The notes under the pieces are model-generated. The model was given only the letters and a program-made list of their open reading frames with translations. It ran no database searches and was not told the origin of the DNA. A DNA stretch of 63,601 nucleotides, the filler included, from Octopus bimaculoides (Eukaryota), in the NCBI RefSeq assembly GCF_001194135.2. It is 6 parts of 5 records of this genome, joined end to end, with 100 filler letters (N's around TTAATTAATTAA, not from the genome) between each part and the next. Parts side by side here need not be neighbours in the genome. Positions count along the whole stretch, not along the records: positions 10,287 to 18,905 come from NC_068986.1; 5 more parts are not named here. The stretch is one strand, 5' to 3'. The translations under genes and the position numbers were made by a program. Shown one piece after another: positions 1 through 63,601 of this stretch (position 1 is the stretch's first letter; the number at the start of each line of letters is the position of its first letter).

Positions 1-523
1 TTTTCCTTCCTTTTCTTGCTCCCCCTCTCTCAAATTTCTTGGCCCTCACTTTCTTTAACTCCCACTATCAATATCGGTACTCCGATTAAACAACTCAAGA
101 GGGAGTGTTTACTTACTGATTGCATTGATGATCTTAGTTAATGAACGTTTTTTTAAGACACTATGTTTTAGATAAGAGGATTATCATGTTTCTATCATAC
201 TAGACACTCGGCTAGATCGAAGCTTTGAGAATGAAATTGAGTTAAGAGAAATTGGGAAATTGAATGGACGAACAACTGTCAAAACCGACGTATTATCGAT
301 TTACACTCACACACACAGATACAAAATATATAAGTGTGTATGTGAGTGTGCGTGCGCACGCGTGTGTGTGTGTATGCTGCATATAAATATATGTTTAATG
401 TACATAGACATATACACATGCATAATGAAAGCATGTGTGTCAATTTTGTGAGAAGAGTATGTAAAGTAAATGTCTTTTGTACAGTTGGTAAATTTATATA
501 TTAACCGTCTAGAGTAGCTACAC

Positions 524-785
524 CAGTGGTTGTGGTTCTCAACCGGAGTTCATACAGCCCTTGTAAGTCCATATAAGATTTTGTTGTTAAAATTTATACG
601 CAATAAACTGGTTATATTTCTACCATACGCGCAATATTTAAATATATATTTTATACAATTCCTAATATTTAACCATAACGATAAAATTGGAGTTTTAGAC
701 ATTGAATGATAATGAGGGTCCCACCTTCTGAGTAAAACAGAAATCAAAAGGGTCCATAGTAAAATAAAATAGTTGAGAACCACCA
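524..785. mobile_element. hAT (Charlie/MER5-like) non-autonomous MITE
   Basis: GTGGTTCTCAAC (532-543) is a perfect inverted match to GTTGAGAACCAC (772-783). The left end begins CAGTGGTT (524). The flanking 8-mers AGCTACAC (516-523) and AGATAGAC (786-793) match 6/8, consistent with a decayed 8-bp TSD. No coding capacity. Confidence 0.6.
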
Positions 786-2085
786 AGATAGACCTAAGAC
801 TAAAGGATTTCTAGCCATAGTTACCTCGTCATATTTTATTCTGAATACAATATCTAATGTGTTCTTAATTATAAAAATTGTGCTGATTTGAGAGAGATTT
901 GGCTGCTACTTCTAGGAAGAGAGAGCTAGCAATAATATAGAAGCTACTTTCTTGATTCATTGCACGAGAATTGTTGCTTAAACTCAGATCAAATCTGATC
1001 GAGCTAGCCTAACTTCAAAGACATTCTAAGCATAACCCTCCTGTCTTGTTTAATCTCAAGTCAACGTTGATTGAATGGGCCTGTGATCAAAGACCTACTC
1101 ATGCTTTCCAGCCATGACCATCACATCTTGATGTTTGATCCTAGATCAACCTCTTTTGTCAGTGCGGATTTCGTAGATGGGTACTGGGTAGAAGTCGTTT
1201 CCTTGATTTAACACCACCACGTGGCACTTAGGAACCGTAACAAAGTCCAGTATTCGGGACAGGTCTTCTATCTGAAGAAAATTTTGTCGTTTCTTTCACC
1301 AGTTGCAAAAACCCTGACGGTCAGGGCTACTCCCCCCGACCTGACTAAAACAAACAAAACAAGAATAACAACACAGACACCAGCACAAAGTTTTCATTGG
1401 TGGGTGACCCGATGGATTGTCGGATCTATGAAGTTCGCAGTAATTTTTCTGACGAGCGTTAAAAGCAAAGGAGGAGTGATTATTTGCAGTTAATATGGCC
1501 TCCTTCTTTGTGGTTGACTGCAAATTACTTACCAATTTGTTTGTCTAACCAACATGCTAGACACGGACCAACGACTGCTAGTAATCTTTTGTATTCTCAG
1601 ACTTTGAAATTCTTAATTATTTCACAGTATCCTCGTTGATAAAGTGATTTCGGCAAAGAAACTCGTCACTTCCTCCGCCTCCCGACTCCAATTGTGAGAT
1701 TATTGGGTCATAGAACAACACTAGTTAGCTCAGAGGGAATGGGATTTTACGCTGTGTGTAGTTGTGTGTATACGAGCGCGCGCGCGTGTGATAAGGTGGG
1801 GTTTTGTCTTCGTACAGTTGTGTAGTTGTATTTTTGTGAGTATGTGTAAAGTTATGTGCGTGGCCGTGCGTCTGAGGTCGTGTGTATGTGAGTGTATGAG
1901 TGGGTGTGTATGCGTGTGCATGTGACTGAGACGAGGACAGAGGGAAGAAGAGGGAAGTTAATGAGATATACTGGAAAGGATTCAAAGACTGATAGTGTCG
2001 GAATTGAGCAAAATAACGAATGGAAGAGAGGGGCAAGAAGCAAGAAATATTCAGAAGATTGGAGGGAGAATGAAAACTTTGATAC

Positions 2086-2210
2086 GTGAGGCGCAGCACG
2101 ACGGTTAAGAGGTATGCTATGCAAGAGCGAGGTTCCGGGTTCGATCTCATTGCATGGCATCTTGAGCAAATGTCGTTTACTATAACCCTAGATCGAGTGA
2201 ATTGCTTTGT
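2086..2210 (+). mobile_element. Diverged tRNA-derived SINE 5' portion
   Basis: B-box-like GGTTCGATC, followed by TGCATGGCATCTTGAGCAAATGTCGTTTACTATA. This is a diverged version of the TGCGTGGCACCTTGGGCAAGTGTCTTCTACTATA segment in the copy at 8745-9136. Confidence 0.6.
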
Positions 2211-2270
2211 CTTACGCGATAGCATGCTGATTCTAATTGAGAATTATATTAAGCGTACACGTATCTCTCT

Positions 2271-2967
2271 TTTACTTGTTTCAGTCAGTTGACTGCGGCC
2301 ATGCTGGAGCACTACCTTTAGTCGAGCAAATCGACCCCAGCACATATTCTTTGGAAGCCTAGTACTTATTCTATCGGTCTATTTTGCTGAACCGCTAAGT
2401 TACGGGGGCGTAAACACACCAGCATCGGTTGTCAAGCGATGTTGGGGGGACACAGACACACACACATACATATATATATATATACATATACATATATACG
2501 ACGGGCTTCTTTCAGTTTCCGTCTACCAAATCCACTCACAAGGCTTTGGTCGGCCCGAGGCTATAGTAGAAGACACTTGCCCAAGGCGCCACGCAGTGGG
2601 NNNNNNNNNNNNNNNNNNNNNNNNNNNNNNNNNNNNNNNNNNNNNNNNNNNNNNNNNNNNNNNNNNNNNNNNNNNNNNNNNNNNNNNNNNNNNNNNNNNN
2701 NNNNNNNNNNNNNNNNNNNNNNNNNNNNNNNNNNNNNNNNNNNNNNNNNNNNNNNNNNNNNNNNNNNNNNNNNNNNNNNNNNNNNNNNNNNNNNNNNNNN
2801 NNNNNNNNNNNNNNNNNNNNNNNNNNNNNNNNNNNNNNNNNNNNNNNNNNNNNNNNNNNNNNNNNNNNNNNNNNNNNNNNNNNNNNNNNNNNNNNNNNNN
2901 NNNNNNNNNNNNNNNNNNNNNNNNNNNNNGTGGTTGATAAGCAAGCTACTTACCACACAGCCATTCC
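2271..2967 (-). mobile_element. tRNA-derived SINE family A (CORE-like), interrupted by an N gap
   Basis: Near-identical to 8745-9136 on both sides of the gap (2601-2929). The head on the minus strand reads GGAATGGCTGTGTGGTAAGTAGCTTGC. Confidence 0.9.
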
Positions 2968-3048
2968 TGTGGAATATCTTTATTCATTGAGCAGTTAATT
3001 TATTTGATTGAACTGAATCATTATTGTCGAACGACAGAGATCCACCAC

Positions 3049-3080
<32 letters not shown>

Positions 3081-3428
3081 CTGTGTGTGTGTGTGTGTGT
3101 GTGTGCGTGTGCGCGCGTCTGTGTGTGTGCGTGTGTGTGTGTGTGTGTGTGTAATGCAAAGATAAGGCAATTCAATAAGAACATCAAAAAAGTAAAGCAG
3201 AAAGAAATCAGTACAATGATAAAGTTGTTACTGAAAAAAGAGAAACAAAATGTACTTGACCTTTTGGACATTACTCTTCGTCTACAAAAGAGGAAAGGAG
3301 GGAACATTGACAATGAAAGAGAGAAAAAAAAAGGAATTGATAGAAAAGAGAAGTAAAGAAAATTATGTAGAAAGTAGAGAGAAGCAAAAATGACTTTGGG
3401 CTTTGTGGTGTACCGTCGTAGATAAGGT

Positions 3429-3828
3429 TGTTGTTGTTGTTGTTGTTGTTGGCATTACGTCGCTTACGACGTTGAAGGTTCCAGTTGATCCAATCAACGG
3501 AACAGCCTGCTCGTGAAATTAACGTGCAAGTGGCTGAGCACTCCACAGACACGTGTACCCTTAACGTAGTTCTCGGGGATATTCAGCGTGACACAGTGTG
3601 ACAAGGCTGGCCCTTTGAAATACAGGTACAACAGAAACAGGAAGAAAGAGTGAGAGAAAGTTGTGGTGGAAGAGTACAGCAGGGTTCGCCATCATCCCCT
3701 GCCAGAGCCTCGTGGAGCTTTAGGTGTTTTCGCTCAATAAACACTCACAACGCCCGGTCTGGGAATCGAAACCGCGATCCTATGACCGCGAGTCCGCTGC
3801 TCTAACCACTAGGCCATTGCGCCTCCAC
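3429..3828 (-). mobile_element. Full-length tRNA-derived SINE family C with (CAA)n tail and ~65-bp flanking duplication
   Basis: The minus-strand head GTGGAGGCGCAATGGCCTAGTGGTTAGAGCAGCGGACTCGCGGTCATAGGATCGCGGTTTCGATTCCC has A- and B-box-like motifs. The tail appears as (GTT)n at 3426-3450. Direct repeats lie at 3364-3428 and 3829-3894. Confidence 0.9.
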
Positions 3829-4074
3829 TATGTAGAAAGTAGAGAGAAGCAAAAATGACTTTGGGGCTTTGTGAAGTACCGTCGTAGATAAGGTACAAGT
3901 GCCTATATATACAGATGCAACACTGATTGGATGCTTGGTGTGGTTGACTATGTCATCTGCAACTGCTAGTGTATATTTGTTGGTATGTGAAGTTTCGTGC
4001 GCATGCTTATGAAAGCGTATATGTATGCAAAAGTTGATGTGTTGGTGTACGTACTCGTGTGTGTGTGTGCGTGT

Positions 4075-4111
<37 letters not shown>

Positions 4112-4403
4112 GTATGTAGGCATTGGTATGTGTTTTCTCGGCACATAAGTGGGTGCATGTACGTATACGACTGTGTATTGTATGCGAATGGTTGGACAGT
4201 GTTGATGTATATGTTGCCTTTTTAACATCTTGGTGCATGTATGTGAATGTAATTTGTGTGTAGTATTCGTGTGTGATTGAGTGTGTAAATTAAATATGCG
4301 CATACATTGAAGGGCACCTTTGTACGTGTGGGCCTGTGTTTGAGTGTGTAAAAAAGTATGTGTATATCTGCGTGAAAATATGAGTGCGCAAGTTAAATTG
4401 TAC

Positions 4404-4405
4404 TT

Positions 4406-4462
<57 letters not shown>

Positions 4463-4500
4463 CTCTCCCTCTCTCTCTCTCTATTTCTCTCTCTCTCTCT
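4404..4500. repeat. (TC)n/(TATC)n compound microsatellite
   Basis: Directly visible. Confidence 0.95.
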
Positions 4501-5699
4501 CAGTGCATGCTTGAGTGAGTACATGTGTGCGTGCATGTAAGTGTGTGTGTGCACGTACGTGCACGCAAAAGTACGAGTGAAAACGTGATTGAAATTTTAA
4601 ATTAAAAATAATCCAGGAGAAAATTCGTGTAAACGGTTCTGACTCCATCTTGAAAAGCATGTCCAGAGGAGATTGAAAGGGACAAAAAGTAACTTTTTTG
4701 AAAGTAGAGGTGGCCAAAAATGAGAACCCGTCACCACTGAAATTAGTTCTTCTGCTCGATCACAGCTGACCTAAGATCAAACAACTACTCACTAGTCAAC
4801 GTAGAGTCCTCTATATTGTGCTTTGTCTGCTAGAAATAAAAACCAATTCTCCCGCAAATTTCTTCCTCTTCTCTAAACGTCCAAAAGTAATAACAACAAC
4901 AGCAACAACTACAAATCAGGAGAAAAAAAAACTGGTAATATTGCTGATAAGGGTTAAAATGATGTATGTGGTTAAGTTGATGAAAAGTTTATGAGCAGGA
5001 AAACTTTTACAGTGTTTAAAGAGGTTTCACTGAAGAAGCGTTTAGTTTAGAAACGACGTCGATGACACAGAATGAAAGAAACAAAAACAAAAAAAAAAAA
5101 GAATGAAATAAAATCACAATAAAACAAAGTATACTTCGTACTAGACTATACTCTGATGGCCATCCATGCATATCGGTTGCTGGGAGATAAAAAGCTAGCA
5201 TTATTGCGTAATGGTATCAATAAAGATCCCTTATTGTGGTCGCTGGTATGTCTGAATGTAGCAATAGCGGCCATATTTTATTCGCCACATCGGCTTGAGT
5301 TTGTAGAATGTGTATAATTAGTTGAGCTTCGTTGGTTCCCCTATCTTATATTGCAAGTAATATGGTAGGAAACGGTGTAAATGGTAAAGAAGGAGAGAAG
5401 AAATTTAAAGATAAAAATAAACAGAGCCAAGAGTAAGTAAACACAGACGAACGTTGCCAACTATTGAAAGTCAGACACACCCACGGGTCCATAAACACAC
5501 AAATACTTTTCTAAGTTTTCCTTTTCTCCTTACATACACATACATACATACAAACATACATACATACATACATATATACATACATACATATACACATACA
5601 TACTTTACGCACACACATATATCTGTGTATATATGTATATTTATATTTATATACAAATATATGTATACACATATGTATATATACGTGTGTATGTAGATA

Positions 5700-5735
<36 letters not shown>

Positions 5736-5904
5736 AGTGTGTGTGTGTGAGAGAGAGAGAAAGAGAGAGATAATTATTCTATTCACTTGCACTTTGTATG
5801 TTACTTATCTATATGCCTATGTCGTGCAAATTATGCGGCCAAATATATAATACACTATTCTGTGAAAATTAATACAAGGTGGTGTAGATGTAATTGATAT
5901 TGCT

Positions 5905-6105
5905 ATTGTTAAGAAAGTGGATCAAGATGCCTTCGGGCTATTGTTCCAATTTTCTATATTCTTAATTCCAATCCATCCGGGGTCACACTTGCCTTTCATC
6001 CATTTTGGAGTCGATAAAATAAAGTTTGAATCAAGTACTACCGATCCATTAATCGATTGTTTCACTCCTTAAATCTAAGTTTTGTGTCTATGTAAGAAAG
6101 AGTTA
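5905..6105 (+). mobile_element. Diverged SINE family B copy
   Basis: TTGCCTTTCATCCATTTTGGAGTCGATAAAATAA matches the family B core seen at 15687-15900 and 17616-17830. Confidence 0.55.
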
Positions 6106-7780
6106 CAGTGTTTTTTGCTTGTTTTTTTTCTCTCTAGGTTTGTTTTAAGATTTAGTTCCTTAAAAGATTTTTTACCAATCACAAAATGAGAGACAAATAT
6201 AGTAGAAAGCCTGGAATCAATCTGGTTCGGATGATCGCCGGTAATATATTTCACTAAATCTGACGATAAGAACGGCTTATTTTACCCGATTGATGTAACG
6301 GCGGAAGGGGCCTCTATTTAGTCACTCAACCTTCTAGTAAAAGATGAAATCTCTTTCTGATAACACTGAGAGAAAAGGTTAGAATTGATAAAGAAGTAAC
6401 TTCATATAAGTTGTATAATTGATCCCTCTAAATTTCGATATTTGACTAAGATAAATTTCATGTTTACACTGATTATTGCCTAAACTACTTTCATTACACT
6501 AGTATAAACATTTATCTGTTTGTTTATACTAACGCCATCTTCCCACCAGTCAACTTTCTTTATCAGATTTATCCTATTCTGTTTCTACTCAAGTATTTAT
6601 AGATTATGATTGTTGGTACTGCGATTATGGCCATCTAACTACATAAATTATTTTCTTTTCCTTATTTGTTTCTTCGTTTTCTCTCCTTCTTCTCCGAATT
6701 TTCATAAAACCTTCGCTATTTTGTACCTTTTACTTTAAGTTTTCAATATTCACCTTGAATAATAATTAACTGGATATCCCATAATTAAAGTTAAAGTTCT
6801 ATTAGTTCTGCAATAATTAATCGAAGCACTTTAATCAAGATGAATTAAATTAATGAATAAGTGACACTTGAATTGATTAACCATGTCACTCTTTTCATAT
6901 AGTAAACAAAATAAACTTTTTTTTTAGAACAACGACGGCAACCATCTTCTAATATATTTTGATGGGGTAAATGTCATGCTTGGCACCTGCTATCTGTTAG
7001 TACATAAGCCTATTTTGCTAATATCAGCTTTTACAAGTGATACAGCTAAATTTTATGACATGCATTTTAACTATTCTATATTTTACAACTTCTTTCTGTT
7101 ATCCACTCTCATGACTAACTGATAGTAGTCTAACCCATTTTTTAAATCGTTGGTAATTCTGACTAGAAATCTCACTTGTTGGTGAACTTTTGAATCATCA
7201 GCAAGTCAATGCTCGCTTGTATATTTACTAAACCTGATGATTTCAAAGTTGCATAACGTATCGCATAATCTTATGGATGTTGTGCATACTACCCACATGA
7301 CTTAACCATTTTATGTCATAAGATGCTTAATGAAACTCTTGTAGCGGTACAAAATAATCCATTCGCCTGTTTATATTCTGTTTTTTTTTTACGACACATA
7401 TATATATGTATAAGTGTATATATGTATATGTATATATGCATATGTGTATATATATATATATATATNNNNNNNNNNNNNNNNNNNNNNNNNNNNNNNNNNN
7501 NNNNNNNNNNNNNNNNNNNNNNNNNNNNNNNNNNNNNNNNNNNNNNNNNNNNNNNNNNNNNNNNNNNNNNNNNNNNNNNNNNNNNNNNNNNNNNNNNNNN
7601 NNNNNNNNNNNNNNNNNNNNNNNNNNNNNNNNNNNNNNNNNNNNNNNNNNNNNNNNNNNNNNNNNNNNNNNNNNNNNNNNNNNNNNNNNNNNNNNNNNNN
7701 NNNNNNNNNNNNNNNNNNNNNNNNNNNNNNNNNNNNNNNNNNNTATATATATACATATGTATGTGTGTGTGTGTGTGTGT

Positions 7781-7988
7781 GTATTTGTGTGTCTGTTGTT
7801 ATCCACCCACCATCACTTCACAACCGACGTTGGTGCGTTTACATCCCCGTAACTTTCCGGTTCGGCAAAAGAGGCTGATAAAATGAGTACTAAGCTTACA
7901 AAGAATAAGTCCTGGAGCCGATTTGTTCGGTTAAAGGCGGTGCTCCAGCATAGCCGCAGTCAAATGACTGAAACAAATAAAAGAATAA
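7781..7988 (+). mobile_element. SINE family A 3' half (5' part lies in the N gap)
   Basis: Reverse complement of the body at 8745-8940: AAGAATAAGTCCTGG...GGCGGTGCTCCAGCATAGCCGCAGTCAAATGACTGAAACA. Confidence 0.85.
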
Positions 7989-8519
7989 AGCTACATATAA
8001 TTATATATGCAGAGAGAGAGAGGGAAAGCGAGGATGCAGTGACATTGATTATGTATATCAACAAAATGGTTGGGAGAAATACTTCAGGGGACTCTTCTAC
8101 ATTCTAAATAAACATATAGTTGAGTATCACATACAGTGTGTAATATGAAATGAAAAATCTTGTACAAGCTGACATCATACAAGCAATAAATAACATAAAC
8201 TAACGTACGTCTATTTAGTATGCAAAAATGGTCTCCAAGAATATGTTTCTTCAACTATATTATTAACATTAACGCACATAATTAAGTAGCAGTCTGATTT
8301 TAAAATATTCCATTGACGAAAATGGAAATTTAAATATAAATAATTATGAAATAGTTTTTTTTTTTTTTGATAATTGGATTAACTTGACTGTACATGTTAT
8401 AAATCTATGTTTACATGTACATGTGATTACATGTAACGGTCTTAGAACGAATGAACCGAGAAGTATTCACAATGTGCTTAATATTAAAGATGTGACAGAT
8501 ACCTGCACTATGTATGCTT

Positions 8520-8586
8520 GTATGTATGTATGTATGTATGTATGTATGTATGTATGTATGTATGTATGTATGTATGTATGTATGTA
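8520..8586. repeat. (TATG)n microsatellite
   Basis: Directly visible. Confidence 0.95.
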
Positions 8587-8744
8587 TACATGTTTGTGTT
8601 AACATTAAGGAGGACTATGTCAGAGATGAAGGAAATGCAATATATCGACATTGGAGGAAAATGTGATATCAACCATTGATGAAATGAGCTTAAACTCAGC
8701 AACAACTCCTGATGAATGCCCAGCGACTATCTTTCTTTTATACT

Positions 8745-9136
8745 TTCACTTGTTTCAGTCATTTGACTGCGGCCATGCTGGAGCACCGCATTTAGTCGAG
8801 CAAATCGACCCCAGGACTTATTCTTTGTAAGCCTAGTACTTATTCTATCGGTCTCTTTTTGCCGAACCGTTAAGTTATGGGGACGTAAACACACCAGCAT
8901 CGGTTGTCAAGCGATGTTGGGGGGGACAAACACAGACACAAACATATGCACACACATACATACATATATACATATACATATATACGACTGGCTTCTTTCA
9001 GTTTCCGTCTACCAAATCCACTCACAAGGCTTTGGTCGGCCCGAGGCTATAGTAGAAGACACTTGCCCAAGGTGCCACGCAGTGGGACTGAACCCGGAAC
9101 CATGTGGTTGGTAAGCAAGCTACTTACCACACAGCC
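8745..9136 (-). mobile_element. Full-length tRNA-derived SINE family A (CORE-like) with internal TA/CA microsatellite
   Basis: The minus-strand head has GGCTGTGTGGTAAG...GGTTCCGGGTTCAGTCCC (A/B-box-like), then TGCGTGGCACCTTGGGCAAGTGTCTTC, which resembles the CORE-SINE domain. Further copies are at 2271, 7781, 19476 and 39908. Confidence 0.92.
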
Positions 9137-9164
9137 TCTCAAATGGCTTATAGTTCTACAATAG

Positions 9165-9300
9165 ACAAAATATTTTAACACTTTTTTTTATACAATTCCT
9201 AATGATAATTAATAATAGAATTTTTTAAACATTGAAGGACTAGGAGGACCAATCCGAGTAAAATAGAAATGAAAGAGGTCCATAGGTAAAAAATGGTTCA
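9165..9300 (+). repeat. Partial diverged copy of the internal region of the 524-785 MITE
   Basis: TTTTATACAATTCCTAAT...AAACATTGAA...GAGTAAAATAGAAATGAAAGAGGTCCATAG aligns with ~650-760. Confidence 0.55.
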
Positions 9301-9339
9301 GAGTCATCGGGTTACACGGAGAATGTAACCAGTCACGTT

Positions 9340-9505
9340 TTGGTTTGTTTGTGTCCTTGTAACTTAGAGGTCCGGTAAAAAGAAATCGATAGAATAAGTA
9401 CCAGGCCCAATGAAAAGTAAGTACTAGGTCAATTCATTCGACAAAAACAAAGTTTTTCAGGGTGGTGTTCTAGCATGGTCATAGTCTAATAACTGAAACA
9501 TAAAA
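9340..9505 (+). mobile_element. Diverged SINE family A-like 3' half
   Basis: GTAACTTAGAGGTCCGGTAAAAAGAAATCGATAGAATAAGTACCAGG...CTAGCATGGTCATAGTCTAATAACTGAAACA parallels 7850-7980. Confidence 0.6.
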
Positions 9506-10333
9506 AAAAAAAGAAACTAGCGAAATGAATCCAGAACCAGTGAAGGAGCACATGGTTTTAAAGTAACTACGGAACCCTTCAACAATCCAGTGCCGTTACT
9601 CGAAATGATTTACTTCCCTTAGGGAGGGACTTATGAAATCTTCAGGTTCAAAGGCCGGCATATGTTCAATATCCTGTCAAAGAAATTTTCAGATAAGGAA
9701 AGTGAATGTATACACGAAATACTTTGAAATTGTCTTTTGAGTCATAGATGAACCTTAGAACACTGCGGATGAAGGCAGTGGCATCAAACACCTTAATTCA
9801 CATGAGAGTCATAGAAAAAATACCATCAGAAATAGTTACACATCAGTATGGGTATGGCTCATGGGCTAGAACCATTTAAAAGAGTAAAGTGTGTGCGTGT
9901 GCATGTGTGTGTGTGTGTGTGTGAGTGTGTGTGTGTGTGTGCGTGTGTGTGTGTGTGCGCGCGTGCATACGGGTACACTCGAATACTTACTAGTAGCTAT
10001 GAATAAGGTGTCAACAAAGCGCTTACTACCATGATTTCATTCAGAAGGGATTGAAGCGTTAATGGGGTGAGAAAGGAAAAAGGAGAGAGAGAGAGAGAGG
10101 GAGAGAGAGAGAGAGAGAGAGAGAGTAAAAAGGAAAAAATAGAGATTGTTTTTAAAAATCTTTGGACTCGAACAATCCTGTCTACANNNNNNNNNNNNNN
10201 NNNNNNNNNNNNNNNNNNNNNNNNNNNNNNTTAATTAATTAANNNNNNNNNNNNNNNNNNNNNNNNNNNNNNNNNNNNNNNNNNNNATATATATATTCAT
10301 CAATCCATTCCTACTCCATCCATACTCCAGCGT

Positions 10334-10344
10334 CTCTATCTATC

Positions 10345-10404
<60 letters not shown>

Positions 10405-10410
10405 CATCTA

Positions 10411-10448
<38 letters not shown>

Positions 10449-10462
10449 CGTCCGTCCGTCCG

Positions 10463-10518
<56 letters not shown>

Positions 10519-10523
10519 CCTAT

Positions 10524-10574
<51 letters not shown>

Positions 10575-10592
10575 ATCTATCTATCTATCTAT
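10334..10592. repeat. Compound tetranucleotide array (TATC)n-(TGTC)n-(CGTC)n-(TATC)n
   Basis: Directly visible; units differ by single-base steps. Confidence 0.95.
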
Positions 10593-11226
10593 CGCTCGCT
10601 CGATTCAACATACATACATACATATACGCACACACGATATACACTACGTTATAAGAATTTAGAAACTTTCCAAAGAACCGGAGACTATTCGTTGTTAACT
10701 GTAGAACTCGAAGTAGATAAAGCTATAAATGATAGCATGTAAATACCGGCGTAAAGGTTCGAGTCCAACTTGCAGCCTTCGACTTTTTCTATTCTGAGGG
10801 GTTTTAAGGGTTTTTAATTGCTATATGTTCTTGCACGCGAGCGTGTGTGCATGAATGTGTGTGTGAGTGTGTGTGTGTGTGAGTGTGTGTGTGTTTGTTT
10901 GTGCGTTTGTTGGTTTTGTGTGTGTGTGTGTGTGTGTATGTGTGTGTGCGTGCTTCTGTACGTGCGTTCGTGCGTGTGCGCGCGTGTGTGGTTTTTGCTT
11001 ATTTCTTGAAATTACAATGTGAAAGTGCTGAACACAAGCTTGTGTTGAAAGTAAATAGGGTTTGAAACTTGGTTATTTATGTGTGAAATAAACAGGGTTT
11101 CATTCAGTTGGTCATTCGTTCAACTGTACACATCAACAGAGCGAAAAGGATATCTTTCTAAACCGATGGGTAGAACGAATGGCCAGCTGAACGAAGCCGT
11201 GGTGCAGAACACGCACACCCAAACAC

Positions 11227-11262
<36 letters not shown>

Positions 11263-12005
11263 NNNNNNNNNNNNNNNNNNNNNNNNNNNNNNNNNNNNNN
11301 NNNNNNNNNNNNNNNNNNNNNNNNNNNNNNNNNNNNNNNNNNNNNNNNNNNNNNNNNNNNNNNNNNNNNNNNNNNNNNNNNNNNNNNNNNNNNNNNNNNN
11401 NNNNNNNNNNNNNNNNNNNNNNNNNNNNNNNNNNNNNNNNNNNNNNNNNNNNNNNNNNNNNNNNNNNNNNNNNNNNNNNNNNNNNNNNNNNNNNNNNNNN
11501 NNNNNNNNNNNNNNNNNNNNNNNNNNNNNNNNNNNNNNNNNNNNNNNNNNNNNNNNNNNNNNNNNNNNNNNNNNNNNNNNNNNNNNNNNNNNNNNNNNNN
11601 NNNNNNNNNNNNNNNNNNNNNNNNNNNNNNNNNNNNNNNNNNNNNNNNNNNNNNNNNNNNNNNNNNNNNNNNNNNNNNNNNNNNNNNNNNNNNNNNNNNN
11701 NNNNNNNNNNNNNNNNNNNNNNNNNNNNNNNNNNNNNNNNNNNNNNNNNNNNNNNNNNNNNNNNNNNNNNNNNNNNNNNNNNNNNNNNNNNNNNNNNNNN
11801 NNNNNNNNNNNNNNNNNNNNNNNNNNNNNNNNNNNNNNNNNNNNNNNNNNNNNNNNNNNNNNNNNNNNNNNNNNNNNNNNNNNNNNNNNNNNNNNNNNNN
11901 NNNNNNNNNNNNNNNNNNNNNNNNNNNNNNNNNNNNNNNNNNNNNNNNNNNNNNNNNNNNNNNNNNNNNNNNNNNNNNATATATATATATATATATATAT
12001 ATATA

Positions 12006-13268
12006 CAGGAGTTGGACAAAATAATGGAAACACCTTAAAATTTCAAACAAATTTATTTTAATATGGGGTAGGACCACCTTTTGCAGTAATTACAGCCTGA
12101 ATTCTACGAGATGTGGACTCGTGCAAAGTTTGAATTGTTTCCAAAGGAATTTTTGTCCATTCTTCAGCTAAAACAGATTCCAGTTCTTGTAGTGATAATG
12201 GTAGAGGATATCGATTCCTTACTTGTTTTTTCTAAAATGCACCATAAATGTTAAATAATATTGAGATCTGGGGACTGTGGTGGCCAGATCAGATGTTCAA
12301 CTTCATTAGAATGTTCCTTGTGCCATTCAGTAACAACTTTAGTTGTGTAAATTGGTGCGTTATCATCCTGAAAGACTGCGTCTCCCCCAGGAAACAGTTC
12401 CGCAGCAATAGGATGAATTTGATCAGATAAAATGCTTAAATAGTCTTGACTAATAATTCTGTCATGTAGGGAAGCAATTGGAACAGCGGATTTCCAAGAT
12501 ATAGCCCCACCCCCAGATCATAACAGATCTTCCTCCATGTTTAACAGTTGGAAAAAGGAAGTCCGGGTCAAATGCTTCTTTTGGCTGTCTCCACACGTAT
12601 TCTCGGCCGGTGATAAAAAATACGGTAAAGGATGACTCATCCGAGAAAATAACATTCTTCCACTGCTTTAGGGACCAATTCTGTAGGTTTTTTATTCCAC
12701 TCTAAACGCTTTGCAACGTTTGTTTTTGAAAATTCAGGTTCTCTGATTGCAGCCCTTCCGTGAAATCCGGCTTTGTGCAGCTCCCGGTGAACAGTTTTTG
12801 TGGAGACTAGGTTCTCGTGGTGGTCATTAAGCTCTGCAGTAATTTTAGGAACTGTGCTCTTGTGATCCTTTCTAACAATTTGCGTATGAGTCCGACGGTC
12901 TCTATCTGAAAGTTTTCTTCCAGAGTTTTGTTTCGACGAGGAGGTTTTTCCCTCTTTCTCAAAGGCTGTCATTACTTTCGAGACAGTACTTCTTGATAAG
13001 CCAAACATTTCGGCTGTTTTCGATACGCTAGCGCCTGCCATACGAGCACCAACAATTTGACCTCTTTCAAAGTCCGAATGATCTGCCATTTTAATTACTT
13101 TTTTCCGATGGTATCTGAAAAGAAACAGCAATTTTAACAGAACATATTAAGCAACACTAATAATAAATCAAAAAATATAAAAATAAACAAGCTTTTGACG
13201 GTTTTATAGATATTTCAAAATTATGATGCTATGATGCTAGGTGTTTCCATTATTTTGTCCAACCCCTG
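12006..13268 (-). mobile_element. Full-length Tc1/mariner element with DD36E spacing (Incomer-like), 1263 bp, inactivated
   Basis: 30-bp TIRs CAGGAGTTGGACAAAATAATGGAAACACCT (12006-12035) and 13239-13268 match 29/30. TA flanks both ends (12004-12005, 13269-13270). A transposase is encoded on the minus strand. Confidence 0.95.
12058..13089 (-). pseudogene. Tc1-like DD36E transposase pseudogene
   Basis: Begins MADHSDFERGQIVGARMAGASVSKTAEMFGLSRSTVSK (HTH region). It has FSDESS in a shifted frame near 12640 and FQDDNAP at ~12356-12373. Exactly 36 residues follow before SPDLNII*, where the catalytic Glu codon is TAA (12251-12253). It ends RRIQAVITAKGGPTPY* (stop 12058-12060). There are frameshifts. 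Confidence 0.92.
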
Positions 13269-13345
13269 TACATATGTGCCTGACTAGAAAAAGTTTTACT
13301 TTTTAACTTCAGAGCTAAATATTTATATATTTATACTAATGACAA

Positions 13346-13478
13346 TATTTAGTTGCCACTAATTGTGACTGAGGGTGCCCGATAGCACCTGTATTGCTAG
13401 AAATGAGTTAAAATCCCTTATTTCTAGCAATATAGGTGCTATACGGCACCTTCAGTCACAATTAGTGACAATTGAATA
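13346..13478. mobile_element. Short foldback (palindromic) MITE-like element
   Basis: The arm TTGCCACTAATTGTGACTGAGGGTGCCCGATAGCACCTGTATTGCTAGAAATGAG is an imperfect inverted match to CTTATTTCTAGCAATATAGGTGCTATACGGCACCTTCAGTCACAATTAGTGACAA, with a spacer of ~10 bp. Confidence 0.8.
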
Positions 13479-13721
13479 ATTCCTTTTTGGTTTTATATAG
13501 GGTTTAGCTTCTTTTGTTATTTTTGTTAATGACAATAAAATTATAAAAATATATTTTTGTATAACAAATGTTTTCATATGATAGTTTTACTGCATACATA
13601 TTAGTATATGTTTTCGCAAAGTGATTATTACACGCACAAAGGAAGAAAATGATATACTCGTGAAAAGTTTTCGTATAAAATACGTTTTCGTAAAAGAAAA
13701 TCACGTTTTACTAAATAAATG

Positions 13722-13746
13722 TTAATGCACATTATGTATACATACC

Positions 13747-13785
<39 letters not shown>

Positions 13786-14522
13786 TGGTATATTTTAAGT
13801 TCTAGGTAACCCATTACAAGATTTGAAATCACTGGAGCAGCTCGGGTTCCCATTGCAATTCCACATGTATGTCGATAGTAAACTGTATCGAACATGAAAT
13901 AGTTGTTCAGTNNNNNNNNNNNNNNNNNNNNNNNNNNNNNNNNNNNNNNNNNNNNNNNNNNNNNNNNNNNNNNNNNNNNNNNNNNNNNNNNNNNNNTGAT
14001 GCTTCCTGGGATCTCTTCTGGGTATTTTTCTAACCAGAAGGTGATCGCTTCTATACCATAATCGTGTGGGATATTGATGTGCAAATTCACCACATCGAAT
14101 GATACTAACAGGGTTCCTTCATTTATTGTCTTCGGGGGGTGATTAAGCATGTCTAAGTCATCCCTGATGAAGCTTTTCACATATTTTAGAAACAGTTTGA
14201 GTAAGATATCGAGGAAGCTGCTCAAACGGTGGGTTTCACAAGTAGGGCCAGCGATGATGGGTCTCAGTTTGAGGTCAGTAGGGAGAGGAACATTAATGCA
14301 TAGGCTTGGAGAAACTTTGCACGCTTTACAAATATGTTGATTTTCGTGTATTTTAGGTAATCCGTAGAATAGACTAGGTCTGTATTTAAAATTGGATAAA
14401 TAGTCAATTTCCTCTTTAGTGAGGCCCTTTCCATGTATTTGAAGTAAAGAGGATAAGTTTTTAAGTGTCTTCTGTGGGTTGTATTGTACTATCTTCTCAT
14501 AGTAAATATTATTTTCCAACAT
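13722..14522 (-). mobile_element. Penelope-like retroelement reverse transcriptase fragment (open ORF across an ~85-N gap)
   Basis: Translation contains PLE-type RT motifs FYGLPKIH, LRPIIAGP, LVSFDVVNLHINIP and GIAMGTRAAPVISNLVMGYLE. It ends at a (TA)n tract before the YxDD motif. Confidence 0.88.
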
Positions 14523-15329
14523 GGAGAGTATTAAATTTTAAAGAAGCCCGTCTTATATATGTATACGACAGGCTTCTTTCATACACTCACACATATATGT
14601 GTGTGTGTATGTGTGTGGATGTGTGTGTGTGTGTGTGCATGAGTGCGTGTGCGTGTGCGGATGTTCTGCTGGGTTGAATGGTGGGCAAGTCGAGGAAGTC
14701 TATGTCTACTCGCAACTACACAAGCACCTGAACAAATGAGTGAAAGCATGGTAAATGTTACTTAACCATGCGCATATACAGCTAACAACTGTCTTTTTAA
14801 TACTTTCAAGATACCCGTTATCTCTCAAGTTGAAACGAGGTTATAAATTGTTTTTAATGAATTGTTCTCAATGAGGGTATTTTCAGCTTAGTATAATAAC
14901 GCTATAGAATTTCTCTTGAAAAAATGATCTTTCATGTAAGTAATGAAACTGTTATCTCGTATGGTTATAGAAGTCTAATATTTTGTGCTACAGATATGTA
15001 CTCAGTATTAATAATATATTTTCTAATTTAATTGTGGAAACGACATATAGCTAAATTAAGCAAATTAACTCAGCACAAAGTATTGAGAGAATGTGAGAAT
15101 AGTTTTGATATATTTGAAGCTATTGCTGAACATAATTTATAATCTCTGATTCTTGATGTTGTTTAAATACCAAAATAATTTGAAAAAAAAATGTAGAAAC
15201 CACAATGTCGGGAATGATACCACTCATAGACATAAAATAATTCTTATAAACATGCCCAGAGTAAAACCACTCAACCAATCATTGAAAATGCAATACATGT
15301 AGTGATAAAGAAATATTGGTTTCAAGCAA

Positions 15330-15530
15330 TTGGTCAGCAATTTCGGTAAGGGGTAAGTCGATTACATCCTCCCAGTGCTCAACTGGTAATTATTTTATCG
15401 ACCCTTAGAGAATGAAAAGCAAAGTCAACTTCAGTGGAATTTGAGCTCAGAACATAAAGATTGACGAAATGCCCCTAAGAATTTCGACCGGCGTGCTAAA
15501 AAGATGGTCATCGCTGCTGTTTTGCTTCAG
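15330..15530 (-). mobile_element. Diverged SINE family B copy
   Basis: CAACTGGTAATTATTTTATCGACCC...GGAATTTGAGCTCAGAAC...GACGAAATGCC...CCGGCGTGCTAA parallels 15740-15880. Confidence 0.75.
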
Positions 15531-15686
15531 AGTGGCTGGAAGCAATCTCTGTTGTGATATGAAGCGGGTTTATTGTTGTGTGACATCTAGCTTGTTTAGG
15601 AAAGTTCACCCTGGTAAACATTGTGGTTCTAGCTATGCTTCCCCATACTTGCTTCCCCTGTCAAAATATATCAATAGAGAAATATT

Positions 15687-15900
15687 CTTTTCTACTCTAG
15701 GTACAAGGCCCGAAATTTTGGGGGAGGGGGCCAGTCGATTAGATCGACACTAGTACGCAACTGGTACTTAATTTATCGACTCCGAAAGGATGAAAGGTAA
15801 AGTCGATCTCGGCGGAATTTGAACTCAGAACGTAAAGACAGACGAAATACCGCTTAGCATTTCGACCGGCATGTTAACGTTTCTGCCAGCTCGCCGCCTT
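15687..15900 (-). mobile_element. Full-length tRNA-derived SINE family B with 16-bp TSD
   Basis: The minus-strand head is GGCGGCGAGCTGGCAGAAACG...GAGTTCAAATTCC. A perfect direct repeat TCAATAGAGAAATATT lies at 15671-15686 and 15901-15916. Confidence 0.92.
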
Positions 15901-16000
15901 TCAATAGAGAAATATTAAAAGTTGCAGTGGATCCCATCTTCTATGATATTAGATCTGAACTCGTCATAGCCTGAACATTGCCATATTAACACCTCACTAT

Positions 16001-16753
16001 AGGGCTTTCCTATAAGTAGGTTATCTTCCTTGGCTAGGCGGCGCTCCATGTAGCTAATTAAACTTCCGCAGACTACCCACGCCATTGTTATTGTTTTACG
16101 TCTTATCATGGATATAAAACAGCTTGATGATTCAGCTATCGAAGTACTTACTGTGCCTGAGTTAAAGAAATATTTAAGATTATATGGACAGTATGTTACT
16201 GGAAGAAAGGCGGACTTGATTGAAAGGTTGAAAGGAATAAAAATTCTGTCGATGAAGAATGTCAACAAAGTAAATTCATCGGACGATAAGTCTGAAGTAT
16301 CGGACGATACTTCAGACAGGAATAAGCAGAAGCTTATATCTCCTCTCGGTGANNNNNNNNNNNNNNNNNNNNNNNNNNNNNNNNNNNNNNNNNNNNNNNN
16401 NNNNNNNNNNNNNNNNNNNNNNNNNNNNNNNNNNNNNNNNNNNNNNNNNNNNNNNNNAAAGCAACAGTTAAGGAGTGGCATATTTTACCACGACAGACAC
16501 GTACACAGCATCGAATACCACGATGTGAGTGAAAGCTGCTCTCACTGTATTGTCCGGTGTCTGGTAATCCCTTCAATACCGACATCAAACCAAAAAAAGA
16601 ATCCTGACCACAGAGTGTGGGTAATTATGTCAAAGGTCACTGGCAATGTGCATTCAGCTGATTGCAACTGTTAAAGCAAGTCACTGAGCATGCGTACATG
16701 TCATACGGGAGAGTTCCAATCAGGGGTGGATAACAACCTTATAGGAACCCCCT
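16001..16753 (+). mobile_element. TIR-bounded non-autonomous DNA transposon carrying a SAP + truncated SWIM-like ORF (ISL2EU/PHIS-like, tentative)
   Basis: The left end AGGGCTTTCCTATAAGTAGGTTATC (16001-16025) and the reverse complement of the right end, AGGGGGTTCCTATAAGGTTGTTATC (16729-16753), match 20/25. Both ends are flanked by TATA, so the TSD could be AT, TA or TATA. Confidence 0.65.
16108..16674 (+). CDS. SAP-domain protein fragment ending in the first half of a SWIM-like Zn finger; probably a truncated transposon accessory ORF
   Basis: LTVPELKKYLRLYGQYVTGRKADLIERLKG fits the SAP consensus. The C-terminal CLVIPS...HRVWVIMSKVTGNVHSADCNC* fits the segment leading into the SWIM CxC. The frame is open on both sides of an N gap (16352-16457). 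Confidence 0.65.
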   Translation: MDIKQLDDSAIEVLTVPELKKYLRLYGQYVTGRKADLIERLKGIKILSMKNVNKVNSSDDKSEVSDDTSDRNKQKLISPLGXXXXXXXXXXXXXXXXXXXXXXXXXXXXXXXXXXXXKQQLRSGIFYHDRHVHSIEYHDVSESCSHCIVRCLVIPSIPTSNQKKNPDHRVWVIMSKVTGNVHSADCNC

Positions 16754-17339
16754 ATATGTAATATTTTCGGTTTTACCAAAGATATTATGGAAGTTTCGCT
16801 CTCTTATGCAACCTCCATAAAATTAGCGATACCATAGGAATGTTCGTCAAGATGCAGTCCAGCAACTAACAATGTTTGTCCTTGGGATTAATTGGTTGCA
16901 TTGACAAAGTTTAGATGTTTTTAAAAACTGAAGCCTTTTGAATTGAAAGAGATCTTCGGTGGGTATGAGCGTAAGATAAGCACAGTAAGATTAATAGTCT
17001 CTATGACAAACTTAACAAACTTAACTAAAATTAATTTTATTTATTCTTGTTCACTTATAAGAAAAAGTTATGCATGTCTTGTGTAATATAACTTTATGAA
17101 AGAAGAAAAAAAACAGATTATGTATTAATATGTATGTAGGTTCCTTGAAACACGAGTAACTTAACAATAAAACGGTTGAAAACAGTGTTCAAAGATCTAA
17201 CACTCTATACTCTGTCAAAGGCATTTTCTCAATATCTACAGAAATGATGATGATAATGATGCTGATAATGATGATGATGTTGATGATGATGATGATGATG
17301 TTAGTCTCTCGTAGTCGGAGAAAGGTGATTCCTACAATT

Positions 17340-17590
17340 TCTTGCTGAACAAATGATTTGTTTATAATGATCAAATGTTTGTGCTGTACATTAGCTCACT
17401 CCCTCCATCAAATCATCGTTGCTTGAACAGGTGTACAGTGTACCATGTGTCTGTGTCGAAGTGGTTGCAGAGCAACATGGGATGAAGTTTTTTGCTGAAG
17501 AATACAACACACCATCCGTCCATGAATTGAAACCACCATCTCGCAATCATGAGTGCAACACCATAAACATAAGGCAATGCACCCTTACAT
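17340..17590 (-). mobile_element. Diverged SINE related to family C
   Basis: GAAGTTTTTTGCTGAAGAATACAACACACCATCCGTCCATGAATTGAAACCACCATCTCGCAATCATGAGTGCAACACC parallels 3725-3810. Confidence 0.55.
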
Positions 17591-17615
17591 CTACAAAAGA
17601 TATTCATTACTAAAA

Positions 17616-17830
17616 GCAATGAGCTCGTAGAATCGCTAATACGCCGGACAAATCGCTTAGCACCATTTCTTATGGCTTTTTGCATTCAGAGTTCAAATTC
17701 CGTCGAGGTCAACTTTATCTTCCATCCTTTTGGGATCGACAAAATAAGTACCAGTAAAGTACTGGAATCGATGAAAACACCTATCACCTAAAATTGCTGG
17801 CATTGTGCTAAAATTTGAAAGTATTATTAA
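17616..17830 (+). mobile_element. SINE family B copy
   Basis: GAGTTCAAATTCCGTCGAGGTCAACTTTATCTTCCATCCTTTTGGGATCGACAAAATAAGTACCAGT is the reverse complement of the 15687-15900 core. Confidence 0.85.
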
Positions 17831-17846
17831 AGACCGTCTTCGTTAC

Positions 17847-17883
<37 letters not shown>

Positions 17884-18069
17884 CACTACAAAGTATTAAA
17901 ATACATGCTCCAGTACTTTGTTAGGTAAAATATGAATCGAAATTCTTCGTGGATCTAAAAAGCATTCCTGTGAGAGGATTAGAATGATGATGAGTTAAAA
18001 TTTTTCAGTCAATTTCATTAGAAGCCATTTAACGTATCTAAGTCTGAAACTGTAAGAGCTGAATCAATT

Positions 18070-18860
18070 TATTACCTCCCTTCTTGCCAATAACAAGAGC
18101 TTTGATTCAATGCTGCCTGTGCGAAAAGATCTAGTCACTACAACTTAGTGATCGCTAGAAGATTGCTCGCCTCTTTGTATCCTTCTCAATCTATATCCTA
18201 TTCAGTACGAGCACTTTCAATACTATGCCACTCAGGGAATGTCAGCACTCCCTGCTATTATTCTTTTTGGTATCCTAGATAAGGCATCAACTTTCTATCT
18301 TTGAGCATCTGTTCAATATTCTGCATGTTACCAAACAGCTTCAATAATGCTCTTGCTTATCACAAATTTATCACTTTGGCATTTCTCTTGAAATTCCATC
18401 TAATCCAGATACCTTTCCTGTTGTTAATTGCTCAATGGTTCTTCCTAATTTTCCCAACGAATGTATCATATACAGCCACTTCCACCTCCTCATGTGGTTG
18501 AGAAATTACCAGAGCATATTACCCATTCAGTTCTTAGTTCCTGCTTATATTACAATGTTCTTTCCATCTTTCTTGTTTGATGTTTATATCATATGCTATT
18601 AATTGGCCGACAATACTGAACACATGTAACATTTTGTGATCAGCTTACTTTACCTGCAATCTCACTTATCATTTCATAAGCTTTTCTGATTCTTCTGCTC
18701 TTCTGCATTGAGTAAGTTATCTACATTATTAGCCTTCACTTCCAGAAATATTCATTTCCTTCTTCCTCAACATCTTTGTAACTCTCTGTTGCTCTCTTTT
18801 GAGGCTTCAGATCTTAACTGTTTCCACTTTGATGTCCGTCTCATCCACTTTCTAAATTTT
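18070..18860 (-). pseudogene. Decayed LINE ORF2 fragment (region leading into RT; RTE-like, tentative)
   Basis: Broken minus-strand translation gives KQERWKEH, TGKVSGLDGISREM, LKVLVLNRI and SCSD*IFSHRQ. These match the GKAxGxDGI and RSCxDQIFxLRQ motifs of non-LTR RTs. Confidence 0.65.
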
Positions 18861-19414
18861 AACACACACACGTACATATACGATATATATATATATATAT
18901 ATATANNNNNNNNNNNNNNNNNNNNNNNNNNNNNNNNNNNNNNNNNNNNTTAATTAATTAANNNNNNNNNNNNNNNNNNNNNNNNNNNNNNNNNNNNNNN
19001 NNNNNATATATATATATATATATATATATAAAACAAATAATATATGAGTATATTGCGTATATACGTACAGGTATGTGCATACCTACGTGTACCTGTATAT
19101 ATAGGTGCATATCTGGGTACAGGACATTGCAAACAAAACGTAGACAAAATAATAATAATAATCAGAGTATAGAGCACACACAGGCCACATAGAGAACATT
19201 TTCCTTCATCAGCTACACCCATAGGTGAGCAAGGAGAGAGAGAGAGGAAGAGAGAAATATAGTAGTAACGGAAGGAAGAACGAGAGGGGGAAAGAGAGAG
19301 ATATAGTAGTAACAGAAGGAAGAACGAGAGGGGAAAAAAGTTATAGAGATAGAGAAGATAGAGTCGCATCAGAAAATATAAAGTTCAAAAACTACTTACA
19401 GGGATATATATATG

Positions 19415-19446
<32 letters not shown>

Positions 19447-19475
19447 TGTATGTATGTATGTATGTATATTACTCT

Positions 19476-19722
19476 TTTACTTGTTTCAGTCATTTGACTG
19501 TGGCCATGCTGGAGCACCGCCTTTAGTCGAGAAAATCGACCCCAGGACTTATTCTTTGTAAGCCTAGTACTTATTCTATCGGTCTCTTTTTGCCGAACCG
19601 CCAAGTTACGGGGACGCAAACACACCAACATCGGTCGTCAAGCTGGGGGGACAAACACAGACACACAAACATATACATACATACATATATATACATATAT
19701 ACGACGGGATTCTTTCAGTTTC
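19476..19722 (-). mobile_element. SINE family A 3' portion (head lies in the N gap)
   Basis: Near-identical to 8745-9005. Confidence 0.9.
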
Positions 19723-20527
19723 NNNNNNNNNNNNNNNNNNNNNNNNNNNNNNNNNNNNNNNNNNNNNNNNNNNNNNNNNNNNNNNNNNNNNNNNNNNNNN
19801 NNNNNNNNNNNNNNNNNNNNNNNNNNNNNNNNNNNNNNNNNNNNNNNNNNNNNNNNNNNNNNNNNNNNNNNNNNNNNNNNNNNNNNNNNNNNNNNNNNNN
19901 NNNNNNNNNNNNNNNNNNNNNNNNNNNNNNNNNNNNNNNNNNNNNNNNNNNNNNNNNNNNNNNNNNNNNNNNNNNNNNNNNNNNNNNNNNNNNNNNNNNN
20001 NNNNNNNNNNNNNNNNNNNNNNNNNNNNNNNNNNNNNNNNNNNNNNNNNNNNNNNNNNNNNNNNNNNNNNNNNNNNNNNNNNNNNNNNNNNNNNNNNNNN
20101 NNNNNNNNNNCATATATACATACTTTGATGATAAAATATATTTAAAGTATAATGCTTTGTATGAACTTTGTAGTGTTACATACTGATTGTCACACATTCT
20201 CTGATATTAAGGTGAAATTGTTAAAAACAGTGTTAAAAACAGTGTATGAAAATACACATATGGAAAAATACATATACATATTCTTATACATATTCTTTGA
20301 CAATCGAATAAAATTGAGAAGGAACTGACCTGGCCTTTTTCTCTTGTGTATATTGAAGGAATGTTTTACTGTCTTAAGAGACAGTATGACTGGCTAGCTG
20401 GGGTGGGGGGAAGAAGAGTTAAAGAAGATTTTTTAATTATTTTTGGTTGGTCTGTGACAGTCTGTCATGGTTCACTGGTTTTTGGGACTGGTTTATATAT
20501 ATATATATTTATATATATATAATATAT

Positions 20528-20828
20528 TAAAATCAAAATAAGTAACAAGGATAATCAAAGTTAATGATGTACGATCGTTTCATGCGACTCCATTTATTTA
20601 ACCAATGTGAACATTACATCAAATGTAAAATGCAGAGTTTAAATTTAGTTACTAAAACATGTCCTTCAGTTAAAATGAAATTTCAGTAAATTTCTATATC
20701 TTTATGCACCTGAGGATTGCTCTGCATTTTACATTTGATGTAATGTTCACATTGCTTAAATAAATGCAGTGACATGAGACAATCGTACTGCATTAACTTT
20801 GGTATCCCTGCTGCTTATTTTGATTTTA
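20528..20828. repeat. Inverted repeat (~110-bp arms) with a decayed hammerhead-like motif
   Basis: Arm 20528-20637 is an imperfect reverse complement of 20720-20828, including a long perfect core CTCTGCATTTTACATTTGATGTAATGTTCACATTG. The right side has CTGAGGA (20710-20716) ... GAGAC-AATC-GTA (20776-20787). Confidence 0.75.
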
Positions 20829-22180
20829 TTCAACTTACTTTGGAATTGTATGGATAATACCATACTTAATTCTGGTGCCTAAACTTAAGTACTATATTCA
20901 CCTTGAATCTATCTATCTATCTATCTATCTTTCTATCTATCTATCTTATCTAACTATCTATCTATCTATCTATCTATCTTTANNNNNNNNNNTATATATG
21001 TGTCTTTTCGAGTGGAATTTGCATTCTGGCCAATTCTACCTTACACATATATGTGTGTTGTAAGATCTTTATTGCTTGTGCTGAAATCCGTAATATGTCG
21101 TAGTGACATAGACTATTTTCTTTAGCCCCAACCACACTTTACTACAATATCAAAGAATTACACATAATTTTTCGGACGTAAATTGCCTGAAAGATTTTGC
21201 TATTGATCTTAAGCGCTGTAAGTGAACGATACACTATGAGAATTTCACTGTGAATCACGTAACTTTTCGTTCGGCAACACACAATTTATATTTGACAAGG
21301 ATTATTACGTAAGCAAATAATCAAGGACTATAATCAAGCCAGGCATAATTAAATTATTCGTCCATCATACCTGAACCTTAATGATTGGCAGCGACTGAAC
21401 CATATTATTCATAATAAAAAGGAAATACATATGAATCCATATTTGGAAGTGGATAAGAACTGAAACAACACAAAATTTAATAAAGGTGTAACGTGACATC
21501 TACTTCCGTATTATTATACATTTCAAAAGAAACGTTTCTATTAGATATGGTAAATTAGTATGTCATAGTCGTCGGGAGTTGATGAACAGGGTTTTAGTTA
21601 CGTCACTTCACATAATATTGCATTATACAGGCCTCTCGTCTGTGGGTAAAGAAAATGTGTTAAGAAAAGGTAATTGGTAGTTCAAGCAAGATATCTATAT
21701 ATTTTTCACGAAATGTGGATTCACATAGTTCAATAGAATTTATGATCACATAATTTGTAGGAAAATCGTATTTATAAAATTCAGTAATGAATACTTTGCA
21801 TACTATGTACACATACACTCATACAAACTATCACACGCACATATATGTATGCATTTATTTGCATGTCCCTATGCACATGTTTATGTTCGTGTTTGCGTAA
21901 CCTTTTTTCGCTACATGCAGAGGTAACTGAAATGCAAATAATACCGGAGGAGATCATGAAGTACATTATTACACATATGAAACTGAATAAATACTGCTGC
22001 GGCAATATATTTGTAACAGATATCGTTCGTCACGTAATCTATGTTTAAAAGCATCACCAAAAGAGATCCTACAACATCGCAAACCCTGTTACAATGAGTG
22101 ATTCACAATATCATACATATAATTCCAGTAAGATGTTTACACACACGCACAAACATAAACACACACACGCACACACATAA

Positions 22181-22224
<44 letters not shown>

Positions 22225-22284
22225 ACACGCACACACACACACATAATTAATATAAACTGTTTTGCAATGTTTCACCAAAATGGA

Positions 22285-22529
22285 GAATTACAAATGCCAC
22301 TAAATGTGACTAGAGTGTTAGGAAACATCTACATTGCTAGAAATAAGAGCTGAATCGCTCTAATGCTGTTGTTAACGCACATGAAAACATATACACTAAC
22401 AAGGTCCCTGTTAGTTTTTATGTTTTCATTCATGTCCGTCAACTACAGTATTAGAGTGATTCAGCTCTTATTTATAGCAATGTAGGTATTTCCTAACACC
22501 CTAGTCACATTTAGTGACATTTGCAATTC
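22285..22529. mobile_element. 245-bp foldback (near-complete palindrome) MITE-like element
   Basis: The left arm GAATTACAAATGCCACTAAATGTGACTAGAGTGTTAGGAAACATCTACATTGCTAGAAATAAGAGCTGAATC pairs with the right arm GATTCAGCTCTTATTTATAGCAATGTAGGTATTTCCTAACACCCTAGTCACATTTAGTGACATTTGCAATTC. Pairing continues to the centre at ~22410. Confidence 0.85.
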
Positions 22530-23204
22530 ACATGTATATACAGGTTAGTGTAAATGTAGGTATACAATTATGAAAAAAGAAAACACGTACAATACTCATT
22601 TATTTTTCTAAAAAACTGTAACGTATTATTAAAGTTATTAAACTTACTGTATATTATCTCTTTTGGCATTGCTCTCCTAATCCCGCTACAATCTGCTTCT
22701 CTCCAGATACCCGCTACAATCAATTCTTGTACTGACCACTGGCCTAGTTAGGTTTGGCCTCTTCCTTTTTACAATTTATCCCTGGTTCAATTACTTCCTT
22801 GAATTTCTTCTCACAGACGACACTAACAGATCGCGAAACCGATCCTGCGTCACTTACAACATTAGATTACCCTTATTTTCACTTTCTAACTTTACTAGGA
22901 ACTTTCCTATCTCTGATGGATTTTTCCAACATTTTCTCCCGAAGGCTGTATGAAAAAAAAATCTCGCAGCATTTCGTATACAAATACGTTTTTAAAAACA
23001 TTCGTTTCTATATCCTTTTCATAAATGTCGCAAGTAAGCACATGTGTGCAAAACACGATGGATAAAATTGTACTCGAATGTATTTGTGTGTATTAGTTTG
23101 TGTATGTTTGTGAGTTTGTGTGTTTGAGGGTATGTCGGTCGTTGTGGATGAGTGTGTTTGTGAGTGTGTGTATGAGTGTGCGTATGAGAGAGAGAGAGTG
23201 TGTA

Positions 23205-23236
<32 letters not shown>

Positions 23237-23939
23237 TGTGTGTGTGTGTATAATTTAATCATTCTGTCCCAATCCTCTCTGTCTTTTACATAATCCTTTC
23301 TATTTGAAATACTTTCACACTCAACTCAATTCTTCGATATCACACCCACTTTTTATATACCACTTTGTAACTCTCTGGCTCCAGCAGCAGTGGTAGGACT
23401 CATAAATTTTGATTTCTGTGTCCTTGTACGCCATCTGTGGCAAGTATCCACTTAGTCAAATTTCGCTTCTACAGATAGACGTAAACAGTGATTAACAAAA
23501 CATTAGTTTTTCAAAATACCCGCCGAGCTAGGTAGACTTTCGCTATTAGTTCAGAATAGCATTCTGTTTTCAATTAATGAGGATATACTTTCGAAAGCTA
23601 TATATATATATGGATGTATTAAAATTACTACATTTTATCTGCATGTTTAAAGACAATGACGCAAATGAGGCTATATAACGCTAAATCTATTGTGAACATT
23701 TGAAATGCCTTCATATTTTTTAATTGCATCTTTTATCACTGATTTGAGTAGATATTAACTAAATCTTTTACGAAATGTTATTTTGTCATTTCCAAGTTAG
23801 ATGGCACTTATGAAAGAATCTGATGACTCTTTTAAATATAAAATAGCAATACTGTTGCGAAATCTCTAGGCCTAATTTGCTAATATTTTGAGAAAGTGCT
23901 TCTTACATATACTGTTAAGGAAGGAATATGATGATGATT

Positions 23940-24108
23940 GTGGAGGCGCAATGGCCCAGTGGTTAGGGCAGTGGCCTAGCGGTCGTAGGATCGCGGTTTC
24001 GATTCCCAGACTGGACGTTGTGAGTGTTTATTGAGCGAAAACACCTAAAGCTCCGCGTTGTTCCAGAAGGGTGTGGTAGTGAACCATGCTGTACTTTTTC
24101 ACCACATG
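23940..24108 (+). mobile_element. SINE family C 5' portion only
   Basis: GTGGAGGCGCAATGGCCCAGTGGTTAGGGCAG...GGTTTCGATTCCCAGAC...GAGCGAAAACACCTAAAGCTCC matches the reverse complement of 3700-3828. Similarity is lost after ~170 bp. Confidence 0.85.
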
Positions 24109-24363
24109 CTAAAGTAAGAGCTAAATTAACTCCCAAGTCACTAAAGCAATTTACTTCATGGCTGATAAAGGAATGTAAGGCCCTAGCGTATGTAGCGGTA
24201 TCGCAATTTCGAGTTTTCTTGTAGACCACCTTAATTCTCGGCAGCAGCTCTTAATGCCTGGAGTTAAACTCAACTTTTTTTGTCAATCATAAAAAAAGCG
24301 TTGCTATTTCAAATTCATATTGTTTCTGTCCCACTAACCGAATACATATGCGCGCGCGTGTGT

Positions 24364-24402
<39 letters not shown>

Positions 24403-24434
24403 TGTGTGTATGTATCTGTTTTTGCGTGCCATTT

Positions 24435-25057
24435 TAAGCGTTGACCTGTAACTGCGAATCAAAGTGAATCTATTTTCGTAATCCTAATAAGAGAAATCAA
24501 AGGTTTGGTTCCGGCCAGGCTTCAGAACCTACTATGTAACAAGCGCAGTTTGAAAGGAAGGCCATATTGTGTATTTGCACTTTGAGTTTTTCCCATATTA
24601 TCATGTTGTGAACTCTAACCTTTACGCTCAACAAATGCAGTGTGTAAATAATGTTTTAAAAGACTGCTACCCTTATTGGTTAGCCAAAGAAACGTATTCC
24701 TACAGTATGATAATGCCCCAGCACACGTTGCTAATATGACCAAGCGCAATATCGAGGGACTGGAAGTGTTGTCTTAACATCATTGCAGAGCTGATGTTGC
24801 ACCACCACATCACTAACTTTTCTGAGCCATGGCACATTTCCTGTGCAAACGGAAGTTGAACAATATGGAAAAGGCTGAAAACAGGTTTTTCCCTCTGAAC
24901 CAGCCAAATGTTATAAGCGTGAGATTGAGCTTCGAGCACGACGATGGCAACAGACAATAGAATATGATGGGGCATATTTTCGGATAAAAGCTTTTCGTAT
25001 GTAATTCGTTTGAACTTTCACAGTCTGGGATACGAATTTTTTTTACTCAACCTGGTA
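24435..25057 (+). pseudogene. Decayed mariner transposase C-terminal half with right TIR remnant
   Basis: Broken translation gives IYFRNP, QFERKAILCI, LYAQQM, VFLQYDNAPAH, ADVAPPH (YSPDLAPSD-like), AMAHFL and RARRWQQTIEYDGAYF. It ends TTTTACTCAACCTGG followed by TA (25056-25057). Confidence 0.8.
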
Positions 25058-25096
25058 TATTCGTGCACTTAAAATAAAATACTCAGAATCTAAGAA

Positions 25097-25182
25097 ATAC
25101 AGTAACGGATTATAGATTAAATATCTTATGAAGACACATACAGTAACGGATTATAGATTAAATATCTTATGAAGACACATAC
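25097..25182. repeat. Perfect 41-bp tandem duplication
   Basis: ATACAGTAACGGATTATAGATTAAATATCTTATGAAGACAC occurs at 25097-25137 and 25138-25178. Confidence 0.95.
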
Positions 25183-25710
25183 ACTGCACGCACAAAACAC
25201 GAACACACACGCACACAAAACATACACTACACACACTACAGATACACACACTGCACACACGCACACATACGAGCAAACACGCGCACACACACGCGCGCGT
25301 CTAAGCGATTAAGTTTATGTAAACAACAAAACTCCTTTATAACATTATAATATATCATTACTCATAGACAAAGTGATCTTGCGGAGAGTTCCGTGCGCAA
25401 AACATCTGAGTATAGTGACGCAGAACTTTTTGGAGATAGTTAAGTTTTGTCTATCACTGCTGGAATATTGGAATGTGTGTGCGTGTGTATGTGCTCATCG
25501 TTACTTTACGGGTGTGACGGTAAGTTTTGGTGAAGTCTACCGTATACGTATACATATATAGGTACATGTATATTTACGTATATATGTATATACATGCATA
25601 CAACCGCATATATATGTATACGTGAATACAAACACACACACAGATATATATATATATATAATTGTGTATACATACATATACATACATGCATACATATATA
25701 TATAAACACA

Positions 25711-25746
<36 letters not shown>

Positions 25747-26861
25747 GCACATCCGCATACATATGCACTTACGCATATAAGTTTGCATTATATGATCCTC
25801 ATATCATCTTAAAACGTTACATTACCATATTTAATTCTTGAATTAGACTGGTGTATCATTTATTGAATTCATTTATAATTTCCAGTACGAGAAAGTATAT
25901 TTTTTCAGCAAAAATAATATAATAACTTGAACTTGTGTGTAGTCTGGCATAATCTGTACTCTCTACTAACAGTTTTCCCCCTTTCAAATAAAATTTGCTA
26001 TTTTATCTGATATGAAGTCATTTTTATTTCACAATTTAAGAGAATCATTGAAGAATGTGTTTATTCTTTACAAATCCCATGCTAGGTTTGGCACAATATG
26101 CTGTCGCAATGTAAAATTCCATCATGGCTGCCATTATTACACTATAGAATACCCACTCAAACTACCCACATATGTCGAATAATCCTTGTCGTTATAGTTT
26201 TCTTCTATCTTACCACCGTCGCAAATTTAGTCATCAATACCAACGCCATCAACAATGTGATTTTCGAAAACCGGTTAATTCCGATGTGAAATTCTCTTTT
26301 ACAAAAAGCTGACGAAGAACAATTGCTTGCCTGGCTAAATGTCATTTCCGAAAGCAAAGAATGTTGTACATTCCAGCTTTTACCAGCCCCATAATCTTCC
26401 CATAATTAGTTATCTTACTTTCTGCGTTTTGCAGACTGTGCAATCGCATCTCATTCATTGACTTTCCGGTCCGTCTTCATTTTCTGCACGCACACTCAAT
26501 CATAGAAAGGCAATTGGACAGACTTGTCTGAAATAGCTCATTTTCCTCTACGCTGACTGTTTATCTTATAGTTGCACAATCAATGATTTAGCGTGGGACA
26601 TTCACTTGAGAATATTTATGACACATTCATTCTTCTCTATCTCTCACATGTTCACGAATGGATGACTAAATTTAGGCGACAGTCAATTTTGCTACAATTA
26701 CGATTTGAAATCTGAATCCCATTAGAGAAACGATTACGATGTGTTGGTGTTTTCTCGAGTGTTAGCTCCTAAATATCGAGGTAGATTTTTTTTATGCAAA
26801 TGAAGAATACTTTGATTCTTAGCGATAAATTACTAGCTGATCTTTGCCGGCGGTTTATACA

Positions 26862-26913
<52 letters not shown>

Positions 26914-29857
26914 NNNNNNNNNNCGTATGTGTGCGTATGTGTGTGTATGTATATATACATCTGTGTGTGTGTGTACGTGTGTGTATATGTGTGTGTATGC
27001 GTGTGTGCGTGTGCGTGTGTGTATGCATGTAAGTATGTACATGTAAGTTCATGTGTGTAGATATGTAAGCGCATATATACATACATATACATATCTATCT
27101 ATATATATATATATATATATACATACATATTTATATATATATATATATATATATATACTTATAGGCATACACATTTGTGTATGTGTGTAGCGTCTTTGTG
27201 TACAGTAACCGGCGAAATCTACTTTACAATTGATTCAGAGTAGAATAGAGTGTTATTATCTATAAGTTTGTCGGCTAGGCTTTGAAGCCAGTTCATTTCT
27301 TTTATGATTATGATAGATTTATATTCATTATAGACATTTCGTCTGCGCAAATGACGTCACAGTACTCAGTCTTCTTCATGGACAGACAAAGAGTAGGTTG
27401 CCATCCTTCAGGAGATGAATATACGACAGGAAAATAAGAGTATATAACATCAGAGTGTCGAGTAATGTTTCAAATGAAAATAGAAAGTCTATACGTTGAC
27501 GTATTTAAATTAATATGCAGCACTGTATTTCAAACTCATTTTCTGAAGCCTAAATTGATATTTTAATAATTTGCCTAAGTTTGAACCCACATATAAAGAT
27601 ATGATAGAGATTGCCTTTAATTCGTCATTGTCCTTGTCTATATTAACTAACGTGTCCTTCCAATTTAAGACTACATCGTTTGATTATCTGGTAATTTAGC
27701 TGGCCATGTTAAACGTTTTTCTAAGTTATAGTAACTAATTTCAGTCAAATACACAAAAGCGATTAGTTTTAAGGGATTAATTATTTCCCTTATTGTCGAT
27801 TTATTCTATCCTACCTATTTAAAGAAAGATGGCGTGTAAAGAAATACTGGAAGTAACGTAAACAATAATTAAAAAAATATACGTTAGATGGCATTGTTCT
27901 GTGAAATTCCTTTCCACACCTTTAAAATATGCATATTAAATACATTAATTATTAAGAAATAGCATGATTTAAGCATCTCCCGATCTGCAGGCTACACATT
28001 TACTTCCTCTGCAAAACATTCTCTGGCAGTTGGCAAATCTTTTTCATTATCTACCAACCATGGAAATGTTCGTCCCCCTTGGCTTCAGATACGAAATCTT
28101 GAAATCTATTAAGTATGCCTGAACATCACCTCTTACTTTCCACGAGACACAGTACTATATATGAATATGACACTTGTGCAAAGACATCACCAGCTGTTTC
28201 CATAAATATTACACGCCGTCCTTCTCGACCACTTCGGTCCTCTCATACACACTTTGTTTTTTCTCTATTCAGGGATATAGTCCTACTTTTAGAAATCTCT
28301 AAGGTATATCCCATTTAAAAGAATATAAATCAGACTGATAATCACCATCCTAACGCATTCAATTCCTACATCTCAAATTTGATAAAAAGAGTCTCCGGTA
28401 ACAATGTTCTATACGTCATCGATTTCTCTTCCGTTACCGACCACCCGTGCTTTTTAAGTAAAGCAAGGTCTAAGGTAGAACTACCGTATGACAATTTTGT
28501 ATCATTGACCTTCATAGACTGTAGTTGCAATCAATATAATAAAAGGGATCGATTGCCTGTCGCACCAATACACTTTAAATCATCTTGCCTATTCGATATA
28601 TCCATGTGTTGTCTGTTGGATTCATGATTTCTTTATATTGGCCCCATAGCAGTGTTTGTTGTTAGAACTCTGTTTTTGCTCCACCGTCTCAAGTATGGTT
28701 TCTTCAAAATTCAGGAGTCTTGCTACATACTTTCTTTTATACACTTACATCGTGATACTTCGAATGACTCTCACTAGAATCACTGATTTAATGTCATTCA
28801 TTTATCTGCGAACTAAATACCTGCCGTTGCAAATGTTCTGAATCTATGAGATATAACTAAAAATATCTTCTAATTAGTAAATCCAATTGTGTTCTTTCGA
28901 CAGTGGGAAATTGTAATCAATATACACGTCTCAGCAAATAAGTTTCATTCTACACACACCTAAATATAAACATCACTCTACAACTACTAATTATCATTAC
29001 TACGTTTGGTCCCACCTTAATAAATACTGCATTACAACAATGATATATGTACTTTAGGGCCTGAATACAATTGATACCATCTGAAGTCATCGTCAGATGA
29101 ATCAACAGTGCAATATTACATGAGAGGTTTCCTGAAGGTAAATATACAAAAATCGAATACAACTATTAAAGTTAGGTCTGAGTACAAGTCCAGGTCAATG
29201 AATATATGAAAGGACAATATTTATTAACTGAAAAATATTGGGAAAATCGATCAAAATTTAACAGAACTACAGAAGTAAAAAGCGTTTGTATAAAACATAA
29301 CAGCTTTTTTTTCATATAATTTGAAGAATACTAATTTTTTATTTGACATAATTTTGCGCTTTCTGAAACTTTTGCTTAGAAATCACTAATTTATATTCTT
29401 TGTTGCTTTACTTTTTATAGGTTCTTTTTGTAATCATAAAAGAAATTAATACAATTTACAAAAATATAATTAATTTCCAACTTGTTATCCNNNNNNNNNN
29501 NNNNNNNNNNNNNNNNNNNNNNNNNNNNNNNNNNNNNNNNNNNNNNNNNNNNNNNNNNNNNNNNNNNNNNNNNNNNNNNNNNNNNNNNNNNNNNNNNNNN
29601 NNNNNNNNNNNNNNNNNNNNNNNNNNNNNNNNNNNNNNNNNNNNNNNNNNNNNNNNNNNNNNNNNNNNNNNNNNNNNNNNNNNNNNNNNNNNNNNNNNNN
29701 NNNNNNNNNNNNNNNNNNNNNNNNNNNNNNNNNNNNNNNNNNNNNNNNNNNNNNNNNNNNNNNNNNNNNNNGTACTAAAATGTGTTTATTTGGGAAGTCT
29801 GTTGTGTGGCATTATTCTGTAGTAATGCTCTTATATATATATATATATATATATATA

Positions 29858-30425
29858 ACGTTGACCACTAAAGTGGACATTTAATGTGCTAGAAATAGAC
29901 CACATGTGTCTACTACGACATAAATTGTTCTCAAAAAGAAAATCAGCGAAATACCAAAATGTATGCGGGCAAGACATTAAAAATTACAGAAATAAAACAT
30001 TATTACCCACGAACCGGTTTCGAAATCAACACTCTTACCGAATGTCTGTTTCTCTTCAGCGCAGTAACTATTTTCTGCAGACATATTCCCGGAATTAGCG
30101 CGCCAAAACGAAGACTTTTGATTTTTGCCATTAAGTTGTAATTAGCAGAACCATATACACGTTCACGTCTGGCGGTGAGCAACTTGTATAGGATTCTGAG
30201 AATTATGATTCCATTACAGTTCACGCTGAAGAGAAACACATTCGGTAAGAGTGTTGATTTCGAAACCGGTTCGTGTGTAATAATGTTTTATTTCTGTAAT
30301 ATTCAATGTCTTGCCCGCATACATTTTGGTATTTCGCTGAATTTTGTTTTGAGAACAATTTAGGTCTTAGTAGACACATGTGGTCTATTTCTATCTCATT
30401 AAATGTCAACTTTCGTGGTCAATGT
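29858..30425. mobile_element. 568-bp MITE with ~200-bp terminal inverted repeats, TA-flanked
   Basis: Arm 29858-30061 is a high-identity reverse complement of 30224-30425 (ends ACGTTGACCACTAAAGTGGACATTTAATG vs ACATTGACCACGAAAGTTGACATTTAATG). TA lies at 29856-29857 and 30426-30427. Confidence 0.88.
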
Positions 30426-32330
30426 TATATATAAAAATATACTTTAATCCTCTAAGATCTCAGATATTTTTTCTGAATCTCTCTGATTCTTTAAATGTGC
30501 TAGTTTCCGGGTNNNNNNNNNNNNNNNNNNNNNNNNNNNNNNNNNNNNNNNNNNNNNNNNNNNNNNNNNNNNNNNNNNNNNNNNNNNNNNNNNNNNNNNN
30601 NNNNNNNNNNNNNNNNNNNNNNNNNNNNNNNNNNNNNNNNNNNNNNNNNNNNNNNNNNNNNNNNNNNNNNNNNNNNNNNNNNNNNNNNATATATATATAT
30701 ATATACATATAATATGATTGCCTTAAGATGACCGATTTTGTCATCATTCCTGCTATATCAGGTTAAGTAACATTCTTACAGACGATTACTGAACGACGCC
30801 TTTATTTTCATATGCAATTAAATTAATTTTCTCTTGTTTTGCAAAATATATATTTGCAGACATTGAACGATAGTAAATGCATGTGTTCACATACTCAGAC
30901 AACTTATAATGTGCTTTTGTATTGTTTCGGATAATTGTGAAGTAAACACTTTGATTCAAAAATTATAAAATGTTCTATCATGCAGAGAAAATAAAGATTT
31001 AATTGTTGTAGAACAAAGCAGGTTATTGAATGTCTAGACAAGAATGTGTCATCATTTGCAGATAGTTGTTTAAATTGTTGTCATCGATGTATTTAAAAGT
31101 TGTTAACGACTTAAGTACTAAATATTACAACATATGAAAACCGTTATAAATATCACAATATCTAGTGTAAATTAATGCAATTTTGAATTTCACGTAATTA
31201 CAACAGAATGAGAACCGTAAGATAACAGTAAAAAATTGAAATATATTAGCGTAATTTCTATTTATTTATCTTCTTAATCTAATCATATATGTCTGTTTAC
31301 ATCAAAGAATGTATGCATATGTATAATTATTATTCATTTAGTAATCTCACTATTAATCACTTATTAAACATTACAAAGTTCATAATTGTGTTTTTTATTT
31401 AAATATGGAAATGACTCTGACACAATTGCTTAATATTTTATAAATTCATTTAGCTTGTGTGAGAATTAGAACAATATAAAGATATAAGGTAATATCTGTA
31501 AGTAGTTATTTATGTACAATATGAAATCAAGTGAAATGATATTAAGGTGCCACCTTTATTTGATTCACAGAACAATGAGTGACAAGGTAATTGTAAGTAT
31601 ACGTAGTACAGAAAAATAATTAAAACATAGGAACGGTATGAAGCGCTGCCGTAAAGGTTAAGTTTGTGATAATGAGAAATTCATGACATTTATAGCATAA
31701 TATTATTTTTATTAAAAATATTTCTCAAATGTATTTAATCGTGACAGAAATGACTCAAAGCATAGCGTTGTTGAAAAACACAGCCAAATTTTGTCAAAAA
31801 TTCATTAAAATGAAAAGAAAGCAATTATACATGAATAGCAACATTATTTATAAAACCATTGACGTCGAAAACAATGCAATTTCATACTGTATGTATTCAA
31901 TCGCTAGTGATTTAACGGCACAATGCAGCAAGGTCATTTTTATTAACACACCTTCGTTAATTATTTTAATTGCTATGTGTATAAATTGTTTACTACATTT
32001 CTGCCAATCCTTAGGCGTGAAATTTTAAATTTATTTTTCAGACTACAAGAGCGAAAATTTTGATAAGAAAGACTTCTGTTTGAATACGTATAAGACAAAC
32101 ATTATTTGCAAGGTCATTTTCAAAGCAATGCCATTATTTAACTCAATTAACAAGAAAATACAAGATGTTGATACAATCTACAAACTGACCAACAAAACTG
32201 TGTACTATATTTAGTTGCACAATATTCATATCTTAGGTTTAGAAACTCTCAAGTGAGTTCTTCTTTTCCGGTAATTTTGTCGGTGGTCGACAATATAAAA
32301 TAATTACATAGAAGCAAATGCAGTATACGG

Positions 32331-32380
<50 letters not shown>

Positions 32381-34211
32381 AAGTAACGAATAAGAAAGTG
32401 AGAAACAACCGAGTTATTACTGGATGAATAGTTTCTTTTGATATTTAAGGCTGTTCCTACAACACAGATTGTTTCATTCAAAAGAATGCAATTACTCAAC
32501 CGTTATTTGAATATTACTAGAAGTTCGCAGTCATTTTTGGTAGCCTGAATTCAAACAAGATGTCAAAAGAGATTTCGAATTGTAACAGATAACTTCAAAA
32601 CAAAAGGAATTACATTATTCATTATTTTCTTTATGCTGCATGCCTTGCCAGTTGTAACAATTTTCTATTCCACCAAATCACGTATAAATATTTTGTCGAC
32701 TACGGAATATTACTGCATAACGTTGCGATTTTTCAAACACATTCACACACACCTTAGATATACACTCTAACCAAGGCTTCAATGTAGCTACAATATATTG
32801 ACATGTTTTTGCCAATGTTTACGACGATCCATTCTTTCTTTAAACGTGTTTACAAGAGTAATCTCCATGAAAAGAATGAGAAATGACCAAATTAATTTAC
32901 TAAGACCAGTATTATTACGTTTATTGATATGTCTAAATGTAATGTTTAGATATTCTTTTCGACAACTGAAACGATGAGCTACCTATATAAAAAAGACATC
33001 AGAACCCGAAGTAATTTTATATTGATAAACAGAGTTTCTAGTCTTAGAATTACTTCTAAGGAAACGAATACGATTCGAATTTATATCAGAAATATTAATA
33101 TAGTTGTTATTATTGTTCATCGCAGCAGACTGCTACGATGAATTTATAAATAAAGAAACATAACATCTAAGGGTGTATTTTATCCCTCTGAAGAGATTAT
33201 GTTCAGAAATTTGAATTTCATATTTAATTAACTTCATAGTGTTCAACTGAAACAGCTGTAAGGGGTAATGATCGAGTTGATGCTAATAATAAACTCTTAT
33301 TAGCTATAAAACCTCCAGTTTCATCTTTTCTTCCTTTGCATGAAAATAAACTACAGTTTATATATATACCTATTATTTTAAGGAATTCAATTCCCCCCAA
33401 AATATTGGGTATTGAACCAGTATTTCCTTGGGTGTCACCACTGCACAAATACCGTATATACGTATAAATAACTGTACGGAGAGCTTGTAGCAATATAGGT
33501 ATGTTCGTACCAGTGGATGATAGGTGAAAGGATCCGAACAAAAATGTATTCTCGTTCGTAGAAGAGTAAAGTCTATTTTCGGCGGATCTTTTAAACCTCC
33601 TGTATTAACGAAATTGAGAATTGCTACACTAATATAGTCAAATATAGATTGATACGCGATATTCTTGGCGACACATTAATTATCTAAAGCAGAGAAGGCA
33701 GGACGCCTGCAGCTGCATAGTTGTATAGTGGGTGCCAAAAGGCAATTTTCTCAACCTGATTGATACCGAGCATCATAGGGATCACATATTCTAGATTTAT
33801 GAGGTGCAATGCTAGTAATTGTGAGAGAGCTATCCGAAGAACATAATTTATAGTATCTGTGATATCCGATGACATTACCTCCGCTATTCCTTATTTTGGT
33901 AATAAGCCTTACCTGATCTTTGGACGGAAAGTGAGTAGTGAACGGTATACTTGATCTAGTGTGCTCCAGTTTGACGGTTAGAAGAAGTTGTTTGGTTACT
34001 AGGCAACAGTTGGGAGTTACCTACGGTTCTATTTACTGCTACTCACTTCCGGATTCAGTATATCTCTAATGTTAAAGCAACGAATAATTCCGACATGAGC
34101 GGTCTCATATATATATATGCTCTGTCGCATTCAAATAACTGAAACGCATGTATGAGATAGAAAAAAGAGATTATCTATCTATCTATATATTTATCTATCT
34201 ATCTATGTATG

Positions 34212-34297
<86 letters not shown>

Positions 34298-36180
34298 CAT
34301 ATATATATACACACACACATACACAAACATACACACACACACACACACACATACATATATATATATATNNNNNNNNNNNNNNNNNNNNNNNNNNNNNNNN
34401 NNNNNNNNNNNNNNNNNNNNNNNNNNNNNNNNNNNNNNNNNNNNNNNNNNNNNNNNNNNNNNNNNNNNNNNNNNNNNNNNNNNNNNNNNNNNNNNNNNNN
34501 NNNNNNNNNNACATATATATATTTACATACATATAAATGAATATGAAAAAAGAGAAATAAAGAAGCAAAACATGTGGTATCACTTTAGAACGTTCTGAAT
34601 ACATACAGACAACTTGAATTATATGGATGGATGTAATATGTACGATTATGTGTGTAAGCATGTGAGAACATATAGGTATATTATTAAAAGGATAAAACTT
34701 TGTAAACGACATTCGCTATTTTGTAAGTATTATTACGAACGCCCCCACGCGAAGCACCTCGAAGAAGAGGAAACTCTCGCACGCGCGAACGTCAACGCTC
34801 ATTGAGTCGGGATGTTCGCCACGACTAAGCCTAGCCGGAGCACGTAACGATGACAACAGGCAAAAGGAGGACGAAATAACACGGAAACCATGCGTTGCGT
34901 AGTGAAACTAACTTTTTTTCTTTACATCACATGATCAAAACATTGCATAACAACAATTCAATGGCATTTAACAAAGGTTTCAGATCATTGCATAATCAAA
35001 AATTTACAATCAGAGTTCGTATATCAAGTCAATTAAAAGTTCTACTTCTTTGTTTTTCTTTTCTATGAACAACATGTCACAACAAAGTTCTTTTCTTTTC
35101 TTTTCCACGAGTTAACATCACAGTTAACGAAATCTCTTTTTCTTTTAAAACATGTAACAACAAAGTTCTCTGTTTAAAGAATATTTAAACAAATCTTCAC
35201 CGCAAGAATTTACTTTCCTTCAAAGCTCCCACTACAATCACAAGAACTGACCAACGTAGTACACTACAGTCTTTTGCCTGCCGCAACATTTCCATCTCTC
35301 TGTCCCTCTCTCTCTCAGACTCTATCTATTTCTGCTGACTGGTACCTTCAGACCATAGCCTCTCTCTCTCGGCCTCTGTCTGTCAGTCTCTCTGTTCATC
35401 TTGCTCCTCTACTGGCCGTTGGCCTTCAACTGGTATACATCTTCATCCACCGATTTTGTTTACAACAACTGCTTGTCCATCTTCACTGGCTGACCGCTCA
35501 CATCAATTCCTGTACGCCAACTCCTGATACCAATTCCGTACGCCAACTGCTCTAGCCAACCGCTCACTGTCGTATTTATCACAAATACCGTAGCTCAACA
35601 GTGCTACTTTACCCCCTCCGCAGCTGGGTCAGTTTAGTACAGTTCCTAAATTGCTTTTCTCAACTTTTGGTGACCGGAAAGGGTCAGCGATCACTCCTAC
35701 GCTAAAAAGAACTGTACTTGTTCACAGGACAAAGGAAATACCATTGTCCTCAACAACCAAAATACGGTTTCAAACCCAGCTCGGGGATAGGGACATAACA
35801 TCATCTTGTTTGTTTATCGGCGTCCGTATCAGTATTATAATATATATTTCCTAACTATAAAGGCTGAATTATTGTCTCCAGAAAATTTTCATTTGCAACA
35901 AGATATGGACCATTCAAAATTGTGTTCCAATATAATTGTAAGCTTTGTTAGACCTGCCTAATTTTAAGTGCACCTTGTTTTAATTTCTAACTGTTGAATG
36001 TAGGGAAACTGAAAATATACATATTCAATTCTCAAAGCTCATCTACAAATACTATCCAATGTATCGATGCACAACCCTTGGAAACAATGAAGCACACAAC
36101 ACCATTATACACAATCTTCATATGTTTATTAGGAACCCAATAGTGAAACACTTTCTGCAATAAGAGAAATTCATTAAAGT

Positions 36181-36520
36181 AAAACACAACCCAAATCAAT
36201 AAAAGTGACAAATGCGAAGTTATACCCAACAAAATTGAAACCAATATTTAAAAGATGCCTGTATCCAAACTGTAGAACATGCACCAACCTACTGGAAAGG
36301 TAGGAATACTACTTCAAACAAGGAGAGAGGTTCAAAATTAAGACTAATTTCACTTGTACATCCGAAAATTAAATTTATGCGATAACTTTTTGAGGATGTT
36401 GACACAACTATTTAAGCAAAACAAGAATGTTCCTTAGACGACGAAATACACTTCATAAGGAACAGATTCGCTTCCCAAGATATAGATAGATAATATTGAG
36501 TGAACAGATATGTGTAGGGA
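36181..36520 (+). pseudogene. Decayed Penelope-like GIY-YIG endonuclease fragment
   Basis: One frame with stops reads KTQPKSIKVTNAKLY..FKRCLYPNCRTCTNLL..FKIKTNFTCTSEN*IYAITF*GC*HNYLSKTRMFLRRRNTLHKEQIR. This matches the PLE CxxC linker plus N-x-IY...YxGxT...R...H pattern. A possible DKGNTIVLN remnant lies at 35728-35754. Confidence 0.75.
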
Positions 36521-37136
36521 ATCTCCAACCATACTTCACGGTTTCAATCCCATTAACAGTGCAAGGAAACAATCTCTATGCAACAACCATTAAATAAACA
36601 GAATATATTCATTGAAAAATACAAGCTACGCCTGAATATGAACGTTATTTTGTAAATATTTGGATTCATGAACGCATAATCAACTTCGTACATATTTTAT
36701 TTCATTATTTTAATTAATGAATTGTTTGACTTAGTAATATAAATACTATAAATTTATAGAGTCCAACAAGTGTACCGCCCTCACTCTACCCGCAAATGTG
36801 TATTGATCTCCCCTGTCTCGAAAAATAGCAATCACGAATTAAATCCCATTAGATTTATTAACATGCTGGTTCATTTGCGAACAAACTTGGGCTAAAAACA
36901 ACATGGACTAAAACCGTCTTAAATTACTAAGAAATAACGATTTTTTCACCAAATTCACAAACATGATTATCAAAACACGAAACCGGTATGTGATATAAAT
37001 ATTCTGTCCTATAAAGTATATAATAATATATAAATTTTCTGCATTTTCCTACAACTCACCATGCGCGGAAAACCTCTTCACAAAGCACTATCCTACACAT
37101 ACCCCCCCCCCACACACATAAACTCACACACACACA

Positions 37137-37177
<41 letters not shown>

Positions 37178-37611
37178 ACTTATATATATATATATATATC
37201 TATAAAACAATCATTTTTTACCTGAAGTTCGAGACACATCCATAGTTAATCAGCCTTATTGATTCATTATTTTTCTTTTGCTTGCCTACAGTAAAGTGTG
37301 CTATTCTCGGAAATGTTAAGGTAGTAAAAAGGACTTTCCCGTCTATTTCATACAGTTCGTGGTGAGGCATAAAGCCGACCCTTGTTATAATTATGTATAT
37401 AATTATAAGATATTTTGTAATATTTACCTATAAGGTTTTAATTTCTGCACTAGGTACTTCGTAAAATTATCATTGATTTTACCCTTTATTATTAAAATAA
37501 TATTTGAACGAATTTATAAATATATATTCATATACACACTCAAAAAGTTGTAAATAAACACATACGTGTGTATATACATACATACACACATATATACACA
37601 TTTATACGTAC

Positions 37612-37644
<33 letters not shown>

Positions 37645-37770
37645 CATATGCAGATAGACATACGCATATATATATATATATATATATATACCGGAGTAAG
37701 CACATGCAATGTGCAACAAGGTGGAAAAAAGAGTACTATGCTTTATTTAAAAGCAGCAGAAATATAACAA

Positions 37771-37815
37771 AAAAACCGTTACTCTGAGTTTCGCGTTCCC
37801 GTTCATCGGACAAAC
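37771..37815 (-). ncRNA. Second (inverted) copy of the minimal hammerhead-like motif
   Basis: The minus strand reads TGT-CCGATGA-ACG-GGAA-CGC-GAAA-CTC-A-GAG-TA-ACGG. It has an A-C mismatch at the base of stem II and a shorter stem I. Confidence 0.5.
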
Positions 37816-37861
37816 AAAACTGTCCGATGAACGGGAACGTGAAACTCAGAGTAACGGTTTT
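37816..37861 (+). ncRNA. Candidate minimal type-I hammerhead ribozyme (U4C core variant)
   Basis: Stem I AAAACTGT (37816-23)/ACGGTTTT (37854-61); core CCGATGA (37824-30); stem II ACG-GGAA-CGT; GAAA (37841-44); stem III CTC-A-GAG; GTA triplet, predicting cleavage after 37853. Confidence 0.7.
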
Positions 37862-37882
37862 TNNNNNNNNNNNNNNNNNNNN

Positions 37883-37925
<43 letters not shown>

Positions 37926-38489
37926 CATACACATATCAATATGTAGATGTATATTTTTGTATTTTTTGGTATATGTCATTCACTTAAATCTGATTATACA
38001 TTATAGCAAAAATAGTGTTTAAATGTCATAATTGAGTGTACAGAATGATATTTCTATAGAATACTGACCATAGAATGTCTGAGAAATCCCAGCGTAAATG
38101 TCAACTACATGATTCAAAATGGTGTGTGAAAGGGTTTCTCTTTTGGATCATTTCCTATTCAGAAGCCCGTCGTGCAATATTTGAAAGCATAATATTGGCT
38201 CGAAAGCATTTTATATAAGAGATAATCGAGTACGTTTTTTTTTAACATTTCCGTTCACACCATCATTTGCCAAATGTCATATCTCCTTTTTCTATTGAGA
38301 ATTTTCCTTAATTTTAGCAATGATTTAATGACTATATTACATTGAAATTATCTAGGATTCAATCCCATTTTATGGGAAATGGGGAATAATCATTTCCATA
38401 ATCTGAGCCAGGTTGTATGTGGAAAATCTTTTCGATATCCATTTCAGATGTGCATGTGATGTATCTTATTTTCTTTAATCTTTCATTTT

Positions 38490-38670
38490 TTCAGCCATGA
38501 CTGCTGCCATGCTGGGGCACCTCCTTGTATAAGTGTAGTCAAATGAATTTACCCCAATAAGCCAGATATTTGTTTTATCTTTAACTTTTTGCCTAACCGC
38601 TTTAGTTATAGGAACTTAAACAGCATGGGTTACCAGTCGGTAGTGGGGAACAAATAAAGACACGTAGATA
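38490..38670 (-). mobile_element. Highly diverged SINE family A-like 3' portion
   Basis: TTTCAGCCATGACTGCTGCCATGCTGGGGCACC...TTTTTGCCTAACCGC parallels 8750-8880. Confidence 0.55.
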
Positions 38671-39094
38671 TCTACATATATATGTGTGTGTGTGTGTTTG
38701 TGCTTCTGTGTGTGTTTGTGTGTGTGCTTGAGTGTATATATAAGTATATATACACAAACATATGAGAGAGAGAAGTAATACACGGGACACTATTCAAAAC
38801 CACTACGGTCGTCCCCTGTAAATGACAATATAAACCTCCAATTGATTTTTCGCTCTATTCCGATCCCATGAATATTGAGTTTTTATATAAAGGTGTGTTG
38901 TCATCGGAGAATTACATTTTATTTGATTAATTCATTTTATTTACGATACCTTATTCTTTTCTCCTTGTATACTATATTTATTGCTTATATGAGAAGAATT
39001 CGCTATCATATATTATTTCTTTATGGAGATGCATAGTACGCTACAATTACTAAAAATGTGTGAAACTGCCAATAAAATAAGAGGTACCTTTTGA

Positions 39095-39212
39095 AATTCA
39101 CCTGAGGAGACACATATGTAATAATACTATGATGCAACACAATTGTTTGTACAGCATCTTACATACAAGTTACCGGGCATGATGGTCGAAACGGTCGTAG
39201 TGGTTATGAATT
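39095..39212 (+). ncRNA. Candidate type-I hammerhead ribozyme with a long stem II insert
   Basis: Stem I TCAC/GTGG; canonical core CTGAGGA (39102-08); stem II GAC-A-CATATG/CATGATGGTC; GAAA (39188-91); stem III C-GGTC-G; GTA triplet, predicting cleavage after 39199. Confidence 0.65.
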
Positions 39213-39907
39213 AATCGTCTGTTGAATTTCACTTGCTTTCTCTCATATTTTCCATTGTCTATTAAAGTAAATCCAGTGTTATATATCTCCATAATGTTCT
39301 TGACATCGAGTAGCGAAATACTATGAATAGGCTTTAAACAGCATATTATAAGGTGTTTACTCGAATATACAATTATCACTTATATGTATATATATACGAA
39401 TTCTTCATATATGACAAGTAGACCCAAATATCATTTACAAGAATTTCAAGAAATACCGAGTATTATACAGATAGACAAAATCACATCTTTAATAGGCGAA
39501 TTCACTATAAAAAAACCTGACGATCAGTTCTGCTCTATCGATACAATTATACTGAAGATATTATTCAATTCATATATGAGAAAAAAACATGATAACTCAA
39601 CGTTTTTTAGGCGATCCGAAATTCATTAAATTCAAAGTGAGCTTAGAAAATATCTCCCGTACAGAAATGAATAAAAACAGAACGTTAAAAAGAAATATAA
39701 TGTAAGAAAAGCATTTTTTGCATTCGACTCTTACTGACGCCGATGGATAAAGAAAGATTAAAAAAATAGATGTATGAATTCTAAGTTTCGACAATTTAAA
39801 ACAGAAATTGTACGCCACGTGAGTTATTTATCAATCTGTTAAATATACTAGATATTTTTAGAAGAATATTATGCTTAAGGGAACAATAGAATAAGAATAA
39901 GAACAGC

Positions 39908-40043
39908 AAAAGAGAACGATAGAATAAGTACTAGGCTTACAGCGAATAAGTTCTGAAGTCGATTCTTTCGACTAAAGGTGATACTCTAGCATGGCTGCAG
40001 TCAAATGACTGAAACAATTAAAAGAACAAAAGAATAAAAGAAT
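39908..40043 (+). mobile_element. SINE family A 3' end
   Basis: GATAGAATAAGTACTAGGCTTAC...CTAGCATGGCTGCAGTCAAATGACTGAAACA followed by an (AAAAGAAT)n-like tail. Confidence 0.8.
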
Positions 40044-40450
40044 ATATATACACAATTAAACACACTCACACACGCACGTGCGCACACGCACACACACATA
40101 TAGAGAGATAGAGAGGTAGATATGGATGTATGATATATATATTTTTCAAAGCTCTATTCCAAAGTAATTGTATTTACTTAACTTTTTAAATGTTTTTACA
40201 CAATTGTTGTAATCTGCTGGGATTGATGTATCTTTGAGTAGACATTATTTATCAAGGTAATTTTTTACGACATTGTTTGGTCGTCCGATTTAAACACCTC
40301 GAATACCTTGAATGCTATAGCCTTGAAATATGGTGAGATGTTCCTACTGGTTCTTCTCATATGGTGTTCAAAATTGCGCAATATAACCTATTGTAATTAC
40401 TAGACAATATATTCATACATTAATTAATATGTTCAGTTGAAACTAACATA

Positions 40451-41288
40451 GAATATCCATAGTTATGTAGGTCAATCGTTACTTTGTTCGCAATAGAAAA
40501 GCGGCGAACCGGATCAGCACCATTTTAAAGAATGCTTGCTTGGAAGTTTCCTGTTCTTCAGTAGCTATAATTTTAGCCTCAATTTCTAGTGAATGATTTA
40601 TGTACAGAGGGAGCCAACTTTTGAGATGGGTCGTATTGGCATGAACATTGAGATCACTGACCCTTGTACAGTATTTGAAAAACAATATCTTACTTTTGCA
40701 TCTAATTTTGAATCTCTGAGATACGTTTTGATTCGGCATGTGGGTTCCGTTTCATCTAATTGCGCTCCAGTCTCGTTCCTCTTTAATCTTTGTACATATT
40801 TTTTTGCTTCTTCTGATATTTATTACGGTTTCCTAGTACTTTCTCAGTTGTAGAGAATTTTAAGCGTCCAGTCATTATTGTTCTTTAGATAGGTGTATAT
40901 CTCTAGGTTTGCTGGCTTTATAGAGAGACTATATCTACCATTGGGTGAGGCAAGCTATCCGTTGTGAGGTAATTGGAGATTTACGTGTCAATTTTACAGT
41001 TCTCACTTGTTTGACAATTACATGATTTTAAAGTTGTAAGTAAGAAGTGGCATCGCTTTCGAACTAATGGCATCAACTCTTTTTCTTGCATTAAGTTTGC
41101 TCTTTCGGATACCGCTAACAAATTGAAATACAAATCTTTTTGGAATTTTTCACACACTTGGGAGAGCCGAATGCCAATCCTTTCTCACACACACGTTAAT
41201 ATTTGTAATTTGCTTTGTCTTCTAATTTCTTGCTGGTAGTAAATTTGTCTCTTAGTGTGTCGAACTCCATTCCGATATCGTTACTGAC
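40451..41288 (-). pseudogene. Decayed RTE-clade LINE ORF2 C-terminal fragment
   Basis: Broken translation gives SNDIGMEF, IRKSKLNARKRVDAISSKAMPLLTYNF, LEIEAKIIATEEQ and IL*NGADP.R....VTID. These match RTE-type post-RT motifs. Confidence 0.7.
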
Positions 41289-41291
41289 AGC

Positions 41292-41405
41292 TCTTCTTCT
41301 TCTTCTTCTTCTTCTTCTTCTTCTTCTTCTTCTTCTTCTTCTTCTTCTTCTTCTTCTTCTTCTTCTTCTTCTTCTTCTTCTTCTTCTTCTTCTTCTTCTT
41401 CTTCT
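41292..41405. repeat. (CTT)n microsatellite running into a gap
   Basis: Directly visible. Confidence 0.97.
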
Positions 41406-41505
41406 NNNNNNNNNNNNNNNNNNNNNNNNNNNNNNNNNNNNNNNNNNNNTTAATTAATTAANNNNNNNNNNNNNNNNNNNNNNNNNNNNNNNNNNNNNNN
41501 NNNNN

Positions 41506-41536
<31 letters not shown>

Positions 41537-42929
41537 GGGTAGTCAGTAGGGTGCTGCAAATTTCGTGGCTTTGTGTAAAAAAAAAAGTACAGAAACTTCA
41601 GTAAATTATGATTTTATTTCAAGAGTTTGAAAGTATGTCGAGGTACGTCGAGTTTTTATGAAATGACAGGATCTACAGGGGATAGACTGGGGATGTTAAC
41701 GATGCAAAGAAAGGAATTATTTGGAGTGAAAGATAGTATCCGATTAGGGGATAGACAAGGTGGACCAAGCAGGACGATCAGGAAATGCAAATAATTGAGG
41801 AAAGAAAAGACGAGACTAAGACAGCGATAAAAATGTGCAACGGAAGACAAATAACCTGGCCTTGCGCTGCTGTACAACGATTTTAGAAGGAAATGCCGTT
41901 ATGTGCAACGAAATATCCGACGATATAAACGACAAAAGGAAAGCAAAAGGAGTTGGGGATAGTTTCTGCAAGACTCGTACGGGATTACTGAGATGCTGTT
42001 CACTGAACCGAAGAGTGGTACTTTATCGTGCACAAACGAATTGGATGCTCACATCAAAGAAACCAACAGCGATTCACACCGTAACGAGCGACCGTCACAT
42101 CTAAATGGGCGAAAGTATCTCTTAGAACCTGATATCGATTTTCAAACGGTTGTTATAGAGGAAGTAGGTGCTAATATATGTAATATTAAATCAGATATCC
42201 TCTCTATGAAATCTATTATGTATCTCTACTTAATTCTCATTACTTTTGTTTTGTTTTACTGGTCAAGCTGTATTTGTATGTGCGGTGTGGAATACCAAAT
42301 AAGGAGGTATATGTTTTGTCATATTCATATTTAATCTTTCCTTCACCGTCAATTCGCCTTTCAGCTTACGAGTTTTATTAAATTGCTGGTTAATACCAGT
42401 ATTTGGAAATAATTTCTGGTTTATGAAATTTAGTTTACTATTTTTTGTAAATAATATGTCAAATATTCATAGACAAAAATAGGTGTTATTTGTTGTAATT
42501 AATTATCAAACGAAAGCTTGATATATTTATAAGAACATTTAGAAATAAATACTATACGAGTAAAGAAGTCTTAAAAGGGACTTACTTGCGTGGTAATCTT
42601 ATATATAATCAGATATTGAGTCATTTAGTATATAAGAAAGGTATTTTTATTCATGTATGTCGAAATAGTTGGTTTTGTTAGTATAGTTACGTATATTTTC
42701 CTTCTGTATATTTTCATAGAGACGAAAGCAAGCCAAATATAAACCGGTGTAATTTATAGTAATATAGGGGAGACAACTTTTCTCTAGTGAACAGGTAGCT
42801 GTTTCAAAGCGACCGAATATCTTGACGCAAATGAAATCTAAATGCTGAAGTGAAGCGAACGGTTTTTGCGTTTGCTTAAATGGCTTACAGAAATCTTCCA
42901 CGCTGCAATAGTATATCTATCTATCTATC

Positions 42930-42971
<42 letters not shown>

Positions 42972-43194
42972 NNNNNNNNNNNNNNNNNNNNNNNNNNNNN
43001 NNNNNNNNNNNNNNNNNNNNNNNNNNNNNNNNNNNNNNNNNNNNNNNNNNNNNNNNNNNNNNNNNNNNNNNNNNNNNNNNNNNNNNNNNNNNNNNNNNNN
43101 NNNNNNNNNNNNNNNNNNNNNNNNNNNNNNNNNNNNNNNNNNNNNNNNNNNNNNNNNNNNNNNNNNNNNNNNNNNNNNNNNNNNNNNNNNNNNN

Positions 43195-43257
43195 CCAACC
43201 CATGCTAGCATGGAAAGCGGACGTTAAACGATGATGATGATGATGATGATGATGATT
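43195..43257 (+). mobile_element. 3' end of a SINE/LINE with (GAT)n tail; body lies in the N gap
   Basis: CCAACCATGCTAGCATGGAAAGCGGACGTTAAAC followed by (GAT)n. Family assignment is from recall only. Confidence 0.5.
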
Positions 43258-45637
43258 AAATGAAATAAATGATTTACGTGAATATCCTCAGAAGAGTAAT
43301 TGAAATAAATGGCGATTGTGGAGCCCCCACCCACGCACGGACGCACGCACGCACGCACGCGCGCGCGCACGCACGCATACACACGTGTGTCTTTGTAAAT
43401 ATGTTTGTATACATTTATGTATGTGTGTGTTTGTAAGAGACAGAGTGTGAGTGAGTCAAGGTGTGTGTGTGCGTGTGTATGTGTGTGAGACAGAGTGAGA
43501 GAGCGGTGTGTATGTAGTATTTACTCTCTCTCACTCTCTCTCTCTCATACACACGAACACACACACGAACACACACAATAGAAAGTGAAGCTTTTTGCGG
43601 TTGTTACGTCAATACCGGAAGTTGACATTGAGGAACCTTTTTAAAGAAGTGAATCTTAATTATAAAGCAATATTATTTATTTTTAATTTAAAAAATCAAA
43701 TGAAGAGCCTAAGATTTATCCGAGGTCAAAGTATTCATGCATTACAAGNNNNNNNNNNNNNNNNNNNNNNNNNNNNNNNNNNNNNNNNNNNNNNNNNNNN
43801 NNNNNNNNNNNNNNNNNNNNNNNNNNNNNNNNNNNNNNNNNNNNNNNNNNNNNNNNNNNNNNNNNNNNNNNNNNNNNNNNNNNNNNNNNNNNNNNNNNNN
43901 NNNNNNNNNNNNNNNNNNNNNNNNNNNNNNNNNNNNNNNNNNNNNNNNNNNNNNNNNNNNNNNNNNNNNNNNNNNNNNNNNNNNNNNNNNNNNNNNNNNN
44001 NNNNNNNNNNNNNNNNNNNNNNNNNNNNNNNNNNNNNNNNNNNNNNNNNNNNNNNNNNNNNNNNNNNNNNNNNNNNNNNNNNNNNNNNNNNNNNNNNNNN
44101 NNNNNNNNNNNNNNNNNNNNNNNNNNNNNNNNNNNNNNTATATATATATATATATATATGTATGTATATATAGACAGTTATACTAGACGATGGTCATCGT
44201 TTGCCAATTAAACATACTCACCATTTATTTCATCATCACTTTAGCTCTTATTTGCAATTTTTCTCAAAATTCTTTCGCTGCATATTCTGTAATTTCTTCG
44301 TTGATTCTGTGTCCCATTTACCATCGATTTGCTGCTTTGGTTTGCGTAAGTCTCAAAGTTGTTTATTGGACTGGAAATGTCCCCGCATTTCTTGCAGAAA
44401 TTGATTCTCCGATGCTCCTCAGAATACAACTTCATTCTCTTTTCCATCAATGTTTTTTTGTTTTTTTTGCCTTCCGTTTGCCAAATCTGCTCGTTTATGT
44501 TTGGATCAGATTCTATTTCTCTTCCTTTTGTTTGATTTAGAAGAAAGATTTGTCTGTAGGTGTGTGCTTTATGCTGAATTAGAGTCGATTGTTTGATATC
44601 ATTCATGGTTAAGGTTTATAATACATCTGTATATTCAAAATGTGTCGAGGGCGCACGATCTAGTGTTTACCGTTTTGGACCACGATCAGGAGAACGAGAT
44701 TGCAATTCATGGACTGGTTTGTGCGCCGTATGCTTGAGCAAAGCAATCCGTCTCTACTTGCTTTGTTGAAATATATGTGTGACCTACGACAATGCTAAGT
44801 ATTTTAATCCAATACTTTGCAAATTTCCACAGTTCTCCTCCTTTGTTACGAGATTCGAGAAAAATATATTTACACTTTTGGCGTGTAAATTTGCTTACCA
44901 CGTCGTTTCCTCATCCGGTATTACCTACCAAACTTCTTCCGTGAATGCAATGGAAGTAACGGACACATTTGTTTGCATATGTAAGCAACATATTTCGTAG
45001 CTTTACTAAATTATACAAGGCTGAAGGTTGTATTTTCTTGCCTATGTATAACCCAATTTGGAAGATCGATAGCAAAACAACGTGTCTGTCGCATACTTGT
45101 TTTTCCATAGATTGGTGTATACAGAACTGCTATTTCTACATGTCCTTCAATGTCCTTCGACATGGCCTTCATAAGCTTTATTTAAAGTTGGGACTAATAT
45201 ATTTTTATGTTGGCTCGCTTCTTTATTTCATTAAAATTGCCATTTAGGCATTACACAGATTAGCAGAAGCTAGGGCTGGACAGAAACATCGATGAGATGA
45301 GATGAATAGTGTACATGATGATATAGATGGGAGAAGACAAAGCCGCCCACCGAACTTTGCTTCTCTAAAACTTTGTTCTTTTTTTTTTTTTAAATCATAA
45401 ATTTTAAACAAAAAGAATTCAATTATAACAGTTAATCCCCCTCGTCGCTGCCCCCGAGTAAATAGCCTACTGCCTGCAGACAACTCTGAATTGACAGGCT
45501 CGGGCCAACGGCGAGGGAGGCGTATTTTACCTCGCCAAAGAGTGCTGAGACCTTTGACAAGGTCCCTCTATTTATGACCTCCGCAGCTACCTGCGGAGGC
45601 CACATTGAACTGCCAGTGCAGGCCGAATAGTTTCTTT

Positions 45638-46078
45638 CTAGGTCGCACTGACAGTCCAAAAATTTTCTATGTTCCCTCTCTCGTGGTATAGGAGGACAAC
45701 CTCCTCCCCTTCCTCACGAGGAGGGGCCTCACACTGCTCCGTCAGTGGCACAATTCCCACTGACAGAGCCTCATTCACGGGTGCCGTCAGCGGCACAGAG
45801 GCATCCGGCGACTTCTCCCTCTTCTTCCTTTTCCTTTTTCTCCTTGAGGATACAGGGGGCAACGTCGGCATGCGCGGAGGATCGCTGTCCTCCTCTGCCT
45901 CCTGTACATTCTTTGGTGAGCAACCATTGCTCGCTTCTTGATTAGTAAATTGTGCGTGACCTTTAGCGTAAGCTGTAGCGTAAACTGAATGTTGTGAGAT
46001 GTGTAGCGCAAACTGAAAGTTGAAATAAATATATTGTTCCAACATATATTTAAATACGATACCCATTGATATTGACAT
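45638..46078 (-). other. GC-rich ORF-like segment, possibly a decayed retroelement ORF1 tail
   Basis: Composition is clearly more GC-rich than the flanks. It encodes a Pro/basic stretch (DPPRMPTLPPVSSRRKRKRKKREKSP) and a repeated VPLT motif. No diagnostic domain recognised. Confidence 0.3.
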
Positions 46079-47575
46079 TGCCCAACTTAATGTCTTGTCT
46101 AACTACGCAATATATGTTACGAATAGATATCTGTACAGTATAATATATCCTGTATTGAATAAACATATGTTCTTGTAGAAGTTGACAGGTTTGTTAACCC
46201 AAAGGGTTTGGGACGTTTCCAATGAGTGTTAGACTTGTTTGGCTATGAATATACAATTGGTGTTCACATTTTATTTAAATATGTTTCATTACACCTCTCT
46301 CTATTTGTTTATATGCGTTTTTAATGCCAAACACATATGTGTATTTTTATTCCTTATCTATTTGAATTCCAATTCTCGCCTGAAAATCTATTTTACATAA
46401 GAATTATTTATAATATTAATATGCCAATCAAATGTTACCCTCGAATATATTTCGGTTTATTTATTATAGACAAAGAATAACATTTATCTTTGTTTGTCAT
46501 TGTGGTTCTTTATATGTTATTCCTCTCTCTATTATCGATTTTCGTTTTATTTAATTTCTTTTCTTATATATAGATACATCACCTTGCTGTTTAACCCCCA
46601 TGTCAGGTATGGTCGTGAAAATAATATAGCCTTAGCTATTTCCTTAACTATAATGTCTTCCACTTTCGACAATACAAATATTACCCCATGTTTATTAAGT
46701 CACTTGATGATGATATCACGGAGGGATGACTGCTATGTCTAGCAGGGGAAACAACCATGTAAATGCCTCCCTCGTTGCTTCAGTCTTCATTTTGTTGTTT
46801 CACAACGTGATTTGGCATTCAATAGTTCTATTAATTTATCTCAAACTGACACAACAGGGACTCAATGTAATTGAATATTAAGTTAATGGCGTATCTCCAA
46901 AATTTGCTTTAGAAAACATTAGACATATGATATATATTTAATGTCATTGATGTGTGCGACTATGTGTGTTTGTGTGTGTGTGTGTGTGTGTTGCTACTAG
47001 TCGTGGTACTTACGCCGAGCACAGAACTGGTTCGGGAAATACAAGAGCAAGTTTTTCACAACGTTCATGGCAATTTTCTGTTTTTAGTAATAAAGTATAT
47101 AGCACTGCATAATTGCATACGGCATTTCAAGGAAAAATAAACCGAATATATGTACCATCAATACTATATCGTGTGAGAACACACCTGCTCTCGTAGAACT
47201 TTGAATATAGCTGTTTTAAAATAATTATTTCCTTTATTTGCCGCCGGTGGTGTGAAGGATGAGAATTACAGATAAAGAGTTATGGGTATTGATAATTCTT
47301 TTCACGAAAAACATAGTAGGAGTGTTTCACGTAAGTAAATAATGCAATAAAAGAACAAATAATCTCTATATGCCACTGCTGAATGAAATTATTATCGAAA
47401 ATTTCTTTAGATTTTGTACCAATGTATTATTTCTACATTCTTATCAAAACGACTGCATATATGTGACCACGTATGAACCATATGACGTAGATGAATAGGC
47501 GCATACATACATAAATATATATATTATATATACATATATATAAGTACATATATAAATGTATATCTATATGTATAA

Positions 47576-47632
<57 letters not shown>

Positions 47633-48729
47633 ACACTGCAAACCTCACAGCCAATTGTATCATAGTATGGTACCGGGCGAGTCGTAGGATAATGGGAGAA
47701 TAGCAAATTTTAAGTAAGGAAATGTGCGCGCCAACGTTGACAGCACGGTCATATGTTCGTTTCCGAGGCAAGGAAGCGTTAAGTTCCAATTAGATAAAAA
47801 TTTCTAAACGAAAATTATTTTTCATGCAATAATATTTTTGTGCAATGACATCATATAACTTTGATTGTTTTTTTTTTTTTTCAAAACCAATAAAACACGT
47901 TTAGATGTCAGAAATAAAACTTACGTCAGGTCGAATTCAGGTGCTGTTAACTCACCAAACACTACAAATTTGGACTTATCAGTTTTTTTGTCGTTAGGCC
48001 CTGAAAACGTTTCATTGTGAAAGGTTGGGCGTTGATATTTTGTTCAGTGAATTTTGCGATTTTCTTAGTTGTGTGCTGAAGCATTTCATCTAACCGTTAA
48101 TTGATGTTTATCTTAATTGTTTTTATTGTCGCAGAAATACGCGCTATCAATTTATTTTTCAGTAATTATATACTGATTAGTAACAAAACTGTACGAAGAG
48201 GTTATCGAATATTTTACGTCATTTGACGAATAATTTTTTGTGACAGCACACCCAACAACCATACGCCACTGTGTTCACACAAATAATGCATTGGCTATTA
48301 ATTATTTCGGACATAGAAAATTATTGCCTGTCCTACGCAAGCCACCACATACCTCTAGCATAGAAATGCAGCATCGCCTTTGAGAGACAGACAATTAAAA
48401 TACTTTTTATACACGAAACATAGAGTTCAGCATCATGATTGCAGCTGGTAATACATATTTACTCACTCAAGCGGCTATTGACTGAAATGGTATATTCGAC
48501 GCTTGGATCCGGTTTCTCGTAAAAGAAGTGATATACCAAGCATCATTTACAACATCTCAGTGTATCCCATCAGCTGCAACGAGCACAAACGTAAAACATT
48601 TAGGGGCAGTTAAAAGGTGGACGTGTGAAAAAACATAAAAGGGACGTTCAAACATAACACGTCAATCAAGCAATGTATCACAGGCTCAGAGTTGAACTCA
48701 CGGAATCTAAACGTAGAAATTTATTACTA

Positions 48730-48925
48730 AAAATCAAATATTCACTTCAAAATTTGGCACAAGGAAAGGAATACGACCCCGATACTTCACACGAACTTGT
48801 TTGACTGATCCAGGAAGGAGTAAAGGTAAGGTCAACCACGGTAGAATTCGAACTCAGAACGTAAAAACAGGTGAAATACTACCAAGCATTAAGACTTGTG
48901 TGCTAACGATCCTGCGAGTTTGCCA
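48730..48925 (-). mobile_element. Diverged SINE family B copy
   Basis: AAAGGTAAGGTCAACCACGGTAGAATTCGAACTCAGAACGTAAA...GAAATACT...GTGCTAACGATCCTGC parallels 15795-15890. Confidence 0.7.
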
Positions 48926-50265
48926 CATTTGAAAGAGTAAATATGTATTAAATAGAACACATATGTTAGAAAAATTTCTAGTGATCCACCGATCTCGCTT
49001 CGTTCTCAAGAACCGTAAAACTTCCAATCATGCAATGAGTCAGATAAGGAGAAACACTTGCTACAAAGCAATTCAGCGCTTCCTAAGAAATTGCAATAAG
49101 AGACATTGCCTGGAAATATGGTATCACCATGAAGAATAGGCTACTAACGTTTACAATGCAGTTTGTAGTATATATCGTGCTTATCGCAAAATGAAGTGCT
49201 TGGCACAGGTGTTTCACATAGTATCAAAACAAAATAAACGCGGTCCTGAAACGTAACCCAAGGCGGAATATATGAATAGAGCGATCAACTTGAGAAGGCG
49301 GAGTAATTCTGCATGGGTTAGAGAGAAATTGTAGACTGAGACATGAAGTGTGAAAGCAAACTTCACGTTCGAAATCCATTATCGCGATTAAAAATGTGGT
49401 CCACACAAAACTGGATAAAACTTAGACTGAATCATGACTCCAATTGAGTTTTTCTACATGAGTTTTTATACGAGCGCTACTATCTAGAAGGGACAGTGGT
49501 GGTTAACTACGGTATCAAATGTCATGGAAATATCTATGCATGGAATATCATTGCAGTAGCATCTCCTAAAATAGATAATAAAAGAACGGAGAGGAATGAG
49601 AGCCGTGATCTCGGAATACCCAAGTTTGTCGCAAGTGGACCCAATCAGTTGTCGAGTGATAATCTGGAGTTCGGGTGTGATTTCTCAGAAGTTCATTAAG
49701 AAGTTAAAGTGTTGATATAGTCACATATTTCCCAACCAACTGTACAAGCAGGGTGAAATCCAAAGACCAATGAAAGGGTGATGAATAAGTATTGAATGAA
49801 GATCATTTCGAAGAAATGAAATGTAGGAAGGATACCCTGAAAATTATAAATGAAATCCGATAAAGCATGTGTTTGTTTTGAAAATAATATCTCCATATAT
49901 ATANNNNNNNNNNNNNNNNNNNNNNNNNNNNNNNNNNNNNNNNNNNNNNNNNNNNNNNNNNNNNNNNNNNNNNNNNNNNNNNNNNNNNNNNNNNNNNNNN
50001 NNNNNNNNNNNNNNNNNNNNNNNNNNNNNNNNNNNNNNNNNNNNNNNNNNNNNNNNNNNNNNNNNNNNNNNNNNNNNNNNNNNNNNNNNNNNNNNNNNNN
50101 NNNNNNNNNNNNNNNNNNNNNNNNNNNNNNNNNNNNNNNNNNNNNNNNNNNNNNNNNNNNNNNNNNNNNNNNNNNNNNNNNNNNNNNNNNNNNNNNNNNN
50201 NNNNNNNNNNNNNNNNNNNNNNNNNNNNNNNNNNNNNNNNNNNNNNNNNNNNNNNNNNNNNNNNN

Positions 50266-50314
<49 letters not shown>

Positions 50315-51714
50315 TAGAGAGATAGATAGATAAGATTTTGCAAGATATGCTATTTTATATATTATCTGAATGATCATAACATGACATTTAGTGGTCGAAA
50401 CTTATTTAGAAGTGCTATGCCGTCAATATCAGGTTGATAACGTACACTATAAGAAATATCAATTGTATCTAAGTATCAAGAATAACAAGAACATCTAAAG
50501 GACGATTTGGAAACTGTTGTAAATTGAACAGTTGAAAAATAAAAAAAAACAAGGAAAGACTTATTGAAGTTAGATGAATTAAAATGCGGAGGTTTAGAAT
50601 GTAAGGGTGAGGCATATATGCTGAAATTATAGCCAGTTCTTGGTACACGACATCTTTGAAAGTTGTTTAAAGGAAACATAAAGAAAGAGACTATTTTTTT
50701 CATATTATAGAACTAATTGAACGTGGAAGAACATTCTTTCAATGGGTTAAAATGATGTTGTATGAGGACTGTACACAGGAAATATATATATATCAATACA
50801 TAGTGACACACGCGCACACACACAAACACACACACACACACACACACACAGTCAAACTTATACAATATGCATGAGCACTGCGCATTTATATGCAATGTAT
50901 ACCTATGAATAAATATATGAATACATATTTATATATACACATATACATATATATGTATCTATGATGTATACATACATACATATATATATTCATATCTTTT
51001 GATAATACATGTGTAAACACATATGTATATAAATGTCCAATTCTTTTGATAAGTATGTATACATATTCTTATCATTTATATATATATATGTATGTATGCA
51101 TGGAGGTAGATATGTATGCATATATATATGTATATATGCATGTGTGAATATATGAATGTATAATACTTCAAAGCCATATGATCTTTATAAACAACATAAT
51201 TATATATGAGATAGGAATATACATATGTCTAAAACATCACACCAATTATCCACATCAAAATTGTAATGTTGGTGAGAGACTTCTGATATCAATATTTTTA
51301 CAACTTTTGGCGAAAATAAAAATCAATTGATGCTGTAATTCACACACAATGAAAAGTTATCAAGACAAACATCAATAGACACAGTCACAGGAAAAAAGAT
51401 GAAAAGTACATCACACACACACACACACACATATATATATAAATATAAATGTATATATATGCGCACATACGTATGTATGCATATGAATATATATATATAT
51501 ATAATGTATATGTATTAAAGCATATTTATGTTTGTATGTATGTAATGTATCAAGATAACAGAATAGTAACTGTAATAACTAAAGGTGTCAGCAAGGAATG
51601 ACGTCACAGGAGGTATATATATATTGGATTATGAGTAGTAGCATTAAAGCCAAAGATGGAAGTTCAAAAATTAAAATAATATAACTGTTATGTAAATTAT
51701 ATTGTTGTTGGTAA

Positions 51715-51910
51715 TAATCCGTTCTACTAAAAGCACAAGACCTGAAAGTTTCGGGGAGGTAATTAGCCGATCTCATTAGCAGCAATTTATCGATTCCGAA
51801 AGGATGTAAGGTAAAGATGATCTGGGCGGAATTTGAACTCAGTACGCCAAAACGGACGAAATGCTGCCAAGAATTTGGCCGGCGTGCTAAAGATTCGGCC
51901 ATCTCACTGC
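51715..51910 (-). mobile_element. SINE family B copy
   Basis: AATTTATCGATTCCGAAAGGATGTAAGGTAAAG...GGCGGAATTTGAACTCAG...GACGAAATGC...CCGGCGTGCTAA parallels 15770-15880. Confidence 0.8.
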
Positions 51911-52624
51911 TCTCATTTGCTGGAATAGTAGTACGCATATGATTACTTGAAGATTGGTTGATTGGTAAACTTGAGACTTCAAAACATTATTTTAGGAATA
52001 ATCAATGTAATGATACACTTGCATTGCCCAAATATATACAGGATCGACTTTTAATATATACAGGATCAATATTTTATATATATTTTGCCTATTTGGTTAC
52101 GTTTGCTGGCCGTTTAATTTTTTTTAAAGATAGAGATAACTTATGTGAATGTTGAAACATGTGTGCATATATAAAAGAAGGATGTGAGTAATTATGTACC
52201 TGTAGATTGGAATTAGGTACACAGATTATAAATAATTTACCTGCATATATATATCTATATCAGTGTATATATTCATATACATATGTACACATGGATACAT
52301 TAAGAGGTAGCTAGATATATAGAGACAGTGTGATACATAGAAAGAAGGAGAGAGATGCGATTTCAGCAAATATTTTTTACATGAACGTTATAATATATAT
52401 TACTGAGACAAATACAGGATTAAATATGTGACAAATTTAGGAAATATATATATATATATATGAGATTAGCATGTATATAGATAAATGCATAGACATTCAG
52501 ACGTATATCTAGGTAGAGGAATTGATGTATTTTATATATTTGTAGACCTGTCTCTCTAACTGCCCATGTCAGCAATGTCATGGAATACACAACCGAGAAT
52601 AAACTGATTGTTTTCCTTCAAGAT

Positions 52625-53650
52625 ATTGATTTGCTTCCTGATATCCATCATGACTTCTGTTCAGGAAGAAGCCTTACACAGCCTTTGCCACATTATGATT
52701 TTTTTTTTTAATTAAGAAATTACTCGTGGATTTAACATATCTCGATTTTTCAAGGGCCTTTGATAAGTTTTGTCATGGAGTGGTATGTCACAAGCTAAGG
52801 AAACTTGGCATAGCCCGGGAACATAGAGAGTTGTTGCGTCACTTCTTAACATATAGAAGCCAGGCTATGCTATCCAATGGAGCCTTTCCATGGAGACAGT
52901 AATACAGAGTAAACTGTATTAGAGCCGCCTGTGTTCGTGGTGGCTATTTCAGACATGCCGTTACACAGACAGCAAAAGTTGCGGCAACAATGTTATTTCG
53001 ACCTAAAGGAATGGCAACACCAGACTGACATACGTCGCTTGATCTTGCAATTGATATGACCAACGATGCCAAGTTTCGCATGCGTATCACCAAGATGTTG
53101 GCAGTGTGCAGGCAAATTGGCGGGATGGATTCTCAGAACTTTCAGAACAAGGGACCAGGAAACTACGCTGGTTCTATGGAAGATATTTTTACTAAGCCGT
53201 CTACACTATTGCTCTCAACTGTGGTCACCCTACAGGGTCAGCTTAGCAGGGGAACTTGAGTCAGTTCGGCGATGTTAAACTAAGAATATTGTTCCAATGG
53301 AATAGCTCAGCTACAAGGAGACACTGAAAGAGCGACAGCTCCTTGGAGCAAAGATTATACAGTGATAAATATTTATGGAAGATATTGGTGGAGCTGGCTC
53401 AAGCCTTTGAATCGAGAAATATACAAGACAACGAACTGAATGACACTGGACAGTGGACCATGTACAGAAGTAGCTATGGATAAAAGGTCCCTGAGTTATT
53501 CCATGCCTTTTAAAAATATCTGAGAGTTCTTCATTGAGTAGGGTTAGGTGTTTTCAAGAATCAAATGAATCTCCGACTATTCTAAGTCCCAAATGAACCA
53601 ATATTAAGGTTAAAAAAATGCAGCAGTATCAAGCTCTTTCGTTCATCGAA
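52625..53650 (+). pseudogene. Decayed, internally deleted CR1-group LINE ORF2 fragment
   Basis: Broken translation gives LLPDIHHDFCSGRS, YLDFSRAFDK..HGVVCHKLRKLGI and AGWILRTFRTRDQETTLVLWKIFLLSRLHYCSQLWSP (ORF 53066-53278). These are typical CR1-type RT and post-RT motifs. Confidence 0.8.
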
Positions 53651-53755
53651 AGTTAGTCACATAGGATTGGGAATTAAATGGCTGATTACAATGGCGGTTT
53701 TCCAGGTTGGCCAGATCCTTAAAGCGGAAACATGTAAGAACATAAAAGAATGAAA

Positions 53756-53790
<35 letters not shown>

Positions 53791-54260
53791 NNNNNNNNNN
53801 NNNNNNNNNNNNNNNNNNNNNNNNNNNNNNNNNNNNNNNNNNNNNNNNNNNNNNNNNNNNNNNNNNNNNNNNNNNNNNNNNNNNNNNNNNNNNNNNNNNN
53901 NNNNNNNNNNNNNNNNNNNNNNNNNNNNNNNNNNNNNNNNNNNNNNNNNNNNNNNNNNNNNNNNNNNNNNNNNNNNNNNNNNNNNNNNNNNNNNNNNNNN
54001 NNNNNNNNNNNNNNNNNNNNNNNNNNNNNNNNNNNNNNNNNNNNNNNNNNNNNNNNNNNNNNNNNNNNNNNNNNNNNNNNNNNNNNNNNNNNNNNNNNNN
54101 NNNNNNNNNNNNNNNNNNNNNNNNNNNNNNNNNNNNNNNNNNNNNNNNNNNNNNNNNNNNNNNNNNNNNNNNNNNNNNNNNNNNNNNNNNNNNNNNNNNN
54201 NNNNNNNNNNNNNNNNNNNNNNNNNNNNNNNNNNNNNNNNNNNNNNNNNNNNNNNNNNNN

Positions 54261-54294
<34 letters not shown>

Positions 54295-57200
54295 GTGTGT
54301 GTGAATATATTTATTTACCTATGAATGTATGTATGTATGTATGCATTCATGTAAATATACATGTATGTAAAAATGTATGTATGTATGTATGTATGCATAT
54401 CATTGATAACCAATCTGGTGTCAAATAAAATGTGTTGAAATATGTGAATAAGTGAAGAAATTATTTCTATTAACGAAGTAACATTTCACAGCTTGACACA
54501 TCCCGCATACAGTCACAATACCAACGCAAGATACCTCTTACATTAATGTCTATCTTATTGCAAGCGTGTTCATAAATAAATTGTACAAACTTTAAAAAAT
54601 ATATATATATCGATATATTCTATATACTACACATTTATATGTTCATAAAGATATACGACTAGATATCAGCTTACGAATCAATATAATTTATATTTATTGT
54701 AATTCTCTATACGATTATTTCCTCAGATAATATATCAATGTAATATACAAATATTAACATAAATCTCCGTTCATTAACGAATTTGTCTGAATAACATTCT
54801 GACTGTTTGTTTAGGTATGGGTTGTTTTGGTTCCGGTAGATATTTTATATTTGATAATTAATAAACTTATAACACTCGTTCACATACAAGCACATATACA
54901 CACAAACACACACAGATAGACACACACAAACAGACACAGATAGAGACACATGCCACCAAACACACTCGCACGTTCACCGTCAAACAGTAAAACATACGTT
55001 TTTATATACATATATACGTACCAATTTACGTGTGTGTATGTGTGCGTGTTTTATGTATTTTTCGGCAAATAATTTACTGTAGATACATATATGTATCTAT
55101 CCTTACGTACATATATAGGCACATAAATATATTGCATGCATATACGTATTATGTTCCTCTACGTATGTTAACATGCGTGTTTCTCGATGTTTTATGTTGG
55201 TGTGTAGGTGTGTGTGCGCGTGTGTATGTGTTTCTATGTGTGGAACGTAAATCAGAAATATATTTGCAGCGTAAAACTAATAGTTATACTGAAATTAATG
55301 CAGAAAACTATTGTTACAATAATTTTTTTGCGAAACATAGCCTGAATTTTCAAATTAATTTTGGTAATAAAGAACAATTTAGGAATACAATATTACGCAT
55401 ACTGAATTTGTGTTTAGCACAAACACTTAAAATAATATATTGACTAATAATTTTAAGTTTTTTAAATTTTTTTATTATTTTCACATGACATTAAAATATG
55501 AATGACGTATACGTGTTTCGAATGGGAAAAAAGTCTTCCGAAAGTAGTTCTCACGAGGCTATAGCATAGCGTATATTTTCCTATTAAAATACGTTCGAAC
55601 TTATATACCATTACAGTATGACGGAAGCAAAGCTATCGTTTACCTCTCGTCATTACCGAAAGCTACAGATTCAGTTTAATTAATGTAAACTTCATCTTCA
55701 ACTATGCTTGCCTATAAGGTAATTCATAATAATATGAAAGATTGTAAGAGCATGTATACTTAGTTTCGGCATCTGTTGTATTTTTATTATATTATTCTTT
55801 CGCTTATTGGAATGAAAACATATAGAAGACATTGACCAAGTGGATTTTGAATGAAATTATCGAATGAAACACTAATTTTGAGCTATTTGAGAGCAAATAT
55901 AATCCCCTGTACATACATAACCCATTATTCTGCACAATAGGTGCGAGTCCGCATGTTTGTGCGTCCGTGTGTGTTTCTGTATGTATTTATATGAAAACGC
56001 AGATACAATTGGCCATAGAGGAGGAGATAAATTTTCTTTATATATAGAGGACATTGAAGCGCTCATGACATTTGAGAGAAGAGATAGCTGCATAAGGTTC
56101 ACGATGCTAAAGTCTGAAAGAACAGCTGAAAAGTCGCTAAACCAGCATTAATTCTGCACGATAGAAAAAGCAGTAAATGAGATCTTGGGTGGGTAAAGGC
56201 AGGATGTTACAGCAGCTCATTACCAAGTTTCCATAAACAAGCATGGTGGTGGTGGTGTTTCTGGTGTTAAGAGTAAGGAGAGGGAGAGGGGGTTACAGTT
56301 GTTTCCTGTTGAAGTTGCCTTGCCACTCCTATACCACTTAATTACCACTCAACATCAACAAATACTTACAAGGAACAAAAGGAACAGTTGAGATGGGGGG
56401 GGGGAGAAAGGGTCAGTGAGAATGAGTAAAGAGCAGAATTGTGGGAGATTTATTGGTTCCCCAGATTAAATGTTCCTAATTCACCCTTAAAAAGAATTCT
56501 GCTCAGTTTAACAAGTTCAACATTTACTGCTTATCTCTTAATTTACTAATAGAAAAGATAATTAACCAGAAATCCACTAGAATATTTGTTGGTAAAAGTG
56601 AAAAAAGAACCTAGATGTGACCCCGTTCTATAGCCCAAATATGAAGAGGGGAGCCAATAAACCTTCCACAAGACAAGTGTTGATTAGTCGAGTGTCAAAA
56701 GATTGAGGGAAAATGCCTACAAAAGCATCATGATAAAGTGTCACCTTCATCAAGAGCAGCCATCAAGAGGAGGGGAAGGGNNNNNNNNNNNNNNNNNNNN
56801 NNNNNNNNNNNNNNNNNNNNNNNNNNNNNNNNNNNNNNNNNNNNNNNNNNNNNNNNNNNNNNNNNNNNNNNNNNNNNNNNNNNNNNNNNNNNNNNNNNNN
56901 NNNNNNNNNNNNNNNNNNNNNNNNNNNNNNNNNNNNNNNNNNNNNNNNNNNNNNNNNNNNNNNNNNNNNNNNNNNNNNNNNNNNNNNNNNNNNNNNNNNN
57001 NNNNNNNNNNNNNNNNNNNNNNNNNNNNNNNNNNNNNNNNNNNNNNNNNNNNCTTACAAGGTAAAAGAAATAGTTTAGCCTCTGTGTCAACCTCTGCTCT
57101 AAGCCAACCTCCCACATAAGCCAGAAAAATCTTTCTAAATTAATGATGTGAGATATAGGCAGTTGGTAAATATTAACATTAATCACATCGAGATTATAGT

Positions 57201-57709
57201 AAGGCATGCATGGGTGCCACTGGTTCATAAATAGAGTGCCATGAAGACGTAATTAAATATAGTTACTGTGTTCAAACCCAGCCAATGTTAGCTGTAGATT
57301 AAGAAACTTCAGCAGAGGAGAGCATTAGCAGACAGGCACCATGGCATGGATTGAAATGCTACCAATATTCTGATGTTTATAGTTGATGCAGTGGAGTTTG
57401 AATTCATGAACAAGAGAAAAATAATGATGAGAAACAGAAGACTGGTTACCTATAAGCATATCATAAAATATATTGCATTATAAAAATTGTGCACATAATC
57501 ATACAATGTCCGAAAAATTATAAAAGTCTAAAACCATCGCTGGAACACTCATAATGCACGTTCCCAATTTGGTGAAAATCAATTACAAAATACGACCGTT
57601 ATAAACTTTTACACACACAAACACACACACCTACACAGAACGGGATTTATATTATAGACACACCCACAAATACATGGTTCTTACAACTCTCTCCCCCTCT
57701 CTCTCTCTG

Positions 57710-57744
<35 letters not shown>

Positions 57745-57760
57745 CTATCTCTCTCTCTCC

Positions 57761-57792
<32 letters not shown>

Positions 57793-58159
57793 GCATGTAT
57801 GTACACTTACACACAAACATAGATAGATAAAGAGGAAGATGATAGAAACATTCGATCCTAGTTAGATACAACAGTACATGCCTTGCTACATCTAGGAAGA
57901 AAGAGAAAGGGAACAATTTATATATATATATATATATATATATNNNNNNNNNNNNNNNNNNNNNNNNNNNNNNNNNNNNNNNNNNNNTTAATTAATTAAN
58001 NNNNNNNNNNNNNNNNNNNNNNNNNNNNNNNNNNNNNNNNNNNTATATATATATATATATTCATTTTACTGATCTGTGATAGAAAACTCAACAAACAAAG
58101 TACTCCATCTGGTGTGAGACAGATATTATTTATTTAAAGGTCACAATACATGTATTAAA

Positions 58160-58212
58160 GCGCTACTATTAGTTTCATATGTTGAAAGAACTCAAACACA
58201 TTCTTCAGGTGC
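58160..58212 (-). ncRNA. Candidate minimal type-I hammerhead ribozyme in the PLE 3' terminal region
   Basis: The minus strand reads GCAC-CTGAAGA (58208-58202)-ATGTGTTTGAG-TTC-TTTCAACATAT-GAAA (58176-73)-CTA-A-TAG-TA-GCGC. Cleavage is predicted between 58164 and 58163. Stem I pairs 3 of 4. Confidence 0.6.
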
Positions 58213-58359
58213 AAAACACATATCGTAAAGAACTAAAGAAATTGAATAATAGAAGAAACGTGAAAAAACTGAGATGGCAGGATATAGAAAACGTAGACAG
58301 TAAACAATGGAAAACTGTTAAAACGAGAACCGGAAAATAGAAACTAAAATGTCAAAAAT

Positions 58360-58985
58360 AAAATGTGATTGACATAGCGATTTTTAAATTCTCCTTCACA
58401 TAAACCAGTATAGGTTTTCTCGTCAGTTTTATTATTATTTTTTAGCGTTGCAGTAACAGTGACTTATGCCTCATATATGATAGATTTAATCGTACATTGT
58501 TGGTCAAGTGGACCGGATCCTGGGTCACGACAGCTGCAGCTGAATTCAGGTTCTTGGTGTTAACCAAGTGTAATGGTACTCTTCATATTGGTGCAGCACC
58601 TATATGATAATTTCACAGACCACCTATTAAATATCTTCCTATATCTGTGAATGGCTGGAAAGTGTTTGTCGAGGAGTGACAGGAATCTTTTGCCAATGTT
58701 AGTTCTTATAATAAGAGAAAATAGAGGGTCGAACCAAATAATTTTCCTTCGCCTAGTTTTAGGTTTCTTATTATCCTGATTGATACTAAAGTGGTTATGT
58801 ACTACTTTTTCTTTGATGCCACTAGATCTATTATTAATATTTTCTTTATTATATTAGAGGGTTTATGTATTATCTTTGAAGCCAATATTGGCTAGGGCCT
58901 TGATATAACAGGGAGCAGGTTTCTCGACAAATTTCTTTGGAAGAACAGAGGTTAGATACGCTGATACTAATATTAGCTATCAGAT
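58360..58985 (-). pseudogene. Penelope-like element fragment: post-RT linker and N-terminal half of the GIY-YIG endonuclease
   Basis: The minus strand gives KPAPCYIKALANIGF, RRRKIIWFDPLFS..RTNIGKRFLSLLDKHFP..HRYRKIFNR.SVKLSY.CCTNMK, CSCRDP..GPLDQQC..KSIIYEA and KTYTGLCEGEFKNRYVNH. These are characteristic PLE motifs, with a few stops and frameshifts. Confidence 0.88.
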
Positions 58986-59436
58986 TTTTAAATACTTCAG
59001 GAGAGTGACAAAACTGTTTTAGTATAACGCTCGTTTGTATAGCACGAAACTGCCACAGAGAGATGACGCATGAAAACGCAGTTTAGTACAACTTGTGTTA
59101 GTCTTTTGAAAAGTTTCGGTTAATGCTTCTGTAATCAGTTCCGACTTTTATAAACGTTATCAGTGAAGGCATACGTTTACATAACGCTAAGTAGTATCGC
59201 ACCTCATTCAATGACTCTAGTATGACGAGAACGTCATCATTGAAAGTTATTTGCAAAGTCGGAAGAATAGGAACAAAAAGTGACAGTCGAATATGGACCC
59301 TGCGATCATTCAGAAGGCCAAATTGTGTACAGTTTTCAAAGCCGTCCGTTTTCTTCGATTATTAATTCTATTCAGTCTGTCAATTTTATCACACAATATT
59401 CCATCGACTAAAAAAAATGTTCTGCCTAATGAAGAA

Positions 59437-59490
<54 letters not shown>

Positions 59491-59556
59491 GCCACTGCTG
59501 CTGCCGCTGCTACCGCCGCTGCTACCGCCGCTGCTACCGCCGCTGCTACCGCCGCT
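59437..59556. repeat. (ACT)n microsatellite grading into a 12-bp (GCCGCTGCTACC)n array
   Basis: Directly visible. Confidence 0.95.
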
Positions 59557-61700
59557 CCTGCTAGTTCTAGTTAGCCGTGGATTTTCGTGTTATTTGTTTT
59601 GTCAAATTTATGAATGTTTTCCTTCCGTTTATTTTTGTTTTTGTGGTTATTTTGATTAAAACTAGTCTTGTGCTGGTTCTAATTTTTCTTTTTTATAAAT
59701 AATGTGACTTTCATACCAGCAAAAACTTTTATTTATTTATTTTTTTTACTTTTGTATTCATGAATTATTATTTTCTTTACTCTTTTCTTTTTGCTTTCTA
59801 TAAAACCATTTCAAATTCATATCAGAATCGTACGAAGACTGTTCAATTCTATGATAATCTTTGATGATTAATTCAATCCTCCTCTAGTTGTTATTTCTTC
59901 CACGCAATTAATTCCTTGGAATTCTGAATGGGACAATTGTAGCCAACATCTAAAAAAAAAATATATATCATCCTTGAAACTATTACCGCCATTCATACGC
60001 CAAGAGTTTTCAGTTGCGTAACTTCTGTGTGCGCTAACTTGAGCTACCAACTTTTAATAATTTTATCAATAATCAGTGGGACGCTTTTATGAATTTAGAA
60101 GACAATATTTCGCATGAAAATTGCCATGCTGTTTAGAAATTAGATGTGAATCTATCCCTATTTTGTACTTGGTGTATCCTAGTTAACGTGTGGCTAGATA
60201 GACTTAATATATTTTTCTCTCTCTGTCTCAATTTGTATGTTTATGTCCCATGCTTACCACCGGAGCGATAATGGATCTCCAAGTCAAAGTTTCAGATTTC
60301 ATGATATTTTTCGGAAGGATGTAACAATGGTTTCACTTTGACTTCTCGTGTTTTATGGAGAATTTACTCTACTAGTCTCCTGCTCTTCTGATATCACATT
60401 TCAGAGAGAAGAAATTTAACCTTTAGGTGCAGAGACTTGTTCATGTGAACCAGAACGCTTCCAAAAAGCTATGAGCTTATGTAACACATCGCTTGGGACC
60501 AAGTCTATCCTGAGCCCTGTGTGCGTTAACTAGAAGACGAGCAGCTATTTAGTCCGTATCTGGGCCCTTGGCATGTACTAGCTATGCGCACAAAAATACG
60601 GTAGCTAGTAGTGGTGAAAAACTGGTAAGCCCGAACATTGAAAATCTCCTAAACTCCTGATGAAACCCATCAACATTGTATCCAAGGACAAGACACGAAG
60701 TATGAAAAAACAAGAAGTATAACTTTGCTGTACTTTTACGACCTTCAAAAAGCTGTCTTAACTTTATTGAGAGGAAGTGGAAAAATTTAGTGATCGTAGC
60801 GATGGTAGAAGTCGTGACTAAATTTCACATAAATCAAAATTTACTGGCTTAAAAGGGAAAAACCCATTGGAGTATGGGATTATTGCTCGAATATTGGATG
60901 AACACTTGTCTTCATGATCCTATGCAGTACGAAGTTTCAAATAACAACATCATACTATCACTTATACACGTACGTTAAAAGATTATATATTAGAATAATG
61001 AAAATTGTTCCTTAACGTTCTTATCACACAGACGTAGTTGTGTATATTATATATGATTCTGTCTGGTGAGAGTTAAAGCTCGTTTTCAACGTCCAATGTT
61101 AGCTACTCATAAAAACTTTAAAAGAATAATTTAAGAGAGAGAACAGACTAATCCTATCGATTCCACAATACCAATAATACACTTGTGTCGCTAACCTGGG
61201 ACTGATGATACAAGGAATAACAAGCGGACAAGGAAGAAAGGGTCGTTAGTATAAATTATTGACGTTATTTTGGCACAAATTTAAAATCACAAATAACAAA
61301 TGTTTATGGAAAACTGACTGCCCTTCAAGAGATCACAGGCATATATATATATATATATATTAGGAAGTCCTTAGGGGAAGCAAGTCAAAATTGGAGACTG
61401 ATGAACGTTGTTAAGCTGTAACCTCTGCATGTCATGAACTTATAAATCACATGCATTTCTACACTTGAGAACAAATACATATGCACACACACATATACAT
61501 TCATACACACACACCTATACATACAAAAACACACACATATATATACATGTATGTGCACACACATATCTTTCTGTATTGCATATATATATATATATATATA
61601 NNNNNNNNNNNNNNNNNNNNNNNNNNNNNNNNNNNNNNNNNNNNTTAATTAATTAANNNNNNNNNNNNNNNNNNNNNNNNNNNNNNNNNNNNNNNNNNNN

Positions 61701-61742
<42 letters not shown>

Positions 61743-63293
61743 GAGAGTGATGAGAGAGATAGTAGGAGTTAAGAAGCGGGATAGAGAGAGGAGCAGAGAG
61801 GGTAGATGGGGTAGAGCGTGCGAGAAAGAGAGTGGATAAGTTGTAAGATGATTGAGATATAAATATGACAGTTATCAGTTTATCTTCATCGTTGATTTCC
61901 TAGCGTCCCGCCCGCCATTGAAGTTATGATAGACGAGTTAATCACACCGAAACTACTTCACCTTACATCCCACCCAACATGTTAGCCTTTTATTCCCACC
62001 CGCTTCTCGTTTTGTTCATTTACTTTCACTTTCACTCTCGCCATTTAATTCATTCTCTCACTATCTCTTTCGCACACATACACTCACACACACACACACA
62101 CACACACATACACGCACTTTTGATGTGGAGAAAGAATTTATGTAAATAACTCGTATTTTATNNNNNNNNNNNNNNNNNNNNNNNNNNNNNNNNNNNNNNN
62201 NNNNNNNNNNNNNNNNNNNNNNNNNNNNNNNNNNNNNNNNNNNNNNNNNNNNNNNNNNNNNNNNNNNNNNNNNNNNNNNNNNNNNNNNNNNNNNNNNNNN
62301 NNNNNNNNNNNNNNNNNNNNNNNNNNNNNNNNNNNNNNNNNNNNNNNNNNNNNNNNNNNNNNNNNNNNNNNNNNNNNNNNNNNNNNNNNNNNNNNNNNNN
62401 NNNNNNNNNNNNNNNNNNNNNNNNNNNNNNNNNNNNNNNNNNNNNNNNNNNNNNNNNNNNNNNNNNNNNNNNNNNNNNNNNNNNNNNNNNNNNNNNNNNN
62501 NNNNNNNNNNNNNNNNNNNNNNNNNNNNNNNNNNNNNNNNNNNNNNNNNNNNNNNNNNNNNNNNNNNNNNNNNNNNNNNNNNNNNNNNNNNNNNNNNNNN
62601 NNNNNNNNNNNNNNNNNNNNNNNNNNNNNNNNNNNNNNNNNNNNNNNNNNNNNNNNNNNNNNNNNNNNNNNNNNNNNNNNNNNNNNNNNNNNNNNNNNNN
62701 NNNNNNNNNNNNNNNNNNNNNNNNNNNNNNNNNNNNNNNNNNNNNNNNNNNNNNNNNNNNNNNNNNNNNNNNNNNNNNNNNNNNNNNNNNNNNNNNNNNN
62801 NNNNNNNNNNNNNNNNNNNNNNNNNNNNNNNNNNNNNNNNNNNNNNNNNNNNNNNNNNNNNNNNNNNNNNNNNNNNNNNNNNNNNNNNNNNNNNNNNNNN
62901 NNNNNNNNNNNNNNNNNNNNNNNNNNNNNNNNNNNNNNNNNNNNNNNNNNNNNNNNNNNNNNNNNNNNNNNNNNNNNNNNNNNNNNNNNNNNNNNNNNNN
63001 NNNNNNNNNNNNNNNNNNTAGTGGACCCCCTAAAATGAAAAAAAGGGAGCATGTTTAGGATTACCTTATCCAATGCATCTTCATTTTTTTCAAGAAGAAA
63101 GTGTTATTTGAGGGAAACCTTTCGTAAATTCTAGCAGGATGATCGATCGCGTAGAGACTCCCTCACAGAGAAAATTCCAGAAAGTATAACTTAAGCAATC
63201 AGAGTCAGAGACAAAGATTAAAGCATGAACAAGGCTGAATGAATATTTCGAGATGTGGTCGAGTGGGGTGGATGAGAATTGCTTAATGTTGTT

Positions 63294-63537
63294 CAGTAGT
63301 TCCCAAACTTTTTCAGGCTGCCGCCTCCTTGGCACCCAGGCTACATACCTTGAACCCCCCCATCTCACCATCTCCACCACAAATATAGACCACTCTCTGC
63401 AACAAATTCAAAACAATTATATTTCACATATAAAACTTAAACCTAATTAACCTATTAATATTTTTTTTTACATCTATCACCCCCGGATCTTTTCATCGCC
63501 CTCTAGGGGGCAGTACGGGTCACTTTGAGAACTATTG
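63294..63537. mobile_element. hAT (Charlie/MER5-like) MITE
   Basis: The left end CAGTAGTTCCCAAACT and the reverse complement of the right end, CAATAGTTCTCAAAGT, match 13/16. No TSD is recognisable. Confidence 0.55.
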
Positions 63538-63601
63538 GTTTACAACACAATATGTAATAGCAGTGATACAAGACGCAGAGAGAGAGAGAGAGTGTGTGTG
63601 T

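Follow-up and report, generated by a model that had tools for sequence, protein, structure and literature searches.

A probable non-autonomous, internally deleted ISL2EU-group transposon carrying the remnant of a SAP-SWIM-YqaJ gene in Octopus bimaculoides

Positions 16001-16753 of the window (the whole stretch of Octopus bimaculoides DNA that was analysed, 63,601 nucleotides) very probably represent a non-autonomous, internally deleted cut-and-paste transposon of the ISL2EU group (PHIS superfamily), whose insertion duplicated an AT dinucleotide at the target site. The parent element would have carried two convergent genes within the same inverted repeats: an accessory gene at the left end, encoding a SAP domain, a SWIM finger and a YqaJ-type nuclease, and a THAP/HTH/DDE_Tnp_4 transposase gene at the right end. 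A single deletion, presumably caused by abortive gap repair after excision, the usual source of such deletions, would have fused accessory exon 1, broken off just past the first two SWIM cysteines, with the terminal 83 bp of the parent. The short form would have been moved in trans by the transposase of complete copies and amplified after the deletion, giving several octopus copies with one junction. Both termini are intact, so the short form should still be movable by transposase supplied in trans. The truncated SAP frame, which lacks the zinc-binding CxH helix and the nuclease domain, most likely has no function and is carried along passively as a remnant.

Element ends and target-site duplication

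The inverted termini of the octopus element (Table 1) form part of two inverted arms, 15998-16025 and 16729-16756, which are 28 nt long and 82% complementary in a repeat search. The best 28-nt stretch matched at 23 of 28 positions, whereas shuffling the same 1 kb 200 times gave 20 at most. Imperfect 25-bp inverted termini had been proposed in an earlier note on this DNA, made from the sequence alone; counted from 16001 they hold, beyond what shuffled sequence produces, and the flanking TATA reported there is present at both sides by direct reading. With one AT removed, the flanks of the insertion site read ...CACCTCACTAT on the left and ATGTAATATT... on the right. The element starts A-GGG, with GG as bases 2-3; published ISL2EU termini "usually" begin with GG, in an A/AT/T target (PMC4482050).

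Table 1. Features of the octopus element, in positions of the window
Feature	Position	Strand	Basis and remarks
Octopus element	16001..16753		Limits; ~750 bp, AT dinucleotide at each side
Left AT, target-site duplication copy	15999..16000	.	Context T-AT; direct reading
Left terminal inverted repeat, AGGGCTTTCCTATAAGTAGGTTATC	16001..16025	+	20/25 against the reverse complement of 16729-16753
Left subterminal non-coding region, 5' of the accessory gene	16026..16107	+	Motifs TAGGCGGCGCT (16035-16045) and ACTTCCG (16062-16068)
Truncated accessory ORF, part 1	16108..16352	+	SAP domain at ~16144-16233
Assembly gap, 105 N, inside the ORF	16353..16457	.	111 nt in L001, encoding EVLPDPNLLNSDWAKDLCKLPNFTENDVYNYLVLRMKA
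Truncated ORF, part 2	16459..16674	+	Beta-strand region before the SWIM finger, then C-N-C and TAA
Internal deletion junction	16670..16671	.	Left, accessory exon 1; right, last 83 bp of the putative parent element
Right subterminal region	16671..16728	+	Alignment A3 and local alignment AGAGTTCC-AATCAGGGGTGGATAACAACCTTATAGGAA against Sinanodonta
Right terminal inverted repeat, GATAACAACCTTATAGGAACCCCCT	16729..16753	-	Repeat search, shuffles, alignment A3
Right AT, target-site duplication copy	16754..16755	.	Context AT-A; direct reading and cross-family comparison

The flanking TATA is palindromic, and duplications of AT, TA and TATA are therefore indistinguishable from the octopus copy alone. 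This question, raised in the earlier note, was answered as AT by comparing ends across families. AT lies at both sides in 7 of the 8 Mya arenaria copies (one tandem pair has a single common AT), flanks the Sinanodonta copy and is found at one end of L012, and the first base of the element varies by family, being A in octopus and Sinanodonta and T in Mya and L012. In Mya, the base adjacent to the core is T at the left and A at the right; no direct repeat is possible between them, indicating that this base belongs to the element and that the duplication is AT. The same base rules out a TA or TATA duplication with a terminal repeat that begins at GGG. AT was chosen for the octopus element because the homologous bivalve elements are flanked by AT. 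As judged from these sequences, the matter is settled in favour of an AT target-site duplication, with the pattern T-AT-[A...T]-AT-A across families.

The left terminal repeat (16001-16025) aligns base for base with the left termini of Mya, Sinanodonta and L001, a Logan contig from run ERR12120951. Within the adjoining subterminal region, ACTTCCG is invariant in all four sequences of alignment A2, and TAGG(C/T)GGCGCT is common to the octopus element, L001 and Sinanodonta in the same alignment. The sequence suggests that this region (16026-16107) is probably the promoter and 5' UTR of the accessory gene, and possibly a transposase-binding region. On the other side, the counterpart of 16671-16728 in complete elements lies upstream of the minus-strand transposase gene. 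Rfam and tRNA scans of the piece under study gave no matches.

Longer relatives of the accessory gene and complete elements in bivalves

We used L001 as the reference for frame, junction and pN/pS. Positions 16005-16352 of the window align to L001 5-340 with 76% nucleotide identity, and positions 16458-16670 align to L001 452-664 with 87% identity and zero indels. L001 contains the left terminus and exon 1 as in the octopus copy, followed by a GT-AG intron and by an exon 2 that completes the SWIM finger CxC-x8-CxH (CNCTAGQGEACNH) and continues into a YqaJ/viral alkaline exonuclease domain (Pfam YqaJ 9.6e-20 and Viral_alk_exo 4.9e-17 for the spliced sequence). Pfam YqaJ matches across the full-length relatives (spliced L001, P0016 and P0027) ranged from 1e-17 to 1e-20. 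P0016 additionally matched SWIM over its full length, though below threshold (E=0.003; 17.5 bits, cut-off 19.6 bits), and UniRef names both P0016 and P0019 "SWIM-type domain-containing protein".

One O. bimaculoides gene model, P0015/P0017, likewise combines this exon 1 with a YqaJ domain. A longer frame that runs through CxH into YqaJ, which the earlier note had suggested looking for, is seen in L001. The pN/pS ratio against L001 was 0.18 overall (0.29 in part 1 of the ORF and 0.07 in part 2), indicating that the coding sequence was under constraint in the parent lineage. The relatives refine the description of the ISL2EU accessory protein, which combines a SAP domain, a SWIM finger and a YqaJ nuclease; a literature search for YqaJ, SWIM and transposon returned no relevant paper.

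We identified complete elements in bivalves. Mya arenaria contains 8 copies of 6.5 kb that are 99.9% identical, each with a SAP-SWIM-YqaJ gene and a convergent THAP/HTH_Tnp_4/DDE_Tnp_4 gene, with the ends TGTCCTTTCCGATAAC.../...GTTATCGGAAAGGACA and the start TGTCC. Given this level of identity and the tandem pair with one AT, the Mya copies look recently active. The Sinanodonta woodiana element, of ~4.6 kb, holds this same convergent gene pair between the ends T-AT-AGGGCATTCCAATAAG...CTTATTGGAATGCCCT-AT-A. A DDE transposase within the same terminal repeats as the accessory gene, another expectation of the earlier note, was found in the elements of both bivalves. P0131, a transposase inside homologous terminal repeats, matched DDE_Tnp_4 (1.3e-43), HTH_Tnp_4 (3.1e-14) and THAP (6.3e-7).

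Both ends of the octopus element are similar to those of the Sinanodonta element, with observed scores reached by none of 1000 shuffles: the left ends gave a local score of 36 (shuffle maximum 26), and positions 16671-16753 gave 42 against the transposase-side end (shuffle maximum 23). The latter stretch also scored 29 against the transposase-side end of L012 (shuffle maximum 23). The match between the octopus and Mya left ends was narrow (27 versus 26), and the right ends of the two showed no significant similarity in the shuffle test. Around 45 bp of each terminus is recognisably conserved between the cephalopod and the freshwater mussel. No octopus-labelled transposase occurred among the best 120 of 2163 matches to the Sinanodonta transposase, and the two Logan transposase matches that were checked belong to runs other than that of L001.

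The truncated frame, its junction and alternative readings

Past CNC, at 16670, similarity to L001 stops; there L001 goes on with cactgcagg/gtaagag into its intron. The last 83 bp of the octopus element correspond to the end of the parent on the transposase side, which makes the TAA stop a product of the deletion junction. What remains in the octopus copy is its two ends plus the first third of the accessory SAP-SWIM-YqaJ gene; the second SWIM half, the nuclease domain and the entire transposase gene are gone. The proposal of an internal-deletion derivative that retains the N-terminal DNA-binding part is borne out, with both ends homologous to those of complete elements and the junction at 16670/16671. 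We found 13 paralogous gene models in O. bimaculoides, 7 of which end at exactly CNC; copy number and common junction are given here at the level of protein and gene models. The shared stop of these 7 models suggests that the short form spread after the deletion. Another of the 13 models, P0003, skips 20 residues around CNC and reads into the right-end sequence as KSLSMRTCHTGEFQSGV.

The start codon of the frame is the ATG at 16108, 107 bp in from the left end; its stop is the TAA at 16672-16674, which follows C-N-C immediately and leaves 79 bp to the right end. These positions agree with those in the earlier note (about 107 bp and about 80 bp); the length of 188 codons given there is not confirmed, since 35 of the codons are the N run 16353-16457. 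The frame is kept across the gap with either 105 or 111 nt, and the ORF pieces at both sides are in the frame of L001. Octopus paralogues have differing deletions, and one frameshifted stretch, exactly in the gap interval. The SAP helix pair recognised by eye corresponds to a Pfam SAP match (PF02037) at residues 13-42, above the gathering score (E=4.8e-8; 32.9 bits, cut-off 23.9 bits). The SWIM finger (PF04434; CxCxnCxH) is represented in the octopus ORF by C-N-C only, the CxC half with 2 of the 4 ligand positions, and the frame ends at the CxC of a conserved CxCxAGxGExCxH motif (alignment A1) that is nearly invariant in full-length relatives. "Half-SWIM" is therefore correct as a statement about the motif; the octopus fragment gave no Pfam SWIM match, and a Pfam search with its 71-aa C-terminal piece returned nothing relevant.

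We consider it unlikely that the short SAP and half-SWIM frame is a selected small DNA-binding protein, acting as a competitor or repressor of the full accessory protein, or a SAP exon exapted by the host. The frame is open at both sides of the gap, at least 7 paralogues are open up to CNC, and the 107-bp upstream region has been kept with its conserved motifs; two O. bimaculoides models (P0012 and P0013) fuse pieces of the frame to unrelated exons. However, the set of gene models is biased to open frames, and the paralogues contain many in-frame deletions and one frameshifted stretch, which looks like decay. The copies are only ~5% apart in amino acids, and at that divergence chance would be enough to leave frames open. 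The low pN/pS comes from comparison with a distant relative of the complete type and reflects selection in the autonomous ancestors, not in the short copies, and the zinc site cannot form without the CxH helix. There is little to recommend the idea that the amplified short form might be more than debris, with a SAP and pre-SWIM product, expressed from the retained accessory-gene promoter, that would bind DNA of the element or the host and modulate ISL2EU transposition as a KP-like, dominant-negative competitor of the full SAP-SWIM-YqaJ protein, or that it might be in the course of recruitment as SAP exons by octopus genes, as P0012 and P0013 hint.

The deletion itself could be questioned if the stop at CNC were a point or frameshift mutation in a continuous gene, with the CxH half in another frame and no junction. 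The +1 frame, KASH*ACVHV, indeed has C-V-H eight residues past CNC, superficially like CxC-x8-CxH. Three observations make this highly improbable: in L001 an intron follows CNCTAG, and its sequence there is unrelated to the window from 16671 onward; positions 16671-16753 have significant alignments with the transposase-side end of both Sinanodonta and L012; and the motif of the relatives, CxCxAGxGExCNH, has no match in the +1 frame. A frameshifted CxH half is ruled out, as the sequence after 16670 is unrelated to the L001 intron and exon 2 and matches a transposase-side terminus. The assembly gap of estimated length inside the element (16353-16457) might hint at an artefact, either a full-length element collapsed at the gap or a chimeric join at 16670, a reading that is barely credible given that the gap begins and ends inside exon 1, with 111 nt between its edges in the homologue, so that it cannot hide the missing 4-6 kb, that the 16670 junction lies in sequenced bases, and that the CNC stop recurs in 7 independent gene models, with right-end sequence downstream of the same frame in P0003.

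Significance and comparison with known systems

The main consequence is for annotation: at least 13 O. bimaculoides models named "SAP domain-containing protein" or "uncharacterized protein" are pieces of this transposon family, and should be repeat-masked. The element also places ISL2EU in cephalopods, which the surveys consulted did not cover, and these surveys did not seek non-autonomous copies; neither a pairing of ISL2EU with Octopus nor any cephalopod family was found in the searchable literature. The Mya arenaria copies would make a good system for studying the part of the YqaJ protein in transposition.

The defining features of ISL2EU elements are an AT duplication, a transposase of the THAP/HTH/DDE type and, in a second ORF, a YqaJ exonuclease domain (PMC4482050, PMC4122938). 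The group, part of the PHIS (PIF/Harbinger-ISL2EU-Spy) superfamily, occurs in animals only (Repbase; Han et al. 2015, PMC4482050). The octopus element shares the AT flanks and the TIR-bounded structure, and its complete relatives share the THAP+HTH+DDE_Tnp_4 transposase and the YqaJ second ORF. It differs in that the octopus copy lacks a transposase gene and retains no more than the first third of the second ORF, in that it starts A-GGG rather than GG, in a T-AT/AT-A context as opposed to the published A-AT/AT-T, and in that the DNA-binding part is here resolved as a SAP domain and a SWIM finger.

The deletion derivatives and MITEs of PIF/Harbinger elements, such as the Tourist-like mPIF of maize, are likewise short, have the termini of an autonomous partner, lack transposase, were amplified after deletion and were presumably mobilised in trans. 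In contrast to these MITEs, the octopus element, at ~750 bp with a recognisable coding remnant, is a deletion derivative and not a classic non-coding MITE, and it falls into a different group of the superfamily, associated with a 2-bp AT duplication and a YqaJ second ORF, as opposed to the 3-bp TWA duplication and Myb/SANT second ORF of PIF/Harbinger. Spy elements, also of the PHIS superfamily, belong to a DDE_Tnp_4-type lineage, frequent in molluscs, whose preferred targets are AT-rich (PMC4122938). They resemble the octopus element in this related transposase lineage and in the preference for AT-rich targets; however, Spy inserts into AAATTT without target duplication and has a single ORF, with neither THAP nor a YqaJ gene, whereas the relatives of the octopus element have both genes and AT flanks.

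Finally, in the KP-type P elements of Drosophila, an internal deletion truncates the transposase itself, and repressor activity has been demonstrated. As in KP, the product left by the internal deletion would be a shortened DNA-binding N-terminus expressed from the promoter of the element itself; in octopus, it is the accessory protein that is truncated.

The truncated reading frame and its parent gene

Fourteen relatives of the mini-element reading frame were found in the protein collection, of which 13 are Octopus bimaculoides gene models (119-278 aa), mostly annotated as "SAP domain-containing protein". Seven of these (P0001, P0002, P0005, P0006, P0007, P0011 and P0013) end exactly at ...HSADCNC, P0003 runs on as KSLSMRTCHTGEFQSGV..., matching the window translated from 16675 onward, and a second octopus subfamily (P0008-P0010) extends a few codons past CNC, as CNCTAGKE... 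The fourteenth relative sits on L001, a 1990-bp Logan contig (run ERR12120951) whose first base is the homologue of window 16001 and which corresponds to the window in the upstream region and exon 1, through CNCTAG. L001 has a GT...AG intron after exon 1, and its second exon continues QGEACNHIGALL...; when spliced, it encodes CxC-x8-CxH, a complete SWIM-type motif, and then a nuclease domain (Pfam YqaJ, 9.6e-20; Viral_alk_exo, 4.9e-17).

The spliced L001 protein has 116 relatives (E<=1e-10). Many bivalves and gastropods (Sinanodonta, at 54% identity, Pecten, Pinctada, Mercenaria, Mya, Haliotis and Gigantopelta) encode full-length SAP-SWIM-YqaJ relatives, 565-615 aa long, and more distant ones occur in amphioxus, ticks and corals. 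CxCxAGxGExCxH is nearly invariant in a 15-sequence alignment, and the window frame ends after CxC; the Sinanodonta protein P0016 covers the whole Pfam SWIM profile, at a sub-threshold score (E=0.003, 17.5 bits vs 19.6). Within O. bimaculoides, XP_014784938.1 (P0017) covers the YqaJ part, and the model P0015 joins a window-type exon 1 (...CNCTAG) to that part, indicating that the subfamily to which the window copy belongs also has longer members in this species. Spliced L001 and P0015 bear out the parent SAP-SWIM-nuclease gene that the earlier note had suggested. We additionally identified YqaJ fused to a Mutator-like transposase domain in proteins from Logan contigs (P0113, 883 aa, PF20700 at E=1.4e-89; P0125; P0128), indicating that this nuclease is associated with transposases of more than one superfamily, and a C-terminal PHD-type finger on YqaJ relatives of tick, coral and several ENA metagenome assemblies (P0075, P0080, P0083-P0085).

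The start and CNC stop of the frame hold as previously described, and its length is putatively 188 codons, 35 of them being N. Both flanks of this gap align to L001 (window 16005-16352 with bases 5-340, 76% identity; window 16458-16670 with 452-664, 87% identity, no indels), so its edges are collinear in one exon and in the same reading frame. They lie 111 nt apart in L001 vs 105 N in the window, and either length preserves the frame. The missing kilobases of a full element cannot sit in this gap. Over precisely this stretch, octopus paralogues show a range of deletions and, in one case, a frameshifted segment. Of the residues on either side of the gap, the 81 preceding it gave the proposed SAP motif in Pfam (E=4.8e-8, 32.9 bits, cut-off 23.9), and the 71 following it gave nothing relevant. 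The pN/pS ratio between window and L001 is 0.07 for the pre-SWIM segment, 0.29 for the SAP segment and 0.18 combined, low values which argue that the window's coding parts were carried by ancestral elements as constrained coding sequence.

Complete bivalve elements, shared termini and the deletion junction

In Mya arenaria (GCA_026914265.1), the gene for the accessory protein P0027 is found on 12 contigs, and the eight loci compared (L002-L009) have in common a 6485-bp block of 99.9% identity with sharp edges. The block contains the SAP-SWIM-YqaJ gene and, downstream and convergent, a 521-aa gene with THAP, HTH_Tnp_4 and DDE_Tnp_4 domains, and its ends are TGTCCTTTCCGATAACTTGGTTAC... and ...GTTATCGGAAAGGACA. 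AT lies directly outside both ends in seven of the eight copies, and L003 holds two head-to-tail copies with a single AT in common. Both genes are annotated as intact in this element, in at least eight copies, and it looks recently or currently active. The same gene pair occurs in Sinanodonta woodiana, between T-AT followed by AGGGCATTCCAATAAG... and ...CTTATTGGAATGCCCT followed by AT-A, with the transposase P0131 matching DDE_Tnp_4 (1.3e-43), HTH_Tnp_4 (3.1e-14) and THAP (6.3e-7). The DDE transposase expected beside the accessory gene within the same TIRs is seen in both bivalves. A further Logan contig, L012, carries the transposase and a convergent 571-aa gene, its single visible end being TAT followed by TCCCCATTTCAATAAC.

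For the mini-element, the best 28-nt inverted match is 23; 200 shuffles of the 1 kb around it gave at most 20 (28-nt arms, spacing at least 300 nt). In addition, 20 of the first 25 positions pair when counted from 16001, as claimed beforehand. TATA is present on both flanks and is palindromic, so AT, TA and TATA duplications are indistinguishable from the window copy alone. Across families, octopus and Sinanodonta have A...T as the terminal bases beside the conserved core, Mya and L012 have T...A, and the dinucleotide outside these bases is always AT. A Mya TIR beginning one base further in was rejected, as its flanks would be TT and AA, with no direct repeat. This comparison delimits the mini-element to 16001-16753 and points to AT as the duplicated sequence (15999-16000 and 16754-16755), a choice that the earlier note had left between AT, TA and TATA.

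There is a base-for-base alignment between the left end of the mini-element and those of L001, Sinanodonta (score 36, shuffle maximum 26) and Mya (27, maximum 26), and the final 83 bp of the mini-element can be aligned with the transposase-side termini of Sinanodonta (42, maximum 23) and, in reverse complement, L012 (29, maximum 23); none of 1000 shuffles reached any of these four scores. The mini-element right end vs the Mya right end was not significant (score 13, maximum 23, reached by 572 of 1000 shuffles). Accessory-gene homology ends at 16670 and far-terminus homology begins at 16671, placing the deletion junction there and making the TAA at 16672 its product. A frameshifted CxH half (+1 frame, KASH*ACVHV) was rejected by the L001 and transposase-side alignments.

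About 45 bp of each terminus is recognisably conserved between the octopus element and that of a unionid mussel, with the subterminal motifs TAGG(C/T)GGCGCT and AGAGTTCC.AAT.AGGGG. All four aligned sequences have ACTTCCG ~65 bp in from the left end; in the bivalve elements, the complement of this motif, CGGAAGT, occurs close to the right end. This conservation could be due to strong constraint on the ends or to horizontal spread among molluscs.

Sequence around the mini-element

Upstream, window 11999-13275 is a second TIR-bounded deletion derivative (~1.2 kb enclosed), with the appearance of a truncated, TA-flanked Tc1/mariner element. A dispersed repeat, present twice shortly before the mini-element and once, in opposite orientation, after it, resembles a SINE; tRNA and Rfam scans of it found nothing. 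The 266-codon frame had no Pfam match at E<=0.01. Microsatellites at 10335-10593, 10843-10952 and 11209-11262, a long (TCTA)n of ~64 units plus TG/AC, and a ~700-N gap at ~11263-11978 make up a repeat-rich, gene-poor context.

Features in and around the mini-element (window coordinates)
Feature	Position	Strand	Remarks
Truncated ORF	ATG 16108 to TAA 16672-16674	+	stop directly after Cys-Asn-Cys
Assembly gap, 105 N	16353-16457		within ORF
Inverted repeat, 28 nt (repeat search)	15998-16025 / 16729-16756		82% complementary
Conserved termini	16001-16045 + 16710-16753		vs Sinanodonta locus L010, 9900-9946 + 14420-14460
Inverted repeats, 37 nt	ends of 11999-13275		95%; ATATATACAGGAGTTGGACAAAATAATGGAAACACCT + complement
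164-codon ORF	12637-13131	-	HTH_Tnp_Tc3_2 (Tc1/mariner transposase N-terminal domain), E=1.7e-13
Dispersed repeat, ~95-130 nt, 3 copies	15374-15499, 15752-15877, 17679-17772 (inverted)		79-80% identity
266-codon ORF	13722-14522	-	spans another N gap
Near-perfect 62-nt hairpin	13346-13407 + 13417-13478		adjoins 266-codon ORF

Proposed history and relation to ISL2EU

We infer that a single deletion removed the interior of a complete ISL2EU element; in cut-and-paste elements, such deletions usually arise when gap repair following excision is interrupted. The remnants would be 107 bp from the left terminus and promoter region, 563 bp of accessory exon 1 (as assembled, the 105-N gap included) and 83 bp of right terminus. 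The short form would keep the sequences required by the transposase, and the junction, common to at least seven gene models, shows that it was copied to several loci. Among the best 120 of 2163 transposase matches, we found no octopus-labelled THAP/DDE_Tnp_4 protein.

If made, the truncated product would consist of the SAP motif and the strands preceding the SWIM helix, with two of the four zinc ligands and without the nuclease, and on its predicted content a non-functional passenger is the likeliest reading. Regulation of the KP type, or recruitment of the exon, is very improbable; the models P0012 and P0013, which fuse ORF fragments to other exons, hint at the second. P0012 (O. bimaculoides, UniRef) has the fragment spliced to a Kazal domain and then low-complexity sequence, and P0013 (likewise) has a lysine/glutamate-rich leader; in both, the sequence joined to the fragment is unrelated to it. 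Such fusions represent artefacts of annotation or else transposon sequence that became exonic. The mini-element has its main value in the repeat annotation of octopus genomes.

All testable parts of the earlier interpretation were supported, and the mini-element belongs, as an ordinary non-autonomous copy, to a transposon group already known. In the paper library searched, no paper links ISL2EU with Octopus, and none treats YqaJ with SWIM in transposons. In the published definition, ISL2EU elements duplicate AT and encode a THAP/HTH/DDE transposase and, in a second ORF, a YqaJ exonuclease domain; 25 families are listed, from 14 animal species, in a survey that left out non-autonomous copies (PMC4482050; PMC4122938). 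The Mya and Sinanodonta elements match this definition in their AT flanks and in both genes. The published target context, A-AT/AT-T (PMC4482050), differs slightly from the T-AT/AT-A of the mini-element.
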